Shown here piece after piece: positions 1 through 64,000 of a DNA stretch of 64,000 nt. Made by a program: the position numbers and the translations under genes. Numbering within the stretch: the first letter of the stretch is position 1; every line of letters begins with the position of its first letter. Source of the DNA: Candidatus Eiseniibacteriota bacterium (GTDB taxonomy: Bacteria > Eisenbacteria > RBG-16-71-46); contig OY970178.1 of assembly GCA_963707915.1 (NCBI GenBank), positions 3,232,001 through 3,296,000 on the forward strand, written 5' to 3'. The notes beneath the pieces were generated by a model. That model had not been told where the DNA came from. It ran no database searches and worked only from the letters and a program-made list of their open reading frames with translations.

Positions 1-161
1 ACCCGGCCGTCCGCGCGGGCCACGCCGCCGCGGTCGGCGGGGTCCACCAGCGCGACGAACTGGTGGCCGCGGGGAGCCTCCGCCAGCGCGCCGAGCAGCG
101 CGCGGATGTAGGTGCCGATGCCGCCGTCCCGGAGCTTGCGCGCGTCGAGCCCGACGATCAT
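1..161 (-). CDS. Glycosyltransferase family 4 (N-terminal part, runs off window edge)
   Basis: Minus-strand ATG at 161 reads MIVGLDARKLRDGGIGTYIRALL, a typical GT4 N-terminus. It overlaps the stop of the preceding GT gene (ATGA). Confidence 0.8.
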   Translation of the reverse strand, partial: MIVGLDARKLRDGGIGTYIRALLGALAEAPRGHQFVALVDPADRGGVARADGR

Positions 162-1330
162 CGCGACCTCCGCCACGCCTCGTGCGCCCGCTCGAACGCC
201 TCGCCGAACCGCCGGTCGAACTCCTCCGCGGCGAACGGCATCGCGAGCCCGCGCAACTCGGCCGGATCGAAGCGCTCGCGCTCGAACGCCTCGATCGCCG
301 CGGCCAGTCCATCGACCGTCTGCGTGCCGAACAGCACGCCCCCGGGGACGCGCGCCACGCCGCCCGCGGCCACGCACGCGAGCGCCGCCGGGCTCGCGCC
401 GCGGCCCACGGTCTCGAGCGCGCCGCCCCGGCCGTAGGCGATCACCGGCGTGCCGCTCGCCATCGCCTCGAGCGGGATGATCCCGAAGTCCTCCTCGCCC
501 GGGAAGAGCAGCGCGCTCGCGCCGGCGTAGATCGCGCCGACCTGCTCGTCGCCCACCCAGCCGCGGAACTCGGTCCCGGGCGGGGCGAGGCGGTGCAGCC
601 TGGGCTCGTCGGGCCCGGCCCCCGTGACCAGGACGCGCCGGCCGAGCCGGGCGCAGGTCTCCAGCGCCAGGTCGGCGCGCTTGTACGGAGCGAAGGCGCC
701 GGCCAGCAGGTAGTGAGGTGCCGTGCCCGCGGGGGGCCGTGTGCTGCCCGCGCGGAAGCGATCCACGTCCACCGGTGGATAGAGCACCTCCGCCTCGCGG
801 CCCCAGTGGCGGCGGATGCGCCCGGCGACGTGCGCCGAATCGGCGAGCAGCGCGTCCGGGCGCGTGCTGGTCGCGCGGTCCCAGGCGCGCAGGCGTTCGC
901 AGGTGCGGCGCACGTAGGCGGAGAGCGGCCAGGGGAAGCGCCCGGGCGGGAAGTAGGCCGGCTCGAGGTCCCAGACGTAGCGCATCGGCGTGAAGACGTA
1001 GCTCAGGTGGAAGGTGCCGGGTCGCGTGACGGCGCTCTTCGCCGCGGCGTGGCTGGTGGAGATCACCACGTCGAAGCCGGACAGGTCGAACGACTCGATG
1101 GCGCGGGGGAAGAGCGGCAGGAACCAGCGGTAGCGCCGCTCCGCCCCGGGCAGGTGCTGCAGGAACGAGGTGACGATCGGGTGCGACTCGATCGCTGCCG
1201 AGACCGAGCCGCGCTTCCAGACCAGCGTGTGGATCGGGGCGCCCGGGTAGCGGGCGGCGATGCGCTCGAGCACCCGCTCGCCGCCGCGCATGCCGGTGAG
1301 CCAGTCGTGGACGAGGGCGACCCGGGTCAC
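158..1330 (-). CDS. Glycosyltransferase family 4
   Basis: GTG start VTRVALVHDWLTGMRGGERVL; C-terminal EEDFGIIPLEAMASG GT-B motif. It is the true gene inside the long 158..4105 ORF. Confidence 0.9.
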   Translation of the reverse strand: MTRVALVHDWLTGMRGGERVLERIAARYPGAPIHTLVWKRGSVSAAIESHPIVTSFLQHLPGAERRYRWFLPLFPRAIESFDLSGFDVVISTSHAAAKSAVTRPGTFHLSYVFTPMRYVWDLEPAYFPPGRFPWPLSAYVRRTCERLRAWDRATSTRPDALLADSAHVAGRIRRHWGREAEVLYPPVDVDRFRAGSTRPPAGTAPHYLLAGAFAPYKRADLALETCARLGRRVLVTGAGPDEPRLHRLAPPGTEFRGWVGDEQVGAIYAGASALLFPGEEDFGIIPLEAMASGTPVIAYGRGGALETVGRGASPAALACVAAGGVARVPGGVLFGTQTVDGLAAAIEAFERERFDPAELRGLAMPFAAEEFDRRFGEAFERAHEAWRRSR

Positions 1331-2589
1331 GCGCCGGCCCCGGGCGGGGTGGCCGCGTCGGGCGTCGTCGCCGCGTCCGGGGCGTCGCGCTCGTCCCAGC
1401 CCCGCGCGGCCCAGGCCATGCCCACCAGCGTGAAGAGCGGGTAGAGCAGGGCCTCGCTGCCGAAGTTGAACTCGAAGAGCCCGGCGACCAGGAAGCCGAC
1501 CAGCAGCGCGACGACTCCGGCGCGCAGCCCCACCGCGAGCCCGCCCGCGGCGATCCTTCGCCGCAGCCCGCGCCCGGCGGCCACGAACAGCGAGCCGTAG
1601 AGCAGCGCGAAGGCGGCCAGCCCGACGAGCCCCATGCTGGCCGCGATCTGGACCGGCACGCTGTGCAGGTGACCGGCGCGTTCCCTGGCCTGCGGCGGCT
1701 TGTAGCGTTCGTAGATCGGCTGCAGGTCCTGGGGCCCCACGCCGGTGAGCGGACGATCGAGGAACATGGCGAGCCCGCCCTGCCACATGTAGGTGCGCTC
1801 GAGGTTGGTCGGGTCGTGCAGGTCGAAGGAGCTCAGCGCCCGCGCCCGGTACGACGCGGGCGCCAGCGCGACGGCGACGGCGATCGCGGCGGCCAGCGCC
1901 GGGAGCCAGCGCGGGCGCGACAGGCCGAACAGGGTCGCCAGCGCGGCGGCCAGCCCGAGCCAGGCGCTGCGCGTGAAGGTGGCCGCCAGCGCGACGCTGC
2001 CGGCCAGGGCGGAGCCCAGCGCGGCCAGCCGCCAGCGCCGGGCGGGCTCGAGGGCGGCCACGCCCGCGGCCAGGCTCACGAAGATCAGGAGTTGGCCGCC
2101 GAAGGTCATATAGTGGCCGACCGCGCCGTGGGCGCGCTGCGGCCAGCCGACCCCCAGCGCCAGGTAGTGGACGATCCCGAAGAGCGCCGCCAGCGTGGCG
2201 GAAGCGAGCAGGACCGCGAGCGTGCGGCGGCCCTCGCGGGCCGTTCGCGTGTAGGTCGCGGCCATCGGCACCAGCAGGGGGAAGAGCGTCTTCTTGAGTT
2301 GCACGAGACTTGCAGCCCGATCGACGGCGAACCATGCGGAAAGCGCGAAGGCGGCGAACCATGCGAGCGCGGGCCAGGCGACCGGCGTGGCGGGCCAGCG
2401 GTCCGAACGCCGGATCCAGCGGGCCAGGGTCAAGGGGGCGCAGATCGCGACCGCGATGGACATTGGCGCGATCGACCAGGGCAGCGCAGCGACGAAGAGC
2501 AGGAAGCTCCAGCCGGCCACCCGGTCGAGCAACGGCTCCGGGGTGGCAGGCGGGGCAGGATTCTTGCGAGCGAGGACGATCTTCGACAT
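1327..2589 (-). CDS. O-antigen ligase (WaaL/Wzy_C) family membrane protein
   Basis: Many TM segments; TFTRSAW, ERTYMW..PLTGVG and HLHS motifs. Start placed at MSKIVL (2589). Confidence 0.85.
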   Translation of the reverse strand: MSKIVLARKNPAPPATPEPLLDRVAGWSFLLFVAALPWSIAPMSIAVAICAPLTLARWIRRSDRWPATPVAWPALAWFAAFALSAWFAVDRAASLVQLKKTLFPLLVPMAATYTRTAREGRRTLAVLLASATLAALFGIVHYLALGVGWPQRAHGAVGHYMTFGGQLLIFVSLAAGVAALEPARRWRLAALGSALAGSVALAATFTRSAWLGLAAALATLFGLSRPRWLPALAAAIAVAVALAPASYRARALSSFDLHDPTNLERTYMWQGGLAMFLDRPLTGVGPQDLQPIYERYKPPQARERAGHLHSVPVQIAASMGLVGLAAFALLYGSLFVAAGRGLRRRIAAGGLAVGLRAGVVALLVGFLVAGLFEFNFGSEALLYPLFTLVGMAWAARGWDERDAPDAATTPDAATPPGAGA

Positions 2590-2980
2590 GGGACGCGTCG
2601 GTTGGCGCGGGCCGGCACGACGGGTCTCCCCGCCACGGTGCGTGGTCACAGGCGCCGCACGCTATCGGAGTGGCTGAGGGCTGTCCAGAGGGACACGGCC
2701 GCGGTGGGTGGGAGCATCGCCTTCCGGGCCGCGGGGACCGGCCCGGAGGCTGCACGCGGAGTTCTTGGCACTCCGCGGGTCCATTGGGGTAGTATCCGGC
2801 GACTTGACAGGTGTGGGCAGCCCAAGCGGTCTGAACGGAGAGTCGCGGCAGGCGGAGGTCCCCGACCGGGACCCGCCGGTGGTAGCGCACTTCTCGTGTC
2901 CGGTTTCGCCGATGCGCCATGGACCTCGGCCAGTGCGGACCCGGAGTCGGTCTTGAAGCGGGTCCAGTGAGGGAACGCTC

Positions 2981-3979
2981 ATGAGAATCTTCGTCACCGG
3001 AGGAGCCGGGTTCATCGGGTCGCATCTCTCCGAAAGGCTCCTCGACGGCGGGCACGAAGTCTGGGTCCTCGATGACCTCTCCACCGGCCGCCTCGAGAAC
3101 ATCCGGGCGTTCGAGCGCCATCCGCGCTTCCGCTTCCTCGAAGGCAACGTCATGGACCAGTCGCTGGTGAACGGGCTGGTGGCCCGCAGCGAGCGGGTCT
3201 ACCACCTGGCCGCCGCGGTCGGCGTCAAGTACGTGCTCGAGAACCCGCTGCGCTCCCTCATCACCAACATCCGCGGCACCGAGGTGGTGCTCCAGGCCTG
3301 TGCCGAGCACGAGCGCCGGGTGGTGATCTTCTCGAGCAGCGAGGTCTACGGCAAGGGCGTGGCCGTGCCCTTCTCCGAGGACGACGACCGGCTGATGGGC
3401 CCGACCAACAAGCTGCGCTGGTCCTACGCGGCCGGCAAGGCGGTGGACGAGTGCCTGGCCCAGGCCTACTGGCAGCAGCAGCAGACCCCGGTGACGGTGG
3501 TGCGTTGCTTCAACACCTGCGGGCCGCGGCAGTCGAGCGCCTACGGCATGGTGATCCCCAACATGATCCAGCGCGCGCTGCGCAACGAGCCCATCCTGGT
3601 GTTCGGGGACGGCCGCCAGAGCCGCTGCTTCTCCGCGGTCAGCGACGTGGTGCGCGGGGTGATGATGCTGGCCGAGAGCCGCGACACCGAGGGCGAGATC
3701 TACAACATCGGCACCGACGAGGAGGTCACCATCCTCGAGCTGGCGCAGCGGATCAAGGCCCTCTGCCGAAGCGAATCGGATATCGAGTTCGTGGCGTACG
3801 AGAACATCTACGGCAGCTCGTTCGAGGACATGCGCCGCCGGGTGCCGAACCTCGCGAAGGTCCGGCGCGCCGTGGGCTACGAACCGCGGTCCACGCTCGA
3901 CCAGCTGCTGGAGATCACCATCCGGGACAACTGCGAACAGATGAGTCTGCCGGTCCCGGCGGGCGTGGCCACGGCCTAG
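2981..3979 (+). CDS. NAD-dependent nucleotide-sugar epimerase/dehydratase/decarboxylase
   Basis: TGGAGFIGSHL Rossmann motif, SSSEVYG, YAAGK catalytic YxxxK, GDGRQSRCF. Confidence 0.92.
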   Translation: MRIFVTGGAGFIGSHLSERLLDGGHEVWVLDDLSTGRLENIRAFERHPRFRFLEGNVMDQSLVNGLVARSERVYHLAAAVGVKYVLENPLRSLITNIRGTEVVLQACAEHERRVVIFSSSEVYGKGVAVPFSEDDDRLMGPTNKLRWSYAAGKAVDECLAQAYWQQQQTPVTVVRCFNTCGPRQSSAYGMVIPNMIQRALRNEPILVFGDGRQSRCFSAVSDVVRGVMMLAESRDTEGEIYNIGTDEEVTILELAQRIKALCRSESDIEFVAYENIYGSSFEDMRRRVPNLAKVRRAVGYEPRSTLDQLLEITIRDNCEQMSLPVPAGVATA

Positions 3980-4022
3980 CCCGGACCGATCGGCTGAGCG
4001 CGAGACTGGCCCCGGACGCCCC

Positions 4023-5039
4023 GTGATCCTGGCCTCCGCCTTCGGCCTCGCGCTCCTGTTCGGCCTCGTCCTGGCACCCGCCGGGATCCGGCTGGCGTGG
4101 GCCACCGGCTATCTCGACCACCCCGCGGCCCGCAAGCTCCACACCTCGGCCACCGCGCTGCTCGGCGGCGCCGTGGTCCTCCTGGCCGGGCTGGCGGCGT
4201 GGGGCGTCCTGCGCCTGGCGGGGCGCGCCGACCCGGTGAGCGCGGCGCCGGGGCTGCTCGCCGGGGCGCTCATCGTGTTCGTGCTCGGCCTGGTGGACGA
4301 CCGCTTCGGCATGAACCCGGTGCTGAAGCTGGCGGGGCAGGCCGCGGCGGCCGCGGTCCTGCTGGCCTCGCAGCGCCTGCCGGGGCTGGGGCTGCCCGTG
4401 CCGCTCGAGGTGGCGCTCACGATGACCGCCCTGGTGGCCCTGATGAACGCCGTGAACTTCCTCGACAACATGAACGGCATGGTCGGGGGGATGGCCGCCA
4501 TCACGCTGGCCGCGTTCGGCCTGGCCTCGGCCGCGCGGGGGGCGATGGGCCTCGCGACCGCGCAGTTCGCCCTGGCCGGGGCCTGTGCGGGATTCCTGCC
4601 CTACAACTTCCCGCGGGCCCGCATCTTCCTGGGGGACGCGGGGAGCCTCCTGTTGGGGTATAGTCTGGGCGCTTCGGCGGTGCTGGCCTTCGCGGCGGCC
4701 CCGCGGGGGTGGGGCCGGCTGGGCCCGCTGCTGCTGCTGGCCTACCCGGCATTCGACATGATCTTCGTCGTGGTCAACCGCCTGGGCGAGGGCCGCAAGG
4801 TCTACCAGGGCGGCAAGGACCACAGCAACCACCGACTGGCGAGTGTGATCCGATGTCCGAAGAGAACCGTCCTCCTGATGTGGTGCAGTTCGGCCGCCCT
4901 CTGCGCAAGCGGGCTCGCGGTCCTGTGGCTCAACCGGCCAGCCCCAGCCCTGCTGTTGTCGGGCCTGTGGATGGCCCTGTTGTCGTGGAGCGGGTGGAGA
5001 CTGTCGTCGATCCCCGTCCTGCCGACGCCGCCCCGCTGA
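4023..5039 (+). CDS. wecA: MraY/WecA family undecaprenyl-phosphate GlcNAc-1-P transferase
   Basis: GLVDDRFG, NAVNFLDNMNG, YNFPRARIFLGDAGS and DHSNHRL motifs; polytopic. Confidence 0.85.
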   Translation: MILASAFGLALLFGLVLAPAGIRLAWATGYLDHPAARKLHTSATALLGGAVVLLAGLAAWGVLRLAGRADPVSAAPGLLAGALIVFVLGLVDDRFGMNPVLKLAGQAAAAAVLLASQRLPGLGLPVPLEVALTMTALVALMNAVNFLDNMNGMVGGMAAITLAAFGLASAARGAMGLATAQFALAGACAGFLPYNFPRARIFLGDAGSLLLGYSLGASAVLAFAAAPRGWGRLGPLLLLAYPAFDMIFVVVNRLGEGRKVYQGGKDHSNHRLASVIRCPKRTVLLMWCSSAALCASGLAVLWLNRPAPALLLSGLWMALLSWSGWRLSSIPVLPTPPR

Positions 5040-5065
5040 CCCCGAGGCCGGCGCCCGCGCCGCGC

Positions 5066-5329
5066 GTGGCACGCGGAGCCGGCCCCGAGGACCAGCGACT
5101 GCGCGACCTGGTGGTGATGATGGCCCGGGGCCTGGTGGACCGGCCCGACGAGGTGGCGGTCGAGGTCCTGGAACCCGGCGAGGACGCGGTGCTGGAGCTG
5201 CGCGTGCATCCCGACGACCTGGGCCACGTCATCGGCAAGCAGGGGCGCACCGCGCGCTCGATGCGGCTCGCGCTCGGCGCCGCCGCGTCGCGGATGGGCC
5301 GCCATGCCGACCTCGAGATCGCCGATTAG
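5066..5329 (+). CDS. khpA: KH-domain RNA-binding protein KhpA
   Basis: LVDRPDEV...ELRVHPDDLGHVIGKQGRTARSMR; adjacent to rimM. Start (GTG 5066) is uncertain. Confidence 0.88.
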   Translation: MARGAGPEDQRLRDLVVMMARGLVDRPDEVAVEVLEPGEDAVLELRVHPDDLGHVIGKQGRTARSMRLALGAAASRMGRHADLEIAD

Positions 5330-5849
5330 CGGTCCTCCGGCCGTGCCGATGGTGCGGATCGGCCGCATGGGCCGGACCCACGGGGTGCAGGGCGAGGTCA
5401 ACCTGGACGGCGCCTCGCTCACGCCGCTCGAGCTGCACGCGATCAAGCGCTTCACCTGGCGTCGCGCGGGCGCGCCGGAGCGCGTGCTCACGCTCGAGGC
5501 CGCGCGTCCCGCCATGGCGCGCATGCTGGTGCGCTTCGAGGGCATCACCGTGCGCGAACGGGCGGCCGAGCTGACGAACGGCGAGCTGTGGGCCCCGCGG
5601 GAGGCGCTCCCCGCTCCGGGCCCGGGGACGGTCTACACGTTCCAGCTCGTCGGCCTGCGCGTGGAGACCGAGCAGGGCCGCGTGCTGGGCGCCATCGCCG
5701 AGGTGGTCTCGACCGGGGCGCACCCGGTCTACGTGGTGCGGGGCGAGCGCGAGTTGCTGGTGCCCGCCGCGCCCGGCGTGGTGAAGCGCGTGGACCTCGA
5801 GGCCGGGCTCATGGTCGTGGCCCTGCCGGAAGGGCTCGAGGAGCTGTGA
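5304..5849 (+). CDS. rimM: 16S rRNA processing protein RimM
   Basis: IGRMGRTHGVQGEV, LVGLRVETEQGRVLG, ELLVPA..VDL; synteny with trmD. Start may lie slightly downstream. Confidence 0.9.
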   Translation: MPTSRSPISGPPAVPMVRIGRMGRTHGVQGEVNLDGASLTPLELHAIKRFTWRRAGAPERVLTLEAARPAMARMLVRFEGITVRERAAELTNGELWAPREALPAPGPGTVYTFQLVGLRVETEQGRVLGAIAEVVSTGAHPVYVVRGERELLVPAAPGVVKRVDLEAGLMVVALPEGLEEL

Positions 5850-5856
5850 GGCGGTC

Positions 5857-6606
5857 GTGAGGATCTCGCTGCTGACGATCTTCCCGGACTTCTTCGGACC
5901 GGCCCTCGACGAGGGCATGATCCGGCTCGCGCGCGAAAAGGGCCGGCTCGAGGTCGGCGTGGTCCACCTGCGCGACTTCACCGACGATTCCCACCGCTCG
6001 ACCGACGACTACCCGTTCGGCGGGGGCGTGGGGATGATCATGAAGGTCGAGCCCATCGACCGGGCGCTGCAGTCGCTCGCCGTGGGCGAGAAGGGCGCGC
6101 GCCCGGCGGGCACGCGGGTGGTGCTGTTCTCGCCGCAGGGGCGGCCCTTCACGCAGGCGCTGGCCCTCGAGTACGCCACGCTCGGGCACCTGGTGCTGGT
6201 GAACGGGCGCTACAAGGGCGTGGACGAGCGCGTGAGCGAGCGGCTGGTGGACGAGGAGGTCTCGCTCGGCGACTTCGTGCTGTCGGGCGGCGAGCCGGCC
6301 GCGCTCTGCGTCGTCGACGCGGTGGCGCGCCTGCTGCCGGGCGTGGTCGGCTCCTTCGACTCGGTGGAGGGCGACTCGTTCCACTCCGGCGTGCTCGACA
6401 CGCCGTACTACACCCGGCCGGCGGAGTACCGCGGCTGGCCGGTGCCCGAGGTGCTGCTCTCGGGCCACCACGCCCAGATCGCCAAGGCCCGCCGCGAGGA
6501 GTCGCTGCGGCGCACGCTGGCCCGGCGCCCGGACCTGCTCGCGTCCGCCGAGCTCTCGGCCGAGGACGTCCGTTTCCTGAAGCGCTGGGGGTGGAAGGGA
6601 CGCTGA
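5857..6606 (+). CDS. trmD: tRNA (guanine-N1)-methyltransferase
   Basis: LTIFPDFF, DDYPFGGGVGM, GRYKGVDERV, SLGDFVLSGGE, YTRPAEYRG. Confidence 0.97.
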   Translation: MRISLLTIFPDFFGPALDEGMIRLAREKGRLEVGVVHLRDFTDDSHRSTDDYPFGGGVGMIMKVEPIDRALQSLAVGEKGARPAGTRVVLFSPQGRPFTQALALEYATLGHLVLVNGRYKGVDERVSERLVDEEVSLGDFVLSGGEPAALCVVDAVARLLPGVVGSFDSVEGDSFHSGVLDTPYYTRPAEYRGWPVPEVLLSGHHAQIAKARREESLRRTLARRPDLLASAELSAEDVRFLKRWGWKGR

Positions 6607-6680
6607 GCCTGCGGCCGCGGCTCTCCGCGGGGATCCCGGGCTCCGGCAGGGTGTAGAATAGGGTGACATCGGAGGGTCCC

Positions 6681-7385
6681 ATGAGAGCCGCGTCCGCGCA
6701 GCCCCTGCTCGTCGCCGTCGTCGTCCTGGCGGCCCTCGCCGGCTGTTCGACCGAGGAGCACGTCACCGGGCCGTCCCGGTCGCACCCGACCATCGTGTCC
6801 GCGCCCGTGGCGGACTCGCCCGAGTACGCGGTCCGCTTGTTCCAGTGGGGCTGGAACCACCGCGACCTCGAATCGTTCCGCCGGGTCCTGCCGGGCGACT
6901 TCCGCTTCGTCTTCGCGCTGGCCGACTCGTCCGGGAACCGGTTCACCAACGACCCGCTCGGCCGCGAGGAGATGCTCACCATCCTGTCCGGCATCTTCAC
7001 GGGCGGCGGCCGGTGCTCGCCGGCCAGCAGCGTCGTCCTGCTCTTCGACCCCGTGCTGCGCCCGATCGACGACAGCCGGCCGGGCAGGAACCCGAGGTGG
7101 CACAAGGGGATCCTCACCAGCGTCGATCTCACCCTCAAGCTCGAGGACGGCGAGGAGTATCGCGTCTCCGGGAACGCCCGGTTCTTCCTGGTGCGCGGCG
7201 ATTCCGCGGTCATCCCGCCGGACCTCGCAGCCGAGGGGGTCGGCCCCGACTCGACCCGGTGGTACATCCAGCAGTGGAACGACGAGACGCTCCAGGGGGC
7301 CGGCGCGCTCTCGCGGGCGGTCCCGGCGAAGTCCCAGCCCGCGCGGCAGACGACCTGGGGGAGCATCCTGGCGCTCTACTTCTGA
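6681..7385 (+). CDS. Putative lipoprotein of unknown function with C-terminal TWG-type tail
   Basis: GGAGG SD before ATG 6681; lipobox ALAG-C; ends TTWGSILALYF. Confidence 0.75.
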   Translation: MRAASAQPLLVAVVVLAALAGCSTEEHVTGPSRSHPTIVSAPVADSPEYAVRLFQWGWNHRDLESFRRVLPGDFRFVFALADSSGNRFTNDPLGREEMLTILSGIFTGGGRCSPASSVVLLFDPVLRPIDDSRPGRNPRWHKGILTSVDLTLKLEDGEEYRVSGNARFFLVRGDSAVIPPDLAAEGVGPDSTRWYIQQWNDETLQGAGALSRAVPAKSQPARQTTWGSILALYF

Positions 7386-7488
7386 GACCGGGGTCCCGCA
7401 GGCCGGCCACGCTGCGCGGGTCGCACCGCGGCCGGGTGCTTCCACCCGGGCCGGTTTCCGGCCCCGCGGACGGCGTCCCGGGCCGGAT

Positions 7489-7517
7489 TTGGCGCTCCGG
7501 TCCGTCTCCCGTATAAT
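7489..7517 (+). promoter_or_regulatory. Sigma70-type promoter for rplS
   Basis: TTGGCG-17 bp-TATAAT about 60 nt upstream of the rplS ATG. Confidence 0.65.
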
Positions 7518-7577
7518 ACGCGGCCGCTGGATTCGCCCGGTTACCGATGACTTGGGCGCGAGACAAAGGAGATCGTC

Positions 7578-7949
7578 ATGGGCCTGATGGAAAAGATCGA
7601 GGCCGCTCAGCTCAAGTCGGACCGACCCGAGCTTCGTCCCGGCGATACTGTCGAGGTCGCGGTGCGCGTGATCGAAGGCGACAAGGAGCGGCAGCAGAAG
7701 TTCCGTGGAGAGGTCATCAACGTGCGCGGCGCGGGAGTCCGCAAGACCTTCACCGTGCGCAAGATCTCGGATGGCATCGGGGTCGAGCGTACCTTCCCGC
7801 TGCACAGCCCGGCGGTCGGCGAGATCAAGGTGATCAAGCACTCGAAGGTCCGCCGTGCCAAGCTGTTCTACCTGCGGGAGAAGACCGGCAAGGCCGCCCG
7901 CCTCACGGAGAAGAAGTCCGGGGCGAGGGAGCGCGCGCCCAAGGAGTAG
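7578..7949 (+). CDS. rplS: 50S ribosomal protein L19
   Basis: PGDTVEVAVRVIEGDKERQQKFRG, TFTVRKISDGIGVERTFPLHSP, VRRAKLFYLR; AAGGAG SD. Confidence 0.98.
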   Translation: MGLMEKIEAAQLKSDRPELRPGDTVEVAVRVIEGDKERQQKFRGEVINVRGAGVRKTFTVRKISDGIGVERTFPLHSPAVGEIKVIKHSKVRRAKLFYLREKTGKAARLTEKKSGARERAPKE

Positions 7950-7951
7950 GC

Positions 7952-8581
7952 GTGGAGCGCTGGCGCCGGCTCGCCCGGGAACAGGCGGAACTGGTCGGTG
8001 ACGCGCTCGCGGTGGCCGGCGTGGACGAGGTCGGCCGCGGCCCGCTGGCCGGGCCGGTGGTGGCCGCCGCGGTGGTGCTGGACGAGCGGTGCGGGTGGGA
8101 CGGGGTGAACGACAGCAAGAAGCTCTCGCCCGCCGCGCGCGAAGCGGTCTACGCCCGGGTCCTCCAGGAGGCCCGGGCGTTCTCGTGGGCGGTGGTGGGG
8201 CCGCGCGTCATCGACCAGCTCAACATCCGCCAGGCCAGCCTCGAGGCCATGCGCCGGGCGGTCGCGCAGTTGCCGCTCGCCCCGGACCTGGTGCTGGTGG
8301 ACGGCAACGACCGCGTGCCCGGCCTCGCCTGCCGCCAACGTTCGGTGATCTCGGGCGACGCGCGACTGCTCTCGGTGGCCGCGGCCTCGGTCGTGGCCAA
8401 GGTGGTCCGCGACCGCATCATGGAGCGCCTGGATGCCGTGTGGCCCGACTACGGCTTCGCCCGCCACAAGGGCTACGGCACGCCCGAGCACCTCGCCGCC
8501 CTGGACCGCTTCGGGCCCTGCGCGCTGCACCGCTTCTCCTTCGCGCCGGTGCGCGTGCAACGCACGGCGCTCATCCCCTAG
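7952..8581 (+). CDS. rnhB: Ribonuclease HII
   Basis: AGVDEVGRGPLAGPVVAAAV, NDSKKLS, LVDGN, AAASVVAKVVRD, HKGYGT. Confidence 0.96.
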   Translation: MERWRRLAREQAELVGDALAVAGVDEVGRGPLAGPVVAAAVVLDERCGWDGVNDSKKLSPAAREAVYARVLQEARAFSWAVVGPRVIDQLNIRQASLEAMRRAVAQLPLAPDLVLVDGNDRVPGLACRQRSVISGDARLLSVAAASVVAKVVRDRIMERLDAVWPDYGFARHKGYGTPEHLAALDRFGPCALHRFSFAPVRVQRTALIP

Positions 8582-8629
8582 AATCGGCCGCGAGGGGTCG
8601 CCCCCGCGCCGCCCCCGGGGAGCGGCATC

Positions 8630-8983
8630 ATGGGACTGGCACAACAGCGCGGCCGGGCGGGCGAGACGCTGGCTGCCGCCTACCTCGAGCTCGCGGGGCT
8701 CGAGGTGACACGGCGCAACGTGCGGCTCGCGGGGGTCGAGGTGGACCTGGTGGCGCGCGAAGGCCGCACGCGGGTGGTGGTCGAGGTGAAGCTGCGCAAT
8801 CGCGCGGACTACGGCGGCGCGGCCGGGGCGGTGGACGAGCGCAAGCGCGAGCGGCTGCGGCGCGCGGCGCTGGCACTGCTGGGCGAGGAGGGAGGACCGG
8901 TGCGGGTGGACGTCGTGGCGATGGAACTCTCGGCCGAGGGGCTGACGTTGCGGCACGTCCGCGACGCGGTCCAGGGCGCCTGA
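8630..8983 (+). CDS. YraN/UPF0102 family endonuclease-like protein
   Basis: GRAGETLAAAYL..RN..EVDLVA..VEVK..AV...K; follows rnhB as is typical. Confidence 0.9.
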   Translation: MGLAQQRGRAGETLAAAYLELAGLEVTRRNVRLAGVEVDLVAREGRTRVVVEVKLRNRADYGGAAGAVDERKRERLRRAALALLGEEGGPVRVDVVAMELSAEGLTLRHVRDAVQGA

Positions 8984-8987
8984 GCCG

Positions 8988-10328
8988 ATGAGGATCCCGC
9001 GCCTGCGGGTCTCGCGGCGGCTGCGCGTGCGGATCCGCGCCCAGTGGCGCTGGTGGCGCGCCCGCTGGCGCGGCACCGCGCGCGGCGAGGTGCTGTTCCC
9101 GCCGGTCGGCCACGGCATGGTCGCGGTGGAGACCCTGGTGGGCTCGAGCGCCGAGCCCGGCAGCCCCAGCGCCACGGCGGGGCCGCGCATCGCCGTGCTC
9201 CACGCCACCGCGGGCAGCGGCCACAAGCGGGCGGCCGAGGCGCTGGCCGCGGCGGTCGCCGCGCTCGATCCGGCGGCCACGGTGCGCGAGGTGGACACTC
9301 TGGTGTTCGCCTCGCGTCTCTACCGGGGCACCTACGCGGCGTCGTACAACACCATGGCCCGGCACGCGCCGCGGCTGTGGGGGGCGCTCTACCACTCCTG
9401 GGCGATGGCCCCGGTGAACCGCAGCACCGCGCCGGTGCGGCTCACGCTCGACCGGCTCAACCTGCGCCGCCTGGTGCGCGTGGTCGAGCGCGAGGAACCG
9501 TGCGCGGTGGTGTGCACGCATTTCCTGCCGGTCGAGGCGCTCTCGCCGCGGCGCGGCCGCGGGCTGGGGGCACCGCTCTACTGCGTCATCACCGACTTCG
9601 GGGCGCACCCGTTCTGGGTGTTCCCCCACGTGGACCGCTACTTCGTCGCGGCCGAGGCGGTGGCGGACGAGCTGGCGGGGCGGGGCGTGCCGCGCGAGCG
9701 CATCGAGGTGACGGGCATCCCGGTGGACCCGCGCTTCGCGCGCCGGATCGGCCGCGAGGCGGCGCGGGCGCACTTCGGTCTCGACCCCGGGCGGCCGCTG
9801 GTGCTGGTGATGGGCGGGGGCAGCGGCGTGGGGCCGCTGGGCGGGCTGGCGGAGCGCCTCATCGGGATCGCGCGGGACGCCCAGGTGCTGGTGGTGTGCG
9901 GCACCAACGCGAGGCTGCGCGACGAGATCGACCAACTGCCCGCCGGGCGCACCGGCCGCATCCGCACCCTGGGCTTCACGCAGGAGGTGGACGTGCTGCT
10001 CGAGGCCTGCGACGCGGTGGTGGGGAAGGCCGGCGGGCTGACCTGCTCGGAGGCCCTCATCAAGCGCGCCCCGCTCGTGGTCTTCAAGCCGACCCCGGGC
10101 CAGGAGGTGCGCAACGCGGAGTTCCTCGCCTCGGCCGGTGCGGCCGTCCTGGCGGAGTCGGTCGAGGAGGTCGCGACGACCGTCGAGCGCTGGCTCGCGG
10201 AACCGGCGGCGCGCGAGCGGGTGCGCGAGGCCCAGGCCCGCCTCGCCCGGCCCGACGCGGCCGAGGTCATCGCCCGCCGCGTGCTGGCCGACATCCGGGC
10301 CGCGGCGGAATCGCCCGGCCGGGGCTGA
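8988..10328 (+). CDS. MGDG synthase/UgtP-like diacylglycerol glycosyltransferase (GT28-like)
   Basis: GSGHKRAAEAL, CTHFLP, VITDF, TGIPVDPRF, GKAGGLTCSEAL, PGQEVRN. Start may be ATG 9117. Confidence 0.88.
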   Translation: MRIPRLRVSRRLRVRIRAQWRWWRARWRGTARGEVLFPPVGHGMVAVETLVGSSAEPGSPSATAGPRIAVLHATAGSGHKRAAEALAAAVAALDPAATVREVDTLVFASRLYRGTYAASYNTMARHAPRLWGALYHSWAMAPVNRSTAPVRLTLDRLNLRRLVRVVEREEPCAVVCTHFLPVEALSPRRGRGLGAPLYCVITDFGAHPFWVFPHVDRYFVAAEAVADELAGRGVPRERIEVTGIPVDPRFARRIGREAARAHFGLDPGRPLVLVMGGGSGVGPLGGLAERLIGIARDAQVLVVCGTNARLRDEIDQLPAGRTGRIRTLGFTQEVDVLLEACDAVVGKAGGLTCSEALIKRAPLVVFKPTPGQEVRNAEFLASAGAAVLAESVEEVATTVERWLAEPAARERVREAQARLARPDAAEVIARRVLADIRAAAESPGRG

Positions 10329-10452
10329 TCCGCGCCCCGGCGCGGCACCCGCGCCCGTCCGCGCGGTGACGGACGCGGCGGCGCGAGGTAGAATGCGCGC
10401 CGCTCCCGGTCCGCGGCGGACGCCGCGGACGCACGATCACCGGAGGAATCCG

Positions 10453-11145
10453 ATGAACCCGCGCCGCCCGCTCCAGTTGTCTGCCGCCGTCCTGGCCGTC
10501 ATCGCCACCATCGTCTGCACGCTGCCCGCCGGGGCCTCGGGGCACGTCGGCCTCTACGGCGTGCGCATGACGCCCCAGGGCAGCGATGCCCGCCCGTACA
10601 GTCGCGCCGGCTGGGGGGGCGGGCTGCAGGTCGTCGCCCCGGTGCGCCCGGCAGCGAACCTCCTGGCCGGGGTCCTGGGCGTCGAGTACGTGAACCTGCT
10701 GAGCGAGACCGTGGCGTTCCAGGACGCGGTCACCGGGCTGCGCGTCGAGCAGCAGACCTCGCAGCACTACGGCCGCGCCTACCTGGGGGCCCGCGCCGGG
10801 TTGCACGGCCACGAGTTCTTCCGGCCCTACGCGGGCGCGAACCTCAGCGTGAATTTCTACGGCATCTCGACCGACGTGGTGGTGCCGAACGACGCCGACC
10901 GCCAGAACGAGATCCGCCAGGGCCTGCGCTCCGAGAACCGCGCGGCCTTCGGCTACGACCTCACGCTGGGCGTGGACCTGGACATCGCCACCCGCTTCAA
11001 CCTGGACGGCGGCGTGCGCTACGTGCAGACGTTCAACGTGCCGCAGCAGCTGGGCGAGGGCTCGGTGCCCATCGACCCCGAGTACTTCCAGGTCTTCCTC
11101 GGCTTCGGGGTCTCGTTCGACGCCTTCGCCGCCCGCAGGCCGTAG
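10453..11145 (+). CDS. Outer-membrane beta-barrel domain protein
   Basis: GGAGG SD, signal peptide, amphipathic beta strands (RPYAGANLSVNFYG, GYDLTLGVDL, FLGFGVSF). Confidence 0.7.
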   Translation: MNPRRPLQLSAAVLAVIATIVCTLPAGASGHVGLYGVRMTPQGSDARPYSRAGWGGGLQVVAPVRPAANLLAGVLGVEYVNLLSETVAFQDAVTGLRVEQQTSQHYGRAYLGARAGLHGHEFFRPYAGANLSVNFYGISTDVVVPNDADRQNEIRQGLRSENRAAFGYDLTLGVDLDIATRFNLDGGVRYVQTFNVPQQLGEGSVPIDPEYFQVFLGFGVSFDAFAARRP

Positions 11146-11157
11146 GAGGCCAGGCCG

Positions 11158-11646
11158 GTGCCCAGGATCCTCGTTCGCGACTTCACGGTCCCCGAGACCT
11201 CGATCGACGTGAACCGTCACGTCAACCACCTCGAATACCTGCGCTGGATGCAGGACGTCGCCATCGAGCACTCGTCCGCCCGGGGCTGGACGCGGGAGCG
11301 CTACGAGGCGGCGCGCATCGCCTGGGTGGTGCGCTCGCAGTCGATCGAGTACCTGCGCCCGGCCTTCGCCGGGGACGCCCTCTCGCTGCTCACCTGGGTG
11401 GCGGACCTGCGCTCGCGCAGCTCGCTGCGCAAGTACCTGGTCTGGAGGAGGAGCGACCGGCAGGTCCTGGCGCAGGCCGAGACGCGGTGGGTCCTCGTGG
11501 AAGGCGGCACCGGCCGGGCGCGCGCCATCCCCGAGGAGCTGCGCTCCGCGTTCGAGGTGGTCTCCGACCCGGACGAGGTGATGCGCCTGCTCCACGAAGG
11601 CGGTGCGGCCCGCCCGCCCGCCCCGGCGGAGGCCGCCGATGCATAG
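11158..11646 (+). CDS. Acyl-CoA thioesterase (4HBT hotdog fold)
   Basis: IDVNRHVNHLEYLRWMQD, IEYLRPAFAGD. Confidence 0.88.
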   Translation: MPRILVRDFTVPETSIDVNRHVNHLEYLRWMQDVAIEHSSARGWTRERYEAARIAWVVRSQSIEYLRPAFAGDALSLLTWVADLRSRSSLRKYLVWRRSDRQVLAQAETRWVLVEGGTGRARAIPEELRSAFEVVSDPDEVMRLLHEGGAARPPAPAEAADA

Positions 11647-11712
11647 GCCGGATCCGCTCATCCGTCGTCTCGAACGCGGGCTTCGGGCCCGGGATCACGA
11701 GGGAGGCCGCCC

Positions 11713-12336
11713 ATGAACCCGCTCACGACCGGACTGCTGGTGGTGGTTGGCGTCGCGCTGGCCGCGTGGCTCCTGCGCCGTTTCTCGGGGGACGAGGGCA
11801 TCGACCGGGAAGCGCTGGCGGGGCGCGTGGCGCCGCCGGCCTCCGGGCCCGCGGACGAGCCCGAGGAGGAGGAGGAGGAGGGCGGCGAGGCCGGGCTGGC
11901 GGCCATCACCTCGGACGGCCTGATGTTCATCCCCTTCGAGAACGGCGTGCAACTGCTGATCCCGGCGAGCCGCGAGGAGCTGGCCGAGGAGCTCGCGACC
12001 CAGGCGGTCTCGCGCGGCCGCGTGGCCGGCATGCTCTCGTGCGGCGACCTCGGCGCGGCGCGCGTGGTGCGCGGGGCGCCCGGGGTCGACCCGTGGCGGC
12101 TCGAGGCGCTGGGCCGCGACCGGGAGTACCTGTCGTGGGGCTTCGAGACCGAGGACGCCGCGCGGGCGGCGCTCGACCTGCTCGAGCGCATCGTGGTGCG
12201 CGCGCCGACGGACGGGGATGGGGAGCCGCAGATCGCCGGCGCCGCGGATTTCGCGGAGGCGCGGCGGGTCCACGAGGAGACCGAGAAGGAGCTGGCGATG
12301 ATGCCGGACGAGGAAGACTCCGAGGAGCCGAGGTGA
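11713..12336 (+). CDS. Hypothetical acidic protein with N-terminal TM helix
   Basis: GGGAGG SD, N-terminal hydrophobic helix, poly-Glu tract, typical codon usage. Confidence 0.65.
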   Translation: MNPLTTGLLVVVGVALAAWLLRRFSGDEGIDREALAGRVAPPASGPADEPEEEEEEGGEAGLAAITSDGLMFIPFENGVQLLIPASREELAEELATQAVSRGRVAGMLSCGDLGAARVVRGAPGVDPWRLEALGRDREYLSWGFETEDAARAALDLLERIVVRAPTDGDGEPQIAGAADFAEARRVHEETEKELAMMPDEEDSEEPR

Positions 12337-13007
12337 CCCGGCTGTTCCTGCTGCTCGGGGTCGTGCTCCTGCAGCTCAATCCCGAGGTCACCGGCAACCC
12401 CCGCACCCGGGGCGAGCGGCTGCACGTCATGGACGAGGCCGAGGTGGACTCGCTCGCGCCCACGACCGGGCTCCGGGTTCCCGTGCTGGTCGAGGCGCTC
12501 GAGGGCCTGCCCGCGGCGAAGGCGGAGCACGAGGCGTTCCTCAAGGGGTTCCGCGGGGCGTTCCAGGAGCGCGAGCTCCCCACCGAGCGGGTCGCGAAGC
12601 GGACCGGGCAGGTGAGCCCGGGGTCCCCGCTGCGCAACGGGCTCCGGCTCGCGGAAGGGGTGGACGAGAAGGGGGCGTGGAGCGTGCGGGTGCGGCTCGA
12701 TTGGCTCGCGGCCCCGGACAGCGCCGGCGATTCGCTGGCCCGCGCCTGGCCCGGGCGGAGTGCGCGCCTGACGGTCACCGCCGGCTGGCCCGAGGGGACG
12801 CGGCTCCCGCCGCCGGCGGTCCCGCGCGTCGATTGGCTGCGCTTCCCGGCCGGGCACCCGGTGGACGCGGCCTATTACCAGCACGCCGGCTGGCAGGTGG
12901 GCTTCGTGGCGCTCGAGGCGGTGCTGCGCGCGAAGGGCGAGCTGGGCGACGACCAGCGCCTGCGGCTCGAGGACACGCGCCGCCTCGCACCGGCCGCGAC
13001 CCGATGA
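12333..13007 (+). CDS. Hypothetical exported protein
   Basis: GTG overlapping the previous stop (GTGA), hydrophobic N-terminus VTRLFLLLGVVLL, stop overlapping the next ATG. Confidence 0.6.
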   Translation: MTRLFLLLGVVLLQLNPEVTGNPRTRGERLHVMDEAEVDSLAPTTGLRVPVLVEALEGLPAAKAEHEAFLKGFRGAFQERELPTERVAKRTGQVSPGSPLRNGLRLAEGVDEKGAWSVRVRLDWLAAPDSAGDSLARAWPGRSARLTVTAGWPEGTRLPPPAVPRVDWLRFPAGHPVDAAYYQHAGWQVGFVALEAVLRAKGELGDDQRLRLEDTRRLAPAATR

Positions 13008-14206
13008 GCGCCATGGCGCCGGCGGACGGCATGAGGTGGGCCGCGGCGTCCTCGCAGCTGCCCGACACCGTTGCCGCCGCGGCCGAGGCCGCCGGCGCGC
13101 TCGCCGCCGCGATCGGCGAGGGCCCGGTCGACCTCGTGCTCGCGTTCTTCAGTGCGCACCACGTCGCCGCGGCCGAGTCGCTCGCGCAGGCGCTGCAGGA
13201 GCGCCTGCGCCCCGGCTGCCTCGCCGGTGCGAGCGGCAACGGGGTGGTGACGAGCGAGCACGAGATCGAGGGCGCGCCTGCGCTGGCCCTGCTCGCCGCG
13301 CGCCTGCCGGGGGTCACGGTCGCCCCGTTCGTGCTGGTGCGGGAGGGCTGGGACGCGGCGCTCAGCGACCCGGCCGTCTTCGCGCAGATGGCCCCCGGGC
13401 TGGCGGGGGCGGAGCTGGTGCTGGTGCTGGGCGATCCCTTCAGTCTGCAGACGGCGGGCCTGTTCGCCGCCTGCCAGCGCCATGCTGCGGGCGTGCGGCT
13501 GGTGGGCGGGTTCACCAGCGTCGCGCCGCGGCCCGGCTCGGACGCGTTGTTCCTCAACGACTGGGTCGCCGGTGGCGGGGGGGTGGCGGTGGCGCTCGCG
13601 GGGGACATCCGCGCCGACGTGGTGGTCTCGCAGGGCTGCCGGGCGATCGGGCCGCCGCTCACCGTGACCCGGGGCGAAGGCAACGTGGTCGCCGAGTTCG
13701 ACGGCCGCCCCGCGCTCGAGCGGGTCGAGGAGGTGCTCCGCGACTTGCCCGAGGGCGAGCACGAACGGCTCCAGCGCGGGCTCTACGTGGGGCTGCCGGT
13801 CCGGCCTGACGCGGAGGGCCGCGGCGACTACCTGATCCGCGCGCTGCTGGGTGGCGACCGCGCGCGCGGCCTGATCGCGGTGGGCGACCGGATCGCGGTC
13901 GGCCAGCAGGTCCGGCTCCACGCCCGCGACGCCGGGACCGCGCGCGAGGACCTGGAGATGCTGCTCTCGCCGCAGGCCTTCGACACCCCGGCGCGGGCCG
14001 CGCTGCTCTTCGCCTGCAGCGGCCGCGGCCGGGGGCTCTACGGCGCGCCGGACGGCGACCTCGGCCCGCTGCAGGCCGCGCTCGGCGGCGTGCCGGCGGC
14101 CGGCATGTTCTGCGCCGGCGAGATCGGTCCCGTCGGCGAGCGTAATTTCGTACACTGGCACACGGCGAGCATCGCCATCATCCGGCCGGGGGCGCCCCGG
14201 CGCTGA
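13004..14206 (+). CDS. FIST-domain signal transduction protein
   Basis: DPFS, VSQGCRAIG, ALLFACSGRG, GMFCAGEIGPVGERNFVH. Confidence 0.9.
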   Translation: MSAMAPADGMRWAAASSQLPDTVAAAAEAAGALAAAIGEGPVDLVLAFFSAHHVAAAESLAQALQERLRPGCLAGASGNGVVTSEHEIEGAPALALLAARLPGVTVAPFVLVREGWDAALSDPAVFAQMAPGLAGAELVLVLGDPFSLQTAGLFAACQRHAAGVRLVGGFTSVAPRPGSDALFLNDWVAGGGGVAVALAGDIRADVVVSQGCRAIGPPLTVTRGEGNVVAEFDGRPALERVEEVLRDLPEGEHERLQRGLYVGLPVRPDAEGRGDYLIRALLGGDRARGLIAVGDRIAVGQQVRLHARDAGTAREDLEMLLSPQAFDTPARAALLFACSGRGRGLYGAPDGDLGPLQAALGGVPAAGMFCAGEIGPVGERNFVHWHTASIAIIRPGAPRR

Positions 14207-14429
14207 GCGGCCGGCCCAGTCCGATCACGCGGCATCGCCCCCGGCGCGGGGGATGCCGGCGCGCGCCGCGGCGCGCGGAGCGGTCACCCGGCGCATGGTC
14301 CCGCGGGGAGGCGCGGGAACGCCAGGCCTGTCCTGTCCGGGGTGATCCGGACGGTTCCGGAGCGCATCCAACCGTAGTCCGCAACCCCGTCCCATCCTTC
14401 CTACCCCCGGGCCGCCGCGAGGTAGTTCC

Positions 14430-15638
14430 ATGAGCACGTATCCCGACGTCTTCATCGTGGGCGCGGCACGCACGCCCATCGGCCGCTTCCTCGGCGGACT
14501 GGCGGGCCTCAAGGCCTCCGACCTGGGCGCGGTCGCGATCCGCGCGGCCATGAAACGCGCCGGCGTGACCGGCGAGCAGGTGGACGAGGTGCTCATGGGG
14601 CACGTCGTCCAGGGCGGGCAGGGGCAGGCGCCCGCGCGCCAGGCCCTGATCAAGGCCGGCATCGCCCCGACGGTGGGCGCGGTCGCCATCAACAAGGTGT
14701 GCGGCTCGGGGCTCAAGACCGTCATGCTGGGTGCGCAGGCCATCAAGGCCGGTGACGCCGGGTGCGTGGTGGCGGGCGGGCAGGAGAGCATGAGCACCGC
14801 CCCGCACTACCTGCTCAGCGGCCGCAACGGCACCAAGCTCGGCGACGTGACGCTCCGGGACGGGGCGGTCTTCGACGGGCTGTGGTGCTCGTTCAACGAC
14901 GCCCACATGATCGAGCTCGCCCAGTACACCGCCGTGAAGGCCGGGCTCAAGCGCGAGGAGCTCGACGTCTACGCGCTCGGCAGCCAGCAGAAGGCGGCGG
15001 CCGCCTGGGCGGCGGGCAAGTTCGCGGCGGAGATCGCCGAGGTCGCGATCCCGCAGCGCAAGGGCGACCCGGTGGTGGTCGCGAAGGACGAGTCGCCGCG
15101 TGCGGACACCACGCTCGAGGGGCTGGCGAGGCTGGGGCCGGTGACGAAGGACAAGGGAGGCGTGATCACCGCCGGCAACGCCCCGGGCCTGAACGACGGC
15201 GGCGCGGCCGTCGTGCTGATGAGCGGCGAGCGGGCGAAGGCGGCGGGGGCGAAGCCGCTCGCGCGGGTCGTGGCGTACGCGACCGGCGGCACGGACCCCA
15301 AGGACCTGTTCTTCGCGCCGATCGACGCGGTCCAGCGGCTGATGAAGCAGATGGGCGTGGGGATCGGCCACTTCGACCTGGTCGAGGCCAACGAGGCGTT
15401 CGCGGCGCAGGCGCTGGCCGACGGCCGCGCGCTGGGCTGGGACTGGGGGCGGGTGAACGTGAACGGCGGCGCGATCGCGCTCGGCCACCCGATCGGGGCC
15501 TCGGGCACGCGCATCCTGGTGACGCTGCTGTACGCGTTGCAGGACCGGGGCCTCAAGACCGGTCTCGCCACGCTGTGCCTGGGCGGCGGCAACGCGGTGG
15601 CGCTGGCCATCGAACGGATCCAGGGGGAGGCACGATGA
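14430..15638 (+). CDS. Acetyl-CoA C-acetyltransferase (thiolase)
   Basis: NKVCGSG, NEAFA, GGAIALGHPIGASG, CLGGG catalytic motifs. Confidence 0.97.
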   Translation: MSTYPDVFIVGAARTPIGRFLGGLAGLKASDLGAVAIRAAMKRAGVTGEQVDEVLMGHVVQGGQGQAPARQALIKAGIAPTVGAVAINKVCGSGLKTVMLGAQAIKAGDAGCVVAGGQESMSTAPHYLLSGRNGTKLGDVTLRDGAVFDGLWCSFNDAHMIELAQYTAVKAGLKREELDVYALGSQQKAAAAWAAGKFAAEIAEVAIPQRKGDPVVVAKDESPRADTTLEGLARLGPVTKDKGGVITAGNAPGLNDGGAAVVLMSGERAKAAGAKPLARVVAYATGGTDPKDLFFAPIDAVQRLMKQMGVGIGHFDLVEANEAFAAQALADGRALGWDWGRVNVNGGAIALGHPIGASGTRILVTLLYALQDRGLKTGLATLCLGGGNAVALAIERIQGEAR

Positions 15639-16544
15639 CCACGACGAGCATCACGCCGGGAGACGGCGCGTCTGCCGCGGTGAGGAAGGTCGCCGTCGTC
15701 GGCGGCGGCACCATGGGGAACGGCATCGCGCAGACGTTCGCCACCTCGGGCTTCGAGGTCGAGCTGGTGGACGTGAAGCCCGAGTTCGTCGAGCGCGCGC
15801 TGGGCGCGATCGCGAAGAGCCTCGAGCGCGTGGCGAAGAAGCAGGAATGGCCGGCGGAACGCGCGCCGGCGGTGATGGCGCGCATCCACGGCGGCACCAG
15901 CCTCGACGTCGCGAAGGACTGCGCGCTGGTGGTGGAGGCGGTCAACGAGGACTTCGGCGTCAAGCGGGCGATCTTCGAGCGGCTCGACGCCGTGGCCGCG
16001 CCGGGGACGATCTTCGCGAGCAACACCTCGAGCATCTCGATCACCGCGATCGCGGCGCTCACCCGGCGCCCGGGCCAGGTCATCGGCATGCACTTCATGA
16101 ACCCGGTGCCGGTCATGGCGCTGGTGGAGATCATCCGCGGCCTCGCCACCAGCGACGCCACGTTCGCGGTGGTCGCCGACGTGACGGCGCGCCTGGGCAA
16201 GACGCCGGTCGAGGTGAACGACTCGCCCGGGCTTCGTCTCGAACCGCATCCTGATGCCGATGATCAACGAGGCGTGCTACGCGCTGATGGAGGGCGTCGC
16301 CTCGAAGGAGGCCATCGACACGGTGATGAAGCTGGGCATGGCGCACCCGATGGGGCCGCTGCAGCTGGCCGACCTGATCGGGCTCGACGTCTGCCTGAGC
16401 ATCATGGAGGTGCTGCACCAGGGCCTGGGCGACTCGAAGTACCGCCCCTGCCCGCTGCTGCGCAGGCTGGTCGCGGCCGGGCACCTGGGGCGCAAGAGCG
16501 GACGCGGCTTCTACGAGTACCCGGAGGCCCCGAAGAAGGCGTAG
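15635..16544 (+). CDS. hbd: 3-hydroxybutyryl-CoA dehydrogenase (one frameshift at ~16230)
   Basis: [29 protein letters not shown]. An extra G in CCCGGG interrupts [18 protein letters not shown]; continues [15 protein letters not shown] in the next frame. Confidence 0.9.
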
Positions 16545-16686
16545 TCCGCACCCCGCGGCGCCACGCCCCGGTCGCACGGCCGGGGCGTGACCGCGCCGGC
16601 CGCGGGGCCGGGTCTGCTATCATGGACGGCCGTCGGGGCATCACCCGGCCGCCGCGCATGGGAACCCTCTGTCCCCTGGAGCACTC

Positions 16687-17808
16687 ATGTCGAAAGTCGC
16701 CGTTCTGCGCACCTCGCCCGAGACCGTGGTCCAGGACTATGGTCGCCTGATGGACCTCGCGGGCTATCGCCAGGTCCTGCCGTTCGACAAGCAGACCTGC
16801 CTGCGCATCAACATCTCCTGGCACGTCTACATGCCGGCCTGCTCGACCACGCCCTGGCAGATGCACGGGATCGTCGCGAAGCTCAAGGGCGACGGCTACG
16901 ACGTCTCGCGCGACCTGATCGCGGCGCAGAACGACACGGTCGTGGTCTCGTGCCGCGAGGGCGCGGTGAACAACCACCTGCAGCCGGTGCTCGACCACTT
17001 CCGGGTCCCGATCCAGTACCTGAGCGAGCCGCCCACGGAGTGGATCACCTACCAGCCGAAGTCGAAGATGCTGGTGCTCGACCGCGTGTTCGAGAAGCAG
17101 GGCATCCAGATCCCGAAGATGCTGATGGGCAAGAGCGTCATCCACATGCCCACGGTCAAGACCCACATCTTCACCGGCACCACCGGCTCGATGAAGAACG
17201 CCTTCGGCGGGCTGCTGAACCTCAACCGCCACTGGACGCACTCGGTCATCCACGAGACGCTGGTGGACCTGCTGCGGATCCAGAAGGAGATCCACCCGGG
17301 CATCCTCGCGGTGATGGACGGCACCATCGTCGGGGACGGCCCCGGCCCGCGCGCCATGCGGCCGCACGTCAAGAACTTCATCCTCGCCTCCGACGACTGC
17401 GTGGCGATCGACGCGGTCGCGGCGAAGATGATGGGCTTCGACCCGATGACCGACCTCAAGTTCATCCGCCTGGCCCACGAGCACGGCCTGGGCGTCGGCC
17501 GTCCCGAGGAGATCGAGATCGTCGGCGACGACATCCGGGGCGTGAATTTCGGTTTCCGCGGCTCGCTGGACGAGAACACCTTCGCCTCGTGGGGCCAGAA
17601 GCTCATCTACTGGGGGCCGCTGAAGCCGCTCGAGAACCTGTTGCTGCGCTCGCCCATCGTGCCCTGGAGCTACGCCGCCTCGCGGGCGTACCACGACGGC
17701 TACTGGTTCCCGGTCAAGGGCAAGCCGCGGGTGCGCGAGATCATGAAGACCGGCTGGGGCGAGCTGTTCCGCGCCTACGGCGACGGCCGGGCGCTGAAGC
17801 AGGGGTAG
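16687..17808 (+). CDS. DUF362 family (putative Fe-S) protein
   Basis: NISWH..PACSTTPWQ, PTVKTH..TTGSMKNAFGGLL, DCVAIDAVAAKMMGFDP. Confidence 0.75.
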   Translation: MSKVAVLRTSPETVVQDYGRLMDLAGYRQVLPFDKQTCLRINISWHVYMPACSTTPWQMHGIVAKLKGDGYDVSRDLIAAQNDTVVVSCREGAVNNHLQPVLDHFRVPIQYLSEPPTEWITYQPKSKMLVLDRVFEKQGIQIPKMLMGKSVIHMPTVKTHIFTGTTGSMKNAFGGLLNLNRHWTHSVIHETLVDLLRIQKEIHPGILAVMDGTIVGDGPGPRAMRPHVKNFILASDDCVAIDAVAAKMMGFDPMTDLKFIRLAHEHGLGVGRPEEIEIVGDDIRGVNFGFRGSLDENTFASWGQKLIYWGPLKPLENLLLRSPIVPWSYAASRAYHDGYWFPVKGKPRVREIMKTGWGELFRAYGDGRALKQG

Positions 17809-17889
17809 CGGGCGATCCGCCCGCGCGCCTTCGCGGGCCGGGCCCGGCGGGGGCTGGCCGCGGGGCCGGCGAGTGCTAGATTCCCCGCC

Positions 17890-18804
17890 ATGCCCGCCAT
17901 CGAGGTCGCCGGCCTGCGCAAGCGCTTCGGCCCGGTCCACGCCCTGCGCGGCGTGAGCTTCGCGCTCGAGCCGGGGGAGGTCTTCGGCTACCTCGGGCCC
18001 AACGGCGCGGGCAAGACCACGACCCTGCGCATCGCCGTCGGGCTGGTGCGCGCCGACGCCGGGGAGGTGCGCCTGCTGGGCGAGCCCGCGCGCCGCGCGA
18101 GCGCCCGCGAGCGCATCGGCTACCTGCCGGGCGAGCTGCGGTTGTGGGACGACTGGAGCGCCCGCGCACTGCTCGATCACTTCGCGCGCTGCCGCCCGTC
18201 CCGGCCGCCGGTGCTGCGCGGGCCGCTGCTCGAGGCATTCGGCTTCGCGGCGGCCGACCTCGGGCGCCGGGTGAAGTCCCTCTCCCACGGCACGCGCCGG
18301 AAGCTCGGCCTGGTGCTCGCGATGCAGCACGATCCCGACCTGCTGCTGCTCGACGAGCCCACCGCGGGCCTCGACCCGCTGGTGCAGCGCGCCTTCCGCG
18401 AGGTCGTGCTCGAGCGGGCGGCGGCGGGGCGCGCCGTGCTGCTCTCCTCCCACGTCCTCTCCGAGGTCGAGGCGGTGTGCGGCCGCGTGGCGATCCTGCG
18501 CGCCGGCGAGTTGCTCGCGCTCGAGTCCATCGAGAGCCTGCGCGCCCGCATGCTCCGGCGGGCGCGCGTGCGCTTCCGGGGCCCCGCGCCCGCCGGGCTC
18601 ACGCGCCTGGCCGGGGTCGAGCGGGCCGAGGTGGGCGGCAACGAGGCCACCCTGTGGGTGCGCGGGGACCCGAACCCGCTGCTGGCCGAGGTGGCCCGCG
18701 CCGGGGTCGAGCAGTTCGTCTTCCCCGAGCCGCAGCTCGAGGACATCTTCCTCGCCTACTACCGGGGCGGCCGCGACGCGGCGGACCCGGAGGCGCGGCG
18801 ATGA
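17890..18804 (+). CDS. ABC-2 type transporter ATP-binding protein
   Basis: Walker A GPNGAGKTT, LSHG signature, LLLDEPTAGLDP, SSH. Confidence 0.93.
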   Translation: MPAIEVAGLRKRFGPVHALRGVSFALEPGEVFGYLGPNGAGKTTTLRIAVGLVRADAGEVRLLGEPARRASARERIGYLPGELRLWDDWSARALLDHFARCRPSRPPVLRGPLLEAFGFAAADLGRRVKSLSHGTRRKLGLVLAMQHDPDLLLLDEPTAGLDPLVQRAFREVVLERAAAGRAVLLSSHVLSEVEAVCGRVAILRAGELLALESIESLRARMLRRARVRFRGPAPAGLTRLAGVERAEVGGNEATLWVRGDPNPLLAEVARAGVEQFVFPEPQLEDIFLAYYRGGRDAADPEARR

Positions 18805-19601
18805 GGAACCTGCTGCGCGCCATGGCCGCGCGCCACGCGGCGTTCGTCCTCCTGAGCGGCCTGATGCTGGCGGGGTTCCAGTTCCTGATCTGCGCGGCGG
18901 TCGCCTCGGTGGACGTGAGCGGGGCGATCGAGACGCTCCTGCAGTCGCTGCCGCCGATGTTGCAGTCCGTGGTGTCCGCCACCCTGTTCGGCGGGTTCTC
19001 CGTGCACGGATTGCTGGCCTTCGGCTGGAACCACCCGGTCGCGCAGGCGATCGGGGCGGCGGTGGCGATCGTGCTGGCGGCGGGCGCGGTGGCGGGCGAG
19101 ACGGAGAGCGGCGCGATCGAGCTGCTGCTGAGCCAGCCGCTCTCCCGCGCGCGCTACTTCGCGGCGCAGGCCGGCTTCGCGCTCGCGGTCCTCGCGTTGC
19201 TCGGCCTCGCGGGTGTGGGGGGCACGCTCCTCGGGCAGCACGTGTTCCGGCTCGAGCCGTTCGCCGGGGCCGCGCTCGCGCGGCTCGGCGCGAGCTACCT
19301 GCTGCTGCAGTGCGCGTGGTTCGGCGTCACCCTGCTGTTCTCGGCGTTCGGGCGCGCGGGCGGGCGCGCGGCGGGCGCCGGGTTCCTGGTCGCGCTCGCC
19401 TCCTACGTCGTGCAGGTCATCGGTCAACTCTGGGAACGCGCCGCGTGGCTGGCCCCGTTCACGCTCCAGCACTACTTCCGGCCGCAGGACGTCCTGGTGA
19501 GGGGCGCGGGCATCGCCCGGTCGGCGGCGGTGCTGCTCGGAGTGACGCTCCTGACGACGGCCGTGGCGTGGTGGCGCTTCCGCAGGCGCGACCTGCCGTG
19601 A
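18801..19601 (+). CDS. ABC-2 type transporter permease
   Basis: AGETESGAIELLLSQPLSR motif, about six TM helices, ends FRRRDLP. Confidence 0.88.
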   Translation: MRNLLRAMAARHAAFVLLSGLMLAGFQFLICAAVASVDVSGAIETLLQSLPPMLQSVVSATLFGGFSVHGLLAFGWNHPVAQAIGAAVAIVLAAGAVAGETESGAIELLLSQPLSRARYFAAQAGFALAVLALLGLAGVGGTLLGQHVFRLEPFAGAALARLGASYLLLQCAWFGVTLLFSAFGRAGGRAAGAGFLVALASYVVQVIGQLWERAAWLAPFTLQHYFRPQDVLVRGAGIARSAAVLLGVTLLTTAVAWWRFRRRDLP

Positions 19602-19626
19602 CGGCGGGGGGCCGGCGGGTGGCGGC

Positions 19627-20007
19627 TCAGCCCTCGAACACCACCGTCGCGACCGCCAGCCCGCCGTCGTGGGTGAGCGAGACGTGGGCCGCGCTGCAGC
19701 CGAGGGCCGCGAACAACTCCCGCCCGCGGCCGTGGAGCTCGAGGCGCGGCTGGCGGCCACCGGGCTGGACGACCTCGAAGTCCTTCCAGCCGACACCCTG
19801 GCTCATGCCCGTGCCGAGCGCCTTCGAGGCCGCCTCCTTGGCTGCGAAGCGCGCCGCGAGGTGGGGCAGCGGGTCCTGGAACGATCGGCAGTAGGCCAGC
19901 TCGCCCGCGGTGAAGAGACGCCGCTCCATCCGCTCGCCGAAGCGCCCGAGGGCCTCGGCGATGCGCTCGACCTTCACGACATCCACTCCGATCCCGCGGA
20001 CGGGCAT
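19627..20007 (-). CDS. acpS: Holo-[ACP] synthase
   Basis: GIGVDVV, LAARFAAKEAASKALGTG, HVSLTHD. Confidence 0.95.
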   Translation of the reverse strand: MPVRGIGVDVVKVERIAEALGRFGERMERRLFTAGELAYCRSFQDPLPHLAARFAAKEAASKALGTGMSQGVGWKDFEVVQPGGRQPRLELHGRGRELFAALGCSAAHVSLTHDGGLAVATVVFEG

Positions 20008-20134
20008 GGATCCTCCGAAGCCGGTTGAGTGCGCCAATCTAGGGAGCGCGGGCCGGAGTGGCAAGCCCGCCCGACGCGCGCCGGCGGCAGCGGGACCGGC
20101 CCCGCGCCCGGGACGCGCCGCGGCCCGCCCCGCC

Positions 20135-20164
20135 TTGACGCCCCGACGGCCGCCCTCGTAGAGT
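20135..20164 (+). promoter_or_regulatory. Putative sigma70 promoter for the tgt operon
   Basis: TTGACG-18 bp-TAGAGT in the acpS/tgt divergent region. Confidence 0.5.
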
Positions 20165-20291
20165 CCCCGTGAACCTTACCGGCGCTGCGGCCCTGCGGGG
20201 CGCGGCAGTCCGGATGCGAGGTGGCCGGCCGCGGCGGGATCGTCGCGCGTCCTCCGGCCGCCCGGCGCCAGCGGCAACCCCCCGGGGCTCG

Positions 20292-21495
<1,204 letters not shown>

Positions 21496-21542
21496 CAAGC
21501 CCGCCGGCCGCGCAGGCCGGCCTTCCAACCGAGGATCCACCC

Positions 21543-21896
21543 ATGCTCATGGTCAGCAGCGCATTCGCCCAGGGGTTGTTCGGCGGCGGCGGTTCGGCCG
21601 CATCCGGCTCGTCCAACCCCAACATGACGTTCCTCCTGCAGATCGCGCAGTTCCTGCCGATCATCGCCATCTTCTACCTCTTGCTCATCCGCCCGCAGCA
21701 GCAGCAGGCGAAGAAGATGAAGGCGATGCTGGCCGCGCTCAAGAAGGGCGACAAGGTCGTGACCTCGGGCGGTCTGATGGGCACGATCGTCGGTCTCGAG
21801 GAGCAGAAGGCGGTGCTGCGCGTGTCCGACGACGTCAAGATGGAGTTCCTCAAGAGCGCCATCGTGAGCGTCGTGACGGAGGGCCCGCAGAAGTGA
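21543..21896 (+). CDS. yajC: Preprotein translocase subunit YajC
   Basis: [28 protein letters not shown]; follows tgt. Confidence 0.93.
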
Positions 21897-22450
21897 GCCT
21901 GCGGCCGGTGCGCATCTACGGCGACCCCGTGCTGCGCGCGAGGGCGGTCGAGGTGACGGGGGTGGACGACACCCTGCGGCAGCTGATCGCCGACCTGCGC
22001 GAGACCATGCGGGCGTACGGCGGCGTGGGGCTCGCCGCCAACCAGGTCGGCGTGGCGCAGCGCGTGCTGGTCGTGGACGTGCCGCAGGAGGAGGGCGAGC
22101 GCGCGGCGCACGCGCTCGTCAACCCGGTGGTGAAGCGGCGCGTCGGCACCATCAGCGGCGAGGAGGGCTGCCTCTCGCTGCCCGGCATCTGGGAGGACGT
22201 GACGCGCTCCGAGCGCGTGGTGGTCGAGGCGCTCGACGAGGAGGGCCGCCGGCTGGTGCTGGACGCCGAGGGCTACCTCGCGCGCGCCATCCAGCACGAG
22301 ATCGACCACCTCGACGGCGTGCTGTTCGTGGACCGGCTCTCGCCGCTCAAGCGCCAGTTCCTGCGGCGCTCGCTCGACGAGCTGGCGCGCGGCGAGCTGC
22401 CCGAGGACTACCACCCGCCGGTGGACCGGCGGGGGACGCGGAGGCTCCTT
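21893..22450 (+). CDS. def: Peptide deformylase domain (reads in frame into fmt with no stop)
   Basis: [34 protein letters not shown]. End coordinate is an approximate domain boundary. Confidence 0.93.
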
Positions 22451-23411
22451 CTGAGCGGCCCGCGGGTCGTGTTCATGGGCACGCCGGACTTCGCCGTGCC
22501 CGCCCTGCGCGCCGTGGCCCGCTGCTGCGAGGTCGTGCTGGTGGTCACGCAGCCCGACCGGCCGAAGGGCCGCGGCCGCGCGCTGGCCGAATCGGAGGTC
22601 GCGCTCGAGGCGGCGCGGCTCGGCCTGCCGGTCGAGAAGCCCGCGGACATGAAGGCCGCGGCGGTGCGGGAGCGGCTGGCCGCGCTCGCGCCCGACCTGT
22701 TCGCGGTCGTGGCCTTCGGCGCGATCCTCGATCCCGCCCTGCTGGCGGTGCCGCGGCTCGGCTCCGTCAACCTGCACGGCTCGCTCCTGCCGGAGTACCG
22801 CGGGGCCTCGCCGGTGCAGCGCGCGCTGTGGGACGGCCGCGCCTTCACCGGCGTGACCACGCTGTTCATGGACGAGGGTGTGGACACCGGAGAGATGATC
22901 CTGCAGCGCTGGCTCGCGATCGAGCCCGGGGACCACGCCGGCACGCTGGCGGCGAAGCTCGCCGGGCTGGGAGCGCCGCTGCTGGCCGAGAGCCTGCTGC
23001 TCGCGGAGGCCGGCCGGGCGCCGCGGCGCCCGCAGGCGCGGGACGCCGGCTCGTACGCGCGCAAGCTGCGCAAGGAGGACGGCGTGGTGGACTGGGAGCT
23101 CGACGCGGTCACGGTGTGGAACCGGCAGCGGGCGGTGACGCCGTGGCCCGGAGCGACCACCGCCTTCGAGGGCCGGCGCCTGCTGGTCACGGATGCGTGG
23201 CCCGCACCACCGGCTGGCGGTGCCCGATCCGCCGGGGACCGTGCTGGCCGTGACCCGCGAGGGCGTGATGGTGGCCTGCGCCCCCGGCGTGCTGCTGGTG
23301 ACGCGCGTGAAGCCCGAGGGCCGCCCCGGGATGAGCGCGGCCGAGTGGGCGCGCGGCGCGCGGCTCGCGGCCGGCGCGCGCCTGGCGCTCCAGCCGCAGG
23401 TGCCCGCGTGA
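22451..23411 (+). CDS. fmt: Methionyl-tRNA formyltransferase (in frame with def; one frameshift at ~23203)
   Basis: VVFMGTPDFAVP, VTQPDRPKGRG, NLHGSLLPEYRGASP, MDEGVDTG; C-terminal domain (PGTVLA..GVMVAC..VKPEGR) lies in the +1 frame. Confidence 0.9.
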
Positions 23412-25022
23412 GCCCTCCCGGCGGCGGGTCGCGCGGTGGCGAGGGCCGGGGCCAGGGGCCGCGCCGCAAGGCCCGTCCTCCCGCCGTCCCGCCCTCGGGC
23501 CAGGCCGGCGCGGTGAACCGCTCGCGCCCGATCTACGAGCCCGGTCCGAAGCGCGGCCGCAGGCCCGGCGGGCCGGCGCGGCGCTTCGAGCGCCCGGGGG
23601 CGGGGCAGCCCGGCGCGGGCCGCGGCGGCGACCCCGGCCGCGGGCCCGCCGGCCGCCCGGGGCGTCCCTTCGAGGAGGAGGGCCCGCCGCCGCTGCCCTC
23701 GAACCCCCGCGAGGCCGCGCTCCGCATCCTGCACGCGGCCGACACGCGCAGCGCCTTCAGCGACCGGATGCTCGACGGCGCGCACGCGCGCGGCGGCCCC
23801 GATCCGCGCGACCAGGCCCTCATGCACGAGCTGGTGAAGGGCACCCTGCGCTGGCGCGGCCGGCTGGACTGGGCGCTCGACCCGCTGATCCACATCGGCT
23901 TCTCGCAGGTCCAGCCCTGGATCCGGAACATCCTGCGGCTCGGCGCCTACCAGATCCTGTTCCTCGACCGCGTGCCGCCGCACGCCGCGGTGGACGAGTC
24001 GGTGAAGCTCGCGCACAAGTACGGGCACCCCGGCACGGCCGGGCTGGTGAACAGCGTGCTGCGCCGGCTGGTCGAGGAGAAGGACACGCTCGTGCCGCCG
24101 CCGGGCGACGACGCCGAGTCGCTGTCGGTGTGGGGCTCGCATCCGCGCTGGATCGTCGAGCGCTGGCTCGCGCGCTTCGGTCCCGAGGCCACGCGCGCGC
24201 TGCTGATGGCCGACAACCGCGCGGTGCCGGTGGGGCTGCGCGTGAACCGCCTGCGCGTGACGCGCGACGAGCTGGTCGCGAAGCTCGCGGAGGCGGGGGT
24301 GACCGCGACGCCCGCGCGGCTGGCGAGCGACCTGGTGTGGATCGAGGGCACGCACGCGCCGGGCGCCCTCGAGGTGTTCAAGCGCGGGCTGTGCACGGTG
24401 CAGGACGAGAGCGAGGCGCTGGTCTGCCGCCTGGTCGCCCCGCAGCCGCACGAGCGGCTGCTCGACCTGTGCGCGGCGCCCGGCGGCAAGTGCACGCACC
24501 TGGCGGAGCTGATGGACGACGAGGGCGAGGTCTGGGCGATGGAACGTGCCGAGGCGCGCGTCGCCTCGCTGCGAGGCCACGGTCACGCGGCTCGGCACCC
24601 ACGCGGTGCACGTCGTGCTCGGGGACGGGCGCTCCTACCCGTTCCCGATGCCCTTCGACCGCGTGCTGGTGGACGCGCCCTGCACCGGGCTCGGCGTGCT
24701 CGGCCGCCGTGCCGACGCGCGCTGGCGCAAGGGACCGGAGATGCTGCGCGAGCTGCCGCCGACGCAGCTCGAGCTGCTCTCGGCCGGCGGACGCCGGGCG
24801 CGCCCGGGCGGCGTGCTGGTCTACAGCGTCTGCTCGTTCGAGCCCGAGGAGACGACCGCGGTGGTCGAGCGCTTCCTGCGCCAGGACCCGGCCTTCGTGC
24901 TGGAGAGCACGCACGGCCTGGTGCCCGACGAACTCGTGGACGAGGACGGCTTCATGCGCGTCCTGCCCCACGTGCACGGCTGTGACGGCGCCTTCGCCGC
25001 GCGCTTCCGCAAGCTCCTGTGA
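23408..25022 (+). CDS. rsmB: 16S rRNA (cytosine967-C5)-methyltransferase RsmB/Sun (one frameshift at ~24572)
   Basis: NusB-like domain (ILRLGAYQILFLDRVPPHAAVDESV), VQDESE, LDLCAAPGGK, then DRVLVDAPCTGLG and YSVCS in the next frame; G/P/R-rich N-terminal extension. Confidence 0.9.
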
Positions 25023-25855
25023 GCCCCGAACCGGACGGCGGCGGACACCGCGACGACGCGCCCGGGGCGCCCACCGCGCCCACGGCGCCCGAGGCGGCGA
25101 CCTGGCCGCGCGTGGAGCGCCGGCGGCCGGGCCGCGCGCAGCGCACGGCGATGATCCTGCTGGTGCTGGCCGGCGCGGCGTTCGCCACCGGTCTGGCGCT
25201 CTTCAACGGGCTGGTGATGCCGCAGCTCATCCACGGCCGCGGCGAGGTGCGCGTGCCGGACCTCGCCAGCCTGAGCGTGGAGCAGGCCGAGCAGTCCCTG
25301 CGGCAGCTGGGGCTCCGGCTCTCGCGCTCGGGCGAGCGCTTCGACCCGGCCGTGCCGCGCGGGCTCGTCCTGCAGCAGGACCCGCCGGCCCAGACCGCGG
25401 TGCGCGCGGGCCGTCGCGTCTCGGTGGTGGTGAGCTTGGGGGAGGAGTTCAGCTCGGTGCCGCAGTTGTTCGGCATCTCGCTGCGGGGCGCGCGCGTCCT
25501 GGTCGAGCGCACCGGTCTCACCGTGGGCGGCGTGACGCGCGCGCCGTCGGAGGACGTGGGCGAGGGGCTGGTCGTGGCGACCGACCCGCCGGCCGAGAGC
25601 GTGCTGCCGCGCGAGGCGCCGGTGGGCCTGCTGGTCTCGACCGGCAGCGCGGCCGAGAGCTTCGTGATGCCCGAGCTCCTCGGCCGCGACCTGCTCGCCG
25701 TGCGCCGCCAGCTCGAGGCCATCGGCTTTCGCGTGGTGACCCCCGAGGGCGCGAGCGCGCGCGGCATGGTCATCGTGCAGCAGCCGGCGCCGGGCCTGCG
25801 GGTGGACCGCGGCACGCTCGTCACCCTTCAGGGCAACGGGAGGTCATCGTCATGA
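25019..25855 (+). CDS. Membrane-anchored PASTA-domain protein (three PASTA repeats, no kinase)
   Basis: One TM helix, then VPDL..A...L...GL, VPQLFG and MPELLG repeats with QDPPA/TDPPA/QPAPG. Confidence 0.88.
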   Translation: MSPEPDGGGHRDDAPGAPTAPTAPEAATWPRVERRRPGRAQRTAMILLVLAGAAFATGLALFNGLVMPQLIHGRGEVRVPDLASLSVEQAEQSLRQLGLRLSRSGERFDPAVPRGLVLQQDPPAQTAVRAGRRVSVVVSLGEEFSSVPQLFGISLRGARVLVERTGLTVGGVTRAPSEDVGEGLVVATDPPAESVLPREAPVGLLVSTGSAAESFVMPELLGRDLLAVRRQLEAIGFRVVTPEGASARGMVIVQQPAPGLRVDRGTLVTLQGNGRSSS

Positions 25856-26529
25856 GTGCTGCGCCGCATCCGCTCACCGGCCCGATCGTGGCTCCCTCGC
25901 TGCTCTCGGCCGACCTCGCGCGCCTCGACGCGGCGCTGGCCATCGTGGACCCCGCGCGTGACTGGGTGCACTGCGACATCATGGACAACCACTTCGTGCC
26001 GAACCTCACCTTCGGGCCGATCGTGGTGGCCGCGGCCCGGCGGCTCACCGGCGCGTTCCTCGACGTGCACCTGATGGTCGAGCGGCCCGAGACCCTGCTC
26101 GCGGGCTTCCGGGCCGCGGGTGCCGACCTTCTCACGGTGCACCTCGAGGCCTGCGCCGACCCCGGCGCGACGCTGGCCGCGGTGCGCGCGACCGGCGCGC
26201 AGGTCGGACTGACGCTCCGGCCGGGCACGCCGTTCGCCCAGGCCGAGCCGTGGCTGGCGGACCTCGACCTGTTCCTGGTCATGACCGTCGAGCCGGGCTT
26301 CGGCGGGCAGGCGTTCATGCCCGGCATGCTGGAGAAGGTGCGCGCGGCGCGGGAGTGGCGCGCGCGGCACGGGGCGCGCTACCGCATCGAGGTGGACGGC
26401 GGCATCTCGCCGGCGACCGCGCCGCAGTGCCGCGCGGCCGGCGCGGACGTGTTCGTGGCGGGCAGCGCCATCTACTCGCAGGACGATCCGCAGCGGGCGC
26501 TGGAGGCACTGCGCGCCGCGATCGGCTGA
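25852..26529 (+). CDS. rpe: Ribulose-phosphate 3-epimerase
   Basis: APSLLSAD, HCDIMDNHFVPNLTFG, DVHLM, MTVEPGFGGQ, EVDGGI, VAGSA. Confidence 0.97.
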   Translation: MSAAPHPLTGPIVAPSLLSADLARLDAALAIVDPARDWVHCDIMDNHFVPNLTFGPIVVAAARRLTGAFLDVHLMVERPETLLAGFRAAGADLLTVHLEACADPGATLAAVRATGAQVGLTLRPGTPFAQAEPWLADLDLFLVMTVEPGFGGQAFMPGMLEKVRAAREWRARHGARYRIEVDGGISPATAPQCRAAGADVFVAGSAIYSQDDPQRALEALRAAIG

Positions 26530-26599
26530 GGACCGCGCGTCGGGCGGCGCGCCGGCCGCGCGCCGGCGCACGCGCGACACCGCAGGCAGGGAGGAAGCG

Positions 26600-27121
26600 A
26601 TGGGCCAGCTGGACGAGGTGCTGAACGCCGACGAGAAGCTGCTGTTCCGCACCCGGCTGCACTGGCTGCCGTGCGCGCCGTCCGCGCTCGTGGTCGTGCT
26701 GATCGGCGTGGCCGTCATCGCCGCGCTGGCGGTGTTCGCGCGCGGTCCCGTGGCGGACCTGTTCGCCCGCGAGCCGATGCTGGCCTCGATCCTCGCGCTC
26801 GGGCTGGTGCTGGTCGTGATCATGCCGCTGGTCGTCATCCGCTTCCTGGTCGCCACGCACCAGTTCGGGGTGACCGACCGGCGCGTGATCGCCCGCATGG
26901 GCTGGGTCAGCACGCGCACCGTGGACCTGAACGTGACCAAGGTGGAGTCGCTGGTGATCGAGCAGGGCGCGCTCGGGCGCCTGTTCCGCTACGGCGACCT
27001 CAAGGTGGTGGGCACCGGCGGGACCGCCGAGGTCTTCCGCGGCGTGAAGGACCCGATCGGCTTCCGCAAGGCGGTGAACCTGGCCGCGGACCGCACCGGG
27101 GCGGGGGTGGGAAGGGCGTGA
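26600..27121 (+). CDS. Bacterial PH-domain (bPH_2) membrane protein
   Basis: Two TM helices, then VTDRRVIAR.G.. and QG.LGRLF.YGDL.V. Confidence 0.82.
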   Translation: MGQLDEVLNADEKLLFRTRLHWLPCAPSALVVVLIGVAVIAALAVFARGPVADLFAREPMLASILALGLVLVVIMPLVVIRFLVATHQFGVTDRRVIARMGWVSTRTVDLNVTKVESLVIEQGALGRLFRYGDLKVVGTGGTAEVFRGVKDPIGFRKAVNLAADRTGAGVGRA

Positions 27122-27127
27122 GGCCCG

Positions 27128-28957
27128 TCAACGGACTTGCGGCCGCCCAGGCTCAGCCGACGGTCGCGCCGAGCGCGCGATCTGCCGGGCCAGCCAGTCG
27201 GTCGAGTCGCGCACGGCGCTGAGCGGATAGCCCATCCTGCCGGCGACGAGCGCGTAGCACGACTCGGCGCGCACTGCGTCGCCCATCAGCCGATAGCACG
27301 CTGCCGCGTAGACCAGCCCATGGGCGCCCCATGGCAGAGAACTCAGCTTGCCATACTCTGTCGCGGCGGCGGGCAGGTCCCAGGCACGTAGGAACAGGTC
27401 CGCGAGGACCTCGTGGTCGTGCTCCCACGAGGGATTCGTGCGCTGGGCGAGATCCACTGCCTCGGGTCCCCGGTGCACTTCGATGAGACCGGCGGTGCTG
27501 TCGAACCTGAAGAAGAAGTCGCGCTCCTCGTGACCGTCGACGCGGGGTGTGTACTGCGAGTAGTAGAGCCCCCTCAGGGTGGTGTCGCGGTACCACACGC
27601 GCAGACTCGGGCCGTCGCCGGCCAGGAGGCCGATGTTGTTGGGAACATGCACGAAGAAGATGCGCGAGGCCGGCGGGAACGATGGGTACTGCCGCACGAG
27701 CTCCTGACGGATGGCTCCGAGGATGTTTCCCGCCCGGTGCAGGTACCATTCGCTGCCCCAGTCCCAGGACAGCGTGTAGGCTTGGGAAGCTCTAAGCATT
27801 GCCAGGAGCGTGACCAAGAGGACGGCCGCGCGAGGCCACCGGGACAGCCAGGTCCCGATGATCAGCCAGGCCCCGAGCGATCCCATCACACCGTAGTACG
27901 CATGCCAGCCGATTGAAGGCATCAGGAGGACGCTCCAGCCTGCCAGAGCCAAGATGAGGCCGAGCAGCATGACGCGGCCCGGTCGCGGCAACGTCTCGTC
28001 ACTTCGGGAGCGTACAGCTCCCAGCCCGACGAGGGCGGCGAGGATGACCGCTCCCGCAACCCCAACCGCCAGCGACGTCCCGACGTAGCCGTTGGGGTGC
28101 GGCAGGGAGTCGAGGTTGATCTGGGCCAGCAAGGTCCTGGCGATGGTCGTGACCGGCGACGGTCGCTCGACCGTCTCCAGCGAGGTGCGAAGCGTGCCGA
28201 AGAACCTTGTTCCCAGCAACGGGTGAGTCAGAGCCCATGCCAGAGTGATCAGCCACAGATGCAGTGTGCACAGCGTGGACTCCCACACACTCCGCCTATT
28301 CAAGAGCACGAGGCAGCCGACCGCCAGGGCCGGAAGGACCACCGCGGATTCCTTACTCATCAGGGCGAGGGCCATGGGTGCCGTTGCCCACGCGAGTCGG
28401 CCACGCGCGATCAGGTGCAGAAACACGAGAGAGAAGAGCAGGACCCACAGGTCCTGCGCCCCCGCGGCCCACGAAAGTGGTGTGCCCCAGAGCGCCAGGC
28501 TAGCGAGTCCCGCCGTCGCGATCGCGGCGGCGGCCTGGCCCGCGACCCGGCGCACCCAAGCGAAGTACATACCCATGACGCCTAGCCACAGCGCGAAGCT
28601 GACCACGTGGTAGGGCGGTTCCCAGGGCCCGAAGACGTGCTGGAGCACCCAGTAGTGCAACTCTCGCGACCAGGGTCGGTACCAGCCGAAGAGGAGGTCA
28701 TGCCGCTTCCAAAGCGAGCTGAAGGAGGCGAGGCGCGTGCCATCCAGGAAGAAGTAGTCGTCGTTGACGAACGCCAGGGAGAATACGTGCGGGTACTGCG
28801 TGGCGAGAAACATGAGCAACAGGAGCAGAGTCGCGGGCAGAGCGATGAGCCTCCCCGGGAGCCGAGGGCTGGCGCCGCGAGGCCCCGGACTGTCGGGCGG
28901 AACCCGCGTTCTCCCGGTTCGCTGGTTGCTCCTCCCGGCCGGATGGGGATGTCTCAT
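27128..28957 (-). CDS. GT-C-like polytopic membrane protein (putative glycosyltransferase) with TPR-like C-terminus
   Basis: FVNDDY, WYRPWS, YHVVS and ALMSKESAVVLP motifs typical of GT-C/TMTC-like proteins; codon usage less GC3-biased than flanks. Start uncertain. Confidence 0.7.
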   Translation of the reverse strand: MRHPHPAGRSNQRTGRTRVPPDSPGPRGASPRLPGRLIALPATLLLLLMFLATQYPHVFSLAFVNDDYFFLDGTRLASFSSLWKRHDLLFGWYRPWSRELHYWVLQHVFGPWEPPYHVVSFALWLGVMGMYFAWVRRVAGQAAAAIATAGLASLALWGTPLSWAAGAQDLWVLLFSLVFLHLIARGRLAWATAPMALALMSKESAVVLPALAVGCLVLLNRRSVWESTLCTLHLWLITLAWALTHPLLGTRFFGTLRTSLETVERPSPVTTIARTLLAQINLDSLPHPNGYVGTSLAVGVAGAVILAALVGLGAVRSRSDETLPRPGRVMLLGLILALAGWSVLLMPSIGWHAYYGVMGSLGAWLIIGTWLSRWPRAAVLLVTLLAMLRASQAYTLSWDWGSEWYLHRAGNILGAIRQELVRQYPSFPPASRIFFVHVPNNIGLLAGDGPSLRVWYRDTTLRGLYYSQYTPRVDGHEERDFFFRFDSTAGLIEVHRGPEAVDLAQRTNPSWEHDHEVLADLFLRAWDLPAAATEYGKLSSLPWGAHGLVYAAACYRLMGDAVRAESCYALVAGRMGYPLSAVRDSTDWLARQIARSARPSAEPGRPQVR

Positions 28958-29235
28958 CGCGTGGGCATAGGCACGGTCACGGTTTGGCAGGTCTCCAGTC
29001 CTCGATACGTCCCTTGGTCGAGGATCGAATCTTGCCGCCGGAGTGCGGGGCTGTCCAGCCCCCGTGGCGTGGGCAACCCCCCCCTCGGAGGCGGAATCGG
29101 AGGCCACCCGCCTCGGCCCGGACCCAGCCCCCCCTGCCGGGCGCGGCGTAGCGGCGCGGTGCCGCCGGTGGCGCGCTCTGGAGCGCGCTCCGCCGCTGTG
29201 CTAACTTCCACGCCCTCGCCGAACGGAAAGGACCC

Positions 29236-30564
29236 GTGTTCGAAGCACTCGCCGACCGACTCCAGGGCATCGTCCGGAACCTGACCGGGCAGGCTCGCAT
29301 CACGCCCGAGAACATCCGGGAGAGCCTGCGGGAGGTCCGCCGCGCACTGATCGAGGCCGACGTGCAGGTCGGGGTGGCGCGCGACTTCGTCGCCCGGGTC
29401 GAGTCGCGCGCGGTTGGCGAGGAGGTGCTCAAGAGCCTCTCGGCGGGACAGCAGGTCGTCGGCATCGTCAGGGAGGAGCTCGAACGCCTGCTGGGGCGCA
29501 CGCCGGTGACGCTGGCCGGATCGCCGCACGTCCCGACCGTGGTGCTGCTCGCCGGCCTGCAGGGCTCGGGCAAGACCACCTTCGCGGGCAAGCTGGCGGT
29601 GTGGCTCAAGGCACGTTCCAAGCGCGTGCTGCTGGCGAGCGCGGACGTCTACCGCCCCGCGGCGGTGGACCAGCTCGAGCGGGTGGCGGAGCAGGCGGGG
29701 GCGGGGTTCTGGCGGGCGCCGGACGGCACGGCGCCGGTCGAGATCGCGCGCGCGGCGCTGGAACAGGCGCGCACGCGCGGCTTCGACTTCCTGGTGTTCG
29801 ACACCGCGGGACGGCTGCAGATCGACGAGCCGATGATGGTCGAGCTGGAGGCGATCAAGCAGGCGGTACGGGCGCACCAGGTGCTGCTGGTGGTGGACGG
29901 GATGACCGGGCAGGAGGCGGTCCGCATCGGGGAGACCTTCACCCGGCGCGTGGGCGTGGACGGCCTGGTGCTGAGCAAGATGGACGGCGACGCGCGCGGC
30001 GGCGCCGCGCTCTCGCTGCGGCAGGTGACCGGCAAGCCCATCCTGTTCCTGGGGGTGGGCGAGAAGCTCGACGGGCTCGAGACCTTCGACCCGGCGCGGC
30101 TCGCCGGCCGCATCCTGGGGATGGGCGACATCGTCGGGCTGGTGGAGAAGGCGCGCGCGGCGGTGAACGAGCAGGAAGCGGCGCAGCTGGCCGAGAAGAT
30201 GCGCCGCTCGGACTTCACGCTGGAGGACTTCCTCGAGCAGCTCCTGCAGGTGAAGAAGATGGGGCCGATCGAGGACCTGATGAAGATGCTGCCCGGGATG
30301 CCGAAGGCGGCGCTGGAGCAGGCCCGGCCCGATCACGGCCGGCTCAAGCGCCACGAGGCCATCCTGCTCAGCATGACCCGGAAGGAGCGGCGGTCGCCGC
30401 GGTTGATCGACGGCAGCCGGCGGCGGCGCATCGCCGCGGGCAGCGGCACGGCGGTGAGCGACGTGAATCAGTTGTTGCGGGACTTCGAGCAGGCGCGCAC
30501 CATGATGAAGCGCCTGAAGCAGGGGCCGCGCGGTCTGGCGGGGCTCAGACGCGGCCGCGGCTAG
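29236..30564 (+). CDS. ffh: Signal recognition particle protein
   Basis: GLQGSGKTT, DVYRPAA, DTAGRLQID, SKMDGDARGGAALS, SRRRRIAAGSG. Confidence 0.98.
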   Translation: MFEALADRLQGIVRNLTGQARITPENIRESLREVRRALIEADVQVGVARDFVARVESRAVGEEVLKSLSAGQQVVGIVREELERLLGRTPVTLAGSPHVPTVVLLAGLQGSGKTTFAGKLAVWLKARSKRVLLASADVYRPAAVDQLERVAEQAGAGFWRAPDGTAPVEIARAALEQARTRGFDFLVFDTAGRLQIDEPMMVELEAIKQAVRAHQVLLVVDGMTGQEAVRIGETFTRRVGVDGLVLSKMDGDARGGAALSLRQVTGKPILFLGVGEKLDGLETFDPARLAGRILGMGDIVGLVEKARAAVNEQEAAQLAEKMRRSDFTLEDFLEQLLQVKKMGPIEDLMKMLPGMPKAALEQARPDHGRLKRHEAILLSMTRKERRSPRLIDGSRRRRIAAGSGTAVSDVNQLLRDFEQARTMMKRLKQGPRGLAGLRRGRG

Positions 30565-30601
30565 CACGCGGCGCACATCCAGTGAAAGAGGAGGATTCCC
30601 G

Positions 30602-31030
30602 ATGGCGGTGGTGATTCGTCTCATGCGGGCCGGCGCGAAGAAGCGGCCCTTCTACCGGTTGGTGGCGGCGGACTCGCGGCGTCAGCGCGACGGGCGGTTC
30701 CTGGAGATCCTGGGGCACTACAATCCCATCACCCAGCCCTTCGAGCTGGTCGTGCAGAAGGACCGGGTGCAGTCCTGGCTGGACCAGGGCGCCCAGCCCA
30801 GCCAGCAGGTCGCCTCGCTGCTGCGCGCGACCGGGATGAAGCTCGGCAAGGCCTCGAAGCCCACGAAGAAGGCCGCGCCCGCCGGCACCGCCGCCAAGCC
30901 GCGCACGCGTCGCAAGCCGCGCCCGGTCTCAGAGCGCAAGACCAAGGTGAAGGCGGCGAAGGAGTCCGCGAAGAAGTCCGGCAAGGTCGTGCCGAAGAAG
31001 GGCGCGAAGCGCAAGGCGGCCGAGAAGTAG
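30602..31030 (+). CDS. rpsP: 30S ribosomal protein S16 with Lys/Arg-rich C-terminal extension
   Basis: MAVVIRLMRAGAKKRPFYRLVAADSR..RDGRFLEILGHYNP; GAGGAGG SD. Confidence 0.97.
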   Translation: MAVVIRLMRAGAKKRPFYRLVAADSRRQRDGRFLEILGHYNPITQPFELVVQKDRVQSWLDQGAQPSQQVASLLRATGMKLGKASKPTKKAAPAGTAAKPRTRRKPRPVSERKTKVKAAKESAKKSGKVVPKKGAKRKAAEK

Positions 31031-31124
31031 GGCCGCCGCAGCGCATGGCCCCGCGCCCGATGCACCGCCTCCGCGCCCGCCGCGGAGCGCTCCGGGCCGC
31101 GGGGCGTGGGCCGTGGAGCCGCCG

Positions 31125-31493
31125 ATGAGAACCCTGCGGAGTCGTGCGCCGGCGTCGTTGCTGCTGGCCGTGCTGTGCGCGGCCGGGTGCGGGCGGCGCG
31201 ATGCCGTGCCCGACCCGGCTTCGCCGGGTGCCCGGGCCGCACTGCAGGCGCGCTCGCAGGCATTGATCGAGGCGGGGAATGCCTTCTACCGCGCCGGCGA
31301 TCCCGCCACCGCGGCCAAGCGATACGCCGCCGCGGGGGTGGTGAAGCCCGACGACCCGGCGGCCTACTTCGGCCTGGGCATGGCGCTCGCGAAGCTGGGC
31401 CGCGACGAGGAGGCGCGCCAGGCCTACGCCCGGGCGCGCGAGCTCGCGCAGCAGGCGCGCGGCGCGGCCTCCGGAGCCGACACGGCGCGCTGA
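31125..31493 (+). CDS. TPR-containing putative lipoprotein
   Basis: Lipobox AAG-C; TPR-like AGNAFYRAGD and AYFGLGMALAKLGRDEEARQAY. Confidence 0.72.
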   Translation: MRTLRSRAPASLLLAVLCAAGCGRRDAVPDPASPGARAALQARSQALIEAGNAFYRAGDPATAAKRYAAAGVVKPDDPAAYFGLGMALAKLGRDEEARQAYARARELAQQARGAASGADTAR

Positions 31494-31563
31494 CACCCCG
31501 GGTGGCGGCGCGCCGGACCCCGGGGACCCGCTCGTCCTCCCGCGGACCACCAGCGAGGCACGC

Positions 31564-32103
31564 ATGGAACTCGAGAACCTCACGGAGTCGCTCCGCCAGT
31601 CGCTCGCCGGGAATCCCTGGCACGGTCCCTCGATCGCCGCGCTCCTGGCGGACGTGACGCCGGCGGACGCGGCGGCCCACCCGGTCCCCGGGGCCCACTC
31701 CATCCTCGAGCTCGTCCTGCACCTGGCCGCCTGGACCCGCGAGGTCGGCTCGAGACTGCGGGGCACGCCGCCCGCGCTCCCGGCGATGGGGGACTGGCCG
31801 CCCTGCGAGGGCGAGGCGGGGCCGGCGTGGGCCGCGGCGCGGCGGACGCTCGAGGAGGCCCACGCGGACCTGCTCGAACTCGCCGGCCGGCTGTCCGCGG
31901 AGCAGCTCTCCCGGCGCATCGGGGACGCGCGCGATCCCGCGCTGGGCACCGGCATGACCGTCGCGGCGATGCTGGCCGGCATCGCCCAGCACGACGCCTA
32001 CCACGGCGGCCAGATCGCGATCCTCCGGCGCGCGCTGGCCGCGCAAGGCGGGGGCGGCGGCCGCGGCCAGCGGCCGCCGGCGGACACGCGGGGGCGGACA
32101 TGA
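31564..32103 (+). CDS. DinB family protein
   Basis: WHGPS, HSILELVLHLAAW, QHDAYHGGQI His triad. Confidence 0.88.
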   Translation: MELENLTESLRQSLAGNPWHGPSIAALLADVTPADAAAHPVPGAHSILELVLHLAAWTREVGSRLRGTPPALPAMGDWPPCEGEAGPAWAAARRTLEEAHADLLELAGRLSAEQLSRRIGDARDPALGTGMTVAAMLAGIAQHDAYHGGQIAILRRALAAQGGGGGRGQRPPADTRGRT

Positions 32104-32429
32104 AGATGACCGGCATCCCCTTCCAGCTCACCGACTGGTCGTCGGTCGAGCCGACCGAGCATCCCGGGGAGGCGGGCGTCGCGCGGTGGCGCACCCGCGA
32201 GCTCGGCGGCATCCGGGTGCGGATGGTCGAGTACTCGCCCGGCTACCGGGCGGACCACTGGTGCTCGAAGGGGCACGTCCTGCTGTGCCTCGAGGGCGAG
32301 CTGCACACCGAGCTCGCCGACGGCCGGACGGTGGTCCTCCGGCCGGGCATGAGCTACCAGGTCGCGGACGACACCGCCCCGCACCGCTCCTCCACCGAGT
32401 CCGGCGCGAAGCTGTTCATCGTGGACTGA
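32100..32429 (+). CDS. DHCW-motif cupin protein
   Basis: RMVEYSPGYRADHWCSKGH..LEGEL.TEL.DG..GMSYQV..HRS.T..GAKLFIVD. Confidence 0.9.
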   Translation: MKMTGIPFQLTDWSSVEPTEHPGEAGVARWRTRELGGIRVRMVEYSPGYRADHWCSKGHVLLCLEGELHTELADGRTVVLRPGMSYQVADDTAPHRSSTESGAKLFIVD

Positions 32430-32565
32430 ATCGCAGGGGGCCGCGGCGCCCGGGTGCCCGGGCGCCGGCCCCGCCCTCGCAGCCCCTTCCATCGCCCGCG
32501 CGGGCGTTGTAGTCTGGCGCCGCGACCCGCGACCCCAGGCCAGCGCCACCTCCGGACGGGACTCC

Positions 32566-33846
32566 ATGCACGATCTCAAGTTCCTGCGCAACCACCGCGA
32601 ACGCGTCGAAGCCGGCGTGGCACTCAAGGGCATGACCGTCGACCTCGAGCGGTTCTACGAGATCGAGGATCGCCGCCTGGCGCTGCTGCACGAGAGCGAG
32701 CAGCTCAAGGCCCGGCGCAACGGGGTCACCCAGGAGGTCGGTGCGCTGCGGCAGTCCGGCCAGCCGGCCGACGAGTTGATCGCGCAGAGCCGCGACCTGG
32801 GCGAGCGCATCAAGACGCTCGACGCCGAGCTCAAGACGCTCGACGAGGAGAGCGCCGAGCTGGCGGCGTGGATCCCCAACCTGCCGCACGAGAGCACCCC
32901 GCCGGGCAAGGACGCGGCGCAGAACCAGGTCAAGCGGACCTGGGGCGAGCCGCCGTCGTTCGGCTTCGAGCCGCAGCCGCACTGGGAACTGGCCACGCGG
33001 CTCGGGCTGCTCGACTTCGCGCGGGCGCCCAAGATCACCGGCTCCGGGTTCCTGCTCTTCACCGGGCGCGGGGCGCGCCTGGAACGGGCGCTGATCAACT
33101 TCATGCTCGACTTCCACACCCAGCGCCACGGCTACACCGAGGTCTCGGTCCCGCACGTGGTGCGGCGCGCCGCGCTGTTCGGCACCGGCCAGCTGCCCAA
33201 GCTGGAAGGCGACATGTACCACATCGGCGAGGACGACCTGTTCCTCAACCCGACGGCCGAGGTGCCGGTCACCAACATCTACCGCGACGAGATCCTCGAT
33301 CCCGGCACGGTCCCCCTGTACCTCACGGCCTACTGCGCCTCCTACCGGCGCGAGGCCGGCACCTACGGCGCGGACACCAAGGGCATGCTGCGCGTGCACC
33401 AGTTCGACAAGGTGGAGCTCGTCAAGATCGTGCCGCCGCAGACCAGCTACGACGAGCACGAGAAGCTGGCCCGGGACGTGGCCGACATCTTCGAGGCGCT
33501 GGAGCTGCCCTACCGGCAGGTGCTGCTGTGCAGCGGCGACATGTCGTTCGCCGCGGCCAAGTGCTACGACTTCGAGGTCTGGGCGCCGGGGGTCAAGGCC
33601 TGGCTCGAGTGCTCCTCCTGCTCGAACTTCGAGGACTTCCAGGCGCGGCGCATGAACCTGCGCTTCCGGCGCGAGGCGGGGGCGAAGGTCGAGCACCCGC
33701 ACACGCTGAACGCCTCGGGCGTCGCGCTGCCGCGCACCTTCGCGGCGCTGCTCGAGAACCACCAGACCGCGTCGGGGACGGTGAGCATCCCGGCCGCCCT
33801 GCGCCCGTACCTCGGCGGCCTCGAGGAGATCGCGCCCGAGGGATGA
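32566..33846 (+). CDS. serS: Seryl-tRNA synthetase
   Basis: PNLPH, GTGQLPK, PTAEVP, YRREAG, RVHQFDKVEL, SSCSNFEDFQARR, TLNASG. Confidence 0.98.
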   Translation: MHDLKFLRNHRERVEAGVALKGMTVDLERFYEIEDRRLALLHESEQLKARRNGVTQEVGALRQSGQPADELIAQSRDLGERIKTLDAELKTLDEESAELAAWIPNLPHESTPPGKDAAQNQVKRTWGEPPSFGFEPQPHWELATRLGLLDFARAPKITGSGFLLFTGRGARLERALINFMLDFHTQRHGYTEVSVPHVVRRAALFGTGQLPKLEGDMYHIGEDDLFLNPTAEVPVTNIYRDEILDPGTVPLYLTAYCASYRREAGTYGADTKGMLRVHQFDKVELVKIVPPQTSYDEHEKLARDVADIFEALELPYRQVLLCSGDMSFAAAKCYDFEVWAPGVKAWLECSSCSNFEDFQARRMNLRFRREAGAKVEHPHTLNASGVALPRTFAALLENHQTASGTVSIPAALRPYLGGLEEIAPEG

Positions 33847-35147
33847 AGCCGAGCCCGCCCCCGGCACGGCCCCGCTTCCGCCGCACCGCCGCGCAGGTCC
33901 TGCGCACGGTGGTGTTCCTGGGCAGCGTGCTGCTGGTGGTCTCGGTCTTCCTGTTCACCCACCAGGCCATCCGGCGGCTGTCCTCCGAGGTCGAGACCAC
34001 CTCGCGGGTGCTGGCGCGCTTCCTCGCGCTCGCCACGTTCCCGGCCACGCACGACCCGGAGCTGCAGCGCATCACGCGCGAGATCGTGAACAGCCTCGAC
34101 TTCCCGATCATCATCACCGATCCGGAAGGCTACCCGCGCGCCTGGCGCAACACCGCGGTGACGCCGGAGCTGGTGCCCGCCCTCAGCATCGACAGCCTGG
34201 CCGCGGGCCAGGCGCTCTCGCCGGTGATCCGCGCGCGGATCGAGCGTCTCAAGGCGGAGGTCGTGCACCTCGACCAGCAGAACCCGCCGGTGCCGATGAA
34301 ACAACCCGGCACCGACGCCGCGCTGGGCGCGGTGCACTACGGCGAGCCCGCCGTCCTCGACCTGCTGCGCTGGATGCCCTACGTCACCGTGGGCGGCGTG
34401 CTGCTGCTGCTCTCGCTGGGGCTGTGGGCGCTCGCCGGGCTGCGCATGGCGGAGAAGCGCACCATCTGGGTGGGGATGGCGCGCGAGACCGCGCACCAGC
34501 TGGGCACGCCGCTCTCCTCGCTGATGGGCTGGGTCGAGCTGCTGCGCGCGCACGCCGACGTCGCGTCGTCGGGCGGGACGGTGCCGGTGCCGCGGGCCGA
34601 GCTGGAGGAGACGCTCGCCGAGATGGAGCGCGACGTCGAGCGGCTCAACAAGGTGGCGCAGCGCTTCAGCCACGTGGGCTCGGCGCCGCACCTGCAGCTG
34701 CAGGAGGTCGGGCCGGTGGTGCGCGAGGCGGTGCAGTACGTGCGCCGGCGCCTGCCGCACGACGAGAGCCGGGTGCTGCTGCGCGAGCACTACGAGGACG
34801 TGCCGCCCATCAACCTCAACCGCGAGCTGATCGAGTGGGCGCTCGAGAACCTGCTGGTGAACGCGATCTCGGCGCTGGACAAGACGCAGGGCGTGATCGA
34901 GGTCCGCATCGAGCGCCGCCCGGAGACCGAGATGGTCGAGATCCTGGTCCAGGACAACGGCCGCGGCATGACCTCGGCCGAGCAGCGCCAGGCCTTCGAG
35001 CCGGGCTACAGCACCAAGCACCGCGGCTGGGGGCTGGGGCTCGCGCTCGCGCGGCGCGTGGTGCAGGAATACCACGGCGGGCGGCTGTACGTCCGCCACA
35101 GCGGGCCGGGCGAAGGCACCACGATGGTGATGAGCTTCCCGACCTGA
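33843..35147 (+). CDS. Membrane sensor histidine kinase
   Basis: Two TM helices; H-box ETAHQLGTPLSSL, N-box ENLLVNAI, DNGRG, FEPGYSTK, GWGLGL. Translationally coupled to serS. Confidence 0.93.
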   Translation: MKPSPPPARPRFRRTAAQVLRTVVFLGSVLLVVSVFLFTHQAIRRLSSEVETTSRVLARFLALATFPATHDPELQRITREIVNSLDFPIIITDPEGYPRAWRNTAVTPELVPALSIDSLAAGQALSPVIRARIERLKAEVVHLDQQNPPVPMKQPGTDAALGAVHYGEPAVLDLLRWMPYVTVGGVLLLLSLGLWALAGLRMAEKRTIWVGMARETAHQLGTPLSSLMGWVELLRAHADVASSGGTVPVPRAELEETLAEMERDVERLNKVAQRFSHVGSAPHLQLQEVGPVVREAVQYVRRRLPHDESRVLLREHYEDVPPINLNRELIEWALENLLVNAISALDKTQGVIEVRIERRPETEMVEILVQDNGRGMTSAEQRQAFEPGYSTKHRGWGLGLALARRVVQEYHGGRLYVRHSGPGEGTTMVMSFPT

Positions 35148-35169
35148 CCGGGCCGGCGCGCGGGCCCGC

Positions 35170-36219
35170 CTACCGCCCCGCCACCCCGAACGCCATCGGG
35201 CGGTTCGCCGCCACGCCCCAGCCGGTGCGGTCCACCGCGATGAGCCCGACGTCCCAGCGCTCCGGGAACATCGCGACCGCCTCCTGCACCGCCTGCTTCG
35301 CCGGCACGCCGCTCTCCAGCCGCTGGTAGACCGAGTGCGCGAGGAAGCGCTTGATGATCTGCTCGCCCTCGCCGGTGCAGGCGACCGCGCCGGCCGGGCC
35401 GGCGAAGAGCCCGGCACCGTAGACCGGCACGTCGCCCACGCGGCCGCACAGCGTGACCGAGGTGCCGCCGGTGGAGAGCGTGGCGGCGAAGTGCCCGTCG
35501 GCGCCGCGCGTGACCGTGCCGACGGTGTCGCCGTGCCGGCGCCACTGGAGCGCGTCGGCGGGCATCGGCCCGGGGAAGTTCCAGTAGCGCCGCCAGTCGA
35601 AGGTCGTGGTGTCGCGGCGGGCGAACAGCTCGGCCTGGCGCTTCATGCGGGCACGGTACTTGGCCTCGGCCTGCGGGCTCACCGGGACGACGTCGGCGAA
35701 GCCGATCCGGTGGGCGAAACGGGTGGCGCCCTCGCCCACCAGGAACAGGTGCGGCGTCGAGTCCATGACCGCGCGGGCCACCCGCACGGGATTCCTCACG
35801 CGCTCGATCGCGCCGACCGCGGCGAAGCGGCCCTCGTCGGTCATCACCGCGGCGTCCATCTGGATGGTGCGCCCGTCGAGCCGGATGTTCGCGCCGGTGC
35901 CGGCGTTGAAGCGCGGGTCGTCCTCGAGCCACACCGTCCCGGTGAGCGCGGCGTCGAGCGCGGAGCCGCCCGCCTCCAGCACCGCGAGCGCGGTGTCGGC
36001 GGCGGCGCGCACGCCGTCGGCGTACTCGGGCCCGGAGCCGACGCCGCCGTGCGTGACCACCAGCGCCCCGGCGCTCGCGCCGCCGGCCAGCGTGGCCGCG
36101 GGCGCGGGGGCGAGCAGGACGACGGGCACGGGGTCGCGGGGCTGGGCTGCGGCCGGGTGCGCCGCGAGCAGGAGCGCGACGATCAGCAGGCCGGTACCGT
36201 GGGCTCGACAGGTTCTCAT
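35170..36219 (-). CDS. Isoaspartyl peptidase/L-asparaginase (Ntn hydrolase) with signal peptide
   Basis: HGG, LEDDPRFNAGTG, MDAAVM, DTVG nucleophile, STGG, GRVGD, TGEGE. Confidence 0.92.
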   Translation of the reverse strand: MRTCRAHGTGLLIVALLLAAHPAAAQPRDPVPVVLLAPAPAATLAGGASAGALVVTHGGVGSGPEYADGVRAAADTALAVLEAGGSALDAALTGTVWLEDDPRFNAGTGANIRLDGRTIQMDAAVMTDEGRFAAVGAIERVRNPVRVARAVMDSTPHLFLVGEGATRFAHRIGFADVVPVSPQAEAKYRARMKRQAELFARRDTTTFDWRRYWNFPGPMPADALQWRRHGDTVGTVTRGADGHFAATLSTGGTSVTLCGRVGDVPVYGAGLFAGPAGAVACTGEGEQIIKRFLAHSVYQRLESGVPAKQAVQEAVAMFPERWDVGLIAVDRTGWGVAANRPMAFGVAGR

Positions 36220-36371
36220 CGCTTCTCCTTCGCGTGCCGGCTCGGGTCGATGGCGCGGGAGCCGGGATCCGGGGCGGGCGGTGGCGCGGGCGCGCCGGGC
36301 CCGGGTGGACGACGATCCCGGTCACGTTAGGACGTTGTCAGCGCCGCGGTCAACGGCCGCGCCGGTCCGCG

Positions 36372-36400
36372 TTGGCGCCCGGGCGGCCCGGCGCTATGAT
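36372..36400 (+). promoter_or_regulatory. Sigma70-type promoter for the porX-like operon
   Basis: TTGGCG-17 bp-TATGAT; same -35 as the rplS promoter. Confidence 0.55.
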
Positions 36401-36486
36401 GCCTTCGTTCCCCGCACCCGAAGCGCGCCCTGCGGTGTATGAAGAGCAGGGGTGCCCCGCCCCTCCGGCCCGAGACGAGCGACCGC

Positions 36487-38055
36487 ATGGAAGAGCCCCG
36501 CAAGCACATCCTCTGGGCCGACGACGAGATCGACCTGCTGCGGCCCCACGTCAAGTTCCTCGAGCAGAAGGGCTTCGCCGTGACGGCGGTGCCGAGCGGC
36601 GAGGACGCGCTGGCCGAGCTCGAGCGCACGCGCTTCGACCTGGTGCTGCTCGACGAGATGATGCCCGGGCTCGGCGGCCTCGAGACGCTCGGGCAGATCA
36701 AGGCGCGCAGCCTCGACGTGCCGGTGGTGCTCATCACCAAGAGCGAGGAGGAATCGCTCATGAACGAGGCGCTGGGACGGCACATCACCGACTACCTGAT
36801 CAAGCCGGTCAACGCCTCCCAGGTCTTCCTCGCGTGCAAGCGGGTCTTCGACGCCCAGAAGCTGCAGGACTCGCAGCGCGCGCGCGACTACGTCGGCGAG
36901 ATGCAGCGCTGGCAGGGCATCGACCTGCGCGGTCTCGACTGGCCGGGCTGGGTGGACCTCGCCCAGGACGTGGCCCGCTGGGACGTGCGCTTCGACGGGG
37001 TGGCCGACGCCGGGTTGCGGCACGCGCACGCCGACTTCCGGCGCGGCCTCAACATCGATTTCGGGCGCTACATCGAGGAGCACTACCCGCACTGGGTGCA
37101 CGACGCGCCGGACCGCCCGCCGCTCTCGACCGACGTGGTGGCGCGCGCGCTGGTGCCGCACCTGCAGGAGGGGCGCCGCGTCTTCTTCGTCATCATCGAC
37201 TGCATGCGGATGGACCAGTGGTTCTCGCTCGAGCCGCTGCTCGAGGAGCTCTTCACGGTCCAGCGCGACTACTACTGCTCGATCCTGCCGACCGCCACGC
37301 CCTACTCGCGCAACGCCATCTTCTCGGGGCTGCTGCCGGCCCAGCTCAAGAAGCAGCATCCGGACCTGTGGCAGGAAGGCACCGACGACGAGCGCACCAA
37401 GAACCGTTTCGAGCGGCAGCTGCTGGAGGCCCAGCTCGCGCGGCTGATGCCGGGGCAGGAGAGGCCGGTCAAGTACATCAAGATCTACGACCAGAGCGAG
37501 GCGCTGGCCACGCGCCGGCAGATCAACTCGTTCGCCGGGCTGCCGCTGGTGAGCATGGTGTTCAACTTCCTCGACATCCTGGCGCACGGCCGCTCGGAGA
37601 GCGACATCCTGCAGGAGCTGGCCCCCGACGAGGCCGCCTTCCGCTCGGTGACGAAGGCGTGGTTCGTCCACAGCCCGCTCTACGACATCTTCCGCGCGCT
37701 CTCCACCCAGAACGTCACCGTGGTGCTGACCACCGACCACGGCGCGGTGCTCGGCCGGCGCGCGGCGCTGGTCTACGGCAATCGCGACACCTCGACGAAC
37801 CTGCGCTACAAGTTCGGCGTCAACCTGAACTGCGACCCCAAGCAGGCGGTCATCATCCGCCGGCCGATGGAGTACATGCTGCCCGACGACGGCGTGAACA
37901 AGAACTACGTGCTGGCGCGCGAGGACTACTACTTCGTGTACCCGACGCGCTTCCACGAGTTCGAGCGCCAGTACCGCGGGTCGTTCCAGCACGGCGGCAT
38001 CTCGGTCGAGGAGATGATCCTGCCGCTGCTGACCCTGACCCCCCGCGCGTCGTGA
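36487..38055 (+). CDS. PorX-like response regulator (receiver + PglZ/alkaline-phosphatase domain)
   Basis: ILWADDEIDLL, LDEMMPG, ITKSEEE, IIDCMRMDQW, ILPTATPYSRNAIFSG, DILAH, TTDHG, FQHGGISVEEM. Confidence 0.92.
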   Translation: MEEPRKHILWADDEIDLLRPHVKFLEQKGFAVTAVPSGEDALAELERTRFDLVLLDEMMPGLGGLETLGQIKARSLDVPVVLITKSEEESLMNEALGRHITDYLIKPVNASQVFLACKRVFDAQKLQDSQRARDYVGEMQRWQGIDLRGLDWPGWVDLAQDVARWDVRFDGVADAGLRHAHADFRRGLNIDFGRYIEEHYPHWVHDAPDRPPLSTDVVARALVPHLQEGRRVFFVIIDCMRMDQWFSLEPLLEELFTVQRDYYCSILPTATPYSRNAIFSGLLPAQLKKQHPDLWQEGTDDERTKNRFERQLLEAQLARLMPGQERPVKYIKIYDQSEALATRRQINSFAGLPLVSMVFNFLDILAHGRSESDILQELAPDEAAFRSVTKAWFVHSPLYDIFRALSTQNVTVVLTTDHGAVLGRRAALVYGNRDTSTNLRYKFGVNLNCDPKQAVIIRRPMEYMLPDDGVNKNYVLAREDYYFVYPTRFHEFERQYRGSFQHGGISVEEMILPLLTLTPRAS

Positions 38056-38573
38056 CGGGGCCGCCCGATCGCGACCGTCCGGCGGGCGGCGCGGGCCCGG
38101 CCGGGGCCCGGCGCGTCACCGCCGCGGCCGAGGAGACCGAGCGGCTCGGCGAGTGGCTCGCCGCAGGGCTGCTGGAGGGCGACGTGCTGGTGCTCCGCGG
38201 GCCGCTCGGCTCGGGCAAGACCCGCCTGGTGGCCGGCCTGGCCCGCGGGCTCGGCGTCCGCTCCCGGGTGCGCAGCCCGTCCTTCACCCTGCTGAACGAG
38301 TACCGCGGGGTCTTCACGCTCCACCATCTCGACCTCTACCGGCTCGAGGGCTCGGAAGCGGAGGGGCTGGGGCTCGAGGAGCTGGCCGACGAGGGCGCCC
38401 TGGTGGCGGAGTGGGGCGAGAAACTGCCGGCCTGGCTGCGGGCGGAGGCGCTGACGCTGGACTTCGAGGTGCTGTCCGAGGACCGGCGGGCGATCACCGC
38501 GAGCGGGGCGGGCGAGCGCGGCAGCGAGCTGCTGGCGGTGTGGGAGCTGATGCCGTCCGGGGAGGCCCGGTGA
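38052..38573 (+). CDS. tsaE: tRNA threonylcarbamoyladenosine biosynthesis ATPase
   Basis: GPLGSGKT, VRSPSFTLLNEY, HLDLYRL, AEW. Confidence 0.93.
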   Translation: MTGPPDRDRPAGGAGPAGARRVTAAAEETERLGEWLAAGLLEGDVLVLRGPLGSGKTRLVAGLARGLGVRSRVRSPSFTLLNEYRGVFTLHHLDLYRLEGSEAEGLGLEELADEGALVAEWGEKLPAWLRAEALTLDFEVLSEDRRAITASGAGERGSELLAVWELMPSGEAR

Positions 38574-39853
38574 GCGCCGCGGCGCCGGGGTTCGCGGGGC
38601 CCGGGCTGGTGATCGAGTCGGCGACCGCGCATGTCGAGGTGCTGGTGTGCGCGCCGGACGGCGCGGCGCTGGCGCACGAGGCCGAGGACGTGGGCCATGG
38701 CCACACGCGGCGGCTCACGCCGCTGCTGACCCGCGCGCTGGCCCGGGCGGGCGTGGAGCCGCGCGGGCTGGGCTGGGTCGCCGCGGACCTGGGGCCCGGC
38801 TCCTTCACCGGCGTGCGCGTCGGCCTCGCGACCGCGGAGGCCATCGCGCTGGCCGCGAACGCGCCGCTGCTGGGCGCCTCCGGCCTGGCCGCGCTGGCGC
38901 TCTCGTCCGGAGCCGGCCGCGCGCTGGTCGTCCCGCTCGTCCCCGGCGGCCGGCACGACCTCTACGCCGGCTTCTTCCGCGCCGACCTGCGCGGCCGCGT
39001 CAGCCTGCTCGCGGCGCCCTGCGTGGCGACCCTGCCGGCGCTGCTCGCGAGCGTGGCCGAGGCGCGCTCGCTGCTGCCGCGCGGCGCGGGCCTGCGCTTC
39101 GTGGGGCCCGGCGCGGCGCGCGAGCGCGAGTCGCTGGAGCGCTTCGCCCCGGGCAGCACCGCGCCGGAGTGGCGCTTCGCGGGGCTCTCGGCCGCGGACC
39201 TCGCCGCGGCGGTGCGCTCCGGGCTCGGGCCCGCCGCCGGGCTGCCCGCACCGGGGGAGGAGGGGCGGCCGCTCTACGTGCGCTCGGCGCAGGCCGAGGA
39301 ACGCGTGCGCCGGGCGGCGCTCGCCGGCCGCCCCGTGCGCATCCGCGACTTCGCCGAGTCGGACCTGGCGGAGGCGGCCGCGATCGAGCGGCGCATCTTC
39401 AGCGACGCGTGGCCCGAGTCGTTCTTCCGCGAGGAGCTCTCGCAGGCCATGGCCTGGGCGCGCGTCGCCGAGGTCGACGGTGCGATCGTCGGCTACCTGC
39501 TGGCCTGGGTGGGGGCCGGCGCCGGCCACGTCGGCAACCTCGGGGTGATCCCGGAGGCGCGCCGGCGCGGGGTCGCGCGCGCGCTGCTCGAGGACCTGCT
39601 GGAGCACGCCGGCGCGGCCGGCGCGGCGAGCCTCACGCTCGAGGTGCGGGCCTCCAACTTCGCGGCCCAGGCGCTCTACCGGGCCTTCGGATTCCGGCTG
39701 GCGGGTCTGCGCCGCGGGTATTATCGTGACACCGGAGAAGACGCGCTCACGATGGCGTGGACGGCGGCGGACGTCGTCGCGGCCGGCCGCGGCGGGCCCG
39801 CGCCGGACGCGGGCCCGCCGGCCGGCCGGCCCACCACCTCAACCCCCGGGTGA
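38570..39853 (+). CDS. tsaB: TsaB-RimI fusion protein
   Basis: GPGSFTGVRVGLA (TsaB) continues in frame to a GNAT domain with RRRGVARALL, LEVRASN..AQALY..GF...G.RRGYY...GEDA. Confidence 0.88.
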   Translation: MSAAAPGFAGPGLVIESATAHVEVLVCAPDGAALAHEAEDVGHGHTRRLTPLLTRALARAGVEPRGLGWVAADLGPGSFTGVRVGLATAEAIALAANAPLLGASGLAALALSSGAGRALVVPLVPGGRHDLYAGFFRADLRGRVSLLAAPCVATLPALLASVAEARSLLPRGAGLRFVGPGAARERESLERFAPGSTAPEWRFAGLSAADLAAAVRSGLGPAAGLPAPGEEGRPLYVRSAQAEERVRRAALAGRPVRIRDFAESDLAEAAAIERRIFSDAWPESFFREELSQAMAWARVAEVDGAIVGYLLAWVGAGAGHVGNLGVIPEARRRGVARALLEDLLEHAGAAGAASLTLEVRASNFAAQALYRAFGFRLAGLRRGYYRDTGEDALTMAWTAADVVAAGRGGPAPDAGPPAGRPTTSTPG

Positions 39854-39855
39854 CC

Positions 39856-40809
39856 ATGTCCTGGCTCAAGAAGGAACGCACGCGCGTCAAGACGCGGAAG
39901 AAGGAGGATCGCGGCGAGGTCCCCGAAGGCCTGTGGACCAAGTGCGAGGAGTGCGGCGAGGCGCTCTTCCAGACCGTGCTCGAGGAGAACCTCTGGACCT
40001 GCCCGCACTGCGACCACCACTTCCGCGTGCCGGCGAAGGTCTACCTGGGCTTCCTGGTGGACCCGGGCTCGTTCGAGGAACGCTTCGCGAACCTCGTGGC
40101 GGGCGACCCGCTCGGGTTCCGCGACGCCAAGATGGCCTACCCGGACCGCATCCGGCACGCGCAGAAGGAGACCGGCCTGAAGGACGCGGCGCTCTCCGGC
40201 GTGGCGACCGTGGGCGGGAAGCCCGTGAGCCTGACGCTCATGGACTTCTTCTTCATGGGCGGCAGCATGGGCTCGGTGGTGGGGGAGAAGGTGGCGCGCT
40301 CGATCGAGCTGGCGCTGGCCGAACGGCGGGCGCTGATCCTGGTGTCGTCCACCGGCGGGGCGCGCATGCAGGAGGGCATCCTCTCGCTGATGCAGATGGC
40401 CAAGACCTCGGCCCTGCTGGCGCGGCTCCAGGACGCGCACCTGCCCTTCCTCTCGATCCTGACCGACCCCTCCACCGCGGGGGTGCTGGCCTCGTACGCC
40501 TCGCTGGGCGACGTGATCCTCGCCGAGCGCAAGGCGCTGGTGGGCTTCGCCGGCGCGCGGGTCATCCGCCAGACCATCGGCGAGGAGCTTCCCGAGGGCT
40601 TCCAGCGGGCCGAGTTCGTGAGGGAGAAGGGCTTCGTGGACCGGGTGGTCCACCGCAAGCAGATGCGCGAGGAGGTCTCGACGCTGCTCGAGTTCTTCTG
40701 GCGTTCGACCGCCGGCTTCGCGGTGGAGGGGAGTCCCTCGCCGCACCCCGGCGCGCCCCGGCCGGCCGGCACCCCGGCCCGGGCGGAGGAACCGCCACGC
40801 CCGAAGTGA
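39856..40809 (+). CDS. accD: Acetyl-CoA carboxylase carboxyltransferase beta subunit
   Basis: GLWTKCEEC..CPHC zinc finger, FMGGSMGSVVGEK, GGARMQEGILSLMQMAKT, GFAGARVI. Confidence 0.97.
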   Translation: MSWLKKERTRVKTRKKEDRGEVPEGLWTKCEECGEALFQTVLEENLWTCPHCDHHFRVPAKVYLGFLVDPGSFEERFANLVAGDPLGFRDAKMAYPDRIRHAQKETGLKDAALSGVATVGGKPVSLTLMDFFFMGGSMGSVVGEKVARSIELALAERRALILVSSTGGARMQEGILSLMQMAKTSALLARLQDAHLPFLSILTDPSTAGVLASYASLGDVILAERKALVGFAGARVIRQTIGEELPEGFQRAEFVREKGFVDRVVHRKQMREEVSTLLEFFWRSTAGFAVEGSPSPHPGAPRPAGTPARAEEPPRPK

Positions 40810-42101
40810 ACCTCCAGCAGTCGCTCGAAGCGCTGTACGGGCTCGAACGCCGGCGCGACAAGCTCGGCCTCGAGGGCACCCGCGCGCTGCTCGGCGCCCT
40901 GGGCGATCCCCACGGCGAGTGGGCCTCGGTGCACGTGGCGGGCACGAACGGCAAGGGCTCGGTGTGCGCGCTGGTCGAGCGCGTCCTGCGCGAGGCCGGG
41001 ATCCGCACCGGGCTGTTCACCTCGCCGCACCTGGTGGACTTCCGCGAGCGCATCCGGGTGGACGGCCAGTGGGCCGACGCGGAGCGGCTGGCGCGGCGCC
41101 TCGCGCTGATCTCGCGCCTGCCCGAGGGCAAGGACCGCACGTTCTTCGAGGTCTGCACGGCACTGGCCTTCGACGATTTCGCCGCGCGCGAGGTCGAGTG
41201 GGCGGTGGTCGAGGTCGGCCTGGGCGGGCGGCTCGACTCCACCAACGTGGTCGAGTCCACGCTCTCGGTCATCACCTCGATCGGCGTGGACCACCCGGAG
41301 CTGCTGGGTCACACGCCCCGGCAGATCGCCGCCGAGAAGGCCGGGATCATCAAGCCCGAGGTGCCGGTGGTGAGCGGGGTCGGGCCGGGAGAGGCCGCGG
41401 ACGCGATCGCGAAGGCGGCCGAACGGCTCGACGCGCCGCTGGTGCTCGCGGCCCAGCGGGTCCGGACCGCCTGGCTCGGCGACGGGCCGGACGGCCTGCG
41501 CTGCACCGCCGAGGCCGAACCCTGGGGGCGGCTCGAGCTGTCCTGCCCGCTCCACGGCCGCCACCAGCTCGCGAACGCGCGCACCGCCCTGGCGGCGCTC
41601 TCGCTGCTGACCGAGAGCGGCGTGGAGATCGAGTCCGAGGCGGTGGTCGAGGGCTTCGCCCGCGCGCGCTGGCCGGGCCGGCTCGAGGCCTGCCCGGGCG
41701 AGCCGAGGTTGTGGTGGGACGGGGCCCACAACCCCGACGGCTTCGCCGCGCTGATCGCCGCCTGGCGCGACGACCTGGGCTTCGAGCCGCCCGACGTGGT
41801 GGTGCTGGCGCTGGCGCGCGACAAGGACGCCGCGGCCGTCGCGCGGTTGCTCGGCCCGTGGATCGCGCCGGGCCGCGTCATCGCCACCCAGTCGCGCAAC
41901 CTGCGGGCCCTGCCCGCCGGCGAGCTGCGCGCGTGCCTGGGCGCGGAGGGCCTCGACGCGCAGCAGGCGCCGGGCGTGGTGGAGGCGGTCGGAACGGCGC
42001 TCGAGGGCGCGACCGGCGGCCGCGTGTTGCTGTGCGGCTCCCTGGTCGCGGTGGCCGAGGCGATGGAGGCCTTCGGCGGCGCGCCGGGAGAGTGGCTGTG
42101 A
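40806..42101 (+). CDS. folC: Folylpolyglutamate/dihydrofolate synthase
   Basis: HVAGTNGKGS, FTSPHL, EVGLGGRLDSTN, EKAGIIK, WPGRLE, DGAHN, GSL. Confidence 0.96.
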   Translation: MNLQQSLEALYGLERRRDKLGLEGTRALLGALGDPHGEWASVHVAGTNGKGSVCALVERVLREAGIRTGLFTSPHLVDFRERIRVDGQWADAERLARRLALISRLPEGKDRTFFEVCTALAFDDFAAREVEWAVVEVGLGGRLDSTNVVESTLSVITSIGVDHPELLGHTPRQIAAEKAGIIKPEVPVVSGVGPGEAADAIAKAAERLDAPLVLAAQRVRTAWLGDGPDGLRCTAEAEPWGRLELSCPLHGRHQLANARTALAALSLLTESGVEIESEAVVEGFARARWPGRLEACPGEPRLWWDGAHNPDGFAALIAAWRDDLGFEPPDVVVLALARDKDAAAVARLLGPWIAPGRVIATQSRNLRALPAGELRACLGAEGLDAQQAPGVVEAVGTALEGATGGRVLLCGSLVAVAEAMEAFGGAPGEWL

Positions 42102-45100
42102 GGCGCCTGCCGGTCCTGCTGGCGCTGGCCGGGCTCGTGCTGGCGGGGCTGGCGCTGGCCGCTGCCGGCGCGCGGGCCGCCGACCTCCCCGACGGGCCGC
42201 CGCTCCACTTCACGGCCGACAACCTGACCGGCAGCCACGGCCCCGAGGGCGACTTCGTCATGCTCAACGGCTCGGTGCGCATGACCCGCGGCCGCACCGT
42301 GCTGACTGCCGACGCCGGGCGCTACTTCAAGCTGCAGGGCATGCTCTACCTGGACGGGCGCGTGCGCATGGTGGACAGCGTGACCACGATGACCTGCGAG
42401 CACGCCTCGTACTCCGAGGACCTGGACCTGCTGTTCGTCCAGGGCAACGTGACGCTGCTGGACAAGGGCGCGGAGATCCGGGCGCCCTCCGGGACCTACG
42501 ACCGGCGCCGCGGCCGCGCGGAACTGGCCGGGCCGGTCGAGGGGCGCGACAAGAAGATGCACCTCACCGCCGACCGCGCGGTCTTCCTGCGCGACTCCTC
42601 GCTGCTGCAGGTGCGGGACCACGTGCGCGGCATCGACCAGGAGAACAAGACCGAGCTCGAGGCGCGCTCGGTGGACTACGACCGCGTGAGCAAGGTGGCG
42701 GTCGGGACCGGTGACCCGGTGCTGCGCAGCCGGGGGGACGACGGCCGGACCACCGAGCTGCGCGCGCTGCGGCTGGTGGTGGACACCGAGCGGCGCTCGG
42801 CCGAGGCGATCGACTCGGTGCGGATCTCGCGCGACACGCTGCAGGCGCGCGGCGACCGGGCGGTCTTCGACGACGTCGCCCAGCGCGGCTGGGTCACCGG
42901 GAGCCCGCGGGCATGGGACGACCAGACCACCGTGACCGGCGATACGCTCGAGTTCCACACCGACCAGCGCGCGATCCGGTCGATCGTGGTGCGCCACGAT
43001 GCGGTCATGGACTACGTCGGCAGCCGGCCCGGCACGCTGGGCGAGGCCAGCCGGCTCACCGGCGACACCGCGACCGTGTACTTCACGCGCGGCGAGATCG
43101 ACAGCCTGGTGGCGGTGGGCTCGGCGCGCAACCAGTACACCGGCGTGGCGGGCGCCGGGAAGACCGCCGAGCGGAACGAGGCCGCCGGCGACACCATCAC
43201 GGTGTTCTTCCGCGCCCGCAAGATCGACCGCGCCGAGGTGCGGGGGGGCGCGCACGGCACCTACCGGATCGCCGTGGCCGCGGGCGACACCACGGCGGCC
43301 AAGAAGGAGGTCGTGGAGTACGACGCCCGGCGCATCGAGTTCCGGGTGGCGGAGAGCGCCATCGTGCTGGACAAGGAGGCCCACCTCAACTACCAGGACC
43401 TCGAGTTGCGCGCGCGCCAGGTGACCTACGACATCGAGCGGCAGACGGTCGAGGCCGAGGGCTCGCCGGTGCTCGGCGACCGCGGCGAGCAGGTCAAGGG
43501 GGGACTCATGACCTACGACCTCCCGAGCCGCGTGGGGACCATCTACGACGCGCAGACCAACTACGAGAAGGGCCTCTACCTGGGCCGGCGCATCCGCAAG
43601 GTGAGCGAGAACGAGCTGGACGTGATGAACGGCACCTACACGACCTGCAGCGCGGCCCGGCCGCACTACCGCTTCGCGTCGCGCTGGATGAAGATCTTCC
43701 TGAAGGACAAGCTGGTGGCGAAGCCGGTGGTGTTCTACCTCGGGAACGTGCCGCTGTTCCCGCTGCCCTTCTGGGTCTTCCCGGTGAAGACCGGGCGCCG
43801 CTCCGGGCTCCTCTTCCCGCAGGTCGAGCTGGGTCTCAGCAACAGCGCCGGCCAGTTCGTCCGCAACGCCGGCTACTACTGGGCGCCCAACGACTACCTC
43901 GGGCTCACCGCGGCCGGCGACTACTACCAGGCGGAGCCGTCCTGGGTGCTGCGGGGCGAAGGCGAGTACCGCGTGCTCTACCTGCTGGACGGGAGCTTCC
44001 GCGGCACCTTCGCGCGCAACGAGAGCCCGCTGAACCGCAGCGAGAACTGGGACTTCAGCGCCGACCACTCGCAGGAGATCACGCCGCGCACCCGGCTGGT
44101 GGCGCGCGCCTCGTTCGTCTCGAGCAAGGACTACAATTCGAGCAACCTCTACGGGCGCTCGCTCGCGCAGCGCCTCAACCGGTTCCTCACCTCCAGCCTG
44201 GCGGTGTCGCACAACGCCGACTGGGGCAGCATCAACGCCTTCATCGACCGGCGCCAGGACCTCGACGCGGACGAGAGCCTGATCGAGGCGAACCGCAACG
44301 GCATCCAGCCCATCGGCACCTCGACCTCGCTCGCCAACCTGGTCGAGTCGAACCCCAACCTCTCGATCTCGTTCCCGACCCGCGCCATCGGCAGCCTCGG
44401 CCTGCTCCGTCGCACGCCGCTGGCGAAGCCGCTGCGCACCCTCTACTTCGGGTTCAGCAGCCAGTTCCTCTCCTACACCGAGCGCCGGGCGTTCGTCGCG
44501 GGGCACACGCCGTTCGCCGCCGACGTGATGCGGGACTCGATCACGACGCTCGGGCAGCAGCGCACGACGCGCCGCGGCCTGTCGAACAACATCTCCGTGT
44601 CGGACTCGCGCAAGCTCTTCGGCTGGGTCAACTTCCAGCCCCAGCTGCGGTCGAACGTGGTGGTGTTCGACTTCGACGAGCTGGGCAACAAGGTGGTGCC
44701 GGCGGCGGTCTGGTCGGGGACCGTCACGATGAGCACGACCTTCTACGGCTCGTTCCGGCCCCGGGTCTTCGGGATCGAGGGGCTGCGGCACGTCGTCTCC
44801 CCGAACGTCTCGCTCTCCTACAGCCCGAAGTTCCCGGGGCTCACCTACCGGGACTCTCTCGGCTTCCAGCGCAACCGGTTCCGGAGCTTCTCCGGCATCG
44901 GCATCTCCGGGTTCCAGCGCTCCAACCTCAACTTCAGCCTCGACCAGCGCCTGCAGGCGAAGCTCAAGCGCGGCGCCAACGTCACGCGCCTGGACAACCT
45001 GCTGTCGTGGAGCGTGGGTGGCTCGTACGACTTCCTCTACAAGGAGCAGCGGGCCGCGCACCCGCTGTCGAACCTCTACTCGAGCGTGCTGCTGCAGCCG

Positions 45101-45598
45101 CCGACCTACATGAACGCGAACCTGAGCTGGGTGACCGACGTCTACAGCCGGCGCCCGGTGCGCTCGCTGGGCTACAACCTGGGCCTGAACCTGGACAGCG
45201 GCGGGCTCAAGCGCACCTCGCCCGACCTGCCGGCCGAGCAGCGGTCCGAGCCGGAGTCCGGCGAGAACTGGTCGTTCGGTTTCGCGTACTCGTACTCGGG
45301 CGGCTACACCAGCGGGACGGACTGGACCAGCGCGAAGACCGCGAATGTCACGAGCCGCTACCAGCTGACCCCGGCCTGGGCGCTCGAGTACTCGGCGTCC
45401 CTCGACCTCACGCTCCGCAGCATCCAGACCCAGCGCTTCGCGCTGAGCCGTGACCTGCACTGCTGGCAGGCGGTCTTCACCCGCCTGTTCGTGGTGGGGG
45501 GCGAGGCGGAGTACTACTTCCGCATCGGCGTGAAGGACCAGAAGGAGATCTACCTGGAGCGCGGCACGCGGGTGGGCAGCCTCGGCGGGATCCAGTAG
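42098..45598 (+). CDS. lptD: LPS assembly protein LptD with extended N-terminal OstA/LptA beta-jellyroll region
   Basis: Signal peptide; repeated OstA-like strands; YTTC, PLFPLPF, RRSGLLFP, GYYWAPNDY and RDLHCW barrel motifs; 1166 aa. Confidence 0.85.
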   Translation: MRRLPVLLALAGLVLAGLALAAAGARAADLPDGPPLHFTADNLTGSHGPEGDFVMLNGSVRMTRGRTVLTADAGRYFKLQGMLYLDGRVRMVDSVTTMTCEHASYSEDLDLLFVQGNVTLLDKGAEIRAPSGTYDRRRGRAELAGPVEGRDKKMHLTADRAVFLRDSSLLQVRDHVRGIDQENKTELEARSVDYDRVSKVAVGTGDPVLRSRGDDGRTTELRALRLVVDTERRSAEAIDSVRISRDTLQARGDRAVFDDVAQRGWVTGSPRAWDDQTTVTGDTLEFHTDQRAIRSIVVRHDAVMDYVGSRPGTLGEASRLTGDTATVYFTRGEIDSLVAVGSARNQYTGVAGAGKTAERNEAAGDTITVFFRARKIDRAEVRGGAHGTYRIAVAAGDTTAAKKEVVEYDARRIEFRVAESAIVLDKEAHLNYQDLELRARQVTYDIERQTVEAEGSPVLGDRGEQVKGGLMTYDLPSRVGTIYDAQTNYEKGLYLGRRIRKVSENELDVMNGTYTTCSAARPHYRFASRWMKIFLKDKLVAKPVVFYLGNVPLFPLPFWVFPVKTGRRSGLLFPQVELGLSNSAGQFVRNAGYYWAPNDYLGLTAAGDYYQAEPSWVLRGEGEYRVLYLLDGSFRGTFARNESPLNRSENWDFSADHSQEITPRTRLVARASFVSSKDYNSSNLYGRSLAQRLNRFLTSSLAVSHNADWGSINAFIDRRQDLDADESLIEANRNGIQPIGTSTSLANLVESNPNLSISFPTRAIGSLGLLRRTPLAKPLRTLYFGFSSQFLSYTERRAFVAGHTPFAADVMRDSITTLGQQRTTRRGLSNNISVSDSRKLFGWVNFQPQLRSNVVVFDFDELGNKVVPAAVWSGTVTMSTTFYGSFRPRVFGIEGLRHVVSPNVSLSYSPKFPGLTYRDSLGFQRNRFRSFSGIGISGFQRSNLNFSLDQRLQAKLKRGANVTRLDNLLSWSVGGSYDFLYKEQRAAHPLSNLYSSVLLQPPTYMNANLSWVTDVYSRRPVRSLGYNLGLNLDSGGLKRTSPDLPAEQRSEPESGENWSFGFAYSYSGGYTSGTDWTSAKTANVTSRYQLTPAWALEYSASLDLTLRSIQTQRFALSRDLHCWQAVFTRLFVVGGEAEYYFRIGVKDQKEIYLERGTRVGSLGGIQ

Positions 45599-45754
45599 CC
45601 CGGGCGGGCCGCAGACCGTCCGCCGGGAAGGCGGGACGCCCGGCGGCCGGAGCGAGCGGGCTCATCGGGCGCCCGGGGCGGCGCGCCCGCGCGTCACCGT
45701 CCGGCCGCCCGGCGCATCCAAGCAGCGACGATCGGCCTCTCACCCCCGGGAACC

Positions 45755-48099
<2,345 letters not shown>

Positions 48100-48100
<1 letters not shown>

Positions 48101-48342
48101 TGGATCCCGGGCGTCTCGCCGTGACCGTGCTGGGCCTGGGGCTGATCGTGGCCGTGAACCTGGGGTTCTTCGCCCGGCCGGGGACGCGGCGCGTCCCGGG
48201 GCGGCGCGGCCGCGCCGGCGTCAAGCCGCCCGGAGGTCCGGCCGATGATGGACCGGGGACCGGTAGCCGAACGGACCAGCCGTCCTTGACCCGTCCCGGA
48301 CACGCACCGCCGGCGCACCTGCCAACATCCAAGGAGCCATGA
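48100..48342 (+). CDS. Small membrane protein coupled to copA
   Basis: ATG overlaps the copA TGA; MDPGRLAVTVLGLGLIVAVNLGFF single TM helix followed by a low-complexity tail. Confidence 0.5.
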
Positions 48343-48785
48343 ACCGCGCCACCGCCTTCCTGCGCCGCGCCCTGGGCGTGATCCTCGCGATCACACCGCT
48401 GCTCGCGGGCGCCGACCTCTGCACCGTCGGCGCGCTCACGGGCCGCGCGGACCTGGCGTGTGCGATGGAATCCGGCGGGCCCGCCTGCCGGACGGTGGTC
48501 GCGGCCACGCCGAAGTGCTCTCGTTGTGCGCCGGCTGCCCCGGTCCCGGAGACCCCGCGCTCGCAGGGTCCGACCTGCTGTGACCTGCGACCGCAGGGCA
48601 CGGCAGTGGCCGGGCAGCCCGTGCTCGACGCGTCGTCGTCGGCCGCGGTCGCAGTGGTTTCCCCCTTGCTGCCGGTCTCCGATCCGGCCGCGTCGTCGTC
48701 GGTGCGTCCCGACCCCGATGACGGCCGCGCTCCTCCGGGTGGCCCGCCGGACCGGATCTCTCCCCGGGCCCCTCCGCTCTCCTAG
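48339..48785 (+). CDS. Cys-rich exported leader protein with C-terminal RAPP motif (DUF2946-like)
   Basis: AAGGAG SD, signal-like N-terminus, seven Cys including CSRC and CC, ends ISPRAPPLS; directly upstream of the efflux operon. Confidence 0.7.
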   Translation: MNRATAFLRRALGVILAITPLLAGADLCTVGALTGRADLACAMESGGPACRTVVAATPKCSRCAPAAPVPETPRSQGPTCCDLRPQGTAVAGQPVLDASSSAAVAVVSPLLPVSDPAASSSVRPDPDDGRAPPGGPPDRISPRAPPLS

Positions 48786-48914
48786 TTCCCACGGCACCAG
48801 GTCCCGGCTTCCCCGGGACCTCGCCTGCGCGCATCATGCGCGCGGGAACCGATCGGCCCTCGCGTGCGCTGCAGGACGCAGCGGCACGCCGGACCAGGCG
48901 AGAGGAGCGACCCC

Positions 48915-50278
48915 ATGAGCCGAACCGCGGCGCTGTTCGCCGTGCTGCTCGTCATCACCGGCGCGCGGCCGGCCCCGGCGTTCGAACCCGAAGGCGTGCT
49001 GCCCACGGAGGCATCGGGCCCTCTGTCCGGGGCGCACGCCCTCGCGCCCGATAGCGTCGCGCGCCGGCCGGCGCCGGCCGGCGAGGACCCGGCCCCGCCG
49101 CCCGACGAGCTCGTCGCGCAGGCGCTCGAGCACGCCCCCGCCGTGGCGGCGCTCGCGGCGCGCGTCCAGCAGGCCCGGGAGATGGTCCGGCCCGCCGGGG
49201 CGCTTCCCAACCCGATGGTCGAGCTCATGATCCAGGACGTGGGCTTCCCCCGCTGGACCGTCGGCACGGAGGAGATGTCGATGGCCGGCCCCCAGCTCAC
49301 GCAGGGCATCCCATTCCCGGGCAAGCGCGGCGAGCGGCGCCGGGCGGCGAAGGCGGAACTCGCGGTGAAGGCGGACGAGCTGGAACTGCTCCGGCGCGAG
49401 GTGACGCGCGACATCCGGAGCCTCTACGCCCGGCTCTACGCGCTCGACCAGGAACGGCAGGCGCTCGCCTCCGGCCGGGAGCTGCTCGAGATGCTGGCCG
49501 CCACGGTGCGGGAGCGCTACGGCGTCGGGTTGGCCGAACAGGAAGCCGCGGTCAAGGCGCAGCTCGCGGTCTCGCGGCTGGAGGAACGCCAGGACGATCT
49601 CACCGCGGAGCGGGCGGGCCTGGCGGCCGCGGTGAACCGGCTGCTGGACCGGCCGGGTGACGCGGCCCTCGGGCGGGTCGCGTCGCTGCCCGAGCCGCAG
49701 TTCCCGGCGCCGCCCTGGGAGCCTGTCGTGCTGCAGAACTCCGCCGGGATCGCCGTGCGACGGGCTGCGGTCGAGGCCGCGGAGCGGAAGCTCAAGGTCG
49801 CCCGGATGGAGCTGAGGCCCGACCTCGTCGCCGGCGCGGGCGTCGGCTTCCGCGGCGGCAGGGACCCCGTCGCCACGTTCCGGCTGGGGGTGGAGCTGCC
49901 GCTGTGGGCGGCCGGGAACCAGCTCCCGATGATCCGTGCGGCCGGGCAGGAACTCGAGGCGGCGCGCCAGGACCTGCGCGAGGCCGAAGCCGGGGGCGGG
50001 CCGAGGCGGCCCGGCTGGAGGCGGACTGGCGCCGGGCGGGCAGCCAGGTGCCGCGCTACGCGCAGGCCATCGTGCCGCAGACCAGCCTGGCCCTCGACGC
50101 GGCGCGTTCCGGCTACCTGGCCGGGCGGGGCGATTTCTCGGCGGTCGTCGAGGACTTCAACCTGTGGCTCGAGGCCCGCACCGGGCTGGCCCGGCGCGAG
50201 GCCGAACGCTTCGCGACGTGGGCCGAACTGCAGACCATCATCGGCTCGAGCGGCGCCGCCGCCCGGCAGACGGAGTGA
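48915..50278 (+). CDS. TolC/CusC-family outer-membrane efflux protein (one frameshift at ~49995)
   Basis: GAGGAG SD, signal peptide, LPNPMV, QGIPFPGKR, ELPLW; C-terminus (AEAARLEA..YAQAIVPQ..YLAGRGDF) in another frame. Confidence 0.85.
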
Positions 50279-50288
50279 GGAGGAAACG

Positions 50289-51752
50289 ATGATCGACCTC
50301 AGAGGTGACGTCCGACGGTCGCTGCCGCTGCTGGTCCTCCTCGCGTGCGGCATGCTCGCGTTCGGGGCCCTCGTCGCCGGGTGCGGCCGGCCCGCCGCCA
50401 CCGGCCGGACCGCCGGCGGCCAGCGGCAGCAGTACCACTGCCCGATGCACCCGACCTACGTGTCCGACCGGCCGGGCGACTGCCCGATCTGCGGCATGAA
50501 GCTCGTGCCGATCGAGGCGAAGAAGCCGAACGGCGCCGGAGGTCCGCCCGCCGCGGCGGGCGCGACGACCGCTTCCGCCGGGCCGCGCAGGATCCTCCAC
50601 TACCGCAATCCGATGAACCCCGCCGTCACCTCGCCGGTGCCGATGAAGGACGAGATGGGCATGGACTACGTGCCGGTCACCTCGGACCAGGTGTCCGTGG
50701 CCGGCAGCGTGGAGGGCCATGCCTCGGTCGAGGTGAGTCCCGACGAGCTGAAGCTGGCGGGCCTTCAGAGCATTGTGGCCCGACGCGGGAGGCTGGCCCA
50801 CACCATCCGCACGGTCGGCGAGGTCAAGGCCGACGAGACGCGGATCAGCCAGGTGCACACCAAGATCTCCGGGTGGGTCGAGAAGCTGTTCGTCAGCTCC
50901 AGCGGGCAGGCGGTCCGCAGGGGCCAGCCGCTGCTGAGCATCTACTCGCCCGAACTGCTCGCGACCCAGCAGGAGTTCCTCCGGGCGCGCGAATCCGCCG
51001 CCCGGTTCACCGGGAGCGACCTGCCCGAGGTCCGCCGCGGTGGCGAGGAGCTGCTGGCGGCGGCCCGGCAGCGACTCGCGCTGTTCGACGTGCCGCAGAG
51101 CTTCGTCGAAACGCTGGAAAGCACGGGAAAGCCGCAACGCACCGTGACGCTCGACGCCCCGGCATCGGGGTTCGTCACCGGGAAGGAAGTCTTTGCGGGA
51201 ACGCAGATCGAGCCGGGAATGACGCTCTTCACGGTTACCGACCTGTCGAAGGTCTGGATCGAAGCCGAGGTCTACGAGTACGAGGCTCCGCTGGTGCGGA
51301 CCGGGCAGCAGGCCCGCGTGACCCTCGCCTACGACCCGGCGCGCGTCTACGTGGGGCGGGTCAGCTACATCTACCCGTACCTGAACCCGGACACCCGCAC
51401 GCTGCGGATCCGCTTCGAGTTCGACAATCCCGGCCTGGCGCTGAAGCCCGGGATGTACGCCAACGTCGAGCTCGACGCTCAGGCGGTCGCAGGCATCCTG
51501 ATCCCCGACGCGTCGATCCTGGACACCGGCCCACGGCAGATCGTGTACGTCAAGACCGGTGAGGGGCGCTACGAGCCGCGCCAGGTGAAGGTCGGTATCC
51601 GGAGCGACGGCCAGGCCCAGATCCTCTCGGGGGTGAAGGAAGGCGACGAGGTCGTGGATCGGGCCAACTTCCTGCTCGACTCGGAGTCCCGCCTGCGCGC
51701 CGCGATCGGCAAGGCGCCGGGGGCCCACACCGCGGGCGCGGGCGCGCGATGA
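50289..51752 (+). CDS. cusB: CusB-type RND membrane fusion protein with heavy-metal-binding domains
   Basis: YHCPMHP..CPICGMKL and YRNPMNP..KDEMGMDYVP domains; SGWVEKL, YSPELL, LKPGMY, FLLDSES. Confidence 0.9.
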   Translation: MIDLRGDVRRSLPLLVLLACGMLAFGALVAGCGRPAATGRTAGGQRQQYHCPMHPTYVSDRPGDCPICGMKLVPIEAKKPNGAGGPPAAAGATTASAGPRRILHYRNPMNPAVTSPVPMKDEMGMDYVPVTSDQVSVAGSVEGHASVEVSPDELKLAGLQSIVARRGRLAHTIRTVGEVKADETRISQVHTKISGWVEKLFVSSSGQAVRRGQPLLSIYSPELLATQQEFLRARESAARFTGSDLPEVRRGGEELLAAARQRLALFDVPQSFVETLESTGKPQRTVTLDAPASGFVTGKEVFAGTQIEPGMTLFTVTDLSKVWIEAEVYEYEAPLVRTGQQARVTLAYDPARVYVGRVSYIYPYLNPDTRTLRIRFEFDNPGLALKPGMYANVELDAQAVAGILIPDASILDTGPRQIVYVKTGEGRYEPRQVKVGIRSDGQAQILSGVKEGDEVVDRANFLLDSESRLRAAIGKAPGAHTAGAGAR

Positions 51753-54700
51753 TCCGCAAGATCATCGACTTCTCGGCTAAGAACCGGGTCCTCGTCCTGC
51801 TGGGCGTCGGGGTGCTCTGCGCCTACGCCTTCTACATCCTGCACCAGATCCGGCTCGACGCGCTGCCCGACCTCTCCGACACCCAGGTCATCGTCTACTC
51901 GCGCTGGGACCGGTCCCCCGACATCATGGAGGATCAGGTCACCTATCCCATCGTCTCGGCGCTGCTGGGAGCGCCCCGCGTCAAGGCGGTCCGCGGCTTC
52001 TCGGACTTCGGCTATTCCTTCGTCTACGTGATCTTCCAGGACGGCACCGATCTCTACTGGGCGCGCTCGCGGGTGCTGGAATACCTGTCCAAGATCCAGT
52101 CCGACCTGCCCGACGACGTGCGCACCGAGCTGGGTCCCGACGCCACCGGCGTGGGCTGGGTCTTCCAGTACGCCTTGGTCGACCGCTCGGGCACGCACTC
52201 GCTCGATCAGCTCCGCTCGTACCAGGACTGGACGCTCCGCTACGCACTCCAGTCGGTGCCCGGAGTGGCCGAGGTGGCCTCGATCGGCGGCTACGTCAAG
52301 CAGTACCAGATCACGGTGGACCCCAACCGGCTCGCCGCGTACGACCTGTCCATCTCCACCGTGATCGATGCCGTCCGCAACTCCAACAACGAGGTCGGCG
52401 GCCGGCTCATCGAGTGGAGCGGCACGGAGTACATGGTCCGCGGCCGCGGCTACTCGAAGAGTCTCGAGGACTTCGGCAGCATCGTGGTGAAGACCGGCGC
52501 GGGCGGCGTGCCGGTGCTCCTGAAGGACGTGGCGCGGGTCGGCCTGGGCCCCGAGATCCGTCGCGGCGTGTCCGACCTCGACGGGAAGGGCGATGCGGTG
52601 GGCGGCATCGTGATCATGCGCCATGGTGAGAACGCCCTGAACGTGATCCAGCGCGTCAAGGAGAAGCTCGGCGACCTCGGGCCGTCCCTGCCCGCAGGGG
52701 TGGAGTTCGTCACCACCTACGACCGGGCGGATCTCATCACCCGGGCGATCGAGACGCTCAAGCACGAGCTGACCATCGAGATGATCATCGTCTCGCTGAT
52801 CATCCTGCTCTTCCTCTGGCACATCCCCTCGGCCGTCGTGCCGATCCTGACCATCCCGATCTCGGTGCTCCTGGCCTTCATCCCGCTCTTCTACTTCGGC
52901 GTCACCGTCAACATCATGTCGCTGGCCGGCATCGCCATCTCGATCGGCGTGCTGGTGGACGGGGCGATCGTCGAGGTGGAGAACGCCTACAACAAGCTCC
53001 ATCTCTGGGACGCGGGGGGCAGGAAGGGCGACTTCCACGCGGTCCGCCTCGAGGCGCTCAAGGAGGTGGGGCCCTCGGTCTTCTTCTCGCTGCTGGTCGT
53101 GGCGGTGGCGTTCCTGCCCATCTTCGCCCTGGTGGACCAGGAAGGCCGGCTGTTCAAGCCGCTGGCCTACTCCAAGAACCTGGCCATGGCGCTGGCGGCG
53201 TTCCTCGCCATCACGCTCGACCCGGCCATGCGGATGATGTTCACCCGCATGGACCCCTTCCGCTTCAAGCCCCGCTTCCTGGCGAAGCTCGCCAGCCACG
53301 CCCTGGTCGGCACCTACTACTCCGAGGAGAAGCACCCCATCAGCCGCGCCATCTTCAGGGTGTACGACCCGGCCTGCCGCTTCGTGCTGAAGCGGCCGAA
53401 GACGATCATCCTGGCGGCGGCCGCCATCGTGGCGTTGAGCATCCCGGCCTACTTCAAGCTGGGCTCGGAGTTCATGCCCCCGCTGAACGAGGGGACGATC
53501 CTCTACATGCCGACGACCCTGCCCGGCATCTCGGTGGCGGAGGCCCAGGCGCTCCTGCAGACCCAGGACCAGGTCCTCAAGTCGTTCCCCGAGGTCGAGC
53601 GGGTGTTCGGCAAGGCGGGGCGCGCCGAGACCTCCACCGATCCCGCGCCGTTCTCGATGATGGAGACCACGGTGATCCTCAAGCCGCCGCAGGAGTGGCG
53701 CGGCAAGAAGCGCTGGTACTCTTCGTGGGTGCCGGGCTTCCTCAAGCCGGTTCTCCGCCCGATCTGGCCCGACCGGATCTCGTGGGACGAGCTGGTCGCG
53801 GAGATGGACGCCAGGCTCAAGATCCCCGGCGTGACCAACGCGTGGACCATGCCGATCAAGGCCCGCACCGACATGCTGACGACCGGGGTCCGCACCCCGA
53901 TCGGGATCAAGATCTTCGGCTCGGATCTCAAGGAGATCGAGAAGCTGGGCGCCCAGCTCGAGGGCCTGATGCGGCAGGTGCCGGGCACCCGGAGCGTCTA
54001 CGCCGAGCGGGTGACCGGCGGCTACTTCCTCGACTTCGAACCCCGGCGGGACCAGCTCGCCCGCTACGGGCTCACCATCGCGGACGTCCAGACGGTGCTG
54101 ATGTCGGCCGTGGGCGGCGAGAACGTGACCACCACCATCGAGGGCCGTGAACGCTACCCGGTCAACGTGCGCTACCCCCGGGAGCTCCGCGACAACGTGG
54201 ACCGTCTGCGAAGGGTCCTGGTGAAGACCCCCGCGGGGCCGCAGGTGCCGCTGGCCCAGCTCGCCGACATCCAGCTGGTCACCGGGCCGGCGATGATCCG
54301 GGACGAGAACGGCTTCATGGCCGGCTACGTCTACGTCGACATGACCGGCGGGGACATCGGCGGCTACGTCGAGAAGGCCAAGAAGCTGGTGCGGGAGAAG
54401 CTGACCCTGCCGCCCGGCTACCGTGCTGCAATGGAGCGGCCAGTACGAGAACATGATCCGGGTGAGCCAGCGGCTCAAGGTCGTGGTGCCCATCACGCTG
54501 GTGCTGATCTTCGTGCTGCTGTTTGCCAACACCCGCTCGTGCGTTCAAGTCGATGGTGGTGATGCTGGCCGTGCCGTTCTCCGCCGTCGGCGCCATCTGG
54601 CTCTTCCACTTCCTGGGCTACAACGTGTCCATCGCGGCATGGGTGGGGATGATCGCGCTGCTGGGCCTGGACGCGGAGACCGGCGTCTTCATGCTGCTCT

Positions 54701-55005
54701 TCCTGGACCTCTCCTACGACGAGGCCCGCAAGAAGGGGCTGCTGCGGACGCTGGGAGAGTTGGACGAGGCCATCCTGCACGGAGCGGTCAAGCGGGCGCG
54801 ACCCAAGATGATGACGGTCTGCGCCGCCTTCATGGGCCTGCTCCCGATCATGTGGTCGACTTCGGCCGGCGCGGACGTCATGAAACGGATCGCCGCGCCG
54901 ATGATCGGCGGACTGGTCACCTCGTTCCTGCTGGAACTGCTGGTCTACCCGGCCATCTACAAGCTCTGGAAGCTGAAGACCGACCTGAAGGAGCTCGAAT
55001 CGTGA
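51749..55005 (+). CDS. cusA: CusA/CzcA heavy-metal RND transporter (two frameshifts at ~54421 and ~54540)
   Basis: LDALPDLSDTQVI, LGPDATGVGWV, GSEFMPPLNEG, PAPFSMMET, W.MPI..R.DML; tail WSGQYE and RPKMMT..MKRIAAPMIGG in successive +1 frames. Confidence 0.92.
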
Positions 55006-55070
55006 CCCCCGGCGCTCCGCCGGCCGCGCGGACACGCCCACTTCACCCAGGTGCCGCAGAGGAGATGAAG

Positions 55071-55409
55071 ATGAAGCTGAAGATGCTGGTGACGGTCGTG
55101 GTGGTGATGCTGGCGGTGGCGTTCGCGAGCGCCCTGGCGGGCAGCGAGCAACGCGTGAGGCTCTCGGTGACGAAGAACGGCTTCGAGCCTGCGGTGGTGA
55201 CGGTGCGGGCCGGGCAACCGGTGGTGCTGCTGGTCACCCGCAAGACCGACCGCACCTGCGCGACCGAGCTGGTGCTGAAGGCCTACGACATCAACGAGAA
55301 GCTGCCGCTCAACAAGACCGTGTCCATCCGCTTCACCCCCAGGCAGAGCGGGACGCTCCAGTACGCCTGCGGGATGGACATGTACAAGGGGAAGATCGTG
55401 GTGAAGTGA
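55071..55409 (+). CDS. Cupredoxin-domain (CupA-like) periplasmic copper protein
   Basis: Signal peptide, GFEP, CAT and CGMDM copper ligands; GAGGAG SD. Confidence 0.85.
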   Translation: MKLKMLVTVVVVMLAVAFASALAGSEQRVRLSVTKNGFEPAVVTVRAGQPVVLLVTRKTDRTCATELVLKAYDINEKLPLNKTVSIRFTPRQSGTLQYACGMDMYKGKIVVK

Positions 55410-55452
55410 CCCTGCCGCGGTCGTGGGCCGGGGCCCGGGCCCGAAAAGCCGC

Positions 55453-55482
55453 CACCCCGCTCGCCTCACGGTGAGCGGGGTG
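55453..55482 (+). terminator. Hairpin closing the copper operon
   Basis: CACCCCGCTCGCC-TCAC-GGTGAGCGGGGTG 13-bp stem; weak U tract. Confidence 0.5.
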
Positions 55483-55800
55483 AAATGTTCTGGGAGGGGC
55501 ATCTGGAGTCTCGGGGGCCGCACCCAAGGGTCTTCAGACACTCCCTCCCAAACCTGTGCGTTCTGATGCGCGGGGAGCGGGAAGGATTCAGGGGATCCCC
55601 GGGAGGGCCGGAGCCGTCGCGGCCCGGCGACTCCCGGTCCGCCGTCCGGGCTCGCGCGTCCGTCGGCGCTCGTGGTTCGGACGGGCCGCCGGTGGCCGAG
55701 CCCGCTGGCCCCGGCGCAGCGCCGGGAGTATCGTCGCGCCGTTGCCGGCTTGCCAGCGTGCGCTGGCCCGAGACGGACGCGTCATCCAAGGAAGGATCCC

Positions 55801-56838
55801 ATGAGCGTTCTGCGTCGCGATCCCACCACGAATCGCTGGGTGATCTTCGGGGACCCGCCACCCGCGGCCCGGGTCCCCGGAGACAGCTGTCCATTCTGCT
55901 CCGGGCACGAGTCCCGGACGCCTCCCGAGATCGTCGCCTGGGGCCCGCCGCAGCGCCAGCCGAACGCCCCGGGCTGGCAGGTCCGGGTGGTGCCCAACGC
56001 GCGCCCGCTGCTGCGCATCGAGAGCGCGCTCGAACGCCATGCCGACCTCATCTACGACACGACGTCGGGCACCGGCGCGCACGAGATCGTGATCGAGACG
56101 CCGGAGCACCGGCGCAGCCTCTCCGCGCTGCCGAGGGCCCAGGTCGCGCTGGTGCTGAAGGCCTGGGCGGAGCGCATCCGCGACCTCAAGAAGGATCCGC
56201 GGTTCCGCTCCATCTTCGTCTTCAAGAACCAGGGGATGCTGGCCGGGGCGTGGATGCCCGACCATGCGCACTCGCAGGTCATGGGCCTGCCGGTGACGCC
56301 CAAGGCGCTCAAGGAGATCCTCGACGTCGCGCGCGCGCACTACCGGGACAAGGAGCGCTGCGTCTTCTGCGACATCCTGCGGGAGGAGCTGGAGTACGGC
56401 CGGCGCCTGGTGAAGGTCACCGAGCACTTCGTCGCGCTGGCGCCCTACGCCTCGCGCTACCCCTACGAGTACTGGATCCTGCCGCGGGAGCACTCCGCGG
56501 ACTTCGAGGCCACCGGGCCCGCGCTGCTCGAGGACCTGGCCGGCGTACTGCAGGCGACGCTGGCGCGGCTCGAGGACATCCTGCCCGATCCGGCCTACAA
56601 CCTGTTCCTCTACAGCAGCCCGAACCGTGATGCGCGCAAGGGGTACTGGACCACGCTGGCCCAGGACTTCCACTGGCACATCGCGGTGATGCCGCGGCTG
56701 GTGCAGACGGCGGGCTTCGAAGTGGGCAGCGGCCTGTACGCGAACCCGGTGCTGCCCGAGGACGCGGCGCGCATGCTGCGCCCGGAGGTGCCCGGGGCGG
56801 TGGACGACGGGAGCCCGGTCGCTACGCCGGAGTCCTGA
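55801..56838 (+). CDS. galT: Galactose-1-phosphate uridylyltransferase (GalT/HIT) family protein
   Basis: LRRDP...WVI, CPFC.G.E..TPPE, VRVVPN, GAHEIVIETP.H, FKNQG..AGA..HAHSQ, CVFCD, FHWH, AGFE.GSG...NP. Confidence 0.88.
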   Translation: MSVLRRDPTTNRWVIFGDPPPAARVPGDSCPFCSGHESRTPPEIVAWGPPQRQPNAPGWQVRVVPNARPLLRIESALERHADLIYDTTSGTGAHEIVIETPEHRRSLSALPRAQVALVLKAWAERIRDLKKDPRFRSIFVFKNQGMLAGAWMPDHAHSQVMGLPVTPKALKEILDVARAHYRDKERCVFCDILREELEYGRRLVKVTEHFVALAPYASRYPYEYWILPREHSADFEATGPALLEDLAGVLQATLARLEDILPDPAYNLFLYSSPNRDARKGYWTTLAQDFHWHIAVMPRLVQTAGFEVGSGLYANPVLPEDAARMLRPEVPGAVDDGSPVATPES

Positions 56839-57010
56839 CGATCATCGGCCGGCCTGATCTCGCCGGATGGAGAGCAGGTGGACCCCGATCGGGGACCCAT
56901 CGAGCCGGGAGTCGCGCGGGCGAGCGTGTGTGCACTCAGCCGTCCACGCGGCTACCGGCTCGGCCGGTCCAGCCTGGCGCGGCGACTCCCCGGCTCCGGA
57001 GCGCCCGGGA

Positions 57011-57871
57011 CTACTCCAGGCCCAGATCCTCCATGTCGCCCTCGTCGAAGCCGAGCAGGTGCGCCAGCTCGTGCTGCACCGTGGTGCGCACCTCGGTCGC
57101 CAGCTCCTCGCGGTCCGCGCAGGAGCGGAGCAGGTTGCGACGGAAGAGGTAGATGGCCTCGGGGACGCCGGGCAGGTCGACGTGGCTGCGCTCGAGCAGG
57201 CTGCGTCCGACGAAGAGCCCGAGCAGGTCGGGCGGCAGGGGCGGATCCTCGGCGGTGAGGATCTCCCGCCAGGGCAGGTCCACGACCAGGACCGGCGTGT
57301 CGAGCGCCTCGGCGAAACTCCGGTGCATGTGTTCCGGCACCTCCGCCAGCTTCTCCTTGAAGAACCTCTCGACCAGCGCCTGGCTCTCCTCCACCAGCGC
57401 CTGGAAGTCCTCGTCCGTGATCTCGAAGGGCTGCGCGAAGGCCACCGGGTCGATGGCCCGGGCCTCGGCCGCGTGCTTCCGCGCGTGCTCCGGCTGGTCG
57501 AGGTACTCGTAGACGCGGGACAGCAGATCGTGCGCCTCGGCCAGGTCGGGGGTCACGGCCACGGCGCGCAGGGCGTCGTCGCGCGCCTGCTCGAAGCGCA
57601 CCAGTTCGAAACGGGCGACGGCGCGCAGGTAGAAGAGCAGCGCGGGGTCGGCCGAGCGCTCGGCTCCCAGCAGGGTCTCGAGCGCCCGGGCGGGCTCGCC
57701 TTCGTCGAGGTAGACGGCGGCCTCCACGATGCGGACGTCGGGATGCCCGGGGCGCGCCCGCAGGAGCGTGTCCAAGGTCGCACGGGCCTTCTCCACCTCG
57801 CCCTCGTCGAGCAGGTCCCAGATCCGGCTGACCTCGGCCCACTCGGTCTCTGACAGCGTGTCGTAGCTCAT
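57011..57871 (-). CDS. TPR + zincin-like metallopeptidase domain protein
   Basis: N-terminal TPRs; LLGLF.G, IYLFRRNL, TVQHELAHLLGFDE HExxH. Confidence 0.85.
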   Translation of the reverse strand: MSYDTLSETEWAEVSRIWDLLDEGEVEKARATLDTLLRARPGHPDVRIVEAAVYLDEGEPARALETLLGAERSADPALLFYLRAVARFELVRFEQARDDALRAVAVTPDLAEAHDLLSRVYEYLDQPEHARKHAAEARAIDPVAFAQPFEITDEDFQALVEESQALVERFFKEKLAEVPEHMHRSFAEALDTPVLVVDLPWREILTAEDPPLPPDLLGLFVGRSLLERSHVDLPGVPEAIYLFRRNLLRSCADREELATEVRTTVQHELAHLLGFDEGDMEDLGLE

Positions 57872-58063
57872 CGCAGGCGACCTCCGTCCCCGCAATCTAG
57901 CGCCCCGCGACCGGGTGCGCCACCCGCTCGCGCGCGCGTCCCGCGCGGTCCGCTCCGCGCCCGCGCGGGGTCGCGCCGATCGCCGTTCGCGCGCCGACGC
58001 GTCAACGGGATGTCAATCATTCCGGCCGCGGCACCGCGACCGGGCGGGAAACGGGCCATATCC

Positions 58064-58093
58064 TTGACGCCCGCGCGCGGCGAACCGTAGACT
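58064..58093 (+). promoter_or_regulatory. Putative sigma70 promoter for the selenoprotein gene
   Basis: TTGACG-18 bp-TAGACT about 70 nt upstream of ATG 58161. Confidence 0.5.
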
Positions 58094-58160
58094 CAAGTCG
58101 CATCTTCCGCACGCCGTTACCGTGCTTCGAACCATCCTCGTTCTCGGGAGAGCCTGTCGC

Positions 58161-59585
58161 ATGAAGACCCTGCTGTCGCGGTTCGTCGCCACCGCGTTCC
58201 TCGCGGCCGTCGCCTGGGTGCTGCTGGCCGGTGCCAGCGCTCCGCGGACGACCCCGCTCGAGCCGGACAAGCTCGTCATCCTCTCCACCAACGACGTCAA
58301 GGGCAAGACCGACCCCTGTGGCTGACACACCCCCAAGGGGGGACTCGCCCGGCGGGCGGGTTTTGTCGACAGCATCAAGGTGAGCTACGGCCAGGTCGTG
58401 CTGGTGGACGGCGGCGGCTTCTTTCCCGAGGACGACCTGCACCAGGACGTCGCCTGGTTCCTGATGGACGCGATGAAGGTGCTGGGTGTCGACGCGGTGG
58501 GGACGAGCGAGAGGGAGCTGCGCTTCGGGGCGAGCTTCCTGAAGGCGCAGATCAAGCGCACCCAGCTGCCGATGGTGTGCGCCAACCTCTACCTGTCGAA
58601 GACCTCGAAGCTGCTGCTGCCGCCCTACGTGCTCAAGCAGGTGGGCACGGTCAAGGTCGGCATCTTCGGGCTCATGAGCAACGCCCCCGGCCTGGACCTG
58701 GGCCCGGCCCGGGACTCGCTGCGCGTCGAGGAGCCCTCGGCCGCGGCCAAGCGCACGGTCGCGGAGTTGCGCAAGAAGGGCGCGACGGTGGTGGTGCTGC
58801 TTTCCCAGCTCGGCAAGGTCGAAGGCGAGGACCTGGTGACGGCGGTGGACGGCATCGACGCGGTGATCCTCGGTCACGGCACGCCGCTGCTCCAGAAGGG
58901 GCGCCTGATCAAGGCCACGGTGGCGTGCTACGGCGGCGAACAGGGCCAGTACATCGGGCGCACGCTGCTGACGCTCGATGCGAAGCGGAAGATGACCACC
59001 GGCGACAACGAGACCTTCATCCTGGGGCCCGAGATCGCGGAGAAGAAGGAGATCGCCGCGCTGGTGAAGGGGTTCAACGACAGCTTCAACGACAAGCTGC
59101 AGAAGCTGCAGAAGGAGAAGGCCGCGAGGGACGCCGAGAAGGCGGTGCAGGGTTCGCCCGAGCACTACCTCGGGGGCGAGATCTGCGCGCGCTGCCATCC
59201 GGCGGAGGCGGCGCAGTGGAAGACGACCAAGCACGCTCAGGCCTGGGAGACGCTGGTGGCGGCGAAGCAGGACACCGTCGCCAGCTGCATCGGCTGCCAC
59301 GCGGTCGGTTTCCGACAGGCCGGTGGGTTCAGGGACCCAGTGAGCACCGGGAACCTGAAGGGCGTCCAGTGCGAGAGCTGTCACGGCATGGGCTCCACGC
59401 ACGAAGCGTTCAGCGCGACGCCGCGCAGGGTCACCGAGCTGACCTGCCGGATCTGCCACACCAAGGAAGTGAGCCCGGGGTTCGACTTCGCCCTGTACCA
59501 GGCCCACGTGGACCACAAGGGCACGGGAACGAAGCAGCCTCTGCCCGGGTCTCCGATGAGGAAGTACCTGCCGACCGGCAAGTAG
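58161..59585 (+). CDS. Secreted UshA-like selenoprotein (CGU) fused to a tetraheme c-type cytochrome domain; TGA 58323-58325 read as Sec
   Basis: ORFs 58122..58325 and 58380..59585 share a frame; read-through gives STNDVKGKTDPCG-U-HTPKGGLARRAGFVD..VLVDGGGFF. CARCH, CIGCH, CESCH and CRICH heme motifs; 474 aa. Confidence 0.85.
58341..58363 (+). promoter_or_regulatory. Putative bacterial SECIS hairpin
   Basis: GGACTCGCCC-GGC-GGGCGGGTTT 10-bp stem (three G-U pairs) with a G-led apical loop starting 26 nt after the in-frame TGA. Confidence 0.65.
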
Positions 59586-59851
59586 CGCCGCAAGGCCTGA
59601 AGAACGTCGCGGAGCGGGTCTCCCGAGAGGCCCGCTCCGCAGCCGTTTCCAGCTCCGCCCTTCGGCCGGGAGGCTCCGCAAGGCCGCGCGCCCGGTGGTC
59701 CCACGCCGCTCCTGCGCGGTCTCGGTCCGCTCGATCGCGGAAGGAGAGCCCCGATTCCCGCCCCCCGGAACGGACTCAAGTGTCCAGCCAGGACCGTCGC
59801 CGGTCCCCGCGACCCCGGCAGGGACCCGGTCGTGGTTTGTAAGATGTTCGA

Positions 59852-59864
59852 TATCAACGAGTTG
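59852..59864 (+). promoter_or_regulatory. IHF-like binding site
   Basis: TATCAAcgagTTG is an exact match to WATCAAnnnnTTR in a locally AT-rich patch. Confidence 0.5.
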
Positions 59865-59897
59865 AATATGTCGGACAAGGTTCTGTCGCGAAGAAGG

Positions 59898-59926
59898 TTG
59901 ACAAGCCCGTGGCCTCGCTCTAGGTT
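59898..59926 (+). promoter_or_regulatory. Sigma70 promoter for the small lipoprotein
   Basis: TTGACA-17 bp-TAGGTT. Confidence 0.6.
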
Positions 59927-60133
59927 CTCGTGGACTTCTGCTAGGCGCACCTGCCCCGACATGGAAGTGCATCGCGCCTTCCGGACTGACGACACGCGAT
60001 TCACGCGCAGGGACGCCGCGGACTTCGAATCGTACTTTCGACGTGGCAGGTCCTGAGAAAGCGTTCTTGAGAAAATGATGGGCCGCTGCCGGACTTCTCA
60101 TGTTCCGGCGCGGCGAGACCGAGAGGAGGTGAA

Positions 60134-60325
60134 ATGGAAAGGATGCGGAAGAATCTCGCTCTGGCGATGGTCGCCCTCTTGGCGCTGACCCTCGCGCTCG
60201 CCGCGGTCGGTTGCGCTCAGAAGAAGGCCGAGGAAGTGACCCCGGCTCCGGTGGCTGACACCACCAGCATGGTTCAGGACACGACGACGATGGCGCCGGT
60301 CGACACGACGGCTGCCCAGCAGTAA
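60134..60325 (+). CDS. Small lipoprotein with DTT repeats
   Basis: Strong GGAGGT SD, lipobox AVG-C, mature tail KKAEEVTPAPVADTTSMVQDTTTMAPVDTTAAQQ. Confidence 0.8.
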   Translation: MERMRKNLALAMVALLALTLALAAVGCAQKKAEEVTPAPVADTTSMVQDTTTMAPVDTTAAQQ

Positions 60326-60352
60326 CCAGGATCGTCTCGCTGTTTGCCTGGC

Positions 60353-60392
60353 GGGAGGGGGGGGTAGCGATATCCTCCCCTCCCTGTAGTTT
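60353..60392 (+). terminator. Intrinsic terminator after the small lipoprotein
   Basis: GGGAGGGGGGGGTA-GCGA-TATCCTCCCCTCCC 14-bp stem with GNRA loop, then TGTAGTTT. Confidence 0.65.
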
Positions 60393-60566
60393 CCGGGGGA
60401 AACCCGGAGCCCGGGCTCCGATCCCTCGCCCGGCCCGCACCTCGGTCCGACGCCAACCCCTCCCGGGCGAGCCGGGAACTCCGCGACCTACCCCCATTTC
60501 GGCCGCTCCGGCGCAACCCGGCCGCGGTCCGTTGCGTAGACGTGGGCAGACGAGGAGGGTCCGTCC

Positions 60567-61646
60567 GTGAAAGCCCAACACCTGATGCTCGCCGTCGCCG
60601 CCCTGGCGCTCCTGCCAGGCACCCTGTTGGCCGACAGGACCACTGCCCTGCGAGAGCAGAGCCAGCAGGTGGTCGAGGCCCGGGGCCTCACCGGCCTGAG
60701 GGTCGAGAACCCCCGCGGCCTGGTCCAGGTGAGCCCGAGCCGGGACGGGCGCATCCACCTGACGGCGCTCAAGCTGGCGAGCAGCCGTGCGTCCGAGCGG
60801 GCCGAGGACTTCGCCCGCGGGACCCGCGTGGAGACCTCGACCGAGTCGGGCCGTTTCGTGGTGCGCGTTCGCTACCCGCAACGGCGGACGCTCCACGCCA
60901 GCCTCTCGCAGCTCTTCAAGGGTGAGTTCGACCTGCCCCGCATCGAGGTGCGGCTGTCCCTCGAGGTGCCGCCCAGCCTGCCGGTCGACCTGGAGACCTC
61001 CAGCGGCGACCTGGAGACCGGCGGCCTGACGGGGACGCAGTCGCTGCAGACCACGAGCGGCGACATCGAGGTGCACGCGGCGGCAGCGTTCGTCTCGATC
61101 ATCACCACCAGCGGGAACATCATGGCCTCCGGGCTGGGGCGGGCCACGGTCCACAGCGTGAGCGGCGACATCACCCTGGACGCCGCGCGCGGTCCGCTCG
61201 ACGTCCGCACGACCAGCGGGGACATCAGCCTGAGCGGCGTCACCGACAGCCTGCGCCTGTCCAGCGTGAGCGGGGACATCGGGTTGGACCGGGCGCCCCG
61301 CGGCCTGGACGCCGGCACCACCAGCGGACGCATCGTCGTGGACGGTCTCGCCGGCGGAGCGGTGCGCCTGCGCTCCACCTCGGGCGAGGTGAGCTTCGGT
61401 CTCGACCGCAACCTGCGCCGCGCCGACGTGAGCACGGTATCGGGCGGGATCACCGCCCGGCTGGCCGACGGGCTCGGCTGCGACCTGACGCTCAAGAGCA
61501 CGAGTGGCACGCTCGACAGTTCCGTGCCCCTGAAGATCCGCACCGTCTCCCGCAGCGAGATGTCGGGCACGGTGTCCGGCGGGGGCCCGCCGGTGATCCT
61601 GCACAGCCTGTCGGGCGACATCGCCGTGACCGGCAGAGGGAGATGA
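60567..61646 (+). CDS. DUF4097 family beta-strand repeat (adhesin-like) exported protein
   Basis: Signal peptide; many (T/S)(T/V)SGD(I/L) repeats; GAGGAGG SD. Confidence 0.88.
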   Translation: MKAQHLMLAVAALALLPGTLLADRTTALREQSQQVVEARGLTGLRVENPRGLVQVSPSRDGRIHLTALKLASSRASERAEDFARGTRVETSTESGRFVVRVRYPQRRTLHASLSQLFKGEFDLPRIEVRLSLEVPPSLPVDLETSSGDLETGGLTGTQSLQTTSGDIEVHAAAAFVSIITTSGNIMASGLGRATVHSVSGDITLDAARGPLDVRTTSGDISLSGVTDSLRLSSVSGDIGLDRAPRGLDAGTTSGRIVVDGLAGGAVRLRSTSGEVSFGLDRNLRRADVSTVSGGITARLADGLGCDLTLKSTSGTLDSSVPLKIRTVSRSEMSGTVSGGGPPVILHSLSGDIAVTGRGR

Positions 61647-63079
61647 CCATGCGAAGACACAGCGTGCTGATCCTGGCCCTGGCCCTGGCCCTGGCGGCTC
61701 CCGTGCTCGGCCTGGCAGTCCTGCGGCACGCCGGGCCGGCCGCGATGGCGAAGGCCGCGGTGGCCCTGCTCGAGGCCTCGGGCCCGAGCCGGGCGGTGGC
61801 GCAGGTGACGACTCTGCCCTTCAAGCCCGTGCCGCCCGAGAGCGTCTCCACGCTCGAGCGTGAACGGCCGACGAGAACTCGCGTGCACGTGACCGTGGAC
61901 GTCCCCGAGACCCCGGCGGTGCCCGAGGTCCCCGAGGTCCCCGCGGTGCCCGAGGCCCCCGAGCCTCCGGCCGTGACCGAGCACGTGACGCGCTCCGGCG
62001 ACATCACGCGCGTGGGCAGCGACATCCACGTCGAGCAGGACGAGGTGGTGCGCGGTGACGTCACCGCCATCCGCGGCGACATCACCGTGGACGGCGCGGT
62101 GCACGGCGGAGTGGTGTCATTCGGCGGCGACATCTACCTGAACTCGACCGCCCGCGTGGACGGCGACGTCGTCACCATCGGGGGCGTCCTGCACGAGCAG
62201 CCGGGCGCCTACGTCAGCGGGGAGCGCGTGAGCGCGCTCAGCGGCTCGCGGGGCGATCGCCTTGCCCGGAGCCTGCGGGTCGGCGGGCTCCACCGTGGGG
62301 GCGACGGGGAGGGTCGGGACCTGGGGTGGGGGGTGCTGAGGGCCTTCGGCGCGCTCGTGCGGCTGCTGATCGTCATCGGCCTCACCCTGCTCATCGTCTG
62401 GCTGTTCCAGGGGCGCATCGCCGTCGGGGCGGAGACGCTGAAACGGCAGCCGGCCGTCTCGCTGGGGATCGGTGCGCTGGTCCACGCGTTGTTCATCCCG
62501 TCGATCGTCGCACTGGCCCTGGTCATGGCCCTGCTGTGCATCACCATCGTGGGGATTCCGCTCGCGCTGGCCGCCCTGGTTGGCTACCTTCTCTTCTTCG
62601 CGGTCTTCTGGATCTTCGGCCTGGTGGTCGGGTCCGTGCTCGTCGGCGAGAAGCTCGCCGCCAGGCAGGGCCGGACGGGGGTGTCGGTCCGGGACTCGGC
62701 CCTGCTGGGAGTGCTGGTCGTGGCGGGCGCGGCCTTCGTGGGCAAGGTGCTCGCGATCGCGGACGTTCCTGTCCTCGGCGGTCTCGGCAAGCTGGTGACC
62801 GTCCTGGCCGTGATCGCGATGATCTTCATGGGCCTGATGGGTGGAGGCGCATGGCTCAAGTGGGAGTTCAGCGAGGGCGTGTTCGGACGCTGGCGCGGGC
62901 GCTGGGAGAGCCGCAACGCCGCGCGCGCCGCGGCCGCCCCGCCGAGCGCGTACGGTCCGCCGCCGACGTCGCCGTACGGTCCGCCTGCGGCCGCGGCGCC
63001 CGCCGTGGAGCCGCCGGTGCCGCCGCCTGCGCCGCCCGCCCCGGAGCCGCCGCCTTCCGGGCCTTCGACGGGCGCCTGA
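61643..63079 (+). CDS. Membrane protein with polymer-forming (bactofilin-like) beta-helix repeats
   Basis: V.GDV..I.GDI.V.G.V.G.VV..GG repeats, PEVP linker, several C-terminal TM helices (ITIVGIPLAL), Pro-rich tail. Confidence 0.78.
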   Translation: MTMRRHSVLILALALALAAPVLGLAVLRHAGPAAMAKAAVALLEASGPSRAVAQVTTLPFKPVPPESVSTLERERPTRTRVHVTVDVPETPAVPEVPEVPAVPEAPEPPAVTEHVTRSGDITRVGSDIHVEQDEVVRGDVTAIRGDITVDGAVHGGVVSFGGDIYLNSTARVDGDVVTIGGVLHEQPGAYVSGERVSALSGSRGDRLARSLRVGGLHRGGDGEGRDLGWGVLRAFGALVRLLIVIGLTLLIVWLFQGRIAVGAETLKRQPAVSLGIGALVHALFIPSIVALALVMALLCITIVGIPLALAALVGYLLFFAVFWIFGLVVGSVLVGEKLAARQGRTGVSVRDSALLGVLVVAGAAFVGKVLAIADVPVLGGLGKLVTVLAVIAMIFMGLMGGGAWLKWEFSEGVFGRWRGRWESRNAARAAAAPPSAYGPPPTSPYGPPAAAAPAVEPPVPPPAPPAPEPPPSGPSTGA

Positions 63080-63092
63080 GCCCGGTTCGGGT

Positions 63093-63138
63093 CGAGCGCG
63101 TCACCCGGGAGGATGGACTCCCCCGGGTGACGCGTTCG
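63093..63138 (+). terminator. 17-bp inverted repeat hairpin
   Basis: CGAGCGCGTCACCCGGG / CCCGGGTGACGCGTTCG just after the 63079 stop. Confidence 0.45.
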
Positions 63139-63158
63139 TATGGGGCGATGGGGGACCC

Positions 63159-63731
63159 GTGGACCTGAGCCCGCTCTGGACCTACTGCCTCGGCTCGCTC
63201 TGGGTCTTCTGCCTGGCCCTGTTCGTGGACGGCGCGACCTTCGCCTTCGCCACCACGATCCTCATCATCCTCTTCGCGCCGTTCCACGCTCCCTGGGAGC
63301 TGGCGCTGGCCGGAAGCCTGTCGAGTGCCCTGGGCAGCGCGGTGCAGTTCAAGGTGCTGGGCATGATGCTCGATTCGGGGCATCGTTGGCTCCATCGCTT
63401 CGCGCCGTCGCGTGAGAAGCTCGCCGCCGCCCTGAGCCAGAACCCCTCGGCCTCGTTCCTCACCATCCTGGTCGCGCGCGCCACGCCGCTTCCCGACGCG
63501 CCGGTGAAGCTGGTGGCGGCGGCGGGCCGCTACCCGGTCCGCCTCTACGCCCTGGCCATCCTGCTCGGGGCGTTGCCCTACTACTTCGTCCTGGCCTTCC
63601 TCGCGCGGCAGGCCGCGGCCCTCGCCCGCGAATTCGAGGTGCCCTGGTGGGTCATCGCCGGGGCGTTCGCGCTGGTGGGGCTCGGCCTGGGCCTGGACCA
63701 CCTGCGCCGGCGGGCTCGCCGGAACCGCTAG
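63159..63731 (+). CDS. VTT/DedA-like (SNARE-associated) membrane protein
   Basis: Polytopic; SALGS and ARATPLPDAPVKLVAAAGRYP segments resemble VTT-domain proteins. Confidence 0.65.
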   Translation: MDLSPLWTYCLGSLWVFCLALFVDGATFAFATTILIILFAPFHAPWELALAGSLSSALGSAVQFKVLGMMLDSGHRWLHRFAPSREKLAAALSQNPSASFLTILVARATPLPDAPVKLVAAAGRYPVRLYALAILLGALPYYFVLAFLARQAAALAREFEVPWWVIAGAFALVGLGLGLDHLRRRARRNR

Positions 63732-63773
63732 GAGCCTGTCCGAGCAATCGCAACCACGGCGCGTACGATCCGG

Positions 63774-63883
63774 GGGTTCGGGTCGAGCGGGCCACGGGCG
63801 CGAGTCGGACGGGCCACGGGATCGGGTCGGGCGGGCCGCGGGCGCGGGTCGAGCGGGCCACGGGTTCGGGTCGGGCGAGCCGC
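63774..63883. repeat. Five imperfect 22-bp direct tandem repeats
   Basis: Units GGGTTCGGGTCGAGCGGGCCAC, GGGCGCGAGTCGGACGGGCCAC, GGGATCGGGTCGGGCGGGCCGC, GGGCGCGGGTCGAGCGGGCCAC, GGGTTCGGGTCGGGCGAGCCGC with no spacers. Confidence 0.85.
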
Positions 63884-63915
63884 ACTGCTCCCGTGCCGCC
63901 CGGCTCCCGTATCGC

Positions 63916-64000
63916 TCATGCCGCCGGGCGTGTGGCGGCGGCGCGCGGCCCGCCATAGCACCTCAGCGCGTAGCGCAGGCGCTTCTCGAGCGGGGCGTCG
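63916..64000 (-). CDS. C-terminal fragment of an unidentified gene entering from the right edge
   Basis: Reads DAPLEKRLRYALRCYGGPRAAATRPAA* with GC3-rich codons. Confidence 0.45.
   Translation of the reverse strand, partial: DAPLEKRLRYALRCYGGPRAAATRPAA

Follow-up and report, generated by a model that had tools for sequence, protein, structure and literature searches.

Comparison with relatives strongly supports the reading of positions 58161-59585 (plus strand) of the window, by which we mean the whole 64,000-nucleotide stretch of DNA that was analysed, as one intact gene for an exported selenoprotein of 474 residues. We are highly confident that it is a real selenoprotein of the UshA-like PCGU kind. 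The gene is mis-called at present, because its coding frame is interrupted by a TGA that conventional translation takes for a stop. The coordinates of the gene, the parts of its product and the surrounding features are given in Table 1.

Table 1 Features of the selenoprotein gene, its product and its surroundings; nucleotide positions are those of the window, single-letter positions are residues of the protein
Feature	Position	Strand	Remarks
TPR + Zincin_1 gene	57011-57895	-	upstream, divergent
Promoter-like site	58064-58093	+	TTGACG-18-TAGACT, ~68 nt before ATG; consensus scan, 1 found vs 0.1 expected in shuffles; weak
Whole selenoprotein gene	58161-59585	+	474 codons, ATG start, TAG stop, one internal TGA; NF041198 match over both halves
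Signal peptide	58161-58241	+	~residues 1-27; hydrophobic helix then A-G-A-S-A, read from translation; putative cleavage site
5'-nucleotidase-like N-terminal domain without dimetal site	58269-59030	+	~residues 37-290; Foldseek, HMMER, NF041198 profile 7-272
Cys53-Gly54-Sec55 motif	58317-58325	+	Sec codon TGA 58323-58325; Cys or TGA in homologues
SECIS-like hairpin	58344-58360	+	7-bp stem CUCGCCC / GGGCGGG (one U-G pair), GGC triloop, starts 19 nt past TGA
Long linker helix between two domains	59046-59147	+	residues 296-329, AlphaFold2 secondary structure
c554-like tetraheme domain	59172-59525	+	~residues 338-455; PF13435, 1bvb, NF041198 profile 344-518
CxxCH motifs	59184-59198, 59286-59300, 59370-59384, 59445-59459	+	translation
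G+C-rich inverted repeat	59609-59640	+	24 nt past stop codon, by eye; possible transcript end
Small lipoprotein gene	60134-60325		downstream of selenoprotein gene
Motif I Asp	D45		kept
Motif I His (DxH)	K47		replaced
Motif II bridging Asp (GD)	G86		replaced
Motif III Asn-His (GNHE)	E117-R118		replaced
Catalytic Asp	R121		replaced; R118 + R121 stand for His-Asp pair
Motif IV His	Q216		replaced
Motif V, first His	H239		kept here; Arg in most of the window's clade
Motif V, second position	T241		replaced

Translation of the gene gave a single in-frame TGA, at codon 55, within the local peptide D-P-C-G-U-H-T-P-K-G-G-L-A-R-R. Under table 11 the frame falls into 58122-58325 and 58380-59585, in agreement with the initial annotation, which had described two open reading frame fragments lying in one frame and split only by this TGA. 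It had also expected gene callers to report nothing but a truncated cytochrome, and the public protein collection holds just that: only a 401-aa downstream piece represents the gene (P0002, 100% identical), and most relatives there are about 390-412 aa long, some of them under the name 'multiheme c-type cytochrome'. The curated NCBIfam model for this family, NF041198 'UshA-like (seleno)protein' (UshA_like_PCGU, 519 positions), scored 272.5 bits on the protein, 2.5 bits under its cut-off of 275. An entire clade of Candidatus Eisenbacteria orthologues probably goes unnamed. Close Cys relatives fell on both sides of the same cut-off, exceeding it in 2 of 12 cases in one set and in 8 of 22 in another.

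In a sample of 201 genomes of the phylum a match was present in 200, and in the family of the window every sampled genome had one (86/86). An in-frame TGA was carried by 76 of the 78 best-scoring places. Of the two remaining cases, one was a Cys form and the other a match beginning past the codon, where the relative concerned has lost one base.

Homologues bore out the earlier prediction that position 55 should hold either Cys or TGA. Among the 120 relatives listed, all 14 full-length homologues had Cys there, in an invariant P-C-G-C. A scan for the motif PCG-x-..PKGG across related loci (L030-L118) returned 110 matches, of which 66 had TGA, 35 had TGC, 8 had TGT and one had another codon, this last being a chance match on the opposite strand. 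The column therefore held TGA or a Cys codon (the latter in 43 cases) in 109 of the 110 matches and no other real residue, and the conserved peptide ran in frame on both sides of the TGA. These loci came from two partly overlapping searches; once duplicates were merged, the downstream sequences numbered 52 for the Sec form and 41 for the Cys form.

The initial annotation had tied its reading to the presence of selA, selB, selD and tRNA-Sec, and profile searches of the genome (a single contig of 3.62 Mb, 94.8% complete) found all four over their cut-offs. The scores were 543.7 bits for selA, 345.1 bits for selB, 368.1 bits for selD and 71.3 bits for tRNA-Sec, which has the anticodon UCA and adjoins selD; selD itself contains one in-frame TGA. 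Elsewhere TGA is an ordinary stop, ending five of the eight genes around the locus, none of which has an in-frame TGA. The exact stretch was absent from public read runs (best word share 0.22). Four runs yielded short contigs of relatives only, at 85-95% likeness, and some of these, from DNA as well as RNA libraries, extend across the codon. The differences listed for these contigs include none at 58323-58325, 145 further differences lying outside that list. Five independent lines, namely the Cys homologues, the TGA/Cys column, the phylum sample, the hairpin described below and the Sec machinery, identify the TGA as a Sec codon. Judged from sequence, the UGA at codon 55 is almost certainly decoded as selenocysteine by SelA, SelB, SelD and tRNA-Sec.

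The hairpin downstream of the TGA distinguished Sec from Cys forms. Every one of the 52 distinct Sec forms made all seven pairs, a count that includes one sequence adjusted for its one-base deletion. None of the 41 Cys forms did; nine of these made six pairs. The peptide encoded at the hairpin is nearly identical in the two forms. Among aligned Sec forms, 100% of 308 cells paired, compared with 15-53% when the partners were slid by 1-3 columns. Pair 24/36 was formed in all 44 distinct rows, 30 times as C-G and 14 times as G-C; the switch is a compensatory double synonymous change, affecting the third base of a Leu codon and the third base of an Ala codon. None of 500 shuffles reached the observed pairing values, a figure that is no probability, as the sequences are related. 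Folded alone (63 nt past the TGA), the window's copy was no better than shuffles (z -1.38), and an Rfam search of 57000-60500 at E <= 10 gave no relevant match and no SECIS model. Conservation of pairing gives strong support to the view that the hairpin helps UGA to be decoded as Sec.

The N-terminal half of the protein has the fold of a 5'-nucleotidase. An AlphaFold2 model from an 82-sequence alignment had a mean pLDDT of 84.7 and a pTM of 0.65; it placed a helix at residues 2-23 of the N-terminus, and the only segment with pLDDT under 50 was residues 50-59, the C-G-U loop. Foldseek aligned about 310 columns of the model, spanning the N-domain and the long connecting helix, to the 5'-nucleotidases 3ive, CD73 6xue, UshA 1oid and 2z1a (E ~1e-21). 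Metal-ligand positions were placed by HMMER alignment to two structures, 2z1a (Thermus 5'-nucleotidase) and 1ush (E. coli UshA), using the UshA residues that we take to be the ligands. Of the seven dimetal ligand positions, only D45 and H239 remain. It is strongly supported that the customary dimetal centre cannot be accommodated by this N-domain fold. Another locus of the genome encodes a tandem 5'-nucleotidase in which all motifs are intact, so the ligand loss is specific to the 58161-59585 gene. That enzyme also accounts for the second UshA-like match in the genome, which we had considered as a paralogue and rejected.

The region where 5'-nucleotidases have their C-terminal substrate-binding domain gave no Pfam match to that domain and is occupied by the tetraheme domain. 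Its four motifs are CARCH at 342, CIGCH at 376, CESCH at 404 and CRICH at 429. PF13435 (Cytochrome_C554) scored 53.9 bits against a cut-off of 20.8 and was the only Pfam match in the protein. Three cytochrome-c assembly matches over cut-off were found in the genome. On these structural points the first reading was accurate: it had proposed a signal peptide, consistent with the N-terminal hydrophobic helix and A-G-A-S-A; four CxxCH motifs at the C-terminus, as in the translation; and eroded phosphoesterase ligands with Gln for the motif-IV His, as in the HMMER alignments (Q216).

The family is large: a threshold of E <= 0.001 gives 11,820 cluster representatives, and one of E <= 1e-30 still gives 586. 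The window's protein and 55 full-length representatives with four hemes were brought into one alignment (56 rows). The four CxxCH motifs were invariant in 56 of 56 rows, and among histidines outside them H358 was present in 56, H414 in 55 and H452 in 44 of the 56. The CxC pair was kept in 46 of the 48 distant full-length relatives with residues there, and the GG that follows it is also among the universal features. D86, H216 and H239 were kept in 28 of 52 distant rows. The window's protein has G86 and Q216, and so do its three nearest relatives among the representatives aligned. By this alignment the loss of the metal site is furthest advanced in the window's clade; the invariant core of the superfamily consists of the CxC/U pair and the hemes, and the metal ligands are dispensable. 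Heme-less paralogues with PCGC, about 310-345 aa long, also exist (e.g. L043:4955-5956). In many Eisenbacteria the Sec gene adjoins one or two Cys paralogues; the genome of the window has the Sec form only.

The gene looks monocistronic, with no partner genes in the window. The inverted repeat at 59609-59640 was not flagged by a terminator scan that requires a T-run. Past the lipoprotein gene follow DUF4097, bactofilin-like and VTT-domain genes. A conserved plus-strand upstream neighbour at 56867-57853 was considered and rejected, being an antisense frame of the minus-strand TPR + Zincin_1 gene. Among relatives, a PALP+CBS-domain gene and then a Cys/Met-metabolism PLP gene lay downstream on the same strand in 31 of 36 Sec-form loci, namely those with at least 2.5 kb of downstream sequence. 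The same pair was found in 1 of 13 Cys-only loci, where it lies upstream. This CBS-like/CGL-like pair is absent from the window, and an orthologue of its first gene is missing from the genome as a whole; tblastn of the 1-kb gap past the gene for a relic of the pair, or for a paralogue, gave nothing better than E 0.01. Because all the loci fall within a single phylum, common descent of the gene order may fully account for the linkage. We regard this transsulfuration-type linkage as a lead and not as evidence of function.

For the working of the protein we propose, tentatively and at somewhat less than an even chance, that Cys53 and Sec55, in a flexible loop beside the former metal pocket, would form a redox-active selenenylsulfide/selenol-thiol pair. 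This pair would exchange electrons with the heme chain, in line with the initial annotation, which had proposed a Cys/Sec centre wired to a tetraheme module, and the protein would act as a periplasmic oxidoreductase. Its substrate might be a small anionic sulfur or selenium compound; this is our leading guess, weakly held, and it derives from the conserved Lys/Arg at metal-ligand positions in the clade and the sulfur amino-acid genes beside most Sec orthologues. Selenoprotein and redox pair together, blended into one judgement, make a best explanation that we consider reasonably probable. The retention of D86, H216 and H239 in 28 of 52 distant relatives counts against the redox pair, since in those proteins a metal may lie next to the Cys pair or be bound by it; an ancestral chemistry of the family based on a redox pair wholly free of metal becomes less likely. 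Also to be weighed against the explanation as a whole are the narrowly missed NF041198 cut-off and the absent linker, the low model confidence of the C-G-U loop, the solitary position of the gene without the CBS-like/CGL-like pair, and the unremarkable folding of the hairpin on its own.

The same residues bear on a second reading, in which Cys53 and Sec55 are ligands, either of a metal in a remodelled pocket or as the missing distal ligand of one c-heme, with catalysis at that site. We consider it unlikely, but it is the main rival. The protein has four hemes and only three conserved candidate distal histidines (H358, H414 and H452), the C-G-U loop is disordered in a cofactor-free model, and D86/H216/H239 lie close to the CxC loop in those 28 distant relatives. 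Also in its favour, one of the hemes of cytochrome c554 is five-coordinate, and sulfur enzymes such as SoxAX and TsdA contain hemes with His/Cys ligation. The G86 and Q216 of the window's clade, however, make a pocket metal unlikely in this protein, and among catalogued selenoproteins redox pairs typically show the CxU/CxC spacing, as far as the available portions of those catalogues describe them. With too few distal histidines and the C-G-U loop as the one disordered element, one of the four hemes could be ligated by Sec55/Cys53 or left open. The old phosphoesterase scaffold would then carry a catalytic site of heme-selenolate type, or of heme plus selenol, that arose in nature. We hold this to be improbable. 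If true, such a site would act on periplasmic sulfur or selenium oxyanions, and a swing of the former nucleotidase hinge helix could bring the heme domain up to the loop.

It is very unlikely that the N-domain has kept a hydrolase activity, for example that of a SoxB-like thiosulfohydrolase or of a phosphoesterase, with the hemes engaged in unrelated electron transfer. The fold is that of a 5'-nucleotidase, the next NCBIfam matches past NF041198 are SoxB (TIGR04486, 68.3 bits) and UshA (57.1 bits), and one distant relative reaches 121 bits on SoxB; yet the SoxB cut-off is 550 bits, two of seven metal-ligand positions are left with Gly for the bridging Asp, a cytochrome replaces the substrate-binding C-terminal domain, and the genome has its genuine tandem 5'-nucleotidase with intact motifs. 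Scarcely credible, finally, is a true stop at the TGA, which would make the locus a pseudogene with a nonsense codon, the site of a base-call error, or two genes, one for a 54-residue peptide and one for a truncated cytochrome from GTG 58380. The table 11 reading, the 401-aa database record and the absence of the exact sequence from public read runs would allow it, but 52 distinct orthologous sequences share the TGA in this column, with Cys as the sole alternative, the peptide is conserved in frame on either side, the hairpin is specific to TGA forms and the Sec machinery is complete, relatives' contigs bridge the codon with no listed difference there, and the downstream piece lacks a signal peptide although c-hemes need export.

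The preferred reading, a selenoprotein with a Cys53/Sec55 redox pair, concerns a family that is already on record. 'COG0737, UshA-like, CxU' was among the marine selenoproteins of 2008, with 76 Sec and 92 Cys sequences (PMC2398784), and a 'UshA-like protein' appears in the selenoprotein catalogues of 2022 (PMC9312934) and 2026 (PMC13188914). In the available parts of these three papers the UshA-like entries mention neither hemes nor a function, which matches the statement of the initial annotation that CxU UshA-like selenoproteins had been reported and that their function was unknown.

The closest known system is the curated NF041198 family, which is the same UshA-like plus tetraheme fusion. 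Common to both are a UshA-like N-domain with P-C-G-U/C and then a four-heme domain; NF041198 spans the heme domain, so the fusion is already catalogued. The model matches the gene twice: its positions 7-272 align to the N-domain, and positions 344-518 cover the heme domain at 127.3 bits. Its representatives P0168, P0233 and P0243 (522-542 aa, four CxxCH each) score 342-372 bits with the whole profile in one stretch; they have the linker at positions 273-343 (~70), which is without counterpart in the window's protein. The window's clade also differs in having G86 and Q216 where 36 distant representatives have D and H. Another UshA-like selenoprotein family, NCBIfam NF049981 'UshA-like (seleno)protein family 2', is more remote: it scored 32.3 bits against a cut-off of 140, and its motif, according to the available part of its description, is CxxU and not CxU.

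Among characterised proteins, E. coli UshA, 2z1a and CD73 6xue share the N-domain fold, the long connecting helix and the periplasmic location. Relative to UshA and the 5'-nucleotidases, five of seven ligand positions are replaced, the C-G-U loop is an insertion in the HMMER alignment to UshA, and the tetraheme domain stands in place of their C-terminal nucleotide-binding domain. SoxB thiosulfohydrolase is periplasmic, belongs to the same superfamily and was the best NCBIfam match to a characterised enzyme, but it scored far from its cut-off, PDB SoxB chains gave E 0.98, and it is a dimanganese hydrolase without hemes or Sec, unlike the window's protein. Cytochrome c554 of Nitrosomonas (1bvb/1ft5; PF13435) has four CxxCH motifs alike (1bvb, E 1.5e-9, residues 337-428); it is a free carrier, whereas here the module is fused at the C-terminus, and the c554 equivalog model NF043010 scored 41 bits against a cut-off of 400. 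The protein is a new member of a catalogued selenoprotein family, and no new kind of system. In this widespread exported heme selenoprotein, the Sec/Cys paralogue pairs, the loss of metal ligands and the sulfur-gene neighbours are starting points for biochemistry.

In the genome of the window organism, the selD gene carries an in-frame TGA of its own, and a tRNA-Sec gene was found directly after it. Downstream of the TGA of the UshA-like tetraheme selenoprotein gene, a second small hairpin of the ACCCCCAAGGGGGGU type was observed between this codon and the SECIS-like main stem, at window positions 58329-58343 (columns 7-21 of A3, the alignment of Sec-form sequences downstream of the TGA). The bases at columns 9 and 21 vary together, C at column 9 going with U/A at column 21 and G with C, although the register is shifted; an extended recoding element might include this second hairpin. 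In one close relative (L032:1496-1543 and L051), a 1-base deletion in the G-run just 3' of the TGA shifts the frame (PKGGSPGGRALR). This deletion is probably a homopolymer assembly error rather than the sign of a broken gene.

The 1-kb 'gap' 3' of the selenoprotein gene was found to contain a previously unlisted ORF, which has a strong Shine-Dalgarno sequence and a lipobox (LAAVG|C) and is followed by a terminator-like hairpin. Window positions 60092-60211 showed 0-1 mismatches to two loci of the same genus, and the ORF product looks like a small conserved lipoprotein. At related loci of the same phylum (L043-L117), the Sec-form gene is followed by cystathionine-beta-synthase-like (PALP+CBS) and cystathionine-gamma-lyase-like (Cys_Met_Meta_PP) genes in 31 of the 36 Sec-form loci with enough downstream sequence. 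At L084, the end of this pair is overlapped by a Cys paralogue by 8 nt. The pair is absent from the window, and a search of the organism's own genome for an orthologue of the CBS-like gene found none.

Upstream, a long ORF on the plus strand (56867-57853) was rejected as an antisense artefact of high-GC DNA, the real gene lying on the minus strand and encoding a TPR + Zincin_1 protein. Of 88 loci, 57 have this gene as a conserved neighbour of the one for the selenoprotein. Further upstream, a copper or heavy-metal theme was observed (window 45755-48022, 51749-54562 and 54423-55409), made up of a CopA-like P-type ATPase with 60% identity to its counterpart at the related locus L099, an RND transporter that matches CusA/CzcA weakly, and a protein with a cupredoxin domain. 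Genes similar to these recur upstream at related loci.

Elsewhere in the own genome, a protein of 1199 aa that contains two complete 5'-nucleotidase units was used as an internal control; this tandem protein is an ordinary enzyme.

Features of the window, the organism's own genome (G000:C1) and related loci
Feature	Coordinates	Strand	Remark
selD with in-frame TGA	G000:C1:534747-536011		L010, L014
1199-aa tandem 5'-nucleotidase	L128:1333-4932 = G000:C1:1979332-1982931	+	All metal motifs intact
TPR + Zincin_1 protein gene	57011-57895	-	Opposite the rejected ORF
63-aa ORF	60134-60325	+	3' of selenoprotein gene
Terminator-like hairpin	60353-60384		3' of 63-aa ORF
PALP+CBS / Cys_Met_Meta_PP pair	L044:9214-11768; L084:7592-11530		Examples
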